NCBI GenBank assembly: GCA_964617715.1
Contig: CAZTZN010000008.1
Span: forward strand, 1-57,913
Length of the DNA stretch: 57,913 bases
Direction: 5' to 3'
Source: an uncultured Armatimonadia bacterium
GTDB lineage: Bacteria; Armatimonadota; Zipacnadia; Zipacnadales; UBA5352
Below, in pieces: positions 1-57,913 of this stretch. Position numbers and translations under genes: made by a program. Below the pieces are notes generated by a model. That model searched no databases and was not told the DNA's origin. It saw only the letters and a list, made by a program, of their open reading frames with translations. Positions within the stretch are counted from its first letter, which is position 1. Every line of letters begins with the position of its first letter.

Positions 1-37
1 GCAGCTCGATCAGAGTGAAGCCCACCCGTCGCATCAT
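1..37 (-). CDS. Prepilin-type N-terminal cleavage/methylation domain protein (5' end only, runs off window)
   Basis: Reverse strand reads MMRRVGFTLIEL (G|FTLIE class III signal); GGAGGGAG SD at 44-51; not in the ORF track because truncated. Confidence 0.8.
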   Translation of the reverse strand, partial: MMRRVGFTLIEL

Positions 38-280
38 CGTCATCTCCCTCCGTTGACTGAACGAACGCACACATGCTCCACTTCTACTACCTTCGCTGAG
101 AGTCCTTCAATGCAGAACCGTATCTTTTCTTCATTGCACGAACACGGAACCGCATCTCAGCGGTCCGGCAAACGGGGTGACCACACACCGGCCATGAGGC
201 GGACGAAGGAGGCCGGCGCCGTCACCGGGAATAGCCCGCGCGATGTGCGCCCATCCCTGACCCGCCTGGAGGCCGCGGCC

Positions 281-1534
281 ATAGATATTGCAGACGTCGT
301 GCAGCGCCTGGACATCGGCGCAAGCCGAAACGCCCTGGAGGCAGACTGGGAGCAATCGCAGGCCCATGCGCCCGGTGGTCCTCCGCCCTTCCTCGACGCC
401 GACTACCTCGCCCACGCCTCCGAGGTGGCCTGCGTGCCCGAGGAGTTCCGGCCCAACTTGCTGCGCGCCGCGAAGCGCATCGCGGCCGATGAGGCTGCGT
501 GCGCGCTCATCTGGCACGCGCACTGGTGGATGTTCGAGAGCGACGACTTCCGCTTCGAACGCGTGCGCTCGTGGCCGCGGCTGGTGCACTCCCTCGGCGA
601 GGAGGGCGGCCTGTTCTACCTGCTGGCGCTGCTCTCGGGCGTAGACAGCATGCGCGCCATCCACCGCGAGCACGACATCCCCGACGAGATCATCCGCGAC
701 ACTATGTCGCAGATCGCGCTCTATCTGAACATGACCGTCGAGCAACAGGGCTTCCCGGAGGTCATCCCGCACCTGGCCGGCTGGCTGATGAACCACCTGC
801 GCGGGGTCATCTACAAGTTCGCGCGCCTGCAATTCCAGTTCGGCGACTCGCGCTACCGCATCCGTGTGTTCCGCAACGACGCCACCGGCCAGGTGGTGGC
901 GTTATCCGAGGAGGGCGTGCGCTTCCGCCCGGACGGGCAGCTTCTACGCGATGGCGACGACCCGACCGGCGCCTGGACGGCGCATCTGAGCGTCGAAGGT
1001 GACGTGGTCGAGGGCAATCCGATCGTGCCCACCGGGCACGCGTTGCGCCGGCACGTCGAGCTGCCCGCGGATCGGTGGCGACAGGTGCTGGCGCCCGGTG
1101 ACCCGGTGCTGCACATCCACATTCCCGGTGGCGAGCCGATGCATTACGACAATTGCGGGCGCAGCTTCGAGATGGCGCTCGAGTTCTTCCCCGCGCACTT
1201 CCCGGACTACCGCTTCAACGCCTTCATGTGTGGCTCGTGGATCCTCAATACCGCCATCCAGCAGTTCATGCCCGCCCATTCAAATCTGGTACGGTTCCAG
1301 CGCGAGGTCTACCTCTTCCCCATCGGCCTGAGCGACTCCAGCCTGCCTCAGGCAATCTTCGACGAGATGCCTGCGGACCTGACACGCGCGCCGCGCGACA
1401 CCTCCATGCGACGCGGCTACGTCGAGGCGATGCTCACGGGCGGCCTGGTGACCGGCGGAGGGGGCTGCTTCCTGCTGCCGGAGGATGTGAACTGGGGGGC
1501 GCAGGTGTACCTGAGCCAGGAGATGCCGTGGTAG
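281..1534 (+). CDS. Acyltransferase domain protein (NAT_N/GNAT_C, DUF5596-like); start uncertain
   Basis: Motifs IYKFARLQF, LHIHIPGG, FMCGSWILN, NLVRFQR. GGAGG SD at 268-272 precedes in-frame ATA at 281; GTG at 299 is an alternative start. Confidence 0.7.
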   Translation: MDIADVVQRLDIGASRNALEADWEQSQAHAPGGPPPFLDADYLAHASEVACVPEEFRPNLLRAAKRIAADEAACALIWHAHWWMFESDDFRFERVRSWPRLVHSLGEEGGLFYLLALLSGVDSMRAIHREHDIPDEIIRDTMSQIALYLNMTVEQQGFPEVIPHLAGWLMNHLRGVIYKFARLQFQFGDSRYRIRVFRNDATGQVVALSEEGVRFRPDGQLLRDGDDPTGAWTAHLSVEGDVVEGNPIVPTGHALRRHVELPADRWRQVLAPGDPVLHIHIPGGEPMHYDNCGRSFEMALEFFPAHFPDYRFNAFMCGSWILNTAIQQFMPAHSNLVRFQREVYLFPIGLSDSSLPQAIFDEMPADLTRAPRDTSMRRGYVEAMLTGGLVTGGGGCFLLPEDVNWGAQVYLSQEMPW

Positions 1535-1706
1535 TCTGAGTTCGGTACGCAACGCACGGGCGGGCGAGAGCGCGCGAGCGTCCTGCGCCCTGACACCGAA
1601 GCGCAGGCACCCCGCCTCCTTGGGTCTCGCAGGCTGTGCAGCGCAGGAGACACGCGGCAATTGAGGAGAGGGCATCCGGCTCGCCATGGAAGGTGAGTGA
1701 GTGACG

Positions 1707-2387
1707 ATGGCCGAGAAGATCACGCTGGGCGTGTTCGCCTCCGGCGGCGGCACCAACTTCCAGTCGATCATCGACCACTGCCAATCGGGCGCCATCGACG
1801 CCCGCGTGGCGTTGCTCATCAGCAACCGCAAGAACGCGGGGGCGCTCGACCGCGCGCGGCGGCACGGCATCGCCACTGAAGTGGTGCCCGTGGGCAAGGA
1901 CCTCTCGGAGGAGTTCTTCGCCGCCGACCGGCGCCACGTCGCGCTGCTGCGCGACCACGGCGTGGAGCTGGTGTGCCTGGCCGGCTACATGCGTCGCATC
2001 GGTCCCGGTGTGCTCGAGACGTTCGAGCGAGCGGTCCTCAACATCCACCCGGCGCTTCTGCCCTCATTCCCGGGTGCGCATGGTCAGCGCGACGCCGCGG
2101 CCTACGGTGTACGCGTGTCGGGCGCGACGGTCCACTTCGCCGACGAGGAGTTCGATCGCGGGCCGATCATCATCCAGGCCGCGGTGCCGGTGCTGCCCGA
2201 CGACGACGAGGACACCCTGGCAGCGCGCATCCTGGCGCAGGAGCATCGCATCTACCCGCAGGCCATCCAGTGGTTCGCTGAGGGGCGGTTGCAGTTCGAC
2301 GGCCGACGCGTGTTCCTGGACCCACCCTCGCGCGGCAGCTTCGCCGACCAGGGCGCGGGCGTGATCATCAGCCCGCCGCTGGAGTGA
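1707..2387 (+). CDS. purN: Phosphoribosylglycinamide formyltransferase
   Basis: ASGGGTNFQSII, LAGYMR, LNIHPALLPSFPG, GATVHF, DRGPII, EHRIYP. Confidence 0.97.
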   Translation: MAEKITLGVFASGGGTNFQSIIDHCQSGAIDARVALLISNRKNAGALDRARRHGIATEVVPVGKDLSEEFFAADRRHVALLRDHGVELVCLAGYMRRIGPGVLETFERAVLNIHPALLPSFPGAHGQRDAAAYGVRVSGATVHFADEEFDRGPIIIQAAVPVLPDDDEDTLAARILAQEHRIYPQAIQWFAEGRLQFDGRRVFLDPPSRGSFADQGAGVIISPPLE

Positions 2388-2490
2388 GACAGTCGCCGGT
2401 CGCCGGTCACAAGTCGCAAGCTGGCGACGTGTGACAGCGTGCAGCCGTTGGCTTTGCTTGTGACGGGCGACTTGTGACTGACGACTCGCC
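2388..2490. repeat. Intergenic heptamer-periodic inverted repeat
   Basis: gtcgccg-gtcgccg-gtcacaa-gtcgcaa mirrored by cttgtga-cgggcga-cttgtga-ctgacga; perfect 12-bp IR 2406-2417 / 2467-2478. Confidence 0.7.
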
Positions 2491-2508
2491 GTTACGGAGG
2501 CCACGACC

Positions 2509-3309
2509 ATGACCGACGTGCACTGCCATGTGCGCTGGCAGGGGATGGACATCGACGACTGCGTCGCACACTTCACCGCTATCGGCATCGACCGCGTCTG
2601 GACGCTGGCCTGGGAATGCTGGTGGCGACGGGTGCGCGGGGAGTACGAGCTGCCGACCAGCGATGTCGAGGCGGCGTTCGAGCGCCACCCGGAGATGTTC
2701 GTGCCCTTCTGCTGCATCGATCCACGCGAGGCCGACTTCGATGCGCGTTTCGACTACTACGTCGAGCGCGGCTTCCGCGGGTTCGGCGAGATGAAGCTGC
2801 GCCTGCGGGTGGACAATGATGACTGCAAGCGCGTCTACGCGCGCTGCGCCGAGGTGGGCTGGCCGGTGCTGTTCCACATGGACCGCTGTCTGCAGCCGGG
2901 TGGCCAGTGGTACATGACCGATGTTGAGCGGCTGGAGCCCGTGCTGAACGAGTTCCCGGACACCATCTTCGTCGGCCACGGGCCGGGTTGGTGGGCCGAG
3001 ATCTCCGGCGACGCCGATGAGGTGCGCGAGCCCTACCCGACCGGCCCGGTGGTTGAGGGTGGACGCCTGCCGCGCATGCTGCGCGAATATGACAACCTCT
3101 ACGCCGACCTGTCCGCCGGATCGGGCCACAACGCCATCACTCGCGACCCCGAGTGGGGCCGGCAGTTCGTCATCGACTTCAGCGACAAGCTGATGTACGG
3201 CACCGACTCCTACGACACTATGCACCTGGACACGCTGCGCGCGATGGAGCTTCCGGCGCAGGTCTTCGACGCTATCATGGGGGGGAATGCGCGCAGGCTG
3301 GTGCCGTGA
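2509..3309 (+). CDS. Amidohydrolase family protein (Amidohydro_2 type TIM barrel)
   Basis: DVHCH metal motif, GFGEMK, VLFH, FVGHGPGWW, YADLS, LMYGTD; GGAGG SD. Confidence 0.85.
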   Translation: MTDVHCHVRWQGMDIDDCVAHFTAIGIDRVWTLAWECWWRRVRGEYELPTSDVEAAFERHPEMFVPFCCIDPREADFDARFDYYVERGFRGFGEMKLRLRVDNDDCKRVYARCAEVGWPVLFHMDRCLQPGGQWYMTDVERLEPVLNEFPDTIFVGHGPGWWAEISGDADEVREPYPTGPVVEGGRLPRMLREYDNLYADLSAGSGHNAITRDPEWGRQFVIDFSDKLMYGTDSYDTMHLDTLRAMELPAQVFDAIMGGNARRLVP

Positions 3310-3342
3310 AGCGGTCGTGGTGGTTCCGAACGACCGGCCGGC

Positions 3343-3472
3343 CTGAAGCCGGCTTCAGTCGCTGCCCTCCCCCGCACCGCTCCAACGACCGGGAGCGCGC
3401 CTGCGGTTCATGGGAGTGCCGGCCTCCGCTCCGCCCTGTGCCGTTGCCGTCAGCCGCCTGCCGGAGGCCGGC
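3343..3472. repeat. REP-like palindromes between convergent genes
   Basis: Perfect 16-bp palindrome ctgaagccggcttcag (3343-3358); 11-bp IR gccggcctccg (3418-3428) / cggaggccggc (3462-3472). Confidence 0.55.
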
Positions 3473-3496
3473 CGCCGGCAAGAGGCGGCTTCCCGC

Positions 3497-4753
3497 TCAC
3501 ACCCACCGCCCGCCGCCGCCGCGGAAGTTCCACTGGGTGGCGACCAGAACCGCCGCCAGCGTGGCTCCGCAGGCCCACAGCGCGGTGGCGGCGCCCCAGC
3601 CGGCGGTGTCGGCGAGGTAGCCGGTGAGCGCGACCGTACCCGCCGAGCCGAGAGCGCCGAAGAAGTCGATGAACCCGCCGGCGCTGGCCGCGGCCTTGCG
3701 CGTGGCCACGTCCATGGCCATCGTATGCACGATCATCATGTCGGAGGCGTAGGTGCAGGCGCCCACGGCCATGAGGTAGACTATCAGCAGCCAGGTGACC
3801 TGCACCGGCACCAGCGGGAAGATGGCGCTCAAGGCGGCCAGTACCACGAGCATGGGCACCACGATCGGCGCCCGCCGTCCGCCGAGGCTGACGTCGCTCG
3901 CCCAGCCCGCCGCGAAGTTGCCCAGGATTCCCCCCAGCCACATGACCGCGCTGATCGCCGCCGCGCGACCGATGCTGGCGCCCTGCTCGGTGATGTAGGT
4001 GACCGCCCAGATGCCGAAGCCGTAGCGGGTGATGGTCAGGCCGAAGAAGGCGATGGCGAGCGCCCAGATGCGCGGGTTGCGTACGGTCATCGACGCGACG
4101 TAGCCCCAGCCGTTGAACGAGTCGCCACCTTCGGTGGCCTCACCTCCGGATTGCTCCTCGACGCAGGGCAACCCGACATCCTCAGGCGCGGCGCGCAGGC
4201 GCAGGAAGGTATGCACCGCGGAGACCGCCAGCACCGCCGCGGGCACGATGAACGCCCAGCGCCAGCCGTAGCTTCCCGCCAACCAACCGGCCAGCAGCAT
4301 CACCAGCAGAGACCCGGTCGGGTAGTCGGCCCCGCGGATGGCGGAGACGCGCCCGCGGTGCGAGGGCGGGAACCAGTTGGCGATCACCTTGGTGGTCGCC
4401 GGGAACCCGGTGGCCTGGAACAGGCCGTTGAGGCCCCAGATGACCATCATCGGGACGATGGGGCGCGAGAACGCAAAGGCGACATTCAGCGCCGCCGAGG
4501 CGAGCATGCCTCCCAGCAGCAGCCAGCGCGGGCCGTGGCGGTCGCTCAGCGCCCCGAAGAGGAGCTGGCCGATGGCGTATCCGATGAACAGCGCTCCGGT
4601 GATCTGCCCGAGGTCCGCGCGGCTCAGGCCCAGGTCACTCTGCATCGCGGGCAACGCCGCAGCGATGTTCTGGCGGCAGAAGTAGTAGGTCGCGTAGGTG
4701 GCGAACACCACGCCGACCGTGCGCCACTGCCAGCGCCGCAGCTCGCGGGTCAT
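3497..4753 (-). CDS. MFS transporter, GlpT/OPA-like; start uncertain (up to 4834)
   Basis: YATYYFCRQN, GALSDRHGPR MFS motif, WGLNGLFQATG, NWFPPSHRG, GWASD; many hydrophobic segments. Confidence 0.9.
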   Translation of the reverse strand: MTRELRRWQWRTVGVVFATYATYYFCRQNIAAALPAMQSDLGLSRADLGQITGALFIGYAIGQLLFGALSDRHGPRWLLLGGMLASAALNVAFAFSRPIVPMMVIWGLNGLFQATGFPATTKVIANWFPPSHRGRVSAIRGADYPTGSLLVMLLAGWLAGSYGWRWAFIVPAAVLAVSAVHTFLRLRAAPEDVGLPCVEEQSGGEATEGGDSFNGWGYVASMTVRNPRIWALAIAFFGLTITRYGFGIWAVTYITEQGASIGRAAAISAVMWLGGILGNFAAGWASDVSLGGRRAPIVVPMLVVLAALSAIFPLVPVQVTWLLIVYLMAVGACTYASDMMIVHTMAMDVATRKAAASAGGFIDFFGALGSAGTVALTGYLADTAGWGAATALWACGATLAAVLVATQWNFRGGGGRWV

Positions 4754-4851
4754 GTCGGGAGTCGCGCAACCGATCTCGCTCAGCACGTACATGCGCCTCC
4801 GGCAGGTCTCGTCGTGTTCATGGCGAAGCGTCATGGCCGTGAGTCCGGAGG

Positions 4852-4880
4852 CTTGTACCATACGCTCCGGACGCGGTCAA
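4852..4880 (-). promoter_or_regulatory. Putative sigma70 promoter for the MFS gene
   Basis: TTGACC-17 nt-TACAAG on the minus strand, with TG extended -10. Confidence 0.45.
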
Positions 4881-4918
4881 GCGCGACGCGCCGAAGGACA
4901 GTTACCCGGGAGGATATC

Positions 4919-5911
4919 ATGAGCGTCAGGATCGTCGTCGTCGGCTACGGCAGCGCATTCGGGATGGGCCACCACCACGCGGAGTCGATCCGCAACACCG
5001 AAGGACTGGAGCTGGTTGGCGTCTGCGAGCCCGACGCCGAGCGCCGGGCGCTCGCAGCCGAGACCGAGGGCGTGCCTACCTACGACAGCATGGATGCGGT
5101 CGTGGCCGATGACGGCGTGGACATGGTGGCGCTGATTGTGCCGCATGATGTGCACGCCCCCCTCGCCATCCAGGCCATGGAGGCGGGCAAGCACGTCATC
5201 ACCGAGAAGCCCATGTGCGTGACTACGGCGGAGGCCGATGCGATGATCGCCGCCGCGAAGGCGAACGACGTGGTCCTGACCGTCTACCACAACCGGCGCT
5301 GGGACAGCGACTTCGTGACCGTCAAGCGGCTCATCGACGAAGGCGCCATCGGCGAGGTGTTCATGGTCGAGTGCGCCATCTCCGGACCGCGCCCCCTGAG
5401 CGGTTGGCGGCGGCAGGAGAAGCACGGTGGCGGGCAGATTCGCGACTGGGGCGCACACGTGCTCGACCAAATGTGCCTGATCGCCGGCGGTCCCGCCACG
5501 AGCGTCTTCGCCGACTTCGAGTACCGCGTGTGGACCGATATCATGGATGTGCCGACACACACTCAGCTCATGATCGAGTTCGAGTCAGGCATGTGGGCGG
5601 AAGCGACCTTCAGCAACATCTCGTGGGTGCCCAAGCCGCGCTGGCGGGTGCTGGGCGAGAAGGGCGGGTTGCTCAAGGAGTCCGGCGGCGGCGGCACAGT
5701 CAGCCTCTACCACCAGGTCGCGGGTCAACCGTCGGTGACCGAGGTGCAGTGCGTCGAGACCAACCTGGCCGAACTCTACCAGAACGTCGCCGACCACATC
5801 AACGAGGGCGTCGAGCTCATCGTCAAGCCGGAGGAGGCGCGTCGCTACGTAGCGATCTACGAAGCCGCCTACGTGTCGGCCGAGACCGGTCAGGCCGTGG
5901 CGCCGGGGTAG
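4919..5911 (+). CDS. Gfo/Idh/MocA family oxidoreductase
   Basis: VVGYGSAFGMG Rossmann fold, GKHVITEKPM, YHNRRWD, GGGQIRDWGAHVLD; GGAGG SD. Confidence 0.93.
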   Translation: MSVRIVVVGYGSAFGMGHHHAESIRNTEGLELVGVCEPDAERRALAAETEGVPTYDSMDAVVADDGVDMVALIVPHDVHAPLAIQAMEAGKHVITEKPMCVTTAEADAMIAAAKANDVVLTVYHNRRWDSDFVTVKRLIDEGAIGEVFMVECAISGPRPLSGWRRQEKHGGGQIRDWGAHVLDQMCLIAGGPATSVFADFEYRVWTDIMDVPTHTQLMIEFESGMWAEATFSNISWVPKPRWRVLGEKGGLLKESGGGGTVSLYHQVAGQPSVTEVQCVETNLAELYQNVADHINEGVELIVKPEEARRYVAIYEAAYVSAETGQAVAPG

Positions 5912-5913
5912 CG

Positions 5914-8900
5914 CTACTCCAGCCACAGCAGCCGGGTGGTTGACTCGGGCAGCGCGACCTCGAGGTGGTCGGCGTTGGCCGCCAGCACCTCGCCGGTCCA
6001 CGCATCGGTGACCGTCATCGGCCGGGGCAGCGCCACCGGCACCGTGCGGTCGCCGTCCCAGCCGCTGTGCAGCATCAGCATCCGATTGTCCGCGTCCAGC
6101 ACCACGTCCTCGTCGCAGTACAGGTGCACGCCCGCGTAGCGCGCCACCCCGCGCAGCAGCTCGCCGGTCATGCGTGGCACCGCACAGTAGACCGAGCGCC
6201 ACTCGCCCAGATCGCGCGCGGCGAAGGCGGGCTGGCCGTCCGGGTACGTGCCCAGCACGGTCGCCTCCGGGTCGTCGATGGCGAACACCGGGCCGAACTC
6301 CGGTGGGTGCAGCTTCACCGACAGGTCGTACCCGAAGGCCACGATCTTCACGCTTGTCCCGGGCTCTATCCCCGCGAGCACCGGGTGGTCTGATGCCACC
6401 GTCGCGTATTCCATCCACTCGCGCTCCGCGCGCTTGACCACCTTCATGCCGACCAGGTCGGAGATGCCCTCGACCGTCAGCCCGTCCTCGCGGCTCACAT
6501 AGCCGGGCGCGTAGAAGAACAGCAGGGTGCGCCCGTTGGACTTGAGCGCCTCGATGGCCGCGCGATCCTCGGCGCGCAGGAAGAAGGCGTTGAGGAAGAC
6601 GTAGAGCCGGTAGCCGTCGCGCACCTGCGGGTCGGCCAGATCGTCGAGGCAGTAGATGTCGTAGGGCGCGCCCAATTTGCCCATGCTCTCCCAGAGCGTA
6701 TACGGGATGAGGTTGTGGTAGATCGGCGCGGTGCGGTAGACGTCGTGGTAGTACATCGTGCGTCCGGTGGTGAACACCGCGATCTGAGCGGCGGACTCGC
6801 GCTCGCGCTCGATGGCCCGCATGTGCGCCGCGCGCGCCTGCTCAACGGCCCCCAGGATACCGGAATCGGTGAACCAGCCGACACTGTCGCGCCCCTCGCC
6901 GCGGCTCCAGTCGCTGAACCAGTAGCCCTGTCCGTCGATCATCATCCCGGCCATGTCGCGACGCATGACCGCTCGGGTCTCGCGCTCGGAGCGCATGCGC
7001 CCGTAGGTTTTCTGCGCGGCGATGAAGGTGCGGTGGTCGATCTCGCCCATGAACAACTTCCCGTGGATGCGCAGCGAGTCGGCGGAGTGCGACGTGTAGT
7101 ACGACGTGCCCGGGCGCCGGCTGGAGTAGGGCGTGGGCTCGGCGAAGAAGTCCCAGTTCGGATCCTGCAGGCGCTCGTACAGGTCGAAGTTGTTGTTCTG
7201 CAGCCACGCGCCCGGGGTATTGTAGCCACGCAGGTGCGCGACGTCGTAGCCGTAGTAGGTTCCCGCAAGCACCTCGCGCCCGGCCTCCTGCTTGACAATG
7301 CGCATCAGCTCCGCATTGAAGCGACCGACCACGCCCGACATCCACTCCGCATAGTCGAAGGTCATCGCGCTGCCCAGCGGATCGCGGAACACCCCGCCAT
7401 CCACACCCTCGGCCGCCAGCTCGCTCACCACCGGCGTCGCGGTCTCGAAGGTCAGTTCCGGATCGTGCCACGCCGCGCGCAGATCCGCGACTGAACCCGC
7501 GTACTTCGAGCGCAGCCACTCGCGGAAATCGGTGAGCGCCTGCGGATTGTAGTCGCCGAAGGTGAGCTGTGAGCGGTCCTCCTGGAACAGGTTGCTCTCG
7601 GTCCCGCCCATGACCGAGTCCGGAGAGCCGCACACGTAGGGCAGCCAGCCGATCACATGATCGGCATACGGACCCTCATGGACCCAGCGCACCAACCGGC
7701 GCAGGAAGTCGTGCACGCCCTCGGTGTACTTCGCCGATGAGAAGCAGATCGGCCCGAGCGCGCCCTGGGCGGTCACCAGGCGCTCGTCGGGGTTGCGCTC
7801 CAGCCACTCGCCCTCGGGTCGCAGGTCCGGGTTCACGATGAACAGCGCGTTCGGGTCGCTGCGCAGCGCCATCTCGAAGCGCTGGGTCAGGTGCGCGCAC
7901 ACCCGCTCGAAATGCCCGGGCACATCATCGTAGGACAGCGGCATGGTCTTGACGTGGTAAACCCGCACACCGGCGGCTGAGTAGTCGTGGTAGCGGCCAA
8001 ACGACGGCATGGTCATCGCCCAGGCGGTGGGCGGGACCGGGCGCGCGCCGAGGAGCCAGCGCCCGCGCCCTCCGGAGAAGTCGAGCGCCGCGCCGGGCAC
8101 TCCCACGCGATGCGCCGCGCCCGGCCGCTCGATGCTCAATGACGCGATGCTGTCGAGCGGCTCCCCGGTGGCATCCACGACCACCAGGGACGAGCCGTCG
8201 CTACCGCGTGCGCGCAGGTGCACGTGCGTCGCCCCCTGCGGCGCCCACGCCGGCAGATGAATCTCGCCGATCAGCGTGTACTCCTCGCCAGCCTGCCACT
8301 GCGAGGTCGATGGATCGGCCGCGACCGCGCAGCCGGCGATGAACATGTCGGTCCACGGGACCTCCAGCGGCGTGTCCCCCACCTCGATCGCGAACGCGAA
8401 GTCTTCCGTGAGCGCCGCGCGTGGGCTTACCGTCACCTCGACGCGCACCGTGTCTCCGGGCTGCGCGGTCTCGGGCGTCACGGTCGCGGCGCGCAGTTCG
8501 ACCTGCTCGACATTCCTGCCCCGCGGCATCGCTTCGAGGATCGGCTGCTCGGGGCCCGTCACCGCGAGCGTCGTCAGCTCCAGGCCCTCGGGCGCCTCCG
8601 CGTCGAGGATCACCCGCACGCGGTCGGTCTCCACTTCATCGAAGGTCACGCGCAACTCCGCCGCGTCGGCGGGGGCATCGGCCACTTTCGCGACCGGCTC
8701 CCAGCGATCGGCGAGCCACGCGAGCACCGTCAGCGCCGCCACGTGCCCCGGCTCGGTCTGTCGGACGACCACGCCATCGACTCGGCGCGGCAGTCTCCAA
8801 CGCACGTCCAGCCACTGCGGCAGGTCGCCGGTGAGCGGCATCCAGGTGCTGGCCTCGCGTCCGTCAATCAGGTTGTCGGGATAATGCGTCTCCAGGTCCG

Positions 8901-9729
8901 CGAAGGACGAAGCCAGCACCCACGCGCCCTCGTCCGCGAGCGCCAGGTTGCCCTCGACCGGCGGCAGGCCGGTCTGCTGGGGGCGCTCGAAGGCCTCGGG
9001 CGGCGCCGCGGCGAGGGTCGCCTGATAGCGCGCACGGATCTGCTCAGCCCTCAGCGGCTCCGGCCAGATGGTGAACTCATCAATGGCCGTCTTCTCATCG
9101 CCCAGGTAGGCCCAGCCCGGGTAGGCGGTGCCGATGGCCAACTCCCAGCGGCCCTCAGCCGGGAGGGCAATCGCGGCCGCCTCGCCCGCAGCCTCGCCGT
9201 CAACAAACAGACGGTAGCGCGCGACATCCCAGGTGACCGCGAGGTGATGCCACTGCCCCTCTTCCCACGCGGGCGCGGGGACGCGGATGAGGGTGCTCTG
9301 ATCGGTGACGAGCGTGTTCTGCACCAGCAGTGCGACTTCGTCACTGTCCCAGAGCTTGTACAGGATCAGGCGCACGTAGCCGCGCTCGAGGTCCGCGAGC
9401 GCAAGGCGCGCGAAGAAGACGAAGTGCCGCGCCTGCGCGGGCGTCCAGTCCTGCGGTCGCACCCACATGCTCAGTGTGCCCTGCGGCGGGAAGAAGCCCT
9501 CGTTCAGGTAGTACGACAGGCGGTTCATGCCGCCGAGCACACGCGCCTGCCCCGTCAGTCCGGGGACATACGGTCCGTTCAGCGACGCGAAGCCGGTGAT
9601 CTGCCTGGGCGCGCCGAGGTTCAGTGTCGCCTCATCGCTCCCGTCGAAGGGCACGGCGAGCAGTGGCTCCTGCGCGCGGCAGAGGGTCGGGATGAGTGCG
9701 AGCGCGAGGGCAATCGCGACGCGGATCAT
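5914..9729 (-). CDS. Secreted multidomain glycoside hydrolase (LamG-like + discoidin-like + GH42/beta-galactosidase-like)
   Basis: Signal peptide; GTLSMWVRP/WHHLAVTWD/LFVDG/IDEFTIW LamG motifs; NLIDG..TW discoidin-like; FREWLRSKY..LRAAW GH42-like; GAPYDIY..YRLYVFLNAF trimerisation-like domain. Confidence 0.75.
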   Translation of the reverse strand: MIRVAIALALALIPTLCRAQEPLLAVPFDGSDEATLNLGAPRQITGFASLNGPYVPGLTGQARVLGGMNRLSYYLNEGFFPPQGTLSMWVRPQDWTPAQARHFVFFARLALADLERGYVRLILYKLWDSDEVALLVQNTLVTDQSTLIRVPAPAWEEGQWHHLAVTWDVARYRLFVDGEAAGEAAAIALPAEGRWELAIGTAYPGWAYLGDEKTAIDEFTIWPEPLRAEQIRARYQATLAAAPPEAFERPQQTGLPPVEGNLALADEGAWVLASSFADLETHYPDNLIDGREASTWMPLTGDLPQWLDVRWRLPRRVDGVVVRQTEPGHVAALTVLAWLADRWEPVAKVADAPADAAELRVTFDEVETDRVRVILDAEAPEGLELTTLAVTGPEQPILEAMPRGRNVEQVELRAATVTPETAQPGDTVRVEVTVSPRAALTEDFAFAIEVGDTPLEVPWTDMFIAGCAVAADPSTSQWQAGEEYTLIGEIHLPAWAPQGATHVHLRARGSDGSSLVVVDATGEPLDSIASLSIERPGAAHRVGVPGAALDFSGGRGRWLLGARPVPPTAWAMTMPSFGRYHDYSAAGVRVYHVKTMPLSYDDVPGHFERVCAHLTQRFEMALRSDPNALFIVNPDLRPEGEWLERNPDERLVTAQGALGPICFSSAKYTEGVHDFLRRLVRWVHEGPYADHVIGWLPYVCGSPDSVMGGTESNLFQEDRSQLTFGDYNPQALTDFREWLRSKYAGSVADLRAAWHDPELTFETATPVVSELAAEGVDGGVFRDPLGSAMTFDYAEWMSGVVGRFNAELMRIVKQEAGREVLAGTYYGYDVAHLRGYNTPGAWLQNNNFDLYERLQDPNWDFFAEPTPYSSRRPGTSYYTSHSADSLRIHGKLFMGEIDHRTFIAAQKTYGRMRSERETRAVMRRDMAGMMIDGQGYWFSDWSRGEGRDSVGWFTDSGILGAVEQARAAHMRAIERERESAAQIAVFTTGRTMYYHDVYRTAPIYHNLIPYTLWESMGKLGAPYDIYCLDDLADPQVRDGYRLYVFLNAFFLRAEDRAAIEALKSNGRTLLFFYAPGYVSREDGLTVEGISDLVGMKVVKRAEREWMEYATVASDHPVLAGIEPGTSVKIVAFGYDLSVKLHPPEFGPVFAIDDPEATVLGTYPDGQPAFAARDLGEWRSVYCAVPRMTGELLRGVARYAGVHLYCDEDVVLDADNRMLMLHSGWDGDRTVPVALPRPMTVTDAWTGEVLAANADHLEVALPESTTRLLWLE

Positions 9730-9958
9730 GGGCGGCCTCCTGTCGGCGGGGTTGACGGGGACTTCGCCGGACGGAGGTTCGCGACCTGCGGCGCCCGGCG
9801 GCTGCCGCCCCCACCAACGCTCCGTCGCTCGCTCCGCGGGAGTCGTTGCCGTCGGTGGGGGCCCCCCTTCGCGCTGGACGCCATGCGTCGGCGCGAAGGG
9901 GGCGAGGGAGCTCAGCTACCGAGCAGTCGCCTGACCGGCCCGTCGTTCTGCCCGGCCA

Positions 9959-11392
9959 TCACGACCCCTCCGGGCGCACCAGGCGGCGCAGGCCCAGCCA
10001 CGCCAGCGCGAGGGCCCCGCCCCAGATCGGCAGGAAGACGATCACCCACGCGGCCACTGAGCCGAGACCGCGCAGCACGTGCCAGAAGCTGTGTCCCGCC
10101 GCGATGAAGGACGCGATGACGCCGACCGGCTGGGGCTCGCCCGCGTCCTGGCGCAGGGTCGCCGAAACGGTCGCGAGCGTGGTGCGCGCGTCGATCTCCC
10201 AGCTCTGATCCTGCGCCTGCGTGGTCTCCGCCTCGACCGCACCCAGGTTCTCCTCAGCGGCCACGCGCTGCTCGTCGTCGGCCATCTCGCGCACCATGTC
10301 CTCGAGCCGTTGCTCACGCTCGCGGGCGGCGGCGATCTGCCGTCGCGCCGCGACGTAGCCGGGCGTGAGGTCCTCGCCAGTGATCTCGCGATGCGCCACG
10401 AACCCGAGCGCCCCGAGCGCGTTGATGACGTTGCCGACCTCGGGCGTGGGGACCTTCATGGTCAGGCTGGCGAAGCCGCCCTCACCGTCAAGCCGCGAGC
10501 TGAGGATGAAGCCGCCGTACTCGTGGACCGCCGCCTCAGCCTGCAGCACCGCCTGGTAGAGGTTGTCCACGATCACTTCGACGGAGGCCACGTAGGCTAT
10601 CTTGAGGCGCTCGGCAATGCCGTAGCTGTGTTCCGGCGGCGCGAATCCGGTGGCCTGCAGGTCCGCCGGCGCATTGCGGCGATCGAACCACTTCACGTGC
10701 CCATCGACGAAGGCGTAGTTCGCGCCACCGTTGTGCGGGAAGACGGGCTGCCCGGTGCGATCGACCTCGTAGAGCAGCACCGTCCCCTCGTGGTTCTCGA
10801 TGTCCGCCAGGTCGCGCCCGGCCACCAGCGGGTTGATGGCGTAGTCCGGGACGTCGTCCGGCATCTGCGCCGGACAGTGGAAGATCTCCTCGTTCTGCAC
10901 ATACGGGAGGATATCGTCGTGCCAGGTCACGGCGCCGGGCAGGCGGTCGTCGTGGTCCTGGGCGAACATCTGGATGCCGAGGGCAAGCTGCTTCATGTTG
11001 CTCATGCACGCAGGCTGGCGCGCCTTTTCACGGCTCCGTGCGAAGGTCGGGAACAGAATGGCGGCGAGCACCGCCGCCATTCCGAAGGCGACCATGACTT
11101 CGATCAGGCGCTGGCCGCCGCTTACCCGTCGCTTCGCGCGGCGCTCCTGCGCCTCCGACTCCCGCGCCACGCGCACCATCACCGCGTCGGTCATGTCCTC
11201 GGCGTCATCGTCGCCGAGGTAGGCGCCGCGAAAGGCCTGCTCGTCGGCGCGCACCTGCTCCAGCCAGTCCCGGCAGCGCGCGCATTCGCGCAGGTGCAAC
11301 CGGACCAGCATGCGCTCGATCAGCCCGCACTCACCGTCGGCATACGCCGACACGCGCTCCATCCACTTCTCGCACGGCTGCGGGGCGGTCAT
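9959..11392 (-). CDS. Anti-sigma factor: zf-HC2 + prepilin-like/H-X9-DG domain + DUF4349-like domain
   Basis: HLRECARC (HxxxCxxC); LIEVMVAFGMAAVLAAILFPTFARSREKAR..CMSNMKQL; HNGGANYAFVDGHVKW; C-terminal DUF4349-like region plus TM helix; ATGA overlap with the sigma gene. Confidence 0.8.
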   Translation of the reverse strand: MTAPQPCEKWMERVSAYADGECGLIERMLVRLHLRECARCRDWLEQVRADEQAFRGAYLGDDDAEDMTDAVMVRVARESEAQERRAKRRVSGGQRLIEVMVAFGMAAVLAAILFPTFARSREKARQPACMSNMKQLALGIQMFAQDHDDRLPGAVTWHDDILPYVQNEEIFHCPAQMPDDVPDYAINPLVAGRDLADIENHEGTVLLYEVDRTGQPVFPHNGGANYAFVDGHVKWFDRRNAPADLQATGFAPPEHSYGIAERLKIAYVASVEVIVDNLYQAVLQAEAAVHEYGGFILSSRLDGEGGFASLTMKVPTPEVGNVINALGALGFVAHREITGEDLTPGYVAARRQIAAAREREQRLEDMVREMADDEQRVAAEENLGAVEAETTQAQDQSWEIDARTTLATVSATLRQDAGEPQPVGVIASFIAAGHSFWHVLRGLGSVAAWVIVFLPIWGGALALAWLGLRRLVRPEGS

Positions 11393-11916
11393 GAGCGCTC
11401 ACCTGCCTCTCCGGCCTCGGCCATCAGCTCGCGCAGGCGCTGTCGCGCCCGGCAGCAGCGCACGCGCACGTTGTTCACGGTCAGATTCATCTCGCGCGCG
11501 ATCTCGGCGTAGGACATCTCGCCGATGTAGCGCGCCGCCAGCATCTCACGGTCCTTGAGCGGAAGCATCCGCAGCAACTCGAGGGTCGGACCGCTCTCTG
11601 TCTGGGGCGGGTTGATACCGGGCAGAGGAGCGTCGTCGAGCGGGACTGTGTCGGTGTGCCGCTCGCGCAGGAAGGCGCGGCACTTGTTGCGCACGATGCC
11701 CACCAGCCAGCCGGCGAATTTCTCGGGCTCGCGCAGCGTATCCAGCGCGCGCCAGGCATCGACCAGCGCGTCCTGGGCGATGTCGCGCGCCGCCTCGCGG
11801 TCGCCGATGAGATGATGGGCCGTCGCCACCGCGGTGCGCTGGTGCCGCTGCACGAGCAGCGCGTAGGCGTCCGCGTTGCCTGCAAGCACCTGTCTCACCA
11901 CCTGGGCGTCAGTCAT
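11389..11916 (-). CDS. ECF RNA polymerase sigma-70 factor
   Basis: ARDIAQDALVDAW, FAGWLVGIVRNKC (region 2); LPLKDREMLAARYIGEMSYAEIA..VRVRCCRARQRL (region 4). Confidence 0.93.
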   Translation of the reverse strand: MTDAQVVRQVLAGNADAYALLVQRHQRTAVATAHHLIGDREAARDIAQDALVDAWRALDTLREPEKFAGWLVGIVRNKCRAFLRERHTDTVPLDDAPLPGINPPQTESGPTLELLRMLPLKDREMLAARYIGEMSYAEIAREMNLTVNNVRVRCCRARQRLRELMAEAGEAGERS

Positions 11917-12049
11917 CTGCCCTCACTGCGACTGTGTGCAGTCGCCCTGTGACCGAGGGTGTGTGTGGTCACCCGTAAAGTGTGGCGGCGCGGCGCGATC
12001 ATTACACGATTTCACACACCGGCCTGCGAAAACCTGCGGGGCAAGGCAA

Positions 12050-12076
12050 CGGGCCCGGCCGATATGGCCGGGCCCG
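12050..12076 (-). terminator. GC hairpin downstream of the lipoprotein gene, possible terminator
   Basis: Perfect 11-bp stem cgggcccggcc-gatat-ggccgggcccg; only a weak U tract. Confidence 0.5.
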
Positions 12077-12101
12077 CGCGGTGTGTCGGTGCGGTTACGC
12101 G

Positions 12102-13295
12102 CTACTTGCCGCTGTCGGCAGCCGCAGCCTGCGCCGGCGTGCCGGATGGGTTTCTGAGCAACGTGGCGTCGTCGGGGGGGACCACGCTGACGGTGCCGTC
12201 GGCGGCGACCACGACATCGAACGGTCGCCACCAGTTCGGTGGCTGAACGGGGTAGCCCTGACCGTTATCGGTCGTGAAGGTATGCGGCCCGAAAATGCGT
12301 ACCACGGAGTTCGCCGCCAGCCCGCCGGTCACCACACGTACGGTGACGCGGTACACGCTGTCCTCGTCGAGATCATAGCTGTTGATCGCGACATGGAAGC
12401 GGCCGGGCACGAGTGTGTGATTGGTGAAGTTCTCGGGGCCGAAACCCTCGGTATCATCGACATCCAGGCGCCCGGCATTGATGGTCATGTTCCAGTAGGC
12501 CGAGTGCTCCTCATCGGGTGCGGGCGACCACACGTGCAGGTCGGGGTCGCTGGTCGGCGTGTCCCAACTCAGGGTCACGCGGAAGTAAAAGTCGGAGCCC
12601 GCCGGCGGCGTCCAGTCCACACTGATCGGGTCGCTGATCACCGTGCAGGCCGCGTTCGACACCAGCACGCGGAAGACGTTCGTCCCGGGGTGCAGGAACG
12701 CGAGGTAGTCGAAGCTGCGCGCCCCCGCGACGACCGCCTCGGGCTGCATGTCGGTGAGGCCGGTCAGGGCCGGGTTGCCGTCCTGGAAGACGACCACGGT
12801 GTCGGCGTCGGTATTGGTCACCGTCCCGGTGATGTGGACCGTCCCGCCCGCGTCATCGACCGTCCCCGCAGCGGCCGTGATGACCGAACACTCCGAGGGG
12901 TTGATCTCGGTCCGCTCGTCCATCACGACGTCCTCAGTCTGGTTCTCGCCGGTGACGTTGATGATCCTGTACTCGGTGGCGTACCCGGCTGCCGCCACGG
13001 TCATGGCGTAGGTGCCCGCCGGCAGGCCGGAGACACAGAAACGACCGTTCTCGTCGGTCGCAATGCGTTCGGATGCCTCGGTGCCCTCCTGCAGGCCGAT
13101 GTAGACCTGCGCACCGGCGATGGGCACGTCCTCGCTGTTCGTCACGGTCCCGCAGAGCTGCCCTGCGAGTATTTCGCCGTTGGGTGAGGGCAGCGTAGGC
13201 CCGAAGCCGCCACTGCAGCCCGCCAGTATCACCAGGCCCGCAAGGACGGCAATCGCGGCGACTTTCATTGGTGTGCCTGTCGGTTGGTCCATCAT
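12102..13295 (-). CDS. Lipoprotein with carboxypeptidase-regulatory-like and YfaP/DUF2135-like domains
   Basis: Lipobox LAGC; PIAGAQV..TDENGRF..GLPAGTY; VTLSWD..DPDLHV..GRLDVDDTEGFGPENF. Confidence 0.75.
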   Translation of the reverse strand: MMDQPTGTPMKVAAIAVLAGLVILAGCSGGFGPTLPSPNGEILAGQLCGTVTNSEDVPIAGAQVYIGLQEGTEASERIATDENGRFCVSGLPAGTYAMTVAAAGYATEYRIINVTGENQTEDVVMDERTEINPSECSVITAAAGTVDDAGGTVHITGTVTNTDADTVVVFQDGNPALTGLTDMQPEAVVAGARSFDYLAFLHPGTNVFRVLVSNAACTVISDPISVDWTPPAGSDFYFRVTLSWDTPTSDPDLHVWSPAPDEEHSAYWNMTINAGRLDVDDTEGFGPENFTNHTLVPGRFHVAINSYDLDEDSVYRVTVRVVTGGLAANSVVRIFGPHTFTTDNGQGYPVQPPNWWRPFDVVVAADGTVSVVPPDDATLLRNPSGTPAQAAAADSGK

Positions 13296-13322
13296 GCTCC
13301 CTCCTTGGATGGGCTTGGTGTG

Positions 13323-14165
13323 CTACCAGGTACCGCTGATGGCCACCCCCGCCCCGATCGACTGGTCGGGCGTGGCGATGGAAGAGGTCGCAGGTGTCGG
13401 GCCCGCAGCGTTGGTGGCGAACACGTCAACCACCCAGTTGCCTGATCCGCCGATCATGTGGCTGATTCCCGCGGACCACACGACATCCTCAGTGACCTCG
13501 TTGGTGACGTCATCGATGCTGTTGGTGCCCGACAACGGATAGGCCGCGTCGGCCACCGCATCGGTCCGCGCGCTCAGAGGCGTACGCACGCCCGCGCCGA
13601 TCATGAACACCTCGCCCCAGCCCTCGATGGTGCCGCCCCCGGTAACCGACAGCGGATCGTCGAACCAGATGTACTTCGGCTCGACAACAACCCGGCTGTC
13701 GCCCATGAGCCTGAACTCGATGGGCACCGACACCACGGGGACAGGTCCACTGCCCAGCGCGGCGGACGTGGTGCTCAGGTTAGTCCCACGCGAGCTGCCC
13801 AGCGGCAGGTCCGCGCCGGCGCGGATCGCTACTGCCGGGCCATCATCGTGGACCAGCCACTTGAGGTCAATCACGACCGCCTCGTAGTCCGACTGGCGCA
13901 TGGCGCCGCCAATAGGGTCCTCGCCGGTCGTCTCCCAGTCGAAGTAGCCGAACATCCCGTCCGCGCGCTCGCCGTTGGCTCCGCGGAAGAACACCCCCCA
14001 GGTCTGGTTGCTCTCCTGGAAGAAGCGGCCTTCGGCCCGGTATGCATCACCGCCCTGCCACGGCATGGCCGACGGCAGGTTCGGCGTTCCCATCTGCGCC
14101 CAGCCCGCTACGGCATTCAAGGCCAGTACCGCGATCACCACCATCACTACCAAGGTGCGTTGCAT
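13323..14165 (-). CDS. Hypothetical exported protein, probable outer-membrane beta-barrel
   Basis: Signal peptide ending AGWA; alternating beta-strand patterns; C-terminus AGVAISGTW. Confidence 0.55.
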   Translation of the reverse strand: MQRTLVVMVVIAVLALNAVAGWAQMGTPNLPSAMPWQGGDAYRAEGRFFQESNQTWGVFFRGANGERADGMFGYFDWETTGEDPIGGAMRQSDYEAVVIDLKWLVHDDGPAVAIRAGADLPLGSSRGTNLSTTSAALGSGPVPVVSVPIEFRLMGDSRVVVEPKYIWFDDPLSVTGGGTIEGWGEVFMIGAGVRTPLSARTDAVADAAYPLSGTNSIDDVTNEVTEDVVWSAGISHMIGGSGNWVVDVFATNAAGPTPATSSIATPDQSIGAGVAISGTW

Positions 14166-14260
14166 GCTTCCTGCCTCCCTCGGGGCGCGTCTGCCCACCT
14201 CCGCTGCGTTCGCGCGGCACTTCCGTGCCGTGGTACGAGTGTGGCCCGACTGGGTGCTCA

Positions 14261-14830
14261 TCATCGTGATCGGCGCGCCGCCTCTCGTGCCGGCGCGCAA
14301 CCACACCACGTCTGACGGTAGATCCCCCATCGTCGACTGAGTTCCACGCTCCGGCGGAAACCATCGCGCTGCTTGAAATCTTCCGCCATGAACGTCATTC
14401 GATGGCTCCGGCAAAGCCCCTGCCCTATCACATGAATCCGCTCTGCCGACTTGTGTGGACTGATGGTCAGCGTGGTCGCGAGCACGTCGCTTCCGTTCTC
14501 GTCTGCCCACTGTGCGACGCGCTCAAGCCGCAGGCGAAAACACACATCACAACGCGCGCCCCCCTCGGGTTCGTCCATGAGCCCCCGGCACGCCTCAGCC
14601 CACGCGCGCGGCTTATACTCCAACTCGACCAGCGGGACCCCCGACAGCCGGGCTACCCGCCGCATCCCCTCCAGGCGCCGGTCATGCTCCTCGGCCGGAT
14701 CGATGTTCGGGTTGTACCAGACCGCAGTCACCTCGTACCGCTTGGCCAATCGCTCGATGACCGCACTCGCGCACGGTCCGCAGCACACGTGCAACGCCAG
14801 GCGCGGACGATCGGCCGCCGCGTCGCTCAC
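14261..14830 (-). CDS. queH: Epoxyqueuosine reductase QueH (DUF208)
   Basis: LHVCCGPC, YNPNI, EPEGGARCDVCFRLRL, TTLTISPHK, YRQTWCGC. Confidence 0.93.
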   Translation of the reverse strand: MSDAAADRPRLALHVCCGPCASAVIERLAKRYEVTAVWYNPNIDPAEEHDRRLEGMRRVARLSGVPLVELEYKPRAWAEACRGLMDEPEGGARCDVCFRLRLERVAQWADENGSDVLATTLTISPHKSAERIHVIGQGLCRSHRMTFMAEDFKQRDGFRRSVELSRRWGIYRQTWCGCAPAREAARRSR

Positions 14831-15912
14831 GCGGGGGTCACCCGCCCATCGTGATCGATGCTCGCGACTCGCTCGATGCCATCGTAGGCGACGGCGCGCA
14901 GCCAGGCGGTGCGTTGCTCGCCCGGCTCCATGACGAGTTGTGTTCCGGCCTCGATGGCGTTACTGAGGATCGCCGGATAGCTGCTGAACGGCTCGAGCGC
15001 GAGCGTGTAGTGCCGGCCGAAGCTCGGGCCACCCCAGGAGCCGCCCAGCGGCATCCACAACCAGATGTGCCGGAAGGTCGCCAGGTCGAAGGAGATGCCG
15101 AAGCCCACCCGGCTCTGCTGGCTCGTGACCGCCCACCAGCCGTCCTCGAGGTCGGTGAGGTAGAGCATGTCATTGATACGCGAGTCCGGGCCCTCGACCA
15201 CGCTCACATCCACCGGTGAGCCGTCGCGGCCGATGCCCACCGGCCACTCGAAACGCTGGTCCGGATTGAAGCGGCACTGCTCGACCACGTTGGCGTCCAC
15301 CACCACGGTGCGGGCGGCGCAGTCGATCCGGCAGTCCTGCTCGATGAAGCGCTGGCCCAGGGCGGGGTGATGGCCCCACATCAGGTCCATCGGTTCCTGG
15401 CCCTCATTGGTGAGCGTCTCGTCGATCTCCAGCACACCTGAGCCGGTGCGCAGCGTGAAGGTCTTCTCAAGCAGGAAGGGCGTGCGGTTGGTGCGCACCC
15501 ACGTCCTGGCCGACACGACCTCGGGGTCATCCTGCACGATCCGGCAGCGCCACGGCACGCCCCAGACCTCGCCGTGCAGCCCCATCACAACTCCCTTGTA
15601 GGTGCATACCCGCCCGCCGTTGGGCAGGCACTCCTGCCAGCCGCCCTCGTAGAAGTCGCCGAAGGGGCCCACGCCCGGGGCGATCATGTCGAGCGCCTTT
15701 TCGGGGTTGCGCACCCCGCGCGGGGTGCGCCACATGAAGTCGGTGTCCGACGGCTCGTGGAGGAATTCGTAGATATCGGTGCCCTTGTCGAGGAGGATGG
15801 TGACACGAACCAGCTCGTTCTCCATCACCAGCAGCCGCATGCCCCGGTAGGTGAACTCATCGCTGATGCGGCAGCCCCAGTTGCGCTCGTGAGTGTAGTG
15901 CGAAAACTGCAT
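14827..15912 (-). CDS. Aldose 1-epimerase / galactose mutarotase-like protein (DUF4432-like)
   Basis: GGWQECLPNGG, LHGEVWGVPW, MWGHHPALG, LALEPFSS. Confidence 0.75.
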   Translation of the reverse strand: MQFSHYTHERNWGCRISDEFTYRGMRLLVMENELVRVTILLDKGTDIYEFLHEPSDTDFMWRTPRGVRNPEKALDMIAPGVGPFGDFYEGGWQECLPNGGRVCTYKGVVMGLHGEVWGVPWRCRIVQDDPEVVSARTWVRTNRTPFLLEKTFTLRTGSGVLEIDETLTNEGQEPMDLMWGHHPALGQRFIEQDCRIDCAARTVVVDANVVEQCRFNPDQRFEWPVGIGRDGSPVDVSVVEGPDSRINDMLYLTDLEDGWWAVTSQQSRVGFGISFDLATFRHIWLWMPLGGSWGGPSFGRHYTLALEPFSSYPAILSNAIEAGTQLVMEPGEQRTAWLRAVAYDGIERVASIDHDGRVTPA

Positions 15913-16074
15913 CGTTGGCCTCACCTCGTCGCCCATGAAGCAGAGCACCTTGTAGATAATGCGCGAGATCGCAGGCGCGGTCAAGAGCGAACACATGATA
16001 GCTGGAGAGGCCCGCCGGCTTGATCCGGCGAAGTTTACAGTGGTCAACATACTGCTGTCGGGGAGTGACGCCTC

Positions 16075-18687
16075 GTGCGCTGCGCCTGTGTTCTCCTGGT
16101 GGTGACAGCCATGGCCGCGACCGCTGGGCCCATCGTCATCGACACCGAGTTTGTTCGCCTGCAAATCGGGGAGGACGCGCGCCTGGTGTCACTCACCGCT
16201 CCCGGCTCGGAGGAGGAACTGGGTCGGCCGGGCGAAGCCGTGGCCTTCGCGAAGATCGGTGAGAGTACCGTCGCCGCGACTGCGGCCATCGCCGACGGGG
16301 CCTCCGCCACACTTGTCTTCGGAGACACCGGGGTGAGCGCGCGGCTGTCCTGGGGCGACGAGGGCGGGCTGGCGGTCATCAACCTCGACGCGGTCACCGG
16401 TGACCCCGAGCGTGTGGACTTCCTGTCACTGCCCATCGTGCGGGGCGCCAGCGCACTGGCCTACCACCATGCCATGCGCACGCCCGAGGGCGGCGCGGTC
16501 GCCATGATCCCCGCCCGACAGGAGTGCTGGATCCATGGCGGCTCGGGGCGGCTCATCGCCAGCGTCGCCCGCGAGGTCTCACTCGGGCCGGTGCGCATGG
16601 CGCTGATGGCCGGCTCCGCGGATGACATAGCCGACCGCATGCAGCAGGCCGAGGAGTTGTTCGGGATTCCGTTGGGCATCCGGGCCAAGCGCTCGGACGC
16701 GGCGCGCGGCAGCTATCTGATGATCAGCGGGGTCTCGGCCGACAACGCCGACCAGGTGATCGACTGGGCGCAGGCCGGCGGCTTCGGCTCGATCCTGCTG
16801 CTCCACGGCACCTGGGGGCACTTCGGCCATCACTACGCGGTGCCGGAGAGCCTGTGGCCGGGCGGCGCCACACAACTGCACGAGGTGGTCGAGCGCGCGC
16901 ACCAGGCCGGGCTGCTGGTGGGAGCGCACATGTTCTCGTCCAAGGTGCCCAAGCGCAACGCGTGGATCGACGAGGGCGTCGTGGACAAATTCTGGGAGGA
17001 CACTTCGCTGACTCTCGCGGAGCCCCTGAGCGCCGACGCCGACCGACTGGTGACCACCGAGCCGCCTGCGCGGTGGCCGGTGACTACCGGGACCCGCGAC
17101 ATCCGCATCAATGGCGAGCTGATGACCTACACGGAGCTGTCGCTGGAGGAGCCGTTCGGTTTCACCGGGCTGGCCCGCGGCGCCTACGGCACATCGCCGG
17201 CGGCGCACCAGGCCGGCGCCCAGGTGGCGCACGTGCTCACCGACGAATCGCGCGGCATTTTCATCATCAACCAGAACACCGACCTGCTCGGCCTGCACAC
17301 AGCCGACATCGCCCGGACGTATAACGCCGCCGACTTCGACTGGATCTACTTCGACGGCGCGGAGGACGTGCACAACCCGCGCTGGTTTACCACCTCCAAC
17401 GCCCAAATGGCGGTCATCGAGAAGCTCGAGCGCGAGCCGGCGATCGTGCAGATGGCGGCGGGCGGCCCGTTCTCGTGGCACCTGGCCACGCGCACCGGCC
17501 AGCGCGATTACTTCTGGGTGTCGATGAGTTACAAGGACGAGATCGACGACGCCGTCGCGCGCTCGTGGCCGCGCGCGCAGAACGCGATGGCGGTCGCCGA
17601 CCTGGGCTGGTTCCCACTGCGCCCGCCCGCCGAGCACGTGCGCGGGACGCAGATCGACGACGTCGAGTACCTGTGCGCCCGAGCGCTGGCAACCGATTCC
17701 GCCTACTCGATCCTCACCAGTGTGCGGCGCATGGCGGAGGTGCCCACCCTCGACGCCATGCTCTACATCATGAGCCGCTACGAGCACCACAAGTTCGCCG
17801 GGACCTTCGACGAAGACGTCAAGCAGCGCCTGCGCACCCCGCGCCAGGACTTCATGCTCATCGAGCGCCCCGACGCTGAGCCGCGCATCGTGCCCGCGCG
17901 GGAGATGCCCTACGTGGGCGGAACGAGTCACCTGGTGCGCGCCATGGTTGCGCAGCCCATCGACGGCGTCACCACCATCGCTCTCGACCCCGTGGGCCTG
18001 CCCGCGAGCCTCGAGTTCTCGCTCGACCCGCGCAGGCTCGAGTTCACCGACTACAAAGGTGACCCCTGCGAGGTCGAGGTGCTGCCCGGCGCGCGCGTCC
18101 GCGTTCCGGTCACCACGCGCGTGCTCATGCACTGCACCGGCATCTCCACCGGCGAGATCCGCATGGCCCTGCGCCGCGCACGCGATGAGGCCATCAAGCC
18201 CGAGATGGTCTTCATTGACGCCGGACAGCCCGCCCGTATCGAGGGCAACTTCACCACCACAGCGGTGGCCAACCTCGACTTCGACTGTGCGATCGCGGGC
18301 GCCCTGGTGCCCTCGGGCCGTTTCAACCCGCAGACCGGCGCCGATACCTGGGCCGAGTATGAGGTCGATCTGCCCGAGGCCGGCCGCTGGTACCTGTGGA
18401 TTCGCGCGCGCTACGTGGACACCAACTCAAACAGTTTCTTCCTCTGGGACCCTGAACATCCGGACAAACCGATCCGGCTGGGCAATCGCATCGGCACCTA
18501 CCACGAATGGCTATGGGAGGGGCCGGTGGCGCTGGAACTCCCCGCCGGGCGCAACGTCCTGCGTATCAGCGGCCGCGAGAGCCGACCGTTGGAGAGCCCG
18601 GTGCTGGATGTGATCGGGCTGGTGCGCGAGTACGGGCACTACGTCCCGACCGATGGCGACGCGCGCCGGGCGTTGCTCGCGCGGTAG
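16075..18687 (+). CDS. Large secreted hypothetical protein, putative glycoside hydrolase TIM barrel with C-terminal carbohydrate-binding-like domain
   Basis: Signal peptide; HQAGLLVGAH and FDWIYFDGAE GH-like motifs; C-terminal GRWYLWIRAR..NSFF..LPAGRNVLRISGRE. Confidence 0.6.
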   Translation: MRCACVLLVVTAMAATAGPIVIDTEFVRLQIGEDARLVSLTAPGSEEELGRPGEAVAFAKIGESTVAATAAIADGASATLVFGDTGVSARLSWGDEGGLAVINLDAVTGDPERVDFLSLPIVRGASALAYHHAMRTPEGGAVAMIPARQECWIHGGSGRLIASVAREVSLGPVRMALMAGSADDIADRMQQAEELFGIPLGIRAKRSDAARGSYLMISGVSADNADQVIDWAQAGGFGSILLLHGTWGHFGHHYAVPESLWPGGATQLHEVVERAHQAGLLVGAHMFSSKVPKRNAWIDEGVVDKFWEDTSLTLAEPLSADADRLVTTEPPARWPVTTGTRDIRINGELMTYTELSLEEPFGFTGLARGAYGTSPAAHQAGAQVAHVLTDESRGIFIINQNTDLLGLHTADIARTYNAADFDWIYFDGAEDVHNPRWFTTSNAQMAVIEKLEREPAIVQMAAGGPFSWHLATRTGQRDYFWVSMSYKDEIDDAVARSWPRAQNAMAVADLGWFPLRPPAEHVRGTQIDDVEYLCARALATDSAYSILTSVRRMAEVPTLDAMLYIMSRYEHHKFAGTFDEDVKQRLRTPRQDFMLIERPDAEPRIVPAREMPYVGGTSHLVRAMVAQPIDGVTTIALDPVGLPASLEFSLDPRRLEFTDYKGDPCEVEVLPGARVRVPVTTRVLMHCTGISTGEIRMALRRARDEAIKPEMVFIDAGQPARIEGNFTTTAVANLDFDCAIAGALVPSGRFNPQTGADTWAEYEVDLPEAGRWYLWIRARYVDTNSNSFFLWDPEHPDKPIRLGNRIGTYHEWLWEGPVALELPAGRNVLRISGRESRPLESPVLDVIGLVREYGHYVPTDGDARRALLAR

Positions 18688-18769
18688 CCGGTCGGGAACA
18701 TCGGAGGTAGCAGGTCGGTCTAACCGCCAGAGCGCGCCACTCACACACAACGCAGATGGGATGACGCGG

Positions 18770-19423
18770 ATGCGAAGCAAGGCTGTCATACTGATCATCG
18801 CCCTCAGTGGCGGCCTGATCCTCGCCGCCGGATGCGGCGGAGGCGGCGGCAACGCCGGCTCGAACAGCTATCTGCCGCTCACGCTCGGCAACACCTGGAG
18901 CTACACGATGACGCTTGCGCCGGGTCTGGTCCCCGCCCAGATCGCGGGGGGCACCGAGTTCCCCTACAGCGAGACTGTGGTCGGCATCGCCGACCTCCAG
19001 GGCACGCAGTATGCCGCCGTGCTGTCGCGGCGTGAGGCCGTTGATCCCTATCCCGAGCGCTCCTGGCAGCAGTTCCGGCGCGAGGACGCCGAAGCCATCT
19101 ACGCGCGTGTGGGTGACCCGGGCTACGATCTGCCCATCTTGATGCTCCCGCCCACCGTAGGCGAGACGTGGAGCGATCCGACCTTCGCGGGGGTGACCTA
19201 CACTACCGTATCCACCACCGAACGCGTCACCGTCCCCGCCGGGACCTTCACCTGCGTGCGCGTCGAGCAGGAGTACGATACCGTGGTGGAGGGAAGCGAG
19301 GACACGGTGCACGTCACGGTGCGCAGTTGGTATGCGCGCGGGGTCGGCCTGGTACGCGACGAGACCCTCGAAGACGACACGGTGACCTCGACGCTCGTAC
19401 TGGAGAATTACGAAGTGGAGTAA
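18770..19423 (+). CDS. Hypothetical lipoprotein
   Basis: Lipobox AAGC; YLPLTLGNTWSY, VTVPAGTFTC, WYARGVGLVR motifs typical of a common beta-rich lipoprotein family. Confidence 0.75.
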   Translation: MRSKAVILIIALSGGLILAAGCGGGGGNAGSNSYLPLTLGNTWSYTMTLAPGLVPAQIAGGTEFPYSETVVGIADLQGTQYAAVLSRREAVDPYPERSWQQFRREDAEAIYARVGDPGYDLPILMLPPTVGETWSDPTFAGVTYTTVSTTERVTVPAGTFTCVRVEQEYDTVVEGSEDTVHVTVRSWYARGVGLVRDETLEDDTVTSTLVLENYEVE

Positions 19424-19437
19424 AGCACGCGATAATG

Positions 19438-19500
19438 TGGTAGAATAGCAATAGGAGTTGCCGATAGCGCCGGAAATTGACGTCTGACAACATATTGTCC
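19438..19500 (+). promoter_or_regulatory. Extended -10 promoter plus palindromic operator-like site
   Basis: TG-g-TAGAAT (19438-19446) in an AT-rich patch; GACAA-cata-TTGTC (19486-19499). Confidence 0.45.
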
Positions 19501-19589
19501 GCGCCGGCGCAAACCGGTCGCATCCTGCTTTTCCTGGGCGCCATCATCACTGAGCGCAGTCCCATATAGATGCACCCGGAGGTGGGATC

Positions 19590-19901
19590 ATGCCGAAAGC
19601 GCGTTGGACGCAGCTCGGACCGCCGGTGTCGCCACGTGTAGTGTTCGTGCGTGGCATCGGCGATGTGCGGGTCACCCAGCAGGACATCGACACGTACGGT
19701 CCGATGCCCGGCGACCCCGAGGTGATATGCGAGCACGTGGCCGACGACCCCGAAGCAGGCTACCGCATCGTTGGCCTCGCACCGTCCGTGCCAACGGTGG
19801 CGGACCAGCCCAGGAGCGAGCCCGTTCTGGCGTCGAAGCGCCCGGCTCGGCCTCAGCGCCCGCGCAAGCGCAGTTGGCTGGACGTTCTGCTGCGTCGCTA
19901 G
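19590..19901 (+). CDS. Small hypothetical protein
   Basis: GGAGGT SD, 103 aa, own upstream promoter-like region. Confidence 0.65.
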   Translation: MPKARWTQLGPPVSPRVVFVRGIGDVRVTQQDIDTYGPMPGDPEVICEHVADDPEAGYRIVGLAPSVPTVADQPRSEPVLASKRPARPQRPRKRSWLDVLLRR

Positions 19902-20109
19902 GCGACGACAGGCACTGACTTGCGCACCGGGATCGGCGGCCGCCCGCCGCCGGGGGGGGGAGACTACCTCGTACGGCTGCCCCTCACCCGCCCCCTGAAG
20001 GATTCCGCGCCGTCGCGCCGAAGCTCTGCCCATGCCGCAGGAGACGCCGCCGGCCCGAGCCGACTGGCTGCCGGACCACGGCGCACGCAGTCCACGGAGG
20101 TACCGGGCA

Positions 20110-21144
20110 ATGGCTGAGGAGAAGATCGGTTGCGCGATATTCGGGGCCGGATGGGTGGCCGATGAGCACATCAACGCCTACCTGGCCGACCCGCGTGCCG
20201 AGGTCGTGGCCATCGGCAGCCGGCGCGAGGCCAGCGCACGGGCCGCAGCCGAGAGAGCGGGCTTGAGCGACGTTGCCATCTACACCGACCTCGACGAGCT
20301 GCTCGCCGATGAGCGCGTGGATGCGCTGTCCATCACCGGTCCCAACCACGTGCACGTCGAGCACGGCGTGAAGGCCTGCGCGGCGGGTAAGCACTTCATC
20401 ATCGAGAAACCCATCGCCATCGACCTGCCGGGCCTGCACGCGCTGCGTGATGCGGTCGCTGAGTCGGGTGTGCGTACCGTGGTCAGCTTCTGCCTGCGCT
20501 GGAATCCCTCGCTGATCAACACCGCACAGTTGGTGCGCGCCGGGGCGATCGGCGCGGTGTTCTATGCCGAGGCCGACTATTGGCACGGGGTGAGCGACTG
20601 GTACAGCGGCTGGGAGTGGGCGCGCACTAAGGCCAGCGGCGGCTCCAGCTTCCTGTTCGGCGGCTGTCACGCGGTGGACGCCATCCGCTGGCTTGCCGGG
20701 TCGGACATCGTGCAGGTCTCCGGCGCCTGTGCCGGCGGCTGGGACGATCGCTACGAGTACCCGGCGACCGTGGTCGGCACGGTCAAGTTCGCCTCCGGGG
20801 CCATCGGCAAGCTGTCATCGTCGGTGGACTGTGTCCTGCCCTATCAGTTCAACATTGACCTGATGGGCGATCAGGGCTCGATCCGCGACAATCGCGTCTA
20901 CTCGAAGGTGCTCTTCCCCGAGCAGTCGAGCTGGGCAGAGATCCCGGCGGTGCTGCCCGACTCCGGCGACGTATCACACCATCCCTTCCGCGGCGAGATC
21001 TCGCATTTCCTCGACTGTGTTTTGAGCGGCGAGGACTCCTACGTGGACGTCGCCGACGCGGTCAACACTCACGAGGTGTGCCTGGCGATGGACCTCTCCG
21101 CCGAGCGGGGCGGGGCGGTCATCGACCTGCCACTGGAGGGCTGA
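20110..21144 (+). CDS. Gfo/Idh/MocA family oxidoreductase
   Basis: IFGAGWVA, GKHFIIEKPI, GGSSFLFGGCHAVD; GGAGG SD. Confidence 0.92.
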   Translation: MAEEKIGCAIFGAGWVADEHINAYLADPRAEVVAIGSRREASARAAAERAGLSDVAIYTDLDELLADERVDALSITGPNHVHVEHGVKACAAGKHFIIEKPIAIDLPGLHALRDAVAESGVRTVVSFCLRWNPSLINTAQLVRAGAIGAVFYAEADYWHGVSDWYSGWEWARTKASGGSSFLFGGCHAVDAIRWLAGSDIVQVSGACAGGWDDRYEYPATVVGTVKFASGAIGKLSSSVDCVLPYQFNIDLMGDQGSIRDNRVYSKVLFPEQSSWAEIPAVLPDSGDVSHHPFRGEISHFLDCVLSGEDSYVDVADAVNTHEVCLAMDLSAERGGAVIDLPLEG

Positions 21145-21527
21145 TGCCCGTGGACGTGCAGCATGGCGCGGATCTCGCCGCCCGACTGACGCGACTGCGG
21201 CAGGTTCTGCCTGACGTGAGGGGGGTCGCACTGGCGACGCGCAGCGGGCTGCTGCTGGCGACGGACGTGGACGAGGGCGCCGACGCCAACGCGCTGGCGG
21301 CGTTGGGCGCGGATCTACTGGCATCCGCCGAGGCGACGGCGCGCGGCCTGGCCGCCGGCGAGCCGCGAGAGGCTACCGTGCGCGGCCCTGCGGCCCACGT
21401 GATCGTGCTCGCCGCCGGCGAGAGCGCGGCGCTGGTGGCCATCACCGACGCGCTGACACCTGCGGCCAGCGTGCTCCCGGATCTGCGCGCGACCGCGCGC
21501 GAACTGGCGGAGGCGCTGGCGGGATAG
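21144..21527 (+). CDS. Roadblock/LC7 (MglB-like) domain protein
   Basis: VRGVALATRSGLLLA..ALAALGA..GEPREATVRG..VIVLAAGESAALV; TGATG overlap with the upstream gene. Confidence 0.8.
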   Translation: MPVDVQHGADLAARLTRLRQVLPDVRGVALATRSGLLLATDVDEGADANALAALGADLLASAEATARGLAAGEPREATVRGPAAHVIVLAAGESAALVAITDALTPAASVLPDLRATARELAEALAG

Positions 21528-21574
21528 GGGGCGACGGCCCGCACGAAGACGCGAACTGCAAGGAGGCGTTTGCC

Positions 21575-22648
21575 ATGATGCGTCCACGAGTCGGGGCGAT
21601 CGCGGTCGCTGCCTTGGCCGCGTTGCTCTCCTGTTCCCTCGTTCAGGCCGACGACGCTGCGCTGCGCGTGATGGGTGGCGCCGTCGCCCCGATGGACGAA
21701 CACCCCGCCATCAGCATGGACCGGTGCATCATCAACGCCGACGTGTACGCCGACGAGAGCCTGGTCCGATGCAAGTTCGTCTTCCGCAATCACGGGCCTG
21801 CGACCGCCGCGCTCATGGGGTTCCCGGCGCGCGGAGCCTACGGAGACAGCGGACGGCCCGGCTACTCGCCCCACCTCGAGGACCTGCGCACCTGGGTGGA
21901 CGGTGAGGAGGCGGACGTGGACCTGCGTCCGGGCGTGCAGGAAGACGGCGGGCAGCCGGCCACAAGCTGGTACACCAAGCGCGTGCGCTTCGCCGCCGGG
22001 CACACGCGCGTCGTGCGCGTCGAGTACACCCAGCCCAACGGCCAGGACTCGGGGGGCGGGCGCTGGTTCCGCTACGCGGTCACCACCGGCGGCTCGTGGC
22101 GCGGGCCGATCGGCGCGCTGCAGGTCACGCTGCGCTGGATGGAGCAGTGGTCGTGGGATCCCCAGCAGCACTCCTTCGCTCGCTGGCGCTTCCGGCTCTC
22201 CGAAGACGGCCGGCGGGCGAGTTGGATGGGCACGGACGTGGATCCGCGCCACGACATCAGTTTCGCCTTCTTTCCCGGCTGGCGGGCGCATCTCGCGGAC
22301 AACGCCTGGCTGGTGCGTCCCTACGAGAGCGGCGACTTCGACGTCTCGCTCTTCCATCTCAGCGACATTCTCCGAGCCGACAAGCGCTGGGATGCCGAGA
22401 CGCGGAGTGCACAACTGGTACTCGACGACCTCACCGTGCTGGCCTTCTCCGAGGGCGCGCAGAGCGTCAGAGTTGAGGAGCCCTGGGGCGAGGGCGCTGT
22501 TTCGGCGGTGGTCCTGGCCCTTCCCCGCCCGACATACCACGTGGGCGACCGCCTCTGGACACCTGCCGCCAACCTCCTGCGTTACCTCGGCTATCGGACG
22601 ACGACGGACCGCGTGGCCCACCGCATTGACATCAGCCGCGCGCGGTAG
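21575..22648 (+). CDS. Exported protein, DUF4424-like N-terminus, copper-amine-oxidase-N-like C-terminus
   Basis: Signal peptide; FVFRNHG..MGFP, YAVTTGGSWRGPIG; C-terminal WDAETR..RLWTPAANLLRYLG. Confidence 0.6.
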   Translation: MMRPRVGAIAVAALAALLSCSLVQADDAALRVMGGAVAPMDEHPAISMDRCIINADVYADESLVRCKFVFRNHGPATAALMGFPARGAYGDSGRPGYSPHLEDLRTWVDGEEADVDLRPGVQEDGGQPATSWYTKRVRFAAGHTRVVRVEYTQPNGQDSGGGRWFRYAVTTGGSWRGPIGALQVTLRWMEQWSWDPQQHSFARWRFRLSEDGRRASWMGTDVDPRHDISFAFFPGWRAHLADNAWLVRPYESGDFDVSLFHLSDILRADKRWDAETRSAQLVLDDLTVLAFSEGAQSVRVEEPWGEGAVSAVVLALPRPTYHVGDRLWTPAANLLRYLGYRTTTDRVAHRIDISRAR

Positions 22649-22705
22649 TGGCGGTCGCGCCCGCGACCGGGGTGATCTCCGTCGCGCAATCCTTCGCCGA
22701 ACGCG

Positions 22706-24430
22706 TCACTCCCGGGCGCAGTCGTGGAGCAGACGGTAATGCCTTTCGGCCGACAACTCCGCGACGGCCACCTGGTGGGCCAGGCAGCGGCCCTCGACGT
22801 CGGCCAGACAGGCCGGGCGCGAGAGTTCGATGCGGCAGTCCTGGTCAGACCACACGGTGTCGCGGCCCTCGAAGTGCAGGGTGCACTCGGGAGGGTCGAT
22901 GGCGATCACGTAGAGGTCCTCGGTGGCGTGCCTCTCGATCACGTCCAGCCACAGGTCGAGGCTTTCGGGCGAGTGATCGCCGGTCCCGAGGTAGATCGCC
23001 CCGGTCGGGTGGCGGATGAAATGCCGCGCGGTCTGCACCGCAATCGAGCTGAAGCCCTTGACGCCGTAGACGAGCTGCGTTGCCACCAGTGGCGCCTCGC
23101 CGGTCTCGAAGGCGAGGTCGCGGAGCATATTCACCGTCGTGCCACGCCGGTCAAGCTCGCGGCCGAGGGTCTCCCATCCGAAGTACATACGCTCCTTGAG
23201 CACGAAGTCGGCCACCGCGAGCGCGTCATAGTAGTCATTGCCCAGCGTCCCCACGATGGCCTCGGGATCGGCCGCATGGACCGCGTCGCAGATCTCACCC
23301 AGCAGCTTCCAATGCGCCCAGGCGAGTGAGTGCTGGGCGTCGGGCACGTTGCCCCCGCGCCTGCCGGTGTCATCGGTGAAGAAGTTGGTGCCATCGAAGA
23401 ACAGTCCGTCGAATCCCGCCTCGATGGCCTCGACCGCACGGCGCACGAACAGCTCGCGCACCTCCGGCCGCCGGATATCGCCCAGCAGCCAGGGGCCGTT
23501 CGGCGAGGCCGGCGCGGTATACAGCCCGCCACCCGAGCCGGCCATGCCGATCTCGGCCTCCGACCCGTCAGTGACCTGCGCTGAGCCGCGCCGCAGCGCG
23601 CCCAGATACTGGTACGCCAGCACGCGGATGCCGCGCTCGTGGAAGATCGGAGCGATCCAGTCGGCCGTGCCGATCTCGCGCACGATCACCGCGTCGTAGT
23701 GACCGGCGAGGGCGTCGGCGATCTTCGCGTACCGCTCGCGCCCGTACTCCACGGCGGTCCAGCCCCGGTAGGCGCACTGCGTCATCGTTCCCGGCACCGC
23801 GAGGGGTGGCCGGTCGCGCTGAAGCAGCCGATAGCCCTCTGACCCCGCCGCGACGCGCAGCCGCATTTCAACCCTCTCACCCGCCTGCAGTGCCAGCTCA
23901 ACAGTCGCCCCGTCCGCGCCGTCATTCAGATACCGATGAGCGAGCAGCAACGCTTCGACCCGCCCGTCATCACATGCCTGCAGGCGCAGCGACCACAGCT
24001 CGTGCGTGTCCACCGCGAACCACCGCGCGCCCGCCCTGACCATGGGGGCCGCCAGACGCGGGAGGTTCATGACGTTGCGCCTGCCCGAGTAGGTCCAGTC
24101 ATAGGGATAGCGCAGAATCACCGGATCCGCCAGATCCGTGGCCGAGTATTCCCGCAGGGCCGGCGCGCACGGCATGATGGTCGGGGCGATGAGCGCAACG
24201 CCAACGCGGTACGTGTCGTCGGCAGGCGCTTCGAACCGCATCACGATCGCGCCATCGAGCTGCTCCAACGAGACGGCTGATGCGTCTGCCTCCCGCCCCC
24301 CAGTTGCCAGCCACGGACGCACCTCGACCCCATCAGGCAACCGCGCCCCTGCGTGCGCTGCCCCCAGCGTGATCAACGCCACTGAGATCGCCATGATCGC
24401 TCCCTGTCGGCGATGGGCACCCATCGACAT
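22706..24430 (-). CDS. Exported hypothetical protein with glycoside-hydrolase-like TIM barrel
   Basis: Signal-like N-terminus; VLAYQYLG, DIRRPEVRELF..AGFDGLFFDG; start approximate. Confidence 0.55.
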   Translation of the reverse strand: MSMGAHRRQGAIMAISVALITLGAAHAGARLPDGVEVRPWLATGGREADASAVSLEQLDGAIVMRFEAPADDTYRVGVALIAPTIMPCAPALREYSATDLADPVILRYPYDWTYSGRRNVMNLPRLAAPMVRAGARWFAVDTHELWSLRLQACDDGRVEALLLAHRYLNDGADGATVELALQAGERVEMRLRVAAGSEGYRLLQRDRPPLAVPGTMTQCAYRGWTAVEYGRERYAKIADALAGHYDAVIVREIGTADWIAPIFHERGIRVLAYQYLGALRRGSAQVTDGSEAEIGMAGSGGGLYTAPASPNGPWLLGDIRRPEVRELFVRRAVEAIEAGFDGLFFDGTNFFTDDTGRRGGNVPDAQHSLAWAHWKLLGEICDAVHAADPEAIVGTLGNDYYDALAVADFVLKERMYFGWETLGRELDRRGTTVNMLRDLAFETGEAPLVATQLVYGVKGFSSIAVQTARHFIRHPTGAIYLGTGDHSPESLDLWLDVIERHATEDLYVIAIDPPECTLHFEGRDTVWSDQDCRIELSRPACLADVEGRCLAHQVAVAELSAERHYRLLHDCARE

Positions 24431-24629
24431 GTCCTTCATGTCCCTCCGAAGAGTCGGCTCTGCGCGAGCACCGGTTCGCCCAGCTCTCGCCATGGACCTT
24501 CGCGCACGCAGGGGCGGCGGCTCCGCGGGCCTGCGCAGTTGACGCGCCGGCGAGGGCGCGCCCAGATCGTCCTTGAGGCACCGCTGACCCGAGTGGCCCC
24601 GGCATGACGGGCGACCGTCCGGGGCTTGC

Positions 24630-24659
24630 TTGACTCGGCGCGCGCGGTGTGAGTATAAT
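24630..24659 (+). promoter_or_regulatory. Sigma70 promoter for mlaEFD
   Basis: TTGACT-18 nt-TATAAT, near consensus, about 48 nt upstream of the start codon. Confidence 0.7.
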
Positions 24660-24706
24660 CGACTTGACGCGCTCAGGCGCACCAGCTAGGTCACGGAGCC
24701 TCCAGC

Positions 24707-25480
24707 GTGCTGTCAGCCATCGCGGCCCTGGGCAGTTATGTCCTCAGGGGCCTCGCTTTCTTCGGCGAAACGTCCGAACTGCATCTGCGCACACTTGTGC
24801 ACGTGTCACGAGGCAATATCGAGCTGCACCCGACGGTGCTGCAGATGGCCAACGTCGGGGTCAGCTCGTTGCCTATTGTTGCCGTGACCATGCTCTTCTC
24901 AGGCATGGTGTTCGCCTATCATGTCGCCGATCAGGCCGCGACGCTGGGCGCGTCGCAGTATGTGGGGTGGGCGGTGGCCGAGACCATGGCGCGTGAGCTG
25001 GGGCCCGCGCTGACCGCGATCGTGGTGGCGGCGCGCGCCGGCTCGGCGATGGCGGCAGAACTCGGTACCATGAAGGTCACCGAGCAGATCGACGCCCTGC
25101 GCACCATGGCCACTGATCCGGTGCAGTATCTGGTGGTGCCGCGCTACATCGCCGCACTGTTCACAGTCCCGATGCTCGTCCTGATCGCCGACGTCATCGG
25201 CGTCTCCGGCGGCTGCATCATGACCACGGCGACTACCGGAATGACGGCCGGCCAGTATTTCGGCAGCATTCCCGGAAATCTGGCGATGTGGACCGTCGGC
25301 GCAGGCGTGATCAAGGGCATCTTCTTCGGGATTATCATCGCCATCATCGGTTGCCACCAGGGGCTCTACACTGAGAAGGCATCCGAAGAGGTCGGCCACG
25401 CGACCACACGCGCGGTGGTCTACTGCATCATGCTGATCTACATGGCCAACCTGGTGCTGACCGTAATACTCTTCCCCTAG
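24707..25480 (+). CDS. mlaE: MlaE-family ABC permease
   Basis: RELGPALTAIVVAARAGSAMAAELGTMKVTEQIDAL, VGHATTRAVV. Confidence 0.93.
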   Translation: MLSAIAALGSYVLRGLAFFGETSELHLRTLVHVSRGNIELHPTVLQMANVGVSSLPIVAVTMLFSGMVFAYHVADQAATLGASQYVGWAVAETMARELGPALTAIVVAARAGSAMAAELGTMKVTEQIDALRTMATDPVQYLVVPRYIAALFTVPMLVLIADVIGVSGGCIMTTATTGMTAGQYFGSIPGNLAMWTVGAGVIKGIFFGIIIAIIGCHQGLYTEKASEEVGHATTRAVVYCIMLIYMANLVLTVILFP

Positions 25481-25505
25481 CGGGACGACCGCAGAGGCTG
25501 AGACG

Positions 25506-26378
25506 ATGTCTGACACCGAGCATACCGTCGCGGTCACCGAGCGCCCCGCCGGGGCGGCGTCTCAGCCGGAGTCGGCGGCATGCGCGCCGGCGCCGGAGGG
25601 CCGCGAGGGGCAGCAGCCGCTGCTGTCCGTGCGTGACGTATCCCACACACTCGGCGACGCTCAAGTCCTCGAGGACATCAGCTTCGATGTCTTCCCGGGG
25701 GAGATCTTCGGGATCATGGGCATGTCGGGCTCGGGGAAGACCACCCTGCTGCGCCTGCTCATCGGGCTCGAGCGGCCCACCCGCGGACACATCTTCTTCA
25801 AGGACCAGGACATCACCCGCCTCGATGAGTTTGGACTCAACGAGGTACGCAAGTCCATGGGGATGTGTTTCCAGTACTCCGCCCTGTTCGACTCGATGAC
25901 CGTCGCCCAGAACGTGGCCTTCGCCATGCGCAATCGGCGCGACATGTCACGCGAGGAGATCGACGCGCGCGTGAGCGAGCTGCTTGAGCTGGTTGAGATG
26001 GAGGGCACCCAGCAGCGCATGCCCGCCGACCTCAGCGGCGGCATGAAGAAGCGCGTCGGCATCGCGCGTGCGCTCATGGAGCAGCCCGAGCTGGTGCTCT
26101 ACGACGAGCCCAGCAGCGGACTTGATCCACTCATGGCCTGCAACATCATGGGCCTGATCAAGAAGGTGAGCGAGGACCTGGGATCGACCGCAGTGGTCGT
26201 GTCGCATGACGTTGACCACCTGCTGGCGATCGCCGACCGGGTCCTCATGCTCCACGATGGTCGCGCGCAGGTGATCGGGACGCCTGATGAACTGAGGGCG
26301 TGTGAGATACCGATCGTCCACCGGTTTGTCCACGGCGTCGCGAACGGACCAGGCACGGAGTTCTGCCCCGAGAGGTGA
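25506..26378 (+). CDS. mlaF: MlaF-family ABC ATPase
   Basis: GMSGSGKTT, FQYSALFDSMTV, LSGGMKKRVGIARAL, LYDEPSSGLDP. Confidence 0.93.
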   Translation: MSDTEHTVAVTERPAGAASQPESAACAPAPEGREGQQPLLSVRDVSHTLGDAQVLEDISFDVFPGEIFGIMGMSGSGKTTLLRLLIGLERPTRGHIFFKDQDITRLDEFGLNEVRKSMGMCFQYSALFDSMTVAQNVAFAMRNRRDMSREEIDARVSELLELVEMEGTQQRMPADLSGGMKKRVGIARALMEQPELVLYDEPSSGLDPLMACNIMGLIKKVSEDLGSTAVVVSHDVDHLLAIADRVLMLHDGRAQVIGTPDELRACEIPIVHRFVHGVANGPGTEFCPER

Positions 26379-26384
26379 ACGGCG

Positions 26385-27962
26385 GTGTCGGCAGAGGCCA
26401 AGGTGGGCTTGCTGGTGATTCTGGTGGCCCTGCTGGCGGTGGGCGTGGCCATCTTCCTCAGCGACGCGCTGCGCAACTGGCGCGCCTACACTATTACCGT
26501 GCAGTTCGCGGATGTGCACGGCCTCAGGAAAGGCGACGGCGTGCGTCTGGGCGGCTACACCATCGGCACCGTCAGGGAACTCAGCATCAACCACGACCCC
26601 GACTTCCCCGGCAAGCCCGTGGCTGTGACCTGCACCATCTCCGACCCCGACGCCATACTGTTCCGGGGCGACACCTTCATGATCATGCAGGGGGCGCTCG
26701 TCGGCGACAAGCACGTGGCAATCGTGCAATCGGAGAAGGGGCAACCGCGTGAGCGCCTCAAGGACGGTGACGTGGTCGAGGGGAGCGGCGCCAGCACCGC
26801 CGAGGTGGTCATGGATGAGGCACGACTGCTGATACTCTCGGCCCGCACCGCGCTCAAGTCGGTCAACGCCATGCTGTCCGATGCGCAGATGCAACAGGAC
26901 CTCAAGAGCACGGTCGCCAACCTGCGCACGGCCACCCGGCAGGCGGCGACCGTATCCGCGCAGGCGGTTAAGGTAGTGGAGACCTTCGCACGTGCCGGGC
27001 AGGCCAACGAGGCCCGCCTGGCCGCTATCATGGAGAACATCATCGCCGCCTCCGACGATATCGCCGACACCACACAGCGTGTGCACGACATGATCGCCAT
27101 CACTCCGGTGCCCGCACAGGTGGCGGCCGCGGGCGAGAACCTGGTGCGCGCCTCCGAGGATCTGGCCGCCATCGCCGAAGACGCGCGCACGCGCGTCGAG
27201 GAATCGACCATCGATCAGGACGTCGAACAGGTGCTGGCCAATCTGCAGGAGGCCAGCCAGAGCATCCGCGAAATGTCGGCCAGCGCCGCCGAGCTGGCCG
27301 GTGACGAGCAGCTCGCCGGCGACATCCGGGCCACGGTGGAGAACGCGCGCGCGGCGTCCGAGCGGCTCAAGGCCGCCGCCGAACAGGCCGAGGCGCTGCT
27401 CAGCGACGAACAGATCAACGAGGACTTGCGCGCCACGATTTCGAGCCTGCGGGAGACAGCCGAGGCCAGCACCGCGACCATGCAGCGCGCAGATCGTGTG
27501 ATGAGCGACATCGAGGGCACCATGGAGACGGTGCGACACACCCAGGAGATCGTCACCGACATCGACACCCGCGCGCGCGTGCAGTTCCGACAGCGGATCG
27601 ATGGCGGCTTCCATGCCGACGCCGCCTTCGACCTGCGGCCCCACCCCGAAAGCCGTACGGCCTGGCGGGTGGGCCTGCGCGACATCGGCGACACCGACGC
27701 CCTGGATCTGCAGTACTGCGAACTCAGAGGGGACGATGTGATGCGCGCCGGGCTGTTCGGCGGCAACCTGGGGATAGGCTACGACTGGAATGCCTGGCAG
27801 AACATCGGCCTTGAGGCTGAACTCAGCGACCCCGATGAGTTGCGCCTCGATCTGCGCCTGCGGCTGAGCGTGCAGCGTGAGTACGGCCTGTTGCTGGGCA
27901 TTGAACACGTTTTCGATGACGCCAACGCGATGCTCGGCTTTCGCTACACTTCACAGTACTAA
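26385..27962 (+). CDS. mlaD: MlaD/MCE protein with long helical stalk and C-terminal beta-rich domain
   Basis: N-terminal TM (EAKVGLLV); FADVHGLRKGDGVRLGG..IGTV and GALVGDKHV MCE motifs; Ala/Glu-rich repeats; C-terminal beta strands. Confidence 0.85.
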   Translation: MSAEAKVGLLVILVALLAVGVAIFLSDALRNWRAYTITVQFADVHGLRKGDGVRLGGYTIGTVRELSINHDPDFPGKPVAVTCTISDPDAILFRGDTFMIMQGALVGDKHVAIVQSEKGQPRERLKDGDVVEGSGASTAEVVMDEARLLILSARTALKSVNAMLSDAQMQQDLKSTVANLRTATRQAATVSAQAVKVVETFARAGQANEARLAAIMENIIAASDDIADTTQRVHDMIAITPVPAQVAAAGENLVRASEDLAAIAEDARTRVEESTIDQDVEQVLANLQEASQSIREMSASAAELAGDEQLAGDIRATVENARAASERLKAAAEQAEALLSDEQINEDLRATISSLRETAEASTATMQRADRVMSDIEGTMETVRHTQEIVTDIDTRARVQFRQRIDGGFHADAAFDLRPHPESRTAWRVGLRDIGDTDALDLQYCELRGDDVMRAGLFGGNLGIGYDWNAWQNIGLEAELSDPDELRLDLRLRLSVQREYGLLLGIEHVFDDANAMLGFRYTSQY

Positions 27963-28065
27963 CAGCACGCCGGGGCCCGCGCTTGCCCCGGCCGATCCTG
28001 CATGAACTCAAGCCCGGCCACAGCGGGCCTCGCGGCACGCGCCGGCCGGCATCGGGAGGACATCA

Positions 28066-28689
28066 ATGAAGGTCATACTGCTGTCGGACGTGCCCCGCGT
28101 CGGTCATGAGGGCGACGTCATTGACGTCGCCGACGGCTACCTGCGCAACTACCTCGAGCCCCGGGGACTGGCGATCATCGCCACCCGCGGCGCGCTGCGC
28201 GACCTGGAGAGTCGGCGCGAGGCCATCGCTCGGCGTGACGAGCAGAAGCGCGAACGCGCGCGACAGCTCGTCGATGAGCTGCGCGAGCGCCGCATCGTCG
28301 TCAAGGCGCCTACCGGTGAGGGCGGCCGCCTGCACGGCACCGTCACCACCGGGCAGATCGCCGAAGCCGCTGAGGAGCAGCTCTCGCTGATCATCGATCG
28401 GCGCGATATCGACATCGCCGAGCCGATCCGTGAACTCGGGGACTACCTCATCACCGCCAAGGTCTACAAGGACGTCGAGGCCCAGTTGCCCGTACGCGTC
28501 GTAGGGCTCGACGGCGAGGAGCGCACCGTCGAAGAGGTCCTCGAGGAAGCGGCCGAGGAATACATCGCCGAGACGGAGGGCGAAGAAGCCGTCGAGGAAG
28601 CCGCCGACGAAGCGACCTCCGACGAGCAGGCCCCCGAGGAGGTCGCGGTCGAGGCTGAGGCCAACGAGGACGCGGACGCTCAGCAGTAG
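28066..28689 (+). CDS. rplI: 50S ribosomal protein L9 with acidic C-terminal tail
   Basis: MKVILLSDV..G..GDVIDVADGYLRNYL, GEGGRLHGTVT, EPIRELG. Confidence 0.96.
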   Translation: MKVILLSDVPRVGHEGDVIDVADGYLRNYLEPRGLAIIATRGALRDLESRREAIARRDEQKRERARQLVDELRERRIVVKAPTGEGGRLHGTVTTGQIAEAAEEQLSLIIDRRDIDIAEPIRELGDYLITAKVYKDVEAQLPVRVVGLDGEERTVEEVLEEAAEEYIAETEGEEAVEEAADEATSDEQAPEEVAVEAEANEDADAQQ

Positions 28690-28734
28690 GCTCGCGCACA
28701 TGGTGCGGCGTGACCATCGCGGGTGGAGGCGCTC

Positions 28735-30180
28735 ATGTCGGACGACAACAGCACGCGGACGCTGGACCGGCTCGCGGACCGGCTCCCGCCTCAGGACCTG
28801 GAGGCGGAGCAGGCGACACTCGGAGCCATGCTCATCGACCCCGAGGCCGTCAGCCGGGCCATGGCCATCGTCTCCGAGGAGGACTTCTACCGCGAGGCCC
28901 ATCGCGAGATCTGCTCCGCCATCCGGATGGTCGAGGATAGCGGTGATCCGATTGACGTGGTGACCGTCGGCGCGGAGCTGCGCCGCCGGGGCAAGTTGGC
29001 GGCGGTGGGTGGCGCCGAGTACCTGACCGCACTTATCGGCGAGGTCCCCACCAGCGCCCACGTCATCCGCTACGCCACCATCGTTCACGAGAAGGCGGTG
29101 TTGCGCCAGCTCATCAAGGCCGGCGCGGAGATCCAGGCCGCCGCCTACGACAACCCCGACGACGTGCAGACCGCGCTGTCCGAATCTGAGCAGCGCATCT
29201 TCCAGATCGCCCAGCAGCGCGTCGCCAGGGACTACGAGCACATCGGCCCGCTGGTCGAGGAGACCTTCCAGCATCTCAACCAGGCCTTTCACAAGCCCGG
29301 CCACATCACCGGCATCGCCACCGGCCTTAAAGAGTTCGACGAGATGACCTCGGGCCTGCAAAATGGCAGCCTGGTCATCATCGCCGGACGCCCGTCGATG
29401 GGCAAGACGTCCCTGATGATCAACAACCTGACAATGCACGCCGCGCTGCGCAACACCCCTCCGGTGCCGGTCGGAGTGTTCAGCCTCGAGATGTCCAGCG
29501 CCCAGCTCGCCGAGATGCTGCTGTGCGGGCGCGCGCGGGTCAACTCCTGGCGGCTGCGCGTGGGCAAAATGCGCGGCGACGACTGGGACCGCATCGGCCA
29601 CGCGCTGCAGGACCTGGTGTCTGCGCCCATCTATATCGACGACACGCCGGCGATCTCGATCATGGAGCTGCGCTCCAAGGCGCGGCGTATGAGATCGCAG
29701 CACGGTATCGGCATGATCTGCGTGGACTACCTTCAGCTCGCCACCACCGGGCGCGCCAACATCGAGAACCGCCATCAGGAGATCGGCGAGGTGGCGCGAG
29801 CCATGAAGGCCATGGCGCGTGAGCTGGACGTGCCCGTGGTCATCGGCTCACAGCTCTCGCGCAATGTCGAGCGGCGTGAGGACAAGCGCCCGATCCTCTC
29901 CGACCTCGCTGAGTCAGGCTCCATTGAGGCCGAGGCGGACGTGGTGTGCTTCCTCTACCGGGAGAGCTACTACGAGCGCAAGAAGGCCGCCGAGGAAGTC
30001 CAGGCCGAGGCGGAGGCACAGGTCAAAAGCAGCACCCCCCCGGGCGACGAAATCGACGTCGCCGAGCTGATCATCGCCAAGCATCGCAACGGCCCGGTGG
30101 GTACCATCAAGCTCGCCTTCAACCAGAACTCGCGCATCTTCGACAACATCGATCCCTTCCGCACCGCAGAGGAGTACTGA
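28735..30180 (+). CDS. dnaB: Replicative DNA helicase
   Basis: PPQDLEAEQATLG, AGRPSMGKT, FSLEMS, VDYLQL, SQLSR, LSDLAESGSIE, IAKHRNGP; no intein-sized insert. Confidence 0.97.
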   Translation: MSDDNSTRTLDRLADRLPPQDLEAEQATLGAMLIDPEAVSRAMAIVSEEDFYREAHREICSAIRMVEDSGDPIDVVTVGAELRRRGKLAAVGGAEYLTALIGEVPTSAHVIRYATIVHEKAVLRQLIKAGAEIQAAAYDNPDDVQTALSESEQRIFQIAQQRVARDYEHIGPLVEETFQHLNQAFHKPGHITGIATGLKEFDEMTSGLQNGSLVIIAGRPSMGKTSLMINNLTMHAALRNTPPVPVGVFSLEMSSAQLAEMLLCGRARVNSWRLRVGKMRGDDWDRIGHALQDLVSAPIYIDDTPAISIMELRSKARRMRSQHGIGMICVDYLQLATTGRANIENRHQEIGEVARAMKAMARELDVPVVIGSQLSRNVERREDKRPILSDLAESGSIEAEADVVCFLYRESYYERKKAAEEVQAEAEAQVKSSTPPGDEIDVAELIIAKHRNGPVGTIKLAFNQNSRIFDNIDPFRTAEEY

Positions 30181-31454
30181 TGAGGATTCTGGTCGTCGGT
30201 TCCGGCGGACGCGAGCACGCCCTCACGTGGAAGATCGCGCAAAGCCCGTTGTGCGATGCGCTCTTCTGCGCCCCCGGCAACGGTGGCATCTCGCGCGTGG
30301 CCGAATGTGTGCCCATCGGCGTCGAGGACATCGAAGCCCTGGGTGACTTCGCCGAGCGCGAGAAGATCGACCTGACCGTGGTGGGGCCCGAGCAGCCGCT
30401 GATCATCGGCATCGTGGATCACTTCCGCAGCCGCGGGCTGTCCATCTACGGGCCAACCGCCGCCGCCGCGCGCCTCGAGGGCAGCAAGTCCTTCACCAAC
30501 GAGCTGGTCGAACGGGCGGGTGTGACCGGCAAGCGTTTCCGCGTGTTCGACAGCCCCGCTGAGGCCCGGCGCTACGTGCGCGAGCAGGGCGCGCCCATCG
30601 TGGTCAAGGCCGACGGCCAGGCCGCGGGCAAGGGCGTTACCGTGGCCGAGACCGTCGAGGAGGCCGTGGAGGCCATCGACCGCTGCATGGTCGAGAGGGC
30701 TTTCGGGCAGGCGGGCGAGCGCGTGGTCATCGAGGAGTGCCTCGTTGGCCAGGAGTGCTCCATCAAGGTCTTCACCGACGGCAAAGCCGTGGTGCCGATG
30801 GTGCCCTCACAGGACTACAAGCGCATCTACGACGGCGACGAGGGCCCCAATACCGGCGGCATGGGCTGCTACAGCCCGGTGCCCGCCGTGACCCCGGAGG
30901 TCTTCGACCAGGTTGTTGAGGAGATGATCCGCCCGACCATCGCCCAGATGGCCAAAGAGGGCAATCCCTACGCAGGCACACTCTACGCCGGCGTCATCCT
31001 CACCGCCGATGGCCCGCGGTTGCTGGAGTACAACTGTCGTTTCGGTGACCCCGAGACCCAGGTGGTGTTGCCCCGGCTCGACAGCGACCTGGTCGAGATC
31101 CTGATGGCGACCGTCGAGGGCCGCCTCGACACGATCGACGTACGCTGGCGTGATGAGTGCGCCGTATGCGTGGTATGCGCCTCCGGCGGTTACCCGGGCA
31201 GCTATGAGAGAGGCAAGGAGATCACCGGCCTGAGCGCCGCCACCGAGGACGAGAACGTGATCATCTTCCACGCCGGCACCAAGCGCATTGGCAGACGTTT
31301 CCTTACCGACGGGGGACGCGTACTGGCCGTCACCGCCCTCGGGGCTACCTACCGTGAGGCCCGCGACCGCGCCTACAACGCGGTCGGCAGCATTGACTTT
31401 GAGGGCATGTTCTTCCGCACCGACATCGCCGAGCGCGCGATCGACAATGAGTGA
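30180..31454 (+). CDS. purD: Phosphoribosylamine-glycine ligase
   Basis: MRILVVGSGGREHAL, APGNGG, VVKADGQAAGKGV, GPNTGGMG, EYNCRFGDPETQ. Confidence 0.97.
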   Translation: MRILVVGSGGREHALTWKIAQSPLCDALFCAPGNGGISRVAECVPIGVEDIEALGDFAEREKIDLTVVGPEQPLIIGIVDHFRSRGLSIYGPTAAAARLEGSKSFTNELVERAGVTGKRFRVFDSPAEARRYVREQGAPIVVKADGQAAGKGVTVAETVEEAVEAIDRCMVERAFGQAGERVVIEECLVGQECSIKVFTDGKAVVPMVPSQDYKRIYDGDEGPNTGGMGCYSPVPAVTPEVFDQVVEEMIRPTIAQMAKEGNPYAGTLYAGVILTADGPRLLEYNCRFGDPETQVVLPRLDSDLVEILMATVEGRLDTIDVRWRDECAVCVVCASGGYPGSYERGKEITGLSAATEDENVIIFHAGTKRIGRRFLTDGGRVLAVTALGATYREARDRAYNAVGSIDFEGMFFRTDIAERAIDNE

Positions 31455-31962
31455 TGACATGAGCGCACAGGCTCCCGTGGCAGGCGTCGTGATGGGCAGC
31501 ACGTCCGACCTCGAGGTCATGCGCAAGTGCACCGACCTGCTGACGGAACTGGGCATCGCACATGAGCTGCGCGTCATGTCGGCCCACCGCACTCCAGAGG
31601 CGGTGGCGGCGTGGGCGTCCGAGGCGGCCGAACGCGGACTGAAGGTGCTGATTGCCGGAGCAGGCGCGGCGGCAGCGCTGCCCGGGGTGGTGGCGGCGCA
31701 CACCCATCTGCCGGTTATCGGCGTGCCCATCAATGCCACCGCACTGCGCGGCGTGGATGCGCTCTACGCCATTGTGCAGATGCCTTCGGGAGTGCCCGTG
31801 GCGACGGTGGGGATTGATGGCGCGAAGAATGCCGCGGTGCTGGCGGCGCGTATCCTGGCGCTCCAGGACAGCGCGCTGGCTCAGCGGCTGGAGGCCATGA
31901 GCAACGAAAGTCGTGCCCGGATCGAAGCCGCCGATCGGCGCGTGCACGAGGAGGCACAATGA
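31447..31962 (+). CDS. purE: N5-CAIR mutase / AIR carboxylase
   Basis: VMGSTSDL, SAHRTPE, LPGVVAA..PVIGVP, IVQMPSGVPVATV. Confidence 0.96.
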   Translation: MSDDMSAQAPVAGVVMGSTSDLEVMRKCTDLLTELGIAHELRVMSAHRTPEAVAAWASEAAERGLKVLIAGAGAAAALPGVVAAHTHLPVIGVPINATALRGVDALYAIVQMPSGVPVATVGIDGAKNAAVLAARILALQDSALAQRLEAMSNESRARIEAADRRVHEEAQ

Positions 31963-33431
31963 ACCGGTCGCAGGGCTGCGACGACTGCGTTTACTGCCAC
32001 CACGACGTGGACCCTGCCTGGCGCGACGCCTGCGGCGTCTTCGGCCTTCAGGCGCCGGGTACCGACGACCTGTCGCGCCTGTGCTACTTCGGACTGTTCG
32101 CGCTCCAGCACCGCGGGCAGGAAAGCGCCGGGATCGCCGTCGGAGGGCCCGGCGGCATCCACGTGCACACCGGCATGGGCCTCGCCACCCAGGTCTTCGA
32201 TGATGCCGACCTCGCGCGCCTGCAGGGCAATACCGCTCTGGGTCATGTGCGCTACTCCACGATGGGCTCCAATGTGATCGAAAACGCGCAACCCTTCGTA
32301 GCCGAGCACCGCAGCGGCCCTATCGCCGTCGCCCACAACGGCAACCTGGTCAATGCCCGCGCACTGCGCGACGAGCTGGAGGCGCAGGGCGTCCGGTTCG
32401 AGGCCACCAGTGACACCGAGGTGCTGACCCACCTGATCGCCCGTTCCGGCGAACGCCGCATCGAAGACGCCGTGGCTGCGGCCATGCACAAGATGGAGGG
32501 CGCGTACTCGCTGGGCATCATCACCCCCGACCGACTGCTGGCGGTGCGCGATCCCCATGGGGTGCGGCCACTGTGCGTGGGGCGCCTCAACGGCCACCAG
32601 TGGGTCATCGCCTCGGAGACCTGCGCCCTGGCGGTCATCGGCGCCGACTACGTGCGCGAGGTCGAGCCGGGCGAGATCGTGAGCTTCGCGGGCGGCGAGA
32701 TGCAGTCCATCCAGGTGGTGCAGGCGGAGCGCAAGGCCTGCTGCATCTTCGAGTTCATCTATTTCGCCCGCCCCGACAGCCACATCTACGGCCGCTCCAT
32801 CTACCAGTCGCGCGTGCGCATGGGACACATGCTCGCCAAGCAGGCGCCGGTCGAGGCCGACATGGTCATGGGTGTGCCTGAGACCGGCATCCCCCACGCC
32901 GTCGGCTTCGCCGAAGTCTCCGGCATCCCGTTCGGCGAGGGCTTCATCAAGAACCGCTACATCCACCGCACGTTCATCAAGCCCAGCCAGCGCATGAGGT
33001 CGTTGGGGGTGCGCATGAAGCTTACCCCCCTGCGCGAGGCCATCGCGGGGAAACGTATCGTCGTGGTGGACGACTCGATCGTGCGCGGCACCACCACCGG
33101 CCCGGAGATCGAGCTGCTGCGCGAGGCCGGGGCGCGCGAGATCCACCTGCGCATCTCGTGCCCGCCCATCAAGTATCCGTGCTTCTACGGCATCGACACG
33201 TCGGCCGGGCGTTCCGAGCTGATTGCGGCCCGCCTGAGCAAGGAGAAGATCCGCGAGCACATCGGAGCGGACACGCTCGAGTTCCTCAGCCTGCCCAACC
33301 TCGTCAAGGCGGTCGGCCTGCCCCGCGCCAACTTCTGCACCGCCTGCTTCGACAATCGCTACCCGATCGTCGTCCCCGAGCATTTGCGCATCACCAAGTT
33401 CGATCTCGAAGAAGCGCCGGCCGGGAGCTGA
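31959..33431 (+). CDS. purF: Amidophosphoribosyltransferase
   Basis: [39 protein letters not shown]; Fe-S ligand motifs CIFE, PCFYGID, FCTACF. Confidence 0.97.
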
Positions 33432-33454
33432 CCCCGCCCCAGGGAGGGATCGCG

Positions 33455-34492
33455 ATGGACCAGGGCCCGACGTACCGGGATGCCGGCGTGGACATAGACG
33501 CCGGCGAGCGCGCGGTTGAGCTGATGAAGCGCGCTGTGCGCTCCACATACACCCCCGGTGTCATCAGCGGCCTCGCCGATTTCGGAGGCATGGTCCGCAT
33601 CGGCGGCGGCTGGCAGGACCCCGTGCTGGTCGCCGGCACCGATTCGGTCGGCACCAAGCTCAAGATCGCCTTCGCTCTCGGGCGTCACGATACCATCGGT
33701 CTTGATTGCGTCGCCATGTGCGTGGACGACATCGTCTGCCAGGGCGCCACTCCGCTGCTGTTCCTCGACTATGTCGGCATCGGCAGGCTCGTGCCGGAAA
33801 TCGTGGCGGAGATCGTCGAGGGCGTGGCCGCAGGCTGCCGTATTGCCGGCTGCGCGCTGCTGGGCGGCGAGACCGCCGAACTCCCCGGCATGTACGCCCC
33901 CGGCGAGTACGATCTGGTGGGCTTTGCAGTGGGGGCGGTAGAGCGCCGCCAGCTCGTGGAGGGTTCGCAGGTCGCGGCCGGAGATGTGCTGATCGGCCTG
34001 CCCTCGTCGGGTCTGCATAGCAACGGCTACTCGCTGGCGCGCTACGTGCTGCTCGACAGCGCCGGGATGGCCCTGGACGCCGACGTCGAAGAGCTGGGCC
34101 GGACGCTGGGTGAGGAGTTGCTCGAGCCTACGCGCATCTACGCGGCCTCGCTGGTCAAGCTCTTCCGCAGCGGTGTGCTCCCCAGGGCGATCGCGCACAT
34201 CACCGGCGGCGGCATCGGCGGTAACGTCGCGCGCGGCATCCCCGACGGGCTGACCGCGCGGATCGATATGCGCAGCTTCGCGCGCCCACCCATCTTCGAC
34301 CTGATCCAGCGCACCGGCGACGTGGCCGAGGCCGAAATGCGCCGCACGTTCAATCTGGGGCTCGGGATGGTGCTGGTCATGGCGGAGGCCGACGCCCACC
34401 GGGCCATCGAGGTGCTGCGCAGCGCCGACGAGGAGCCGCTGATCGTGGGCGAAGTCTCCGAGGGCGGCGAGGGTGGCTGCGTGCTGGAGTAG
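33455..34492 (+). CDS. purM: Phosphoribosylformylglycinamidine cyclo-ligase
   Basis: [48 protein letters not shown]. Confidence 0.97.
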
Positions 34493-34638
34493 CGTCTGCC
34501 AACAGCTTGTGCAGATGTGGGCGTCGGCACTACCTCACGGACCGTCGTCAGCTTCTCGGGGCACGCCTTGACATGACAGGCGCCCGCGCCCGTCATGCCG
34601 CCCTCACTCGAACTCACGCGCGTCGGCGCCGGGGCGAG

Positions 34639-36282
34639 TCAGGCGGAGCTTGCGGCCTCCGCGGCTGCGACGGACAGGCGCACCGTCACCGTAGTGCCCT
34701 CGCCTACGCGGCTGTCGATCTCGATGGTGCCACCGTGCTCATCCTCAACGATGCGGCGGCATGAGAACAGCCCCATCCCGGTACCCGTCTCCTTCGTCGT
34801 GAAGAACGGCTCGAACAGCCGTGTCTGCAGCTCGGGCGGAATGCCCGGACCGGTGTCCGCCACTGAGACCGCGACCTCATCCCCGTCGCGCTCCGTCTTG
34901 ATGGTCAGCGTCCGCGGCTCGCTCTCCATCGCCTCGATGGCGTTCAGGCACAGGTTGAGGATCACGCGGTCAAGCTGCGTGGGGATCGCCCGGACGGGAG
35001 GCAGGTCTTCGGCCAGGTCCAGCTTGATCTCCACACCCTCGTGTTGCAGCTCGGTGCGGATCAGTGACAGCGCACCGTCCACCACCTCGTTCAGGTCGGT
35101 GGGCTCCATCTCGAGGCCCTCGGGCCGCGCGAACGACTTGAGGCGCTCGACCAGCGCCAGCAGCCGCTGGAGCTGACGCTCAAGCGAGGTCTGGGTGAAC
35201 TCATCCAATTCCCCCCGGTCGAGGGCCAGGTCCACGAGCGTAACCATCGGTGACACCGCGTTCGCCATGTCGTGCGCGATGGTCGCCGACAGCGTGCCGA
35301 TCGTGGACAGCTTTTCGGTGCGCACCATGTGTTCCTGGGCGTTCTTGAGTTCCTCGTACGCCGCCTTGAGTTCGGTGTAAAGCCGCGCGTTCTCGATGGC
35401 AATCGCCGCCTGCGAGGCGATCGAACTCACCATCTCCGCGTCGCCCCGGTCGAAGACGTGCGTCGCGGCGGTGGTGTCAAGGAAGATCACACCCAGCACC
35501 TCACCCGCCCGCAGCAGCGGCGCGCAGATGGCCGAACGGATCTGCAGATCGCGCACCGACTCCATGTCGCCGAAGCGCTCGTCCGCCAGCGCGTCCGACA
35601 ACAGCAGCGTGGCATGGTCATCCATCGCGCGGTCGATGATGCTGCGGCTGATCGCCAGCTCTTCGGGCCCTTCACCCACCGGCCAGACGGCGCGTGGCTC
35701 CAACTCCCCGGTCTCCTCATTGCGCAGCAGCAGGAAGGCGCGCTCAGCCGGCACGACGCGCATGATTGAGCGCAGCAACTCGCCGAGCAACTCATCGCGA
35801 TCCAGGGTGCTTCCCAACACCGCGCCGACGTCGCGCAGCACTTCCAGTCGCCGCGCCAGCTCCTCGGCGTCCAGCGTCCGATCCACGTCTATGCCCGGCT
35901 GCACCGACAGCACTATGCTGTTGGCGGCGCGAACGCCGGCATCCTCATCATAGAGCACGACCGCCTCCGCAGCGGCCGCCTCCGGCGCGGGCTCCGCCTC
36001 GAGCCGCAGCCATGTGCGCCCGGCGCGGAAGCTGTCGCCGGGACTGAGCGGCGTGGGAGCGTGGATACGCCGCCGCCCCACGAAGGTGCCGTTGGTGCTG
36101 TCCAGGTCTTCGAGCAGCCAGGTGCCCTCAGGCCCGTCGGTAAGCTGAGCGTGGAAGCGTGAGATGCGCGGGTCCAGAGGCAGCACCACATCGTTCTCGG
36201 CCTTGCGCCCCACAGTCACCACGTCGCCAGTCAGATCGAACTCGTAACCGGCCATCTCCCCGTTCATCACGCGCAACTTCAC
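34639..36282 (-). CDS. FHA-GAF sensor histidine kinase
   Basis: FHA (VGR..ISRFHA..DLDSTNGT); GAF (SAICAPL..LGVIFLD..IAIENA); H-box AHDMAN, N-box NLCLNAIEA, DTGPGI, FEPFFTTK, GTGMGL. Confidence 0.92.
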   Translation of the reverse strand: MKLRVMNGEMAGYEFDLTGDVVTVGRKAENDVVLPLDPRISRFHAQLTDGPEGTWLLEDLDSTNGTFVGRRRIHAPTPLSPGDSFRAGRTWLRLEAEPAPEAAAAEAVVLYDEDAGVRAANSIVLSVQPGIDVDRTLDAEELARRLEVLRDVGAVLGSTLDRDELLGELLRSIMRVVPAERAFLLLRNEETGELEPRAVWPVGEGPEELAISRSIIDRAMDDHATLLLSDALADERFGDMESVRDLQIRSAICAPLLRAGEVLGVIFLDTTAATHVFDRGDAEMVSSIASQAAIAIENARLYTELKAAYEELKNAQEHMVRTEKLSTIGTLSATIAHDMANAVSPMVTLVDLALDRGELDEFTQTSLERQLQRLLALVERLKSFARPEGLEMEPTDLNEVVDGALSLIRTELQHEGVEIKLDLAEDLPPVRAIPTQLDRVILNLCLNAIEAMESEPRTLTIKTERDGDEVAVSVADTGPGIPPELQTRLFEPFFTTKETGTGMGLFSCRRIVEDEHGGTIEIDSRVGEGTTVTVRLSVAAAEAASSA

Positions 36283-36392
36283 GGCAGGTCACCCCGTCAA
36301 GAGATCATCACGAGAAAATGTGGTTGGGCTTCAAGTGTATATCAGGCGTGCAGACCGCGCAAGCCGGCCAGCGATGCCCTCGCGCGCCCGCG

Positions 36393-37598
36393 TCAGTCCA
36401 CGGCGGCACGCGCGAAGAACTCCTCGAGGCCCTCGGTGAGCGCCAGTGCCGCGTCCGTCACGAAGGCGTCGCTGCGCAGGCGCTGCTCCTCGGTGGGGTT
36501 GCTGACGTAGGCGCACTCCACCAGCACTCGGGGCACATCGCCCGCCCGGAGCACGTAGAACGGCCGCCAGGAGATGAAGCGGTTACGCGTGTGCAGTCGG
36601 GCGCACAGGGCGTTCTGCAGCAGCCGCGCGGGCAACGCGCTCATCGGCGTCCAGTAGTACGTCTCGGTCCCGTAGGCGCCGCCCGGATTGCCCGAGCCGA
36701 CCGCGTTGTTGTGTATCGACAGAAAGAAGTCCGCGTCGGACTGCTCGCTCGCCGACAGCCGTGCCTCCAGCTCACCGCGTGTGCCCACGCCCGTGGGCCC
36801 GACCGACCGGTCACTCTCGCGCAGCACGCGCACAGTCGCGCCGCGCTCGCGCAGGTTGGCGGCAAGCTGCATGGCGATGCGCAGGTTCACGTCCTTCTCG
36901 CGCAGCCCCGACGGCCCCACCGCACCGCTATCCCCTCCCCCATGCCCCGGATCGAGCACAATCACCTTGCCCGCCACCGATGCGCCCTCATAGGGTCGGC
37001 GCACCAGGAACTGGAACTGCCCCTCGTGCTGGCTGACGCGCCACCCGCGCTGCTGAGCGAAGGTCAGATCGAAGCTGAGCTGTGCCCAGCCGTCGGCGAT
37101 CTGCTCGGCGGTGATCGACCAGAAGCAGCGGTCGGACGGAAACTGGCGCACGCCGTAGCGCGCCAGCGCGACGCCGAACAGATCGAGAATCAGTCGCGGC
37201 GGCGACACCTGCTGGCGCACGCGAAAGGCAACGGGACGGGCCACGTGGATCGTCGTCAGGCTGCCCGACTCGATCCCCTGCACCGAGATATCGCGCACCG
37301 GCACGATCGGCGGGCGCGGGATTGACCGGTCGAGCGGGCGCACATGGTCCTCGGCCACCCATGCGGTCAGTGTCGGAGCCAGCGGCACGCGGTAGAAGCC
37401 GTTGACGAAATCGTCAGCCCAGAGCCGGATGCCCGGCGGGAGAACCGTGATGCGGTTGTGCTGCACGCTGGGACCGGTACGCAGGTCGGTGCGTGGCTCG
37501 GTGGTGAGCACCGTGCGCGCCGCATGGCCGGGCGAGGCGACGGTGATCACGCCCGCCACGGTCGCCGCCAGCGTAAGCACGAGCACGCGGCGACTCAT
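36393..37598 (-). CDS. N-acetylmuramoyl-L-alanine amidase (SH3-like + AMIN-like + Amidase_3)
   Basis: LRTGPS SH3b-like; IVLDPGHGG, EKDVNL, FLSIHNN, GTETYY, VLVECAYVSN. Confidence 0.92.
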   Translation of the reverse strand: MSRRVLVLTLAATVAGVITVASPGHAARTVLTTEPRTDLRTGPSVQHNRITVLPPGIRLWADDFVNGFYRVPLAPTLTAWVAEDHVRPLDRSIPRPPIVPVRDISVQGIESGSLTTIHVARPVAFRVRQQVSPPRLILDLFGVALARYGVRQFPSDRCFWSITAEQIADGWAQLSFDLTFAQQRGWRVSQHEGQFQFLVRRPYEGASVAGKVIVLDPGHGGGDSGAVGPSGLREKDVNLRIAMQLAANLRERGATVRVLRESDRSVGPTGVGTRGELEARLSASEQSDADFFLSIHNNAVGSGNPGGAYGTETYYWTPMSALPARLLQNALCARLHTRNRFISWRPFYVLRAGDVPRVLVECAYVSNPTEEQRLRSDAFVTDAALALTEGLEEFFARAAVD

Positions 37599-37603
37599 CA
37601 CGA

Positions 37604-37632
37604 TTGACAGGCCGCGTGGTAAGGCATATGCT
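37604..37632 (+). promoter_or_regulatory. Sigma70 promoter for the prepilin-like gene
   Basis: TTGACA-17 nt-TATGCT. Confidence 0.6.
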
Positions 37633-37678
37633 GATCCCGCTCTCATCGTGTGCTATCTGACGCGAAAGGGTGGTCACG

Positions 37679-38221
37679 ATGTTCAGATCACGCGGACGGC
37701 GCCGGGGCTTCACGGCCGCTGAAGTGCTGGCGGTCACCGGCATCCTCACCAGCCTCGGCGGTGGCTCCTTCATCAACGTCACCGAGCAGGCGCACCGCAC
37801 CACCTGCCAGCAGCACCTGCATCAGATCGGCCTGGCCATCCAGATGCGCACCATGATGGACGAGCCGCTGCCACGCGCCTGGTTCTATCCGCCCGATCCG
37901 CCCCACCCGAATCGTATGACCTACCATCTCGCGCACGTGATGGCCGGTGAGGTGCCGGCGAGCATGTTCATCTGCCCCTCCGCGCCCTCGGCCATCCAGC
38001 GGCGCGGCATCTGCTACGTCTACAACAGCAACGTCGGGGGGAAGAGCATCGACGAGATCCCCAACCCATCGCAGACGTGGCTGATGATGGACGTCAACGT
38101 GGTGAGCGACCAGGTGCCCCCGGCCCACAACGGCGGGTGCAATGTCCTCTTTGTTGACGGCCACGTCAAGTGGTACCCGGCCAACCAGCTCCCCAGGTTC
38201 GAGCTGCCGACTCAAGGGTAG
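37679..38221 (+). CDS. Prepilin-type / H-X9-DG domain protein
   Basis: RRRG|FTAAE, TCQQHLHQIGLA, FICPS, HNGGCNVLFVDGHVKW. Confidence 0.85.
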   Translation: MFRSRGRRRGFTAAEVLAVTGILTSLGGGSFINVTEQAHRTTCQQHLHQIGLAIQMRTMMDEPLPRAWFYPPDPPHPNRMTYHLAHVMAGEVPASMFICPSAPSAIQRRGICYVYNSNVGGKSIDEIPNPSQTWLMMDVNVVSDQVPPAHNGGCNVLFVDGHVKWYPANQLPRFELPTQG

Positions 38222-38232
38222 GCGCAGCCGCC

Positions 38233-39042
38233 TCAGGTACGCGTCTCATCCATGCTTCCCGAGCGGAAGCCGACCAAGTCCAGCGTGATGTAGACGTAGC
38301 CGAACTCACGCAGGCCCGCCACCACCCGCGCGCGCACGGACTCCTCGGCCAGGCGCGCGATCTCCCCGGCCGGCACCTCGATGCGCGCGATCTCCCCGTG
38401 ATCACGCACCCGCAACGCCCGAAAGCCCAGCTCGCGCAGCAGGTCTTCGGCGCGCTCGATGCGCCCCAGCCGCTCCTCAGTCAGCTCCTCGCCGTAGGGA
38501 ATGCGCGTGGCCAGGCAGGCCATCGGCGGATCGTCCCAGGTGGGCAGCCCCCGGCGCTTCGACAGCTTCCGTACTTCGGCCTTGCTCAGCCCGGCCTCAG
38601 CGAGCGGCGCGCGCGCCCCCGCCTCACGCGCCGCTCGCGATCCCGGCCGGTGCGTCCCGGCATCGTCGATCTGCTCACCGTGTGCGATCCACGGCAGGTC
38701 TTCGATCCGCGCGATGTCCGCCAGCGCAGTCATCAGGCGGCGCTTGCAATGGTAGCACCGATCCGGCCGGTTGGCGCGCACCGCTGGCTCTTCAAGCTGC
38801 GCGCCGTCGATGACCAGGTGCTTCACGCCCGCGCGCCGGGCAATCTCCTGCGCACGTCGCACCTCGATCGCCGGGAAGAGCGGCCCCCGCGCGGTTACCG
38901 CCACTGTGCGTTCGCCCAGCACCTCCGCCGCCACATCCACCAGAAGTGAGCTGTCCACACCTCCCGACAGCGCCACCAGCACCCCGCCCATCTCGCGCAG
39001 GACCTCGCGCAGCCGCTCCAGCTTGTCATCAATCTCGGCCAT
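38233..39042 (-). CDS. larE: ATP-dependent sulfur transferase LarE
   Basis: PP-loop ALSGGVDSS, NRPDRCYHCK, HRPG, ACLATRIPYGE, RVRDHG, GFRSGSM. Confidence 0.9.
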   Translation of the reverse strand: MAEIDDKLERLREVLREMGGVLVALSGGVDSSLLVDVAAEVLGERTVAVTARGPLFPAIEVRRAQEIARRAGVKHLVIDGAQLEEPAVRANRPDRCYHCKRRLMTALADIARIEDLPWIAHGEQIDDAGTHRPGSRAAREAGARAPLAEAGLSKAEVRKLSKRRGLPTWDDPPMACLATRIPYGEELTEERLGRIERAEDLLRELGFRALRVRDHGEIARIEVPAGEIARLAEESVRARVVAGLREFGYVYITLDLVGFRSGSMDETRT

Positions 39043-39175
39043 GACCCACCACCACAGGCTGTTTCCCCACCCGCCGATTGACGCCCTCTGCGCCGGAAGG
39101 GTTCGATGACCAGGCGGCGAATACCGGCGCGGCAGTGTGGCCTTGCGACAGAGCAGTACCGAGGGAGAATCCGAC

Positions 39176-40195
39176 ATGGACAAGCTGAGGGTTGCGATGA
39201 TCGGCGCCGGCGGGCGCGGCATGAGTCACATCAAGAGTATCGCAGGCGCGCCGAACATCGAGTTCGTCGCCATCTGCGACCTGGTCGAGGCGGCCGGGAT
39301 GAAGGTCTCGGAGGAGTTCGGTGTGCCCTGGGTGCCGACCATCGACCGACTTCTGGCCGACTACGACGTGGACGGCTGCGGCATCTGCGTGCCCACCGCC
39401 TACCACTACGAGGCGGCCATGCCCGTCATCGAGGCGGGCAAACACCTGGTGACCGAGAAGCCGATGGCAGGCTCGATTGCCCAGGCGCGCGAGATGATGG
39501 AGAAGGCCGAGGCCCAGGGACTGCGCGCGGCCATCTCCTACCAGCTCCGCTTCGGCCCGGTGTTCCGCAAGATGAAGGAGATCTGCGATCAGATCGATCC
39601 ACTGCAGGTGCTCTTCGCCCGTCAGCGCGCCATGATGAACGAGAAGTACCTCAGCCCCGAGCCCTTCGACGGCATCATGGACTTCATCAGCCACGACATC
39701 GACATGGTGCCCTTCCTGGCCGGGCGCGAGCCCAAGGCGGTCTTCGCCACCATGGGCCGTGAGGTGTGGGACAACCTCGGCTCGATCAGCTACATCGGCG
39801 CGCACATCGAGATCGGCGAAGGCCCGCACAAGACGGTGGGCGTGATCTCGTCCTCCATGGGCGGCGCCGAGGTGCCTCAGCGGCTGGATGTGGTGGGGCG
39901 CAATGGCGTGGCGGTCGCCACCGGCAATGACATCAAGTACGCCATCGGGCCCAACCCACCCATGGGCGAGACGCGCGACGCGTGGACCGCGACCTACGGG
40001 GGCGCGGCGCGCGACTTCACCGCCGACCTCTACCGCCACTGGGCGGCCTGCTGCCTTGACCCCGCCCTCGACCTGGCCCCCGCGGCCGGCTACCGCGACG
40101 GCTACAACGCGCTGCTGGTCTCGCTCGCGATGGTGCAGTCGGGCGAGAGCGGCGAGGTCATCGACCTGGCGGAGTTCGCGGCCGCCGCCGAGTAG
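39176..40195 (+). CDS. Gfo/Idh/MocA family oxidoreductase
   Basis: MIGAGGRG, GKHLVTEKPM, YQLRF, IMDFISHDID. Confidence 0.9.
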   Translation: MDKLRVAMIGAGGRGMSHIKSIAGAPNIEFVAICDLVEAAGMKVSEEFGVPWVPTIDRLLADYDVDGCGICVPTAYHYEAAMPVIEAGKHLVTEKPMAGSIAQAREMMEKAEAQGLRAAISYQLRFGPVFRKMKEICDQIDPLQVLFARQRAMMNEKYLSPEPFDGIMDFISHDIDMVPFLAGREPKAVFATMGREVWDNLGSISYIGAHIEIGEGPHKTVGVISSSMGGAEVPQRLDVVGRNGVAVATGNDIKYAIGPNPPMGETRDAWTATYGGAARDFTADLYRHWAACCLDPALDLAPAAGYRDGYNALLVSLAMVQSGESGEVIDLAEFAAAAE

Positions 40196-40270
40196 GTCGG
40201 CGCAAGCATGACACCCACGGCGCGGCCCTGATGCTTCAGGGCCGCGCCGGCCATCCGCGTCACGGGTCGC

Positions 40271-40747
40271 CTACAGTTCGAGGAAGTACTCGACGTAGGG
40301 AATGCCGCGCGTGAACCCGGCGTTGCGATACATCGCGCGCGCCGGTGCATGGGACATGTCGCCACCGGTCATCACCCGCGCCGAGGTCATCCCCGCCGCG
40401 CGGAAGATCTCCAGCACGTGCTTGATCTGCGCGGTGCCGATGCCGCGCCCCTGGTGCGCCGGGTCCACCGCATTGTTACTGATCTCCCCCACGCCGCGCT
40501 CGGTATGCAGCCGCCAGGTGACGAAGCCCACGATCTCGCCGTCAATCTCAGTGACCGCGGCGGCGGTGCAGTGGTGGCGAATCTGCCCCTCGACGCTTGC
40601 CCGCTTACGCTCCGCCCAGTCACCGAAGCTGTTCTGCCACGCTCGCTCCGCGATCAGCTCGCGCCATGCGTCGAAGACGCCCTGCCATGCGGCGACGGCG
40701 ATCTCGCCACAACGCCGCGCGTCCTCGGGCCGAGCGGGGCGAATCAC
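40271..40747 (-). CDS. GNAT family N-acetyltransferase
   Basis: IRPARPED, IVGFV, NAVDPAHQGRGIG, PARAMYRNAGF. Confidence 0.88.
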   Translation of the reverse strand: MIRPARPEDARRCGEIAVAAWQGVFDAWRELIAERAWQNSFGDWAERKRASVEGQIRHHCTAAAVTEIDGEIVGFVTWRLHTERGVGEISNNAVDPAHQGRGIGTAQIKHVLEIFRAAGMTSARVMTGGDMSHAPARAMYRNAGFTRGIPYVEYFLEL

Positions 40748-40769
40748 CGGATCGGCGCCCGCGCCTCCG

Positions 40770-41327
40770 CTACTCAACCGGGACGACGGACAGGTCATCG
40801 AAGCGCACCCAGAACGGGCCCTCGGTTTCAGTGTTGAGCACGCCGGTGTCGCCACCGGTCTCAAGCCGGACGGTGGCCATCTGAGCGTCGGCGGGCGCGG
40901 TAACCGTCGCAGTCAGCTCTGTCCACTCGAAGGTGCCGCCCGTATGCGGCGTGTCGTCCTTGATCTTCTCGCCGCTCGCCACTCCGGGCTCGCCGGCCCA
41001 CCAGTGCACGCGCGCATAGACCATGTCGGCGGGGGCGCCCTCCGCGCTCGCCCACACGGTGACGCGGTACTGCTTCCCGGGCTCCACCGCGAACGCCGCG
41101 CTGCGCACAATCCCGCGGCCACTCTGCCCCATCTGCAGCAGCAGCGCCTTCGTGCCGCCGTGAACGCTCTCCTCGTCGATGCTGAACTCCACCGGGCCGA
41201 CGATGACGTCGGTCAGCCAGCCCTCGGTCAGGCCCTGCTCGAAGTCACCACCGGGCACCAGGTTGTCCTGTCCCAGGCATAGCGCCGGCGTCAGCAGCGC
41301 GATGGTCATCATTGCGGTCAGTCTCAT
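40770..41327 (-). CDS. Exported carbohydrate-binding-domain protein (CBM4/9-like)
   Basis: Signal peptide; NLVPGGDFE, VEPGKQYRVTVWA, WTELTATVTAP, VRFDDLSV. Confidence 0.75.
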   Translation of the reverse strand: MRLTAMMTIALLTPALCLGQDNLVPGGDFEQGLTEGWLTDVIVGPVEFSIDEESVHGGTKALLLQMGQSGRGIVRSAAFAVEPGKQYRVTVWASAEGAPADMVYARVHWWAGEPGVASGEKIKDDTPHTGGTFEWTELTATVTAPADAQMATVRLETGGDTGVLNTETEGPFWVRFDDLSVVPVE

Positions 41328-41476
41328 ACCGTCCACCTCCACGTGTAACGCGGTGGTCAGGCCCACAACGTTCCCGTCATCCTCCTGATCGCCGCGAGAG
41401 TGCGCGCTCGTTCGATGGGGCGGCCGAGTACACCTCCGGCCCCACCGTGCGCCCGCCCGTCACCGCCACCCTCCCG

Positions 41477-42718
41477 TCACGCGCGGAACGCCGCCTCGAC
41501 CTTGCGGATCGCCGCCAGCACGTCGTCGCAGTCGCGCTCGGTGATGGTCGGGTAGACCTCCAGGCACACCACTCGCTCCCCCATGGCCTCGCTGACCGGG
41601 CACGAACCCGGCCGGTAGTGCGTACGCGCCGCCTCGACCGGAAGGCCCCACGGCGCGCCTTCGCCCGACCAACGCGCGTCCAGGTGGGTGGCGAACGAGC
41701 TGCCTCGATTGATGAGCACGCCCTCGGCGGCAACCGCGCGGATGAACTCGTCACGGGTGCAGGTCACCGCGTCCTGATTGAACACACAGTCGTAGCGAAA
41801 GAAGCTGTGCGTGCGGTCGAGCCCGTCCGGAATCGGATCGATGGCCGCGCTCTCCGCCAGCCCCGCGGTCAGATAGCCTGCCAGCTCGCGCCGGCGCGCC
41901 ACCATCTCGTCGAGACGCCCCAGCACGGTCAGGCCGATTGCCGCCTGCATCTCGGTCATGCGCAGGTTCCACCCGACGACCGGCTCCCCCACCATGCCCC
42001 GCCAGCGGCCCGCTTCGTCAGGGTGGTCGTAGAGCACTCCGTAGTGTGCCGCCGCGCGCGCCCGCCGCGCCAGTTCGAGGTCGTCGGTGACCACCATCCC
42101 CCCCTCCCCGCCGGTGGTCATGTGCTTGGTCTGACAGAAGCTGAAGGCCGCGATGTGTGCCAGGGAACCGGTCTTCTTCCCCCTGTACGTGGCGCCATGG
42201 GCCTGAGCCACGTCCTCGACCACCGCCAGATTGTGCTCGGCCGCGAGCGTCATAATCTCGTCCATGTCGCACGGCCGGCCGTACATATGCACCGCCACAA
42301 TCGCCTTCGTGCGTTCGGTGATGAGCGGGCGAATGGTGTCCGCGCAGATGTTGAGCGTCGCCGCGTCGATGTCGGCAAAGACCGGCTTCGCGTTGAGCCA
42401 CACCGGCGCCAGGTCGCTGGCGATGTAGGTGTGCGCAGGCACGATTACCTCGTCGCCCGGGCCGACGCCGCAGGCGGCAACGGCGGCCTGCAGCGCCGCA
42501 CCACCGTTGGTGACCGCCAGGCCGTAACGCACCCCGCACCACTGCGCGAACGCCGCCTCGAAGCGTACGCCCCAGTCGCCGCGGTGATAGTTGACGTCAT
42601 CGGAGTCGAGCACCGCCTGAACCGCCTGCTTCTCCTCCTCCTCGAAGTGCGGCCAGGGCGGGAAGGGCTCGGTGCGCACGGGTGTGCCCCCGCTGATGGC
42701 CAGGTGGTCGCTGCTCAC
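41477..42718 (-). CDS. DegT/DnrJ/EryC1/StrS family PLP aminotransferase
   Basis: GPGDEVIVP, VEDVAQAHGA, AFSFCQTKHMTTGGEGG (PLP lysine), GWNLRMTEMQAAIG. Confidence 0.93.
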   Translation of the reverse strand: MSSDHLAISGGTPVRTEPFPPWPHFEEEEKQAVQAVLDSDDVNYHRGDWGVRFEAAFAQWCGVRYGLAVTNGGAALQAAVAACGVGPGDEVIVPAHTYIASDLAPVWLNAKPVFADIDAATLNICADTIRPLITERTKAIVAVHMYGRPCDMDEIMTLAAEHNLAVVEDVAQAHGATYRGKKTGSLAHIAAFSFCQTKHMTTGGEGGMVVTDDLELARRARAAAHYGVLYDHPDEAGRWRGMVGEPVVGWNLRMTEMQAAIGLTVLGRLDEMVARRRELAGYLTAGLAESAAIDPIPDGLDRTHSFFRYDCVFNQDAVTCTRDEFIRAVAAEGVLINRGSSFATHLDARWSGEGAPWGLPVEAARTHYRPGSCPVSEAMGERVVCLEVYPTITERDCDDVLAAIRKVEAAFRA

Positions 42719-42748
42719 ATCAGTGCCTCCCTCGTGCCGCCGTCTCGA

Positions 42749-44194
42749 CTATGAGCCGATGACGTGCACCTTCATGGTGTTGGTGGTGCCGCGTCGGCCT
42801 ATCGGAGTGCCCGCGGTCACAACGATCACGTCGCCCTCGTGGCACAGCTCCAGCTCGCAGAGCTGCTGGTCCACGCGGTGGATCATCTCGTCGGTGTCAT
42901 TCACCGGGTCGATCAGCAGCGGCTGCACCCCCCAGTAGAGGTTGCAGCGCCGTGCGGTTTCAGGCAGCGGTGTCGCGGCGATGATGGGCATGCGCGGCCG
43001 ACACTTGGAGACCAGGCGCGCGGTGCTGCCCGATTGGGTGAAGGCCGCGATGACCCGCGCTCCCAGACTCTCGGCGGTGTCCGCCGCAGCCCGGCTGACC
43101 GCGTCGGCGAAGTCCAGGAAGTCCGTGCCCACCAGGGGCGCGGTCCGCGCCTCGGTGCGTTGCAGCTCCTGCTCCGCGGTCCGCGCGATAGTGCACATCA
43201 TCTGCACGGTCTCAGCGGGATAGTCGCCGATCGCCGTCTCCCCCGAGAGCATGAGCGCGTCGGTGCCGTCGAACACCGCGTTGGCGACATCTGAGGCTTC
43301 GGCCCGTGTCGGCCGCGGGCTGTGCGTCATGCTCTCGAGCATCTGCGTCGCGGTGATCACCGGCACGCGCTGGCGCCGGCACTCGGCGATGATGCGCTTC
43401 TGCAGCACCGGCACTGCCCCCGGCGAGGTCTCGACCCCCAGATCGCCGCGGGCTACCATCACCACGTCGGAGGCGGCCACGACGTCCGCCAGCTCCTCCA
43501 GTGCCTCGGGCTTCTCGAGCTTCGCGACCACGGGCGTGTCCGCGCCCAGGTCGGTGATGGCTCGCCGGATGCGGCGCATGTCCTCAGCCGAGCGCACGAA
43601 GCTCAGCGCCACGTAGTCGGCCCCCAGCCGAATCGCGAACTCCAGGTCCTCACGGTCCTTGTCCGTCAGCGAAGGCGCGCTGATCCGCGCACCCGGCAGA
43701 TTGATGCCCGCGTGCTCGCGCACAACCCCACCGAAGACGACTTCGCACTCGACTTCCCGGCCTGCGGTCTTGAGCACCCGCAGCTCCACCAACCCATCGT
43801 TGATGAGCACACGATCGTCGGGCCGCACGTCGCGCGGCAGCTCCGCGTAGGTGATGGAGAGCCGCTCGCCGGTCCCGCGGCTGACTGCGGTGTCTATGGT
43901 GACACGGTCGCCCGTCTGCAGCGTCACCGGCCCGCCGCCCTCCAGCTCGCCCACGCGGATCTTGGGGCCCTGCAGGTCGGCGAGGATGGCGATCGGACAC
44001 CCTCTGGCCGCCGCCACCGAACGCACACGCTCGAAGGTGCGCGCATGTGTCTCGTGGTCGCCGTGCGAGAAATTGAGCCGGGCGACATCCATGCCCCCAT
44101 CAATGAGCCGACCGATCATCTCCTCGCTCTCCGTCGCCGGTCCGAGCGTGCAGATGATCTTGGTCGGGTTGGGGTTGCCCACCAGTGTGCCCAC
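42749..44194 (-). CDS. pyk: Pyruvate kinase
   Basis: TKIICTLGPA, RLNFSHG, DLQGPKIR, MVARGDLGVE, ATQMLESM, PTRAEASDVANA, MLSGETA. Confidence 0.97.
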   Translation of the reverse strand: MGTLVGNPNPTKIICTLGPATESEEMIGRLIDGGMDVARLNFSHGDHETHARTFERVRSVAAARGCPIAILADLQGPKIRVGELEGGGPVTLQTGDRVTIDTAVSRGTGERLSITYAELPRDVRPDDRVLINDGLVELRVLKTAGREVECEVVFGGVVREHAGINLPGARISAPSLTDKDREDLEFAIRLGADYVALSFVRSAEDMRRIRRAITDLGADTPVVAKLEKPEALEELADVVAASDVVMVARGDLGVETSPGAVPVLQKRIIAECRRQRVPVITATQMLESMTHSPRPTRAEASDVANAVFDGTDALMLSGETAIGDYPAETVQMMCTIARTAEQELQRTEARTAPLVGTDFLDFADAVSRAAADTAESLGARVIAAFTQSGSTARLVSKCRPRMPIIAATPLPETARRCNLYWGVQPLLIDPVNDTDEMIHRVDQQLCELELCHEGDVIVVTAGTPIGRRGTTNTMKVHVIGS

Positions 44195-44296
44195 CAGGAC
44201 CGTCCTCCTCGTACGGATGAGACGAGCTGCGCGGGGGTGCCGCTGCGATATTTCACCATGAGGGCGCGCTGTCCCTGCGCGCGCCGGATCCCAAGG

Positions 44297-44325
44297 TTGA
44301 CTGTGCCGGCGTCTTGGAGTACATT
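44297..44325 (+). promoter_or_regulatory. Putative sigma70 promoter for hpf
   Basis: TTGACT-17 nt-TACATT. Confidence 0.55.
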
Positions 44326-44422
44326 ACCTGGTGATACAGTGCTCGGCGCCGATCCCGGACGGTCTCGGCGCCGGCCGGAACAGCATCGTTCGATCGCAGC
44401 TCGGGGGAAGGTGGTAAGGGAT

Positions 44423-44995
44423 ATGAGAATCGACGTACGCGGCAAGAACGGCAGCGTTCCTCAACGCTTTCTCGACCATGCCGAACCGCGCCTCAAAAGC
44501 CTCAGCCAGTATCTCGACAAGCTCCAGGCCGTGCGAGTCGTGCTCGACGAGAAGAGGGGTATGCACACGGTCGAGATTACCGTGGAGGAGCCGCGCCATG
44601 TGTTCCGCAGTGAAAAGGCATCCAGCGACATGTTGGAAGCTTTCGACGATGCGTACAGGGCCGTTGAGAAGCAGGCGCGCCGACACAAGCGCCGCCGGCG
44701 CAGACACACCAAGCAGAGCGTGCGCCAGCTTGAGCCGGCCCTGTCCGCGGAGATGACCGGCGAGCCGCTGTCCGACCTCGAGGAGGATGACACGCCGGAT
44801 GACGGCGACGGGCCCGAGATCGTGCGCGTGAAGAGCCACGCGCTCAAGCCCATGGTCCCCGAAGAGGCGGCCATGCAGATGGAGATGGTCGGGCACGACT
44901 TCTATGTGTTCACCGACGCGAGGACCGAGAACGTCGCGGTGGTCTACCGCCGCAAGTCTGGAGGCTATGGCCTGATCGAGCCTAACGTGGAGTAG
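44423..44995 (+). CDS. hpf: Ribosome hibernation promoting factor, long form
   Basis: MRIDVRGKN.., C-terminal IVRVK..LKPMVPEEAAMQMEMVGHDFYVF..VVYRRKSGGYGLIE. Confidence 0.93.
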   Translation: MRIDVRGKNGSVPQRFLDHAEPRLKSLSQYLDKLQAVRVVLDEKRGMHTVEITVEEPRHVFRSEKASSDMLEAFDDAYRAVEKQARRHKRRRRRHTKQSVRQLEPALSAEMTGEPLSDLEEDDTPDDGDGPEIVRVKSHALKPMVPEEAAMQMEMVGHDFYVFTDARTENVAVVYRRKSGGYGLIEPNVE

Positions 44996-45022
44996 CCCTC
45001 GCAACGCCAGCATGGTATACTT

Positions 45023-45114
45023 ACACACCGCAGCGTCCGGTGCGTGATGCGCGTACCGGCGCTGCAGTGTGTTCTCCCGGAGGCGGGCAGCCGGTAGGGT
45101 TGCTGTTCGCCTCC
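45023..45114 (+). other. Tandem RNA hairpins between hpf and the ClC gene
   Basis: Stem 1 45023-45072 (about 20 bp, interrupted); stem 2 GGAGGCGGGCAGC / GCTGTTCGCCTCC (45079-45114). Confidence 0.55.
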
Positions 45115-45202
45115 CTCCACACGTCCATAATCACACATCAATCACTCGCCCGCCCCCCACCGCCAGCCGGCGCGGGGACGACCCGAAGGCACGTGTTGCA
45201 CC

Positions 45203-47011
45203 ATGTCGCCCATAATTCCGCCGCGCATACTCCGACGGCTCAGTGCTGCGCGCTTGCAACGGCTGTTCACCGCGCGTCTTCCCCTCATCTGGAGCCACCA
45301 CTCGTCGCTGATTGTGCTGGGCATTGTCACCGGGATCGGTGGCGGCCTGGGCGCTGTGGCCTTTCGCTGGCTCATCGGCACCTTTCACACCCTCTTCTTC
45401 GATTGGGGCGCAGTCGCTTTCGCCTTCCTCGGGGTCTACTACACAATTGTCCTGCCGGCGATCGGAGGGATCATCGTCGGCCCGCTCACCGTCTTCTTCG
45501 CGCCCGAAGCACGCGGGCATGGCGTGCCCGAGATCATGGAGGCGGTCGCGGTGCGCGGCGGCCGTATCCGCCCGCGAGTCGCGGTCGTCAAGGCACTGGC
45601 ATCGTCCGTGTGCATCGGTTCGGGGGGCTCGGTCGGCCGCGAAGGGCCCATCGCCCAGATCGGGGCCGCGTTGGGCTCCGCCATCGGTGGCCTGCTCAAC
45701 CTCCCGGAGAAGCGCGTCAAGACCCTGGTCGCCTGCGGCGCGGCCGGCGGCATCGCCGCCACCTTCAATGCCCCCATCGGCGGAGCTTTCTTCGCCCTCG
45801 AACTCATCCTCGGCGAGTGGACTGCCGAGGCCTTCGCACCGGTGGTCATCGCCGCCGTGGTGGCCGCGAGCATCGGGCGCATGGTCTTCGGCGACGTGCC
45901 CGCGTTCCTCATGCCTCAGCACCAGATCGAGGGTTTCGTAGAGCTGCCCTACTTCATCCTGCTCGGCCTGCTCGCCGGCCCCGTGGCGGTGCTGTTCATC
46001 CGCGCGGTCAGCCTCAGTGAGAACCTCGCCGACCGCGTGCCCATCCCACGCTGGGCGCTTCCGATCGCCGGTGGGCTGCTCGTCGGCCTCGTCGGCCTTT
46101 ACGACACCACCCTCTACGGCGTCGGCTACGACAAGATCCAATCGCTGCTGACCGAGCCGCAGTTGCTGATCTGGCCTCTGGTGGCGCTCATCCCCGTCAA
46201 GCTGATCGCGACCTCACTGACCCTCGGCTCCGGTGGTTCCGGCGGTGTATTCTCGCCCTCGCTCTACATCGGCGCACTTACGGGCTTCGCCTTCGGCGCC
46301 TTCGCCAACGCCCACCTGCCCGGCGCGCACACTGAGCCATCGGTCTACGCCCTTCTGGGGATGGCCGCGGTCTTCGCCGGCACCAGCCACGCGCCGATCA
46401 CCGCGTTGCTGATCGTCTTTGAGCTGATCGCCGACTACCACATGATCCTCCCGCTGATGGTCGCCGTCGGCACCTCGGTAATCACCGCTCGCCTGATCCA
46501 CCGCTTCTCGATCTACAACGTCAAGTTGGTCCGCCACGGGGTGCACGTGCAGCTTGGCCACGACATCCAGGTGCTGTCGGAGATCTCAGTCGCGGAGACC
46601 ATGACCCGGCGCGTGCACACCTTACCCGTCGATGCGCCCTTCAGCGAAGTCATGGACGCCTTCGAGCGCACCCGCCATCACGGCCTCCCAATCGTAGACG
46701 AAGAGGGACGACTGCACGGGCTGGTGACGCTCAGCGACGTCCGGCGCGCGCGCCCCGGAGCGTCTAACATCACTGCGTCGGACATCGCCACCCACAAGCT
46801 GGTGATTGCCTTCCCGTCCGACAGCCTCAACGATGCGTTGCGGAAGATGGGAATCGCGGGCGTGGGGCGACTGCCCGTGGTGGATCCCGAGGACCATTCG
46901 CGCCTGCTGGGGATTATCACACGCCAGGACATCGTGTCGGCGTACAACCGGGCGCTCACGCGCCTGCACACGCACCTCGAGGAGACCCAGGACGAGGACT
47001 ACTTCGACTGA
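45203..47011 (+). CDS. ClC chloride channel/antiporter with CBS pair
   Basis: GHGVPE, GGSVGREGP, AATFNAPIGG, GGSGGVFSP; two C-terminal CBS domains. Confidence 0.93.
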   Translation: MSPIIPPRILRRLSAARLQRLFTARLPLIWSHHSSLIVLGIVTGIGGGLGAVAFRWLIGTFHTLFFDWGAVAFAFLGVYYTIVLPAIGGIIVGPLTVFFAPEARGHGVPEIMEAVAVRGGRIRPRVAVVKALASSVCIGSGGSVGREGPIAQIGAALGSAIGGLLNLPEKRVKTLVACGAAGGIAATFNAPIGGAFFALELILGEWTAEAFAPVVIAAVVAASIGRMVFGDVPAFLMPQHQIEGFVELPYFILLGLLAGPVAVLFIRAVSLSENLADRVPIPRWALPIAGGLLVGLVGLYDTTLYGVGYDKIQSLLTEPQLLIWPLVALIPVKLIATSLTLGSGGSGGVFSPSLYIGALTGFAFGAFANAHLPGAHTEPSVYALLGMAAVFAGTSHAPITALLIVFELIADYHMILPLMVAVGTSVITARLIHRFSIYNVKLVRHGVHVQLGHDIQVLSEISVAETMTRRVHTLPVDAPFSEVMDAFERTRHHGLPIVDEEGRLHGLVTLSDVRRARPGASNITASDIATHKLVIAFPSDSLNDALRKMGIAGVGRLPVVDPEDHSRLLGIITRQDIVSAYNRALTRLHTHLEETQDEDYFD

Positions 47012-47020
47012 CCCGGCGAT

Positions 47021-48238
47021 TCAGCGGACCCTGTGCGCGGCGGCAACCGCGGCGGCGTAGACCTGCTTGAGCGCGGCGCCATGCTCCGCAGCCGCCCGCC
47101 GGCAGTCCTCGTACTCGGGTGACAGGGTCACCGCCTCACCGCCGAGATAGCCGACCTTCACCCGCACGGCGCCGAACTCCGTCGCCACCTCGATCTGCTC
47201 GCGGCGCAGGCATCGCCGCTCCATCGGCGCCATGCGCACCCCCAGGCTGGTGGTCTCGCGCAGCAGCGCCTCAGCGACCGCGTCGGCCCGTTCCGGGGCG
47301 CATATGACGCGCAGCAGCAGCGCCGGCCGGCCCTTCTTCATCACGATCGGAGTCACCCAGGCGTCCAGCGCCCCCGCCGCCAGCGCCGCATCCATGGCGC
47401 CCGGCACCAGCTCTCCGGTCATGTCATCGACGTTCGTCTCGATCGCCACCACCTGCCCCGCCTCTTGCAGCTCAGGCGCCTCATCCATCTCCGCGCTCAG
47501 CCACAACCGCGCCACGTTGGGCACCGGGTCGAAGTCGGCGGTGCCCGCGCCGTAGCCAATGCACTCGGCGATGAAGTCGGCCGGACGTCCGAAGCCATCG
47601 GCGAGCGCCGCCACCAGCGCCGCTCCAGTCGGCGTCACGGTCTCCCCGTCAATATCGACCTCCCGCGTGGGAAGGCCGGTCAACAGTTCCGCGGTCGCGG
47701 GTGCGGGCACGGGCAGCCGCCCGTGTGCGCACTCGATCCAGCCGTGTCCGATGGGCAGCGGCGCGCAGTGCAGCCGCTCGACTCCCAGCCGCCGGAGGCC
47801 CTCAACCGCGCCCACCACATCCACCAGCGTGTCCAGCCCGCCCAGCTCGTGAAAATGCACCTCCTCGGGCGTGCTGTCGTGCACCCTCGCCTCGGCCTCG
47901 GCCAGTCGCCGGATGATCGCCGCCGAGCGCTCGATGACCGTGGCCTCCAGATCGGCCGCCACCACCACCCCGAGCAGCTCCGCTGCGCTCCGCCCGTGAT
48001 GGTGATGGTGATCGCCGTCGTCATGGTGATGCTCGCGCGCGTGCACCTCCACCTTGGTGGCCGCGATTCCCGTCTTCATCACCTGACGCGCCGACACCTC
48101 GACCTCATCGGCGATGCCCAGTGCCGTGATGGTCTCCTGCACGGCTTCAATCGGCAGGCCGCAGGCCACCAGCGCCCCCAGTGTCATGTCCCCGCTCAGT
48201 CCGCCTACCGCCTCCAGGTATGCCACTCTCATCGTCAT
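47021..48238 (-). CDS. larC: Nickel-pincer cofactor biosynthesis protein LarC
   Basis: GLSGDMTLGAL, His-rich HHHDDGDHHHHH, VHFHELG..D, CAHGRLPVPAPAT, TPTGAA, IETNVDD, MKKGRP, ETTSLGVR, PEYED. Confidence 0.93.
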   Translation of the reverse strand: MTMRVAYLEAVGGLSGDMTLGALVACGLPIEAVQETITALGIADEVEVSARQVMKTGIAATKVEVHAREHHHDDGDHHHHHGRSAAELLGVVVAADLEATVIERSAAIIRRLAEAEARVHDSTPEEVHFHELGGLDTLVDVVGAVEGLRRLGVERLHCAPLPIGHGWIECAHGRLPVPAPATAELLTGLPTREVDIDGETVTPTGAALVAALADGFGRPADFIAECIGYGAGTADFDPVPNVARLWLSAEMDEAPELQEAGQVVAIETNVDDMTGELVPGAMDAALAAGALDAWVTPIVMKKGRPALLLRVICAPERADAVAEALLRETTSLGVRMAPMERRCLRREQIEVATEFGAVRVKVGYLGGEAVTLSPEYEDCRRAAAEHGAALKQVYAAAVAAAHRVR

Positions 48239-48257
48239 CGGGATTGCGCGACTCCCT

Positions 48258-49361
48258 CTACTCCCTTGCGTTGGTGTGGTACTGGGGCCGTATGACCGCC
48301 ATCTGCGCAACGACCGCCCGCCGCCGCCCCGCGACGATCATCCCCCCGGTCACCAGCACCTCGCCGGACGGCAGCAACGTGGCGCGGTGCTCATGCACCG
48401 GATAGGACAGTCGTCCGGCGGGCCGAAACTGACCCGTCGCGGCGGCAAACACCTCGCAGGAGTCCAGCGTGTGCGGTCGCCCCTCGGCGTTGAAGCCGCC
48501 GGTGATCAGCACCCGACCATCCGCCAGCACGGTCGCGGTGTGATCCATGCGCGGTTCGCCCATCTCCGGCCCCGACGCGAACGTGTCGGTCGCCGGGTCG
48601 AAGATCTCCGTGCTCGAGAGCTGACGGCCCGCGCCGATGCTGTTGCCTCCGGCAATCAACACCCGCCCGTCCGGCAGCAGCGTCGCGGTGTGTCGCGAGC
48701 GCTCGGCCATCATATCCGCCACCGGCGTGAAGCTCTCGCTTGCCGGGTCGAAGACCTCCGCCGCCCTGATGGTTCGCTCATCCGGGAACTGCGTCCCGCC
48801 GCTGATCAGCACACGACCATCCGCCAGCAGGCAGGCCGCGTGGCCGTAACGGCTCTGCACCATCGCCCCGGTCGGCGTAAAGGCGCGCGTCGCCGGGTCG
48901 TAGAGGTCGCAGCTCGCCACGGAGGCCACGCCTCCCACGAAACCTCCGGCGATGAGCACCCGGCCATCTTCGAGCAGCGTCGCCGAGTGCAACTCGCGCG
49001 GTGCCGACATGCGGCTCTCCAGGAACACGAAGCGTCGGCCGTCGAACAGCTCGGCGGTGCGCGAGGTCGAGTACGGCAGGATGAACCCGCCGGCGATCAG
49101 GACCGTGCCATCGCCCAGCGCCGTAGCGGTGTGAAATGCGCGCGCGCGGTGATTCCGTGGCCCCGACGCCAACGCGCCCGGCGGGCCCAGCTCCGTCCCC
49201 AGCATGAAGGCATCCCCCATCCCCAGGCCGCCGTAGATCAGCACCTCGCCCCCGGGCAGCAGCGTCGCGGTGTGCGCGTAGCGCGGCACAAGCAATTGCG
49301 CTCGCGCCCCGACCGGCGCGACCAGCGCGACCGCGATCGTCAGGCACGTGGCCCGGCGCAT
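48258..49361 (-). CDS. Exported Kelch-repeat beta-propeller protein
   Basis: Seven repeats of R..HTAT.L.DG.VLI.GG with ..E.FDP; signal peptide. Confidence 0.88.
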   Translation of the reverse strand: MRRATCLTIAVALVAPVGARAQLLVPRYAHTATLLPGGEVLIYGGLGMGDAFMLGTELGPPGALASGPRNHRARAFHTATALGDGTVLIAGGFILPYSTSRTAELFDGRRFVFLESRMSAPRELHSATLLEDGRVLIAGGFVGGVASVASCDLYDPATRAFTPTGAMVQSRYGHAACLLADGRVLISGGTQFPDERTIRAAEVFDPASESFTPVADMMAERSRHTATLLPDGRVLIAGGNSIGAGRQLSSTEIFDPATDTFASGPEMGEPRMDHTATVLADGRVLITGGFNAEGRPHTLDSCEVFAAATGQFRPAGRLSYPVHEHRATLLPSGEVLVTGGMIVAGRRRAVVAQMAVIRPQYHTNARE

Positions 49362-49476
49362 GCGTACCTCCAGGGGCTCGTCCTCTGCAGGCCCCCTCTT
49401 GTCCGCACGCACTCGGGATTCCTGCCCGCCCAACCAGGCAAGGAATCCCCATCGCGCGCGGCGAACTTAGGCTCCG

Positions 49477-49716
49477 ATGACTCGTCACTGGCGCGCGCGC
49501 ATTCGGACGCTCCTCAGCCTTGCCGCCGCGGTCGCGGTCGGCTGGCGGCTTGACACCATCGGCTGGCCGTGGTGGGCATGGCTGCCCGCCGCGATCCTCA
49601 CGGGCATGACCACCCTCATAGCCGTCATGCTGTCGTGGTTCCTCTACCGCAAGCTCACCTACGAGCGCTTCGCGGAAGCGGCCCGCCGCCGTCACCGGGC
49701 TGAGGCGGAGGGCTGA
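49477..49716 (+). CDS. Small membrane protein
   Basis: Two hydrophobic, Trp-rich segments; ends 2 nt before nfo. Confidence 0.55.
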   Translation: MTRHWRARIRTLLSLAAAVAVGWRLDTIGWPWWAWLPAAILTGMTTLIAVMLSWFLYRKLTYERFAEAARRRHRAEAEG

Positions 49717-49718
49717 CG

Positions 49719-50603
49719 GTGCGCCTGGGCTTCCATGTCTCCATCGCCGGCGGCCTCGACCGCTGCATCGAGCGCGCCATCGTGCGCCGGTGCACCACGC
49801 TGCAGATGTTCACCGCCGCGCCGGTGCAGTGGGCCCGCGGCGACATCAGTGCCGACGAGGGCGCGCGCTTCGCCGATGAGCTGGCCCGCCTCGACATCCG
49901 CCCGCATTTCGTCCACGCCAAGTACCTGCTCAACGTCTCCTCGCCTGACGCGGAACTGCGCGCCAGGAGCGTCACCGACCTGTGCGCCGAGCTGCAGGCG
50001 GCGCAGACCATGCGCGCCGCGGGCGTGATTCTGCACCTGGGAAGCGTGGGAGCGGACGGGACGATCAGCGAAGGCATCGACCGCGTCGCGCGCGCCGTCG
50101 ATACCGCCTGCGCATGTTCGCCCGACGGCCCACCGGTGATCCTCGAGAACTCTGCGGGCCAGGGGAACGTCGTGGGCGCCCGCTTCGAAGAGATCGCGCG
50201 CATCATCGCAGCTACTGACTGCCCCCGGCGCGCGCGGGTCTGCATCGACACCGCGCACGCCTTCGGCGCGGGCTACCCGATACACGAAGAGGAAGGCCTG
50301 GGGCGCGCCGTGGAGGAGATGGACGCGACCTTCGGCCTCGATCGGCTGGCGCTGCTGCACATCAACGACTCGCTGGTGCCGTGCGGGTCCGGGCGTGACC
50401 GGCACTGGCACATCGGTCGGGGCACAATCGGACGCGCGGGCATGGAGCGCATCGTCAACCACCCGGCGCTGGTGCACCTCCCCTTTATCATGGAGACGCC
50501 GGGGACGCAGGCCGACGACCTCAGCAACATGCGCCGCATCCGCCGCCTGATCAGTCCCGAGAACCGCCCGCCGCTGCCCGCGCTGCCAAGGGAATTGCGC
50601 TAA
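49719..50603 (+). CDS. nfo: Endonuclease IV
   Basis: GFHVSIAGG, HAKYLLN, LENSAGQG, CIDTAH, LHINDS, DRHWHIG, IMETP. Confidence 0.94.
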   Translation: MRLGFHVSIAGGLDRCIERAIVRRCTTLQMFTAAPVQWARGDISADEGARFADELARLDIRPHFVHAKYLLNVSSPDAELRARSVTDLCAELQAAQTMRAAGVILHLGSVGADGTISEGIDRVARAVDTACACSPDGPPVILENSAGQGNVVGARFEEIARIIAATDCPRRARVCIDTAHAFGAGYPIHEEEGLGRAVEEMDATFGLDRLALLHINDSLVPCGSGRDRHWHIGRGTIGRAGMERIVNHPALVHLPFIMETPGTQADDLSNMRRIRRLISPENRPPLPALPRELR

Positions 50604-51727
50604 CCCCGCATGATCCGCTCGTACACATCCACGGCCAGCTCCACCTGGCGCAGCTCGATCCACTCGTCGGCGGTGTGCGCCTGGCCGATGTCGCCCGGGC
50701 CCAGCACCACCAGCGGCACACCGCGTTCGGCGAAGTCGCAGCCATCCGTGCAGTACGCCACGCCCTCCACCGCGTCCTCGCCGGTCACCTCACGCACCGC
50801 CCGCCGGGCCAGCGTCACGATCTCGGCCTCGGCGTCCGTCTCGACCGCCCAGTCCTTGAGCGTCGGCACGACTTCATCGCCGTCCGCGAGTATGCCGCCA
50901 ATCACCCCGGCGACGTCATCGAAGGCCCCGTCGGGCGTCTCGCCCGGGATCAGGCGCCGGTCGATCATAATCTCACACAGCTCCGGCACCACGTTCACGG
51001 CGGCGCCGCCGTGAATCGTCCCCACCGACAGCGTCGGCCCGCCCACCAGCGGATGGCTCTCACGCGCGCCGAGGTCGGTCGCGAACTCCTCGAGCGCACT
51101 GACCACGCGCGCCATCCGGTAGATCGCGTTCACACCCTTCTCCGGGTTGGAACTGTGTGCGCTCACCCCGCGTGTAACCACCTTGACCCGCAGTGCGCCC
51201 TTGTGCGCGATCACCACACGCAGGCGCGTCGGCTCCCCGATCACCGCGGCCGCCACCGGCCCGCTGTCCTGGAGGAACCGCCGCGCGCCGCCATGCAGGT
51301 ACTCCTCATCGGCGGCCGCCACCAGCACCACCGTCCGTGGCGGCGGCCCGCCCTCCGCTACGCGCGCGAGCGCCACCATCATGGCCGCCAGCGAGCCCTT
51401 CACATCGCACGCGCCACGCCCGTAGAGCCGCCCCTCTTCAATCACCCCCTCGAAGGGGGGCACGGTCATGCCCTCCGCAGCCACCGTGTCGAGGTGCGCC
51501 TCGAAGACGATCGGCGGCTCCTCCCGCCCCTCGACGCGCGCGATCACGTTGTCGCGCCCGGGCAACACCTCCTGCAGGTGGCAATCGATGCCCCGTCCGG
51601 ACAGCCACTCGTGCACGAAGCGCGACATGCGAGCCTCGCCCTCATGCGGACCGGCGGGCTCGCGGCCGCAGGGGTTGACGCTGGGCAGTCGCACCATGGC
51701 GGCGTGCAGCTCGATGAGTTCGCTCAT
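50600..51727 (-). CDS. M20 family metallopeptidase (ArgE/DapE-like)
   Basis: AHLDTV, LYGRGACDVKG, ADEE, IGEPT, SAHSS.P, GPGDIGQAHTADE. Confidence 0.9.
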   Translation of the reverse strand: MSELIELHAAMVRLPSVNPCGREPAGPHEGEARMSRFVHEWLSGRGIDCHLQEVLPGRDNVIARVEGREEPPIVFEAHLDTVAAEGMTVPPFEGVIEEGRLYGRGACDVKGSLAAMMVALARVAEGGPPPRTVVLVAAADEEYLHGGARRFLQDSGPVAAAVIGEPTRLRVVIAHKGALRVKVVTRGVSAHSSNPEKGVNAIYRMARVVSALEEFATDLGARESHPLVGGPTLSVGTIHGGAAVNVVPELCEIMIDRRLIPGETPDGAFDDVAGVIGGILADGDEVVPTLKDWAVETDAEAEIVTLARRAVREVTGEDAVEGVAYCTDGCDFAERGVPLVVLGPGDIGQAHTADEWIELRQVELAVDVYERIMRG

Positions 51728-51794
51728 TGCTTCCTCCCGGGCGCGATGATGCTGCCGCATTCGCCGCTCGCCGCCGCGCTCCTGCCCGTACAGG

Positions 51795-51823
51795 ACGAAA
51801 CCCCAGCCTCGCCGGCTGGGGTT
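51795..51823 (-). terminator. Intrinsic terminator after tRNA-Pro
   Basis: 10-bp stem AACCCCAGCC-ggcga-GGCTGGGGTT followed by TCGT on the minus strand. Confidence 0.7.
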
Positions 51824-51834
51824 GAGGTCGGTCG

Positions 51835-51911
51835 TGGTCGGGGCGGCCGGATTCGAACCGGCGACCTTACGGACCCGAACCGTACGCGCTACCAAGCTGC
51901 GCCACGCCCCG
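51835..51911 (-). tRNA. tRNA-Pro (anticodon CGG)
   Basis: CGGGGCG acceptor stem, anticodon arm TACGG-TTCGGGT-CCGTA, GGTTCGAATCC T-loop, encoded CCA; 77 nt. Confidence 0.96.
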
Positions 51912-51920
51912 ACGAGTGGC

Positions 51921-51949
51921 AGTATAGCACTCCCCCCGGGCTTCGTCAA
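51921..51949 (-). promoter_or_regulatory. Sigma70 promoter of tRNA-Pro
   Basis: TTGACG-17 nt-TATACT, 9 nt upstream of the tRNA. Confidence 0.75.
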
Positions 51950-52084
51950 CCGACAGGCGGCGCGGACCGGGCGTAGATTCTGATAGTCGGCGAACAACCG
52001 GCCTGAGACGGACGGGCGGGCGCTTATGGTCCGGGACAATGCCGGGCGGCCACGTGCTCCCGCTCGGATGCAGCCATCCGCCCC

Positions 52085-52131
52085 GACAATCATCTGGTGT
52101 GACGCGAGATACTTCGCGCCACATATCGCCG
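52085..52131. promoter_or_regulatory. Possible tandem NrdR boxes
   Basis: gacaatcATcTgGtgt (52085) and gcgCcAcATaTcGccg (52116), 31-bp spacing, upstream of nrdD; both are imperfect matches. Confidence 0.35.
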
Positions 52132-52258
52132 GGGTGCCTCCGCCCGGAGACAGAGCGGGTACGAGCGGTCGCCCTCCGTTAGGAGCCTCAGATCACACCT
52201 TCCGGAGAGGGCCAGATAGGCCCGCCAGAGGCCTGAATCGACGACTTGATGGCGCAGC

Positions 52259-52288
52259 TTGACTCGGCTTCCGGCGCGGGTGTATAAG
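52259..52288 (+). promoter_or_regulatory. Putative sigma70 promoter for the nrdD leader
   Basis: TTGACT-18 nt-TATAAG. Confidence 0.55.
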
Positions 52289-52294
52289 TGGTGC

Positions 52295-52460
52295 GCATTT
52301 CCGGGGGGTAAACCTTGACATAGTTGCCGGGAAGTCGGTCGGAAAGGCGATGCTGCCTGCAACGGCAGCCAGGGACGAGAGCTGCAAGGTCATGACAGCG
52401 CACTCCGTCCGGAAGGCGCGGCGAGCAGGATTGTTCAGGAGCCGGGACGCCGGCCCCCGC
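52295..52460 (+). ncRNA. Degenerate cobalamin-riboswitch-like element
   Basis: Ordered motifs GGGAAgtcGGT (52329), CCTGCAACGG (52356), GCACT (52400), GGAAGG (52411), GAGCCGGGAcgCCGGCC (52439); upstream of a B12-independent RNR. Confidence 0.55.
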
Positions 52461-52706
52461 CGCTCGCCTGCGCGAGCGCACCGCGCAGATCGCGGAAGCA
52501 CGAGAGGAATCCGCCGCCGAGGGAGGGAGTAGACGTCCGGCATCGAAGGGGTCTGCACCTGACCCCGGGAACAGGACGTGGCGCGGGGACGTGGGGCATC
52601 CGCGCGCGGCGACGCATGAAGGGCCATCAGAGCACACCTATCGAAGCCTGCACAGCACTACCGTCACAGCCCGCTGCCGCGGGCGCCCAGGGAGGTATGC
52701 GCGCCG

Positions 52707-54731
52707 ATGAGTCTGGATTCGAGGCTGGCGACTCAGGAGGTCATCAAGCGTGACGGGCAGCGCGTCCCGTTCGACCCGGCACGCATCAAGAGCGCCATCC
52801 TGAAGGCGGGTAAGGCCACCGGGGAGTTCGGTGACGATGCCGCCGAGCGACTGACCGCGCTGGTGCTCAAGGTTATCCAGCATCGCCGCTGGTCGGACAG
52901 CCCCTCGGTCGAGCAGATCCAGGACATCGTCGAGCAGGTCCTCATCGAGGCGAATCACTTCGCCACCGCGCGCGCCTACATCGTCTACCGTGAGCAGCGC
53001 AAGCGCATCCGAGACGAACAGAAGGTCCTCATCGACGCTATCGGCTCGATCAACGAGTACCTCCAGCAGGCCGACTGGCGCGTCAATGCCAACGCCAACC
53101 AGGGCTACTCGCTGGGCGGGCTGATCCTCAACGTCGCCGGCAAGGTCACCGCGAACTACTGGCTGAGCGAGGTCTACCCGTCCGAGATCGGCCTGGCCCA
53201 CCGGCGCGGTGATCTGCATATCCACGACCTTGACATGCTCTCGGGCTACTGCGCGGGCTGGTCGCTGCGCCGGCTGCTCTACGAGGGCTTCAACGGCGTC
53301 CCGGGCAAGGTCGAGGCCGCGCCCTGCCGGCATATGTCCAGCGCCGTCGGCCAGATGGTCAACTTCCTCGGCACTCTGCAGAACGAGTGGGCCGGGGCGC
53401 AGGCGTTCAGCAGCTTCGACACCTACCTCGCCCCCTTCGTGCGCGCCGACCGCATGACCTACGCCGAGGTCAAGCAGTGCGTGCAGGAGTTCGTGTACAA
53501 CCTCAACGTCCCGTCGCGCTGGGGCACACAGACCCCGTTCACCAACATCACCCTCGACTGGACCTGCCCCGAGGACCTGCGGGAGCAGGAGCCGCTGCTC
53601 GGCGGCGACCCCGCCGGCTTCACCTACGGGGAACTCGAGGAGGAGATGGCGGTGATCAACCGCGCCTTCCTCGAGGTGATGATCGGCGGCGACTGGCGCG
53701 GGCGCGTCTTCACCTTCCCGATCCCGACCTACAACATCACCGGCGACTTCGACTGGGAGCACCCCAACACCAGGCTGCTGTTCGAGATGACGGCGAAGTA
53801 CGGTATCCCCTACTTTCAGAACTTCCTCAACTCCGACCTGCAGCCGCACATGGTGCGTTCCATGTGCTGCCGGCTGCAACTCGATCTCAGCCAGTTGCTC
53901 GCACGCGGCAACGGCCTGTTTGGCTCGGCGGAGCAGACCGGCTCGGTCGGTGTAGTGACCATCAACTGCGCGCGCCTGGGCTACCTGGCCGCAGAGGACC
54001 TGAGCGCCTTCTACCAGCGCCTCGACACCCTGCTGGAGCTGGCGCGCGACAGCCTCGAACTCAAGCGCAAGACCGTGCAGCGCTGCATTGACAACGGACT
54101 GCTGCCCTACACGCAGCGCTACCTGGGCACGCTCCGCAACCACTTCAGCACCATCGGCGTGAACGGCATCCACGAGTGCATCGCCAACTTCACACGCGGC
54201 GAACACGACATCACCGACGAGTGGGGGCGGCAGTTCGCTATCGACCTGCTCGAGCATATCCGCGCCAGGATGGTGCAGTTCCAGCAGGAGACCGGGCACC
54301 TCTACAACCTTGAGGCCACGCCGGCGGAGAGCGCAACTTACCGCTTCGCGCGCGAGGACCTCCGGCGCTATCCCGACATCACCCACTCCGGACCCGCGGA
54401 CGCGCCCTACTACACCAACTCCAGCCAACTCCCGGTCGGCTGGACCGAAGACCCGTTCGAGGCGCTCGAGCACCAGGAGGAGCTGCAGCGTCTGTACACC
54501 GGGGGCACGGTCTTCCACATGTACATGTCGGAGCGCATCTCCAGCGCCGAGGCCTGCAAGAACCTTGTGCGCCGAACGCTGGAGCGCTTTCGTATCCCCT
54601 ACCTGACGATCACGCCAACCTTCTCGATCTGCCCGCGCCATGGCTACCTGGCCGGTGAGCATGAGTTCTGCCCCAAGTGCGATGCGGAGGCACTGGCAAG
54701 AAAGAGCGCATCGGGGGAGGCCGCCGGGTAG
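52707..54731 (+). CDS. nrdD: Class III anaerobic ribonucleoside-triphosphate reductase, large part lacking the glycyl-radical loop
   Basis: ATP cone VIKRDG..FD; NANAN, HIHDL, YCAGW, SMCCRL, EATPAES, YTGGTVFH, CPRHGY..CPKC. Confidence 0.95.
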   Translation: MSLDSRLATQEVIKRDGQRVPFDPARIKSAILKAGKATGEFGDDAAERLTALVLKVIQHRRWSDSPSVEQIQDIVEQVLIEANHFATARAYIVYREQRKRIRDEQKVLIDAIGSINEYLQQADWRVNANANQGYSLGGLILNVAGKVTANYWLSEVYPSEIGLAHRRGDLHIHDLDMLSGYCAGWSLRRLLYEGFNGVPGKVEAAPCRHMSSAVGQMVNFLGTLQNEWAGAQAFSSFDTYLAPFVRADRMTYAEVKQCVQEFVYNLNVPSRWGTQTPFTNITLDWTCPEDLREQEPLLGGDPAGFTYGELEEEMAVINRAFLEVMIGGDWRGRVFTFPIPTYNITGDFDWEHPNTRLLFEMTAKYGIPYFQNFLNSDLQPHMVRSMCCRLQLDLSQLLARGNGLFGSAEQTGSVGVVTINCARLGYLAAEDLSAFYQRLDTLLELARDSLELKRKTVQRCIDNGLLPYTQRYLGTLRNHFSTIGVNGIHECIANFTRGEHDITDEWGRQFAIDLLEHIRARMVQFQQETGHLYNLEATPAESATYRFAREDLRRYPDITHSGPADAPYYTNSSQLPVGWTEDPFEALEHQEELQRLYTGGTVFHMYMSERISSAEACKNLVRRTLERFRIPYLTITPTFSICPRHGYLAGEHEFCPKCDAEALARKSASGEAAG

Positions 54732-54767
54732 CCCGCAGCGAATCGTACCGCGACAGGAGATACAGCA

Positions 54768-54980
54768 ATGGACCGCGACAACGAGACCATCAGCTCCGAA
54801 CCCCAGCTCGACCCGTCCGAGCGTACGCGCTGTGAAGTGTGGACCCGCGTGATGGGCTACTACCGCCCGGTGTCGATGTGGAACGCCGGGAAGCAGAGTG
54901 AGTACGCCGACCGCCGGGCGTTCCTCGAACCTCCCGCGTCATGGCAGGGCCCGTCCGGACAGAAGAAGCTGGAGATCTGA
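54768..54980 (+). CDS. Stand-alone NrdD glycyl-radical peptide
   Basis: CEVWTRVMGYYRPVSMWNAGKQSEYADR matches the NrdD C-terminus; AGGAG SD 8 nt upstream. Confidence 0.88.
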   Translation: MDRDNETISSEPQLDPSERTRCEVWTRVMGYYRPVSMWNAGKQSEYADRRAFLEPPASWQGPSGQKKLEI

Positions 54981-54984
54981 CGCG

Positions 54985-55731
54985 ATGGACGAGCCGCACT
55001 CCGAGCCCGAGGCGCGCGCGCGCCTGCGCGTCGGGGGCTTCGAACCCCTGACCACCATCGAGTGGGAGGGGCGGCTGTGTGCCGTCGTCTTCCTCCAGGG
55101 CTGTCCCTGGCGCTGTCGCTACTGTCACAACGCCGAACTGGCCCCCTTGACTGCGCCGGGCATGAGGCCGTGGGCGGAGATCTACGAGCAGCTTCGCGCG
55201 CGCCGGGGGTTCCTCGACGCGGTCATCTTCAGTGGCGGTGAGCCGACGCTGCAGTCGGAACTTCCCGACGCGCTGCGCGAGGCCGCGAGTCTCGGCTTCG
55301 AGGTGGCGCTGCACACCAACGGTTACAGCCCCGCCGCGCTCCAACGCGCTCTCGACACCGGCGTGCTGGGTTTCGTGGCCCTCGACGTGAAGGCCCCCTT
55401 CGACGACTACCCTACGATCACCCAGGTCCCCGCGAGCGGCAAGGGCGCGCGTGAGTCGGCACGCCTGGTACTGGCGTCCGGCATCGCCCACGAACTGCGC
55501 ACCACCTGGCACCCGGCGCTGCTCAGTCGCGATCAGCTTCGCACGATCGCCCGCGAGCTGTCAGACCTGGGGGCGCGTGCGTGGGTGCTGCAGCTCTTCC
55601 GGGCAGAAGGCTGTCCGGTGCGGTGGCTGCGCGAATCGCTGGCGCTGCCCGCGCGGGTGGATGACGGTATGCGCGCCGAGCTGAGCGCGATCATCCCCGG
55701 CTTCGAGGTGCGCGGTGGCGACATGGATTGA
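54985..55731 (+). CDS. nrdG: Anaerobic RNR activating radical-SAM enzyme
   Basis: VFLQGCPWRCRYCHN (CxxxCxxC), FSGGEPTLQ, LHTNG, LDVKAP. Confidence 0.92.
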   Translation: MDEPHSEPEARARLRVGGFEPLTTIEWEGRLCAVVFLQGCPWRCRYCHNAELAPLTAPGMRPWAEIYEQLRARRGFLDAVIFSGGEPTLQSELPDALREAASLGFEVALHTNGYSPAALQRALDTGVLGFVALDVKAPFDDYPTITQVPASGKGARESARLVLASGIAHELRTTWHPALLSRDQLRTIARELSDLGARAWVLQLFRAEGCPVRWLRESLALPARVDDGMRAELSAIIPGFEVRGGDMD

Positions 55732-55825
55732 CTGCCGCTGCTGAGAGCCCCACTTGCGGCCGAAGGGCCCCGCGAGCCTGAGGCGAATACTTCACGCGTC
55801 CAGACAATCCGAAGGAGGGAGTCAG

Positions 55826-56854
55826 ATGGAGTACGTGCAGCTTGGGCGGACGGGTACCCGCGTGTCGCGTTTCTGCCTGGGGACCATGAACATCCGCGCG
55901 CTCGAGGACGAAGAGGCGTGGGGGGAGATCGTCGGCGAAGCGCTCGATGGCGGCATCAATTTCATCGACACCGCCGACGTCTACGGCCGCGGTATCTCCG
56001 AGACGGTGCTGGGCAACATCCTCGCCGCCAACGGTCGCCGCGATGACGTCGTGCTGGCGACCAAGGCGGTCGCCGCGATGGGCGACGGGGAGAACGACCA
56101 CGGTGCGAGTCGCTACCATCTCACACGCGCGGTCGAGGGCAGCCTCAAGCGCCTGCAGACCGACCGCATCGACCTGTTCTATCTGCACATCGTTGATCTG
56201 ACCACCCCCATGGACGAGATCCTGGAGACGCTCGACACGCTGGTCACCCAGGGCAAGATCCTCTACGTGGGCACCAGCAAGTGGCCCCCGACGCTGATCA
56301 TGGAGGGCCTCGCGCTCTCGCAGGCACGGGGGCTGCCGCGGTTCGTGGCCGAGCAGCCGCCCTACCACATCCTCGATCGCGGCATCGAGAACGAACTGGC
56401 CTGGATGTGCCTGCGGCAGGGCATCGCTCTGTGCACGTGGGGGCCCCTTGCATACGGGCTGCTCTCGGGCAAGTACCGCAAGGGCGAGCGGCCGTACGAG
56501 GGCGGCCGCTTCGCCGGGCACGGTCCCGATAGCACGCGCTTCACCCCAGCCGCGCTGGATGTGGTTGAGGAGCTGATCCCGCTGGCCGAGGCACGAGGAG
56601 TGTCGCTGGCCGAGTGGGCGCACGCGTGGATGCTCACGCGCCCGTTCCTGACCGCGGCGATCATCGGCCCGCGCACCATCGAGCACCTGCGCTCGACCAT
56701 GAAAGCCCTGGAGATAGAGCTAAGCACAGAGGAGCTGGCGCGCGTCGATGAGCTGGTGCCCCCGGGCAAGTTTGTCAGCGACTTCTACGATGGCAACGTC
56801 TACGCCCGCCTGCGCCAGGCCATCTACGACCCCTCGAGCGTGCGCCGACAGTAG
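55826..56854 (+). CDS. Aldo/keto reductase
   Basis: LGRTGTRVS..LGTM, FIDTADVYG, LATK, SLKRLQTDRIDLFYLH, WGPLAYGLLSGKY. Confidence 0.93.
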   Translation: MEYVQLGRTGTRVSRFCLGTMNIRALEDEEAWGEIVGEALDGGINFIDTADVYGRGISETVLGNILAANGRRDDVVLATKAVAAMGDGENDHGASRYHLTRAVEGSLKRLQTDRIDLFYLHIVDLTTPMDEILETLDTLVTQGKILYVGTSKWPPTLIMEGLALSQARGLPRFVAEQPPYHILDRGIENELAWMCLRQGIALCTWGPLAYGLLSGKYRKGERPYEGGRFAGHGPDSTRFTPAALDVVEELIPLAEARGVSLAEWAHAWMLTRPFLTAAIIGPRTIEHLRSTMKALEIELSTEELARVDELVPPGKFVSDFYDGNVYARLRQAIYDPSSVRRQ

Positions 56855-56948
56855 GAGCGTCTGCCGGCAATGGTCCCAGAAGCAGCATGAGCGATCGGGG
56901 CGCCCGAGTGCGCGGGCGCCCCTGCCACCTCTGCCCGACGACGCGTTC

Positions 56949-57913
56949 TCACCGCGGACCGATGATCCGCACGTTGGTCGAGATGGGGAACTCGCGGCCA
57001 CCAACTTCGTAGACGATCTCGGCGAACAGCGCCGAGTGACCCTCCTCCGGGTAGAGTGTACGAGCGATCCACATACCATCGTGCTCGATCGCCGGCTTCT
57101 CCTCCCAGGTGGACGCGCGGAAGTCACGCGTCTGCGTATGCGCCGTCCACTGAGTCACGCGCACCGCGCCCGGCCCCGGGTTGACGGTGAGCTTGAGATA
57201 ACGCCCCTCTTCGAACTCCCAGGACGGTTCGGGCAGCGGCGCGCGCCCGCTGCAGCACAGGAAGAAGCCGATCTGTGCGTTGATCACGCGCATCAGGTCA
57301 TCGAGACCGTGGCCGGAGTTGGGAACGTAGAGGATGTACCTGGGGCCTACCAGCCCGTTCCAGTAGAGATTCGCGGCATCCAGCGGCCAGTAGGGGTCGT
57401 TGGTGCCGGTGATGGTCAGCTTGGGGATGGTGATGCACTCACGCAGCGCATACGGATCGACCATCTCCCCAAGTTGCCGGCCCGCTACGGAACTCAGCAG
57501 GTCCGGCAGCCCACGCTCGGTGTAATCATGGATCATTTCCGAGTAGTCGCCCCAAGCCTCGACCTGGTGGGCCATCTGTGCGGCCATGTTGAGATTATCG
57601 TAGACCATGGGCGCGATACCCACCAGCCGCTCGGGCGCGACCGCACCGGTCCACCAGGTCGTCCATCCGCGCTTGGAGGCCCCGGTGACCACGAAACTCG
57701 TCACCGGCGTGTCCCATCTCTCAGCAGTATATGCTTCGATCGCATCCATAGTGCGCACGGCCGCTTTGGTCATCGGGAACAGCAGCGGCCAGTCCGGCTC
57801 GCCGGTCCGCAGGTATTGCTCGAAGGTATGGGCGATCAGCGCATCCTCGCGCAGGTCATCGAACAGCGGCTGGTTGGGGATGTCGCCGAGCACCACCATA
57901 GGGGCCGACAGCG
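56949..57913 (-). CDS. PhoPQ-activated PqaA-like alpha/beta hydrolase (5' end outside the window)
   Basis: IPNQPL, EDALIAHT, WPLLFPMTKA, VTGASKRGWTTW, GTNDPYW, VPNSGH. Confidence 0.85.
   Translation of the reverse strand, partial: LSAPMVVLGDIPNQPLFDDLREDALIAHTFEQYLRTGEPDWPLLFPMTKAAVRTMDAIEAYTAERWDTPVTSFVVTGASKRGWTTWWTGAVAPERLVGIAPMVYDNLNMAAQMAHQVEAWGDYSEMIHDYTERGLPDLLSSVAGRQLGEMVDPYALRECITIPKLTITGTNDPYWPLDAANLYWNGLVGPRYILYVPNSGHGLDDLMRVINAQIGFFLCCSGRAPLPEPSWEFEEGRYLKLTVNPGPGAVRVTQWTAHTQTRDFRASTWEEKPAIEHDGMWIARTLYPEEGHSALFAEIVYEVGGREFPISTNVRIIGPR

Follow-up and report, generated by a model that had tools for sequence, protein, structure and literature searches.

The gene pair described here encodes an ECF sigma factor and an anti-sigma factor whose first membrane helix (TM1) and adjoining head domain are of pilin ancestry, both by sequence and by model fold. 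The favored reading, which is held with reasonable though far from full confidence, is that a signal anchor and sensor module of pilin descent, no longer cleaved, have been built into a two-pass ZAS anti-sigma factor that is conventional in other respects. The pair lies in a window of 57,913 nucleotides, which is the whole stretch of DNA analyzed, and consists of the following features.

11389 to 11916, reverse strand: ECF (group IV) sigma factor gene, 175 amino acids, an open reading frame with Sigma70_r2 and Sigma70_r4_2
9959 to 11392, reverse strand: anti-sigma factor gene, 477 amino acids, predicted two-pass membrane protein with both termini cytoplasmic
11135 to 11392, reverse strand: cytoplasmic ZAS (class I) anti-sigma domain, residues 1-86, with zf-HC2 at residues 7-41 (11270-11374)
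10955 to 11116, reverse strand: pilin-type alpha1 helix, residues 93-146, the N-terminal half of which is TM1 with a degenerate class III signal
10673 to 11032, reverse strand: compact DUF1559 head, residues 121-240, with H-X9-DG at residues 219-236 (10685-10738)
9998 to 10603, reverse strand: DUF4349 domain (PF14257), residues 264-465, beta-alpha-beta units and a long helical hairpin
9995 to 10072, reverse strand: TM2, approximately residues 441-466, followed by the basic cytoplasmic tail RRLVRPEGS (3 K+R)

The sigma factor and the zinc anti-sigma domain

The two open reading frames share 4 nt, which read ATGA. Pfam places Sigma70_r2 at residues 21-86 of the sigma protein and Sigma70_r4_2 at residues 112-161, with no match to region 3. 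The NCBIfam superfamily model TIGR02937 (sigma70-ECF) matches with 73.6 bits (cut-off 42.9), and all specific NCBIfam sigma models score under their cut-offs. With regions 2 and 4 only and a superfamily-model match, the protein is an ECF (group IV) sigma factor. The sequence-only reading had proposed such a sigma gene overlapping, by ATGA, the gene of a zinc anti-sigma factor, and the reading frames, the overlap, and the Pfam domains all agree with it.

In the 477-amino-acid protein, the zf-HC2 match scores 37.7 bits in Pfam (cut-off 22.2, E 2.2e-9). Its zinc motif is H33-x3-C37-x2-C40, each residue of which is conserved in at least 90% of 32 sequences, and the AlphaFold2 model folds the region into four helices (8-18, 24-36, 38-58, and 67-86). 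An HxxxCxxC motif inside a four-helix anti-sigma domain identifies the N-terminal domain as ZAS. Modeling of the sigma:anti-sigma complex, which had been suggested as a check, gave a predicted pairing: sigma with residues 1-90 scored 0.77 in three of three runs against 0.08 for the best of three controls, although this is a textbook pair and the high score may reflect likeness to solved complexes. Of 80 solved complexes, 58 pass the mark used for such scores, as do 2 of 110 mismatched pairs. The runs had at least 96% of contacts in common and a partner pLDDT of at least 82, and the contacts fell on sigma regions 2 and 4, between which the anti-sigma domain is predicted to sit.

Pilin ancestry of the membrane helix and head

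A Kyte-Doolittle profile (19-residue window) contains two hydrophobic segments, with window starts at 94-101 and 436-451, and basic residues border them on the N-terminal and C-terminal (cytoplasmic) sides. In the AlphaFold2 model of the whole protein (mean pLDDT 84), the helix at 94-146 is unbroken over 53 residues. With a slash marking the class III cut position, the TM1 region reads G93/QRLIE98...ILFPTFARSREKA, and the sequence across the site is ...ERRAKRRVSG-G93/Q-R-L-I-E98-VMVAFGMAAVLAAILFPTFARSREKARQ. Here G93 is position -1, Q94 and R95 are +1 and +2, E98 (codon 11099-11101) is +5, and P115 is +22; E98 and P115 are conserved in the family alignment. As in pilins, Glu+5 lies in a hydrophobic alpha1N helix of about 21 residues. 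The other pilin signatures are lacking: the motif is preceded by 92 residues forming a folded zinc-finger domain instead of a short N-terminal leader (6-26 amino acids), and QR stands at +1/+2 where pilins have F or M at +1 and a PF07963 match. N_methyl PF07963 has no match in the protein at E up to 1 in Pfam, which agrees with the replacement of FT by QR. NCBIfam GspG, PilA, and prepilin models give weak, sub-cut-off matches at residues 93-147.

A motif scan of the same genome caught 27 canonical DUF1559 paralogues. All 27 carry FTLIE directly after a G or A at -1 (G in 26, A in 1), behind short leaders, and all 27 start with [G/A]FTLIELLVVIAIIAILAAILFPVFA[RK]AREKA. TM1 together with the following ILFPTFARSREKARQ agrees with this invariant N-terminus, and the pilin likeness of TM1 is far above chance.

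The head belongs to the DUF1559/H-X9-DG family, with both models above cut-off: SBP_bac_10/DUF1559 PF07596 at residues 121-152 (Pfam, 33.3 bits, cut-off 23.3) and H-X9-DG TIGR04294 at residues 219-236 (NCBIfam, 28.4 bits, cut-off 19). Only the N-terminal 31 of the 268 PF07596 model positions align, so the head is a compact version of the domain. When residues 88-255 were folded alone (pLDDT 86.8), they formed a helix followed by a small four-stranded beta-sheet, that is, the "lollipop" fold of pilins, in which an alpha1 of about 50 residues stands on a beta-sheet head. A wide VIA structure search with this segment (48,161 chains) returned only pilins and pseudopilins among its best 16 matches. 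Thermus PilA4 (6xxd_A) came first with a Z of 7.3, an rmsd of 3.6 A, and 123 aligned residues, and the eight chains with Z of at least 5 were all pilins; all Z values are moderate and below 8, in the range where common arrangements can score. Foldseek gave no match at E of 0.001 or less, either for the whole model, where the top row was a gonococcal pilin, or for residues 88-255, where pilins made up seven of the top eight rows.

The DUF4349 domain is a near full-length PF14257 match (Pfam, 104.6 bits, cut-off 27.7, E 6e-30, model positions 2-212 of 213) that ends in a C-terminal TM helix. The TM2 region is modeled as helices 425-452 and 454-471, and W449 and W457 are nearly invariant. No convincing solved relative of the DUF4349 fold was found with the whole 477-residue model, the VIA matches being coiled coils on the hairpin, and residues 255-477 brought up just 22 close relatives in a word-index search. 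Taken together, the Pfam and NCBIfam matches and the hydrophobicity profile bear out the domain order that had been read from the sequence, in which a pilin alpha1N as first membrane helix precedes a DUF1559/H-X9-DG head, DUF4349, and a second TM. The proposed HMM scan likewise found zf-HC2, DUF1559/H-X9-DG, and DUF4349 above their cut-offs; N_methyl was the model absent.

A conserved family, its Glu+5, and its probably lost cleavage site

Full-length genes of the same architecture occur in 11 of 301 sampled Armatimonadota genomes (this one and 10 others). All three Pfam domains are present in 29 of the 120 matches listed, at 29-84% identity, and the named sources are all Armatimonadota. In each of the 11 loci that include upstream DNA, the gene immediately before the anti-sigma homologue encodes a sigma homologue. 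The fusion is therefore a conserved family with its ECF synteny kept, as the sequence-only reading needed it to be. An assembly chimera is ruled out by the same architecture on many contigs and sources and in the 10 other genomes. A related-locus search keyed on the pilin-core peptide yielded mostly ordinary DUF1559 paralogues, with L003 as the only full-length match.

The modules also occur apart. The compact DUF1559 head follows zinc-ribbon/DUF4190 multi-TM anchors or other N-terminal domains, or stands in tandem, in P0037, P0039, and P0041-46, and it follows other anchors in this genome too (contigs C158, C251, and C43). In a profile search for DUF4349 architectures elsewhere, ZAS-TM-DUF4349 proteins with an ordinary TM and without the head are represented by P0159, P0167, and P0174, and those with pilin-helix remnants only by P0146, P0147, P0160, P0173, and P0197. 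Contig C68 of this genome carries a second ECF sigma gene followed by the gene of an N-domain-TM-DUF4349-TM protein, and the standard DUF4349 lipoprotein version is encoded on contig C43.

The two hallmark residues of the class III signal have different histories in this family. Glu+5 is kept in 29 of 32 close and 19 of 25 distant members, and Gly-1 in only 3 of 32 and 4 of 25, respectively. At position -1, the 32 aligned members have Arg (12), Thr (6), Ser (5), or Gly (3) as the main residues, Arg being the commonest. Gly-1 thus occurs in 7 of 57 members including this protein, which is close to the general background frequency of glycine. The conservation of Gly-1 that is seen in type IV pilins does not extend to the family, although G93 is present here. 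The sequence-only reading had named a lack of conservation of these two residues in homologues as a ground for refuting it; the outcome is split, with Glu+5 largely kept and Gly-1 largely lost. These alignments indicate that the family has probably lost the pilin cleavage site, and cleavage may occur in some members, given Gly-1 in this protein and six others. A mere anchor needs no buried acidic residue, so TM1 probably still performs some pilin-like role, which the favored reading leaves unexplained. TM positions beside Glu+5 vary, and DUF1559-head fusions with other anchors lack Glu+5.

The persistence of Glu+5 despite the lost cleavage features speaks for a pilin decoy or mimic, one of the two mechanisms offered in the sequence-only reading. 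In such a mechanism, uncleaved TM1 would use Glu+5 and its alpha1N surface to bind, within the membrane, either to mature DUF1559 pilins or to the platform that assembles type IV filaments. Glu5 normally pairs with the free N-terminal amine of mature pilins. The hold on the sigma factor would then depend on how much pilin is unassembled or on how active the machine is. A review describes Glu5 as not needed for processing but needed for assembly into homopolymeric filaments, where it is modeled in a salt bridge to Phe1 of the neighboring subunit (PMC4471445). TM-helix contacts are described as the means by which PleC, and PilS as cited there, sense the pool of pilins in the inner membrane (PMC7196804). 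In this genome there are 51 DUF1559 matches and 2 matches to prepilin peptidase (Peptidase_A24), and small DUF1559-like genes adjoin the pair in four related loci (L003, L093, L095, and L087). However, when eight of these neighboring small genes were translated, most lacked G-1/E+5 and only the first of L093 (G/INAGE) had that spacing, so most are probably not real pilins. TM1 positions +6 to +16 are unlike the invariant LLVVIAIIAIL of canonical pilins, and no pilin or pilus-machinery gene occurs in the operon within the window. In all 29 members with Glu+5, an Arg stands at +2 or -1 and could neutralize the Glu within the helix. More simply, the helix may be a leftover that came with the DUF1559 module, whose head is also found behind unrelated anchors. 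The decoy mechanism is given a low but appreciable probability.

The other mechanism offered in the sequence-only reading is release of the anti-sigma domain by prepilin peptidase (PilD). The enzyme would cut behind G93 on the cytoplasmic side, so that the zinc domain leaves the membrane, alone or together with its sigma factor. The known requirements for processing do not fit it: the same review calls the final Gly of the leader "absolutely critical" and gives leader lengths of 6-26 amino acids (PMC4471445), whereas in this protein a folded domain of 92 residues would have to serve as "leader". This protein does have basic residues, Gly-1, and Glu+5 at the correct spacing, the genome has two Peptidase_A24 genes, and the distant members P0121 and P0134 carry the motif in perfect form (G/FTLVE in P0121, G/FRLIE in P0134). 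Against this stand the scarcity of Gly-1, with Ser or Thr at -1 already in P0003 and P0004 at 72-74% identity, and the unmatched N_methyl family. A cut would moreover free, not destroy, the anti-sigma domain, and so would not by itself release the sigma factor. PilD cleavage as a family mechanism is rejected because of the Gly-1 counts, and a release of the domain by this route is highly improbable.

A thiol or redox switch as in RsrA, in which oxidation of HxxxCxxC frees the sigma factor and the membrane and outward parts only localize the protein, gains from the near invariance of the motif and from a weak match to the RsrA model TIGR03988 (E 7.9e-5), but it is very doubtful given a score of 22.7 bits against a cut-off of 62.5, C7 and C22 that are not conserved in distant members, and an outward loop of about 330 residues whose many invariant positions argue for sensing outside the cytoplasm. 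Most ZAS domains are not known to be redox sensors.

Proposed signaling and relation to known systems

The preferred reading of an uncleaved pilin-derived anchor and sensor leads to the following scheme. The sigma factor would be kept at the membrane through its predicted binding to the ZAS-type anti-sigma factor, with the zinc domain and the short C-terminal tail in the cytoplasm and a loop of about 330 residues facing outward. This loop would present the compact DUF1559/H-X9-DG pilin-fold head and then DUF4349. TM1 would be the alpha1N of an ancestral DUF1559 pseudopilin that was recruited along with its head. With its prepilin-peptidase site decayed, it would now hold the protein in the membrane as a signal anchor that is not cut. 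An envelope cue sensed by the outward loop would free the sigma factor, most likely by a cut in the loop followed by an intramembrane cut of TM1 by an RseP-type site-2 protease; proteolytic release is assumed here from the usual route of membrane ZAS anti-sigma factors. Peptidase_M50 has four matches in the genome, the best of them on contig C72 (E 1.3e-54). The freed sigma factor would then act on its own promoter and probably also on the gene of a 1271-residue lectin-domain protein. The flanking features are listed below.

12051 to 12075, reverse strand: GC-rich hairpin (GGGCCCGGCC...GGCCGGGCCC), placed after the upstream gene and before the promoter-like motif
11973 to 12012, reverse strand: promoter-like motif upstream of the sigma gene, AAATCG-TGTAATG-N17-CACTTTACGG
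5914 to 9729, reverse strand: downstream gene, 1271 amino acids, after a 229-nt gap, with Laminin_G_3 and F5/8 type C domains

The promoter-like motif consists of blocks conserved in an alignment of six orthologous upstream regions, from which a promoter function can be inferred. In the 5.08-Mb genome, the strict pattern has two matches (this site and one on C90) and looser patterns have two and three, and none of the ECF consensus sequences tried matched the motif. The arms of the hairpin are conserved in six of six aligned upstream regions, and it is probably the terminator of the upstream gene; the consensus terminator scan made no call there. The consensus promoter and terminator scan gave nothing relevant, and its two terminator-like matches inside the TM1 coding sequence are chance GC-rich repeats. 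After the anti-sigma stop, RNA folding yields a 12-bp GC-rich hairpin with no U-tract, and the z-score of the whole stretch (-1.12) is like that of shuffles. The 1271-residue protein has a signal-peptide-like start. Its C-terminal 752 residues fit no known family: they had no counterpart among solved structures at E of 0.01 or less, and their NCBIfam matches were weak and below threshold. L003 and L094 have a homologue of this gene after the anti-sigma gene, seven more distant loci with downstream DNA lack it, and membership in the same operon or regulon is possible.

Much envelope signaling runs through ECF sigma/anti-sigma pairs, in which the outward part of the anti-sigma factor sets the cue. 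Few protein families are as expanded in Armatimonadota and Planctomycetota as DUF1559, and a regulator with one DUF1559 copy and a pilin helix offers a genetic handle on both DUF1559 and DUF4349. The cue that frees the sigma factor should reveal what DUF1559 heads bind, and the conserved Glu+5 in an uncleaved helix provides a clean, mutable test of pilin-helix contacts in signaling. The family also illustrates how a class III signal peptide can degenerate into a plain signal anchor after fusion to an N-terminal domain. If the decoy mechanism were true, sigma activity would report the pilin pool or filament assembly, the first case of a sigma/anti-sigma system coupled directly to the subunits of type IV filaments; it would also give a first functional handle on the DUF1559 family.

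RsiW of Bacillus subtilis is a membrane-anchored ZAS (class I) anti-sigma factor of an ECF sigma factor. Like membrane ZAS anti-sigma factors in general, the present protein is encoded downstream of, and translationally coupled to, the ECF sigma gene, and it combines an N-terminal HxxxCxxC domain with a membrane helix and an outward sensor. The ECF classification records two-TM anti-sigma factors for 14 ECF groups (PMC7826278). Unlike known ZAS anti-sigma factors, it has a TM1 and a first outward domain that come from a DUF1559 pilin-like protein, followed by DUF4349. The main text of that classification contains no "pilin", "pilus", "Armatimonadetes", or DUF4349, and the only DUF4xxx domain met there is DUF4179 (PMC7826278). 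Titles and abstracts of the literature on DUF4349, DUF1559, H-X9-DG, and anti-sigma factors with pilins held no account of this architecture either, in line with the earlier view that it is undescribed.

The DUF1559/H-X9-DG "PulG-like" proteins of Planctomycetota and Armatimonadota share with it an alpha1 with ...ILFP[VT]FA[RK][SA]REKARQ, a conserved Cys after alpha1, a C-terminal H-X9-DG-H-x-K-W, and the pilin fold in the model. It departs from them in that its helix is preceded by a folded domain of 92 residues, QR replaces FT, Gly-1 is not conserved in the family, and a minimal head of about 120 residues is followed by DUF4349 and a second TM. [quoted passage not shown] In contrast to the stand-alone lipoproteins, DUF4349 forms the distal part of an anti-sigma factor here. 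By analogy with PilS and PleC (PMC7196804), the TM segment could contact the conserved alpha1N of pilins. PilS and PleC, however, are histidine kinases whose ordinary TM helices bind pilins, whereas in the present system the anti-sigma factor itself carries the pilin helix.

The sigma/anti-sigma pair and its family

The ECF sigma gene and the anti-sigma gene share an ATGA overlap, and the domains of the second product follow one another from a zinc domain to a second transmembrane helix:

11389..11916, reverse strand: ECF sigma gene, ORF of 175 aa with Sigma70_r2 and Sigma70_r4_2 (Pfam)
9959..11392, reverse strand: anti-sigma gene, ORF of 477 aa
Residues 7-41 of the 477-aa protein: zf-HC2 (Pfam)
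Residues 121-152: SBP_bac_10/DUF1559, N-terminal part of the family (Pfam)
Residues 219-236: H-X9-DG model (NCBIfam, above cut-off)
Residues 264-465: DUF4349 (Pfam)

The pilin-type helix starts as RRAKRRVSG-G93/QRLIE98-VMVAFGMAAVLAAILFPTFARSREKARQ, where the slash separates positions -1 and +1 of a class III signal. The N_methyl family of Pfam has no match in the 477-aa protein, and residues 93-147 give weak, sub-threshold matches to the GspG, PilA and prepilin models of NCBIfam. Two hydrophobic stretches are present (19-residue windows starting at residues 94-101 and 436-451), both bordered by basic residues on their predicted cytoplasmic sides. Every element named in the sequence-only reading, from the sigma gene to the second TM, was thus recovered by ORF calling, Pfam, NCBIfam and hydrophobicity.

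In each of three runs the predicted complex of the sigma factor and anti-sigma residues 1-90 received a score of 0.77, versus 0.08 for the best of three controls; because sigma/anti-sigma complexes are already solved, this score shows likeness and is not proof of binding. Of 80 solved complexes 58 reach the mark for this score, as do 2 of 110 mismatched pairs. The three runs share at least 96% of their contacts, with a partner pLDDT of at least 82, and the predicted contacts involve sigma region 2 (residues 15-56) and region 4 (residues 111-165). The genome has 10 zf-HC2 matches at about nine loci; of these, this anti-sigma factor alone has the pilin core.

The fusion is a true architecture and not a chimera unique to the assembly. 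In a word-index search, zf-HC2, DUF1559 and DUF4349 occur together in 29 of the 120 best hits, at 29-84% identity, and the source, where named among these 120, is Armatimonadota every time. An even sample of the phylum contained a match at E <=1e-35 in 11 of 301 genomes, the own genome included; at the same threshold, matches occur in 8 of 238 high-quality genomes of the phylum and in 4 of 10 other genomes of the window's own family. About 30 full-length clusters rank first in a profile search of 1.84 billion representatives, where variant architectures are also present. The linkage to an ECF sigma gene likewise holds among homologues, since tblastn placed a sigma homologue directly upstream of the anti-sigma gene in 11/11 fetched loci holding upstream DNA (L003, L084-L093; the contigs of L091 and L093 hold only the end of the sigma gene, and L094 and L095, C-terminal pieces only, were left out).

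Two homologues are irregular. In the named MAG of locus L003 (6001-7367, forward strand), the anti-sigma orthologue shifts frame near residue 336, giving two tblastn pieces in different frames, and the called ORF ends in an Arg/Ser-rich tail; either the gene is frameshifted or the sequence contains an error. In the homologue P0019, 77% identical to the query across its first 58%, DUF4349 gives way after about residue 277 to a CARDB-like domain and another type of TM tail; it represents a domain swap or else a chimera of the contig.

Pilin ancestry and modular relatives

The window's genome (5.08 Mb, 380 contigs, 94.8% complete) has 51 DUF1559 and 2 prepilin peptidase matches, the two Peptidase_A24 genes lying on contigs C20 and C109. 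A motif scan of six-frame ORFs found the pilin core in 28 proteins. In twenty-seven of them a leader of between a few and about 23 residues is followed by [G/A]FTLIELLVVIAIIAILAAILFPVFA[RK]AREKA, with Gly at -1 in 26 and Ala in 1; a long N-terminal extension is seen in the anti-sigma factor alone. The whole anti-sigma factor was modelled by AlphaFold2 with a pLDDT of 84, showing an unbroken helix at 94-146, then short helices and four strands. Residues 88-255 modelled alone (pLDDT 86.8, pTM 0.75) were searched, with no prefilter, against 48,161 solved chains. Type IV pilins or pseudopilins filled all of the top 16 rows, led by Thermus PilA4 (6xxd_A; Z 7.3, rmsd 3.6 A, 123 aligned residues), with EpsG (Z 6.4) and PulG (Z 5.4) further down; all 8 chains with Z >= 5 were pilins. 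As the Z values are moderate and Foldseek with the anti-sigma models returned only E-values >0.001 against solved structures, the fold evidence backs the sequence evidence and does not stand alone. Taken together, the motif and the models indicate that TM1 and the head are pilin-derived.

The compact head extends from about [RK]xKAxxxxCxSNxKQ to H-X9-DG-H-x-K-W. In this lineage it is also found without a pilin helix, and heads on non-pilin anchors retain only the distal helix part "AAILFPVFARAREKA", the Glu being absent.

Other arrangements of the head, the helix and DUF4349 (P, protein representatives; C, contigs of the window's genome, G000; ZAS, class I zinc anti-sigma domain)
P0041, P0046: head behind a zinc ribbon and DUF4190 multi-TM anchor
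P0037, P0042, P0043, C158: head behind DUF4190-type or other multi-TM N-terminal parts
C251, C43: head terminating larger secreted or anchored proteins
P0037, P0039: heads in tandem
P0159, P0167, P0174: ZAS-TM-DUF4349-TM, ordinary TM, no head
P0146, P0147, P0160, P0173, P0197: ZAS-TM-DUF4349-TM, helix remnants only
P0149, P0161, P0200, P0236, P0239, P0254: ZAS-helix-head without DUF4349, about 250-275 aa, some maybe fragments
C68 (locus L098, 1456-3295, reverse strand): second ECF sigma gene and an overlapping gene encoding an N-terminal part, ordinary TM, long linker, DUF4349 and C-terminal TM
C43 (21908-24452, forward strand): DUF4349 lipoprotein gene and, 115 nt later, a 481-aa protein ending in the compact DUF1559 head

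A search for zf-HC2 in the C68 protein gave no match; the protein probably belongs to another class of anti-sigma factor, of the DUF4349 type. The headless and variant ZAS-DUF4349 proteins, together with the C68 pair, therefore mark DUF4349 as an outward module that recurs among anti-sigma factors here, and the pilin helix with its head looks like an accreted module. The adjacency on C43 of DUF4349 and a DUF1559 head, which are fused in the anti-sigma factor, hints at joint action. The window also encodes a divergent prepilin-like DUF1559 protein (37661-38218, forward strand) whose short basic leader is followed by G/FTAAE, an unusual helix and, at the end, H-X9-DG; its identity to the anti-sigma head domain is 31%.

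The cleavage site and the probable mode of action

Conservation around the cleavage site was followed in 32 members, with the register counted back from the conserved Glu; P0015, P0019, P0020, P0022, P0024 and P0038 were left out as partial or having another C-terminus.

Residues around the cleavage site in 32 members
Position -1: Arg 12, Thr 6, Ser 5, Gly 3, Val 2; Ile, Ala, Phe and Trp 1 each
Position +1: variable; Phe 7, Gly 7, Ser 4, Gln 3; seven other residues 1-2 each
Position +2: Arg 21
Position +5: Glu 29

A distant set was formed by 25 of 141 further representatives, those in which HxxxCxxC lies within residues 1-80 and more than 60 residues precede the pilin core. Glu+5 occurs in 19 of these and Gly-1 in 4, the register being a fixed spacing from the FP motif that is uncertain in the 6 members without Glu. 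Ser or Thr already stands at -1 in relatives of 72-74% identity. Passages of a review (PMC4471445) describe the last Gly of the leader as "absolutely critical" for prepilin processing and Glu5 as "always dispensable for processing"; Glu5 mutants form no homopolymeric filaments, and models pair Glu5 with Phe1 of the next subunit by a salt bridge. With Gly-1 rare and Glu+5 kept, these roles imply that the family no longer has the residue required for cleavage and retains the one required between subunits. The expected joint conservation of both residues thus stood for Glu+5 and failed for Gly-1.

The protein is probably a conventional two-pass ZAS anti-sigma factor. TM1, of pilin origin and uncleaved, would serve as a signal anchor, the outward DUF1559 head and DUF4349 would sense an envelope cue, and the sigma factor would be released by regulated proteolysis. 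M50 site-2 proteases are encoded in the genome, one of them on contig C72. This reading gives no account of the conserved Glu+5. All 29 aligned members having Glu+5 carry Arg at +2 or -1, which could neutralise it within the helix; Glu+5 could also aid intramembrane cleavage.

A less likely explanation is that Glu+5 maintains contact in the manner of pilins, either with mature pilins or with the assembly platform, for which pilin-pool sensing by PleC and PilS, as described in passages of PMC7196804, would be an analogy. Release of the anti-sigma domain by prepilin peptidase, one of two alternatives proposed in the sequence-only reading, is very improbable: a few members keep a perfect site (for example P0121, G/FTLVE) and the protein encoded here has Gly-1, so single members may be cut, but the loss of Gly-1 across the family (present in 3/32 and 4/25) rules out PilD cleavage as a conserved mechanism. 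A pure redox switch is just as improbable.

Genomic surroundings and comparison with known systems

A GC-rich hairpin upstream of the sigma gene probably ends the preceding gene. It is followed, at 11973-12012, by AAATCG-TGTAATG-N17-CACTTTACGG, which is conserved in six orthologous upstream regions; the strict pattern matches twice in the genome, here and on contig C90. The block is a candidate for the sigma factor's own promoter.

12102-13295, reverse strand: upstream gene, lipoprotein-like protein with a CarboxypepD_reg domain
9860-9903, reverse strand: GC-rich hairpin of 12 bp, inner stem of 5 bp, about 55 nt past the anti-sigma stop, no U-tract
5914-9729, reverse strand: downstream gene, 1271-aa secreted-looking protein with Laminin_G_3 and F5/8 type C, 229 nt past the anti-sigma gene
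L003 7376-8942, L093 1657-3251, L095 662-1216, L087 3507-4025: small DUF1559 genes (150-200 aa, compact heads) beside the pair in other loci

A CarboxypepD_reg gene precedes the sigma gene in L084 and L085 too, with the conserved hairpin in between. The downstream hairpin may act as a terminator or as an RNA element; taken as a whole, the stretch around it has a fold energy no different from that of shuffles. The C-terminal ~750 aa of the 1271-aa protein match no Pfam or NCBIfam family and, by sequence, no solved structure, and only the closest relatives, L003 and L094, have its gene at this place downstream of the pair. Behind the anti-sigma gene, L003, L093 and L095 carry between one and three small DUF1559-like genes, and L087 carries one upstream of the sigma gene. 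Most of their products have plain signal anchors without G-1/E+5, the first of L093 having G/INAGE spacing; these genes may be partners or targets of the system.

Full-text searches on DUF4349, on DUF1559, on H-X9-DG and on anti-sigma together with prepilin or pilin-like wording found no published description of the architecture. In the main text of the ECF re-classification (PMC7826278), "pilin", "pilus", "Armatimonadetes" and DUF4349 do not occur and DUF4179 is the sole DUF4xxx domain met in its passages; a supplementary listing of the group is possible. ECF sigma factors paired with ZAS anti-sigma factors are well known and of the same overall kind, whereas the sensor and anchor of the anti-sigma factor are new here.
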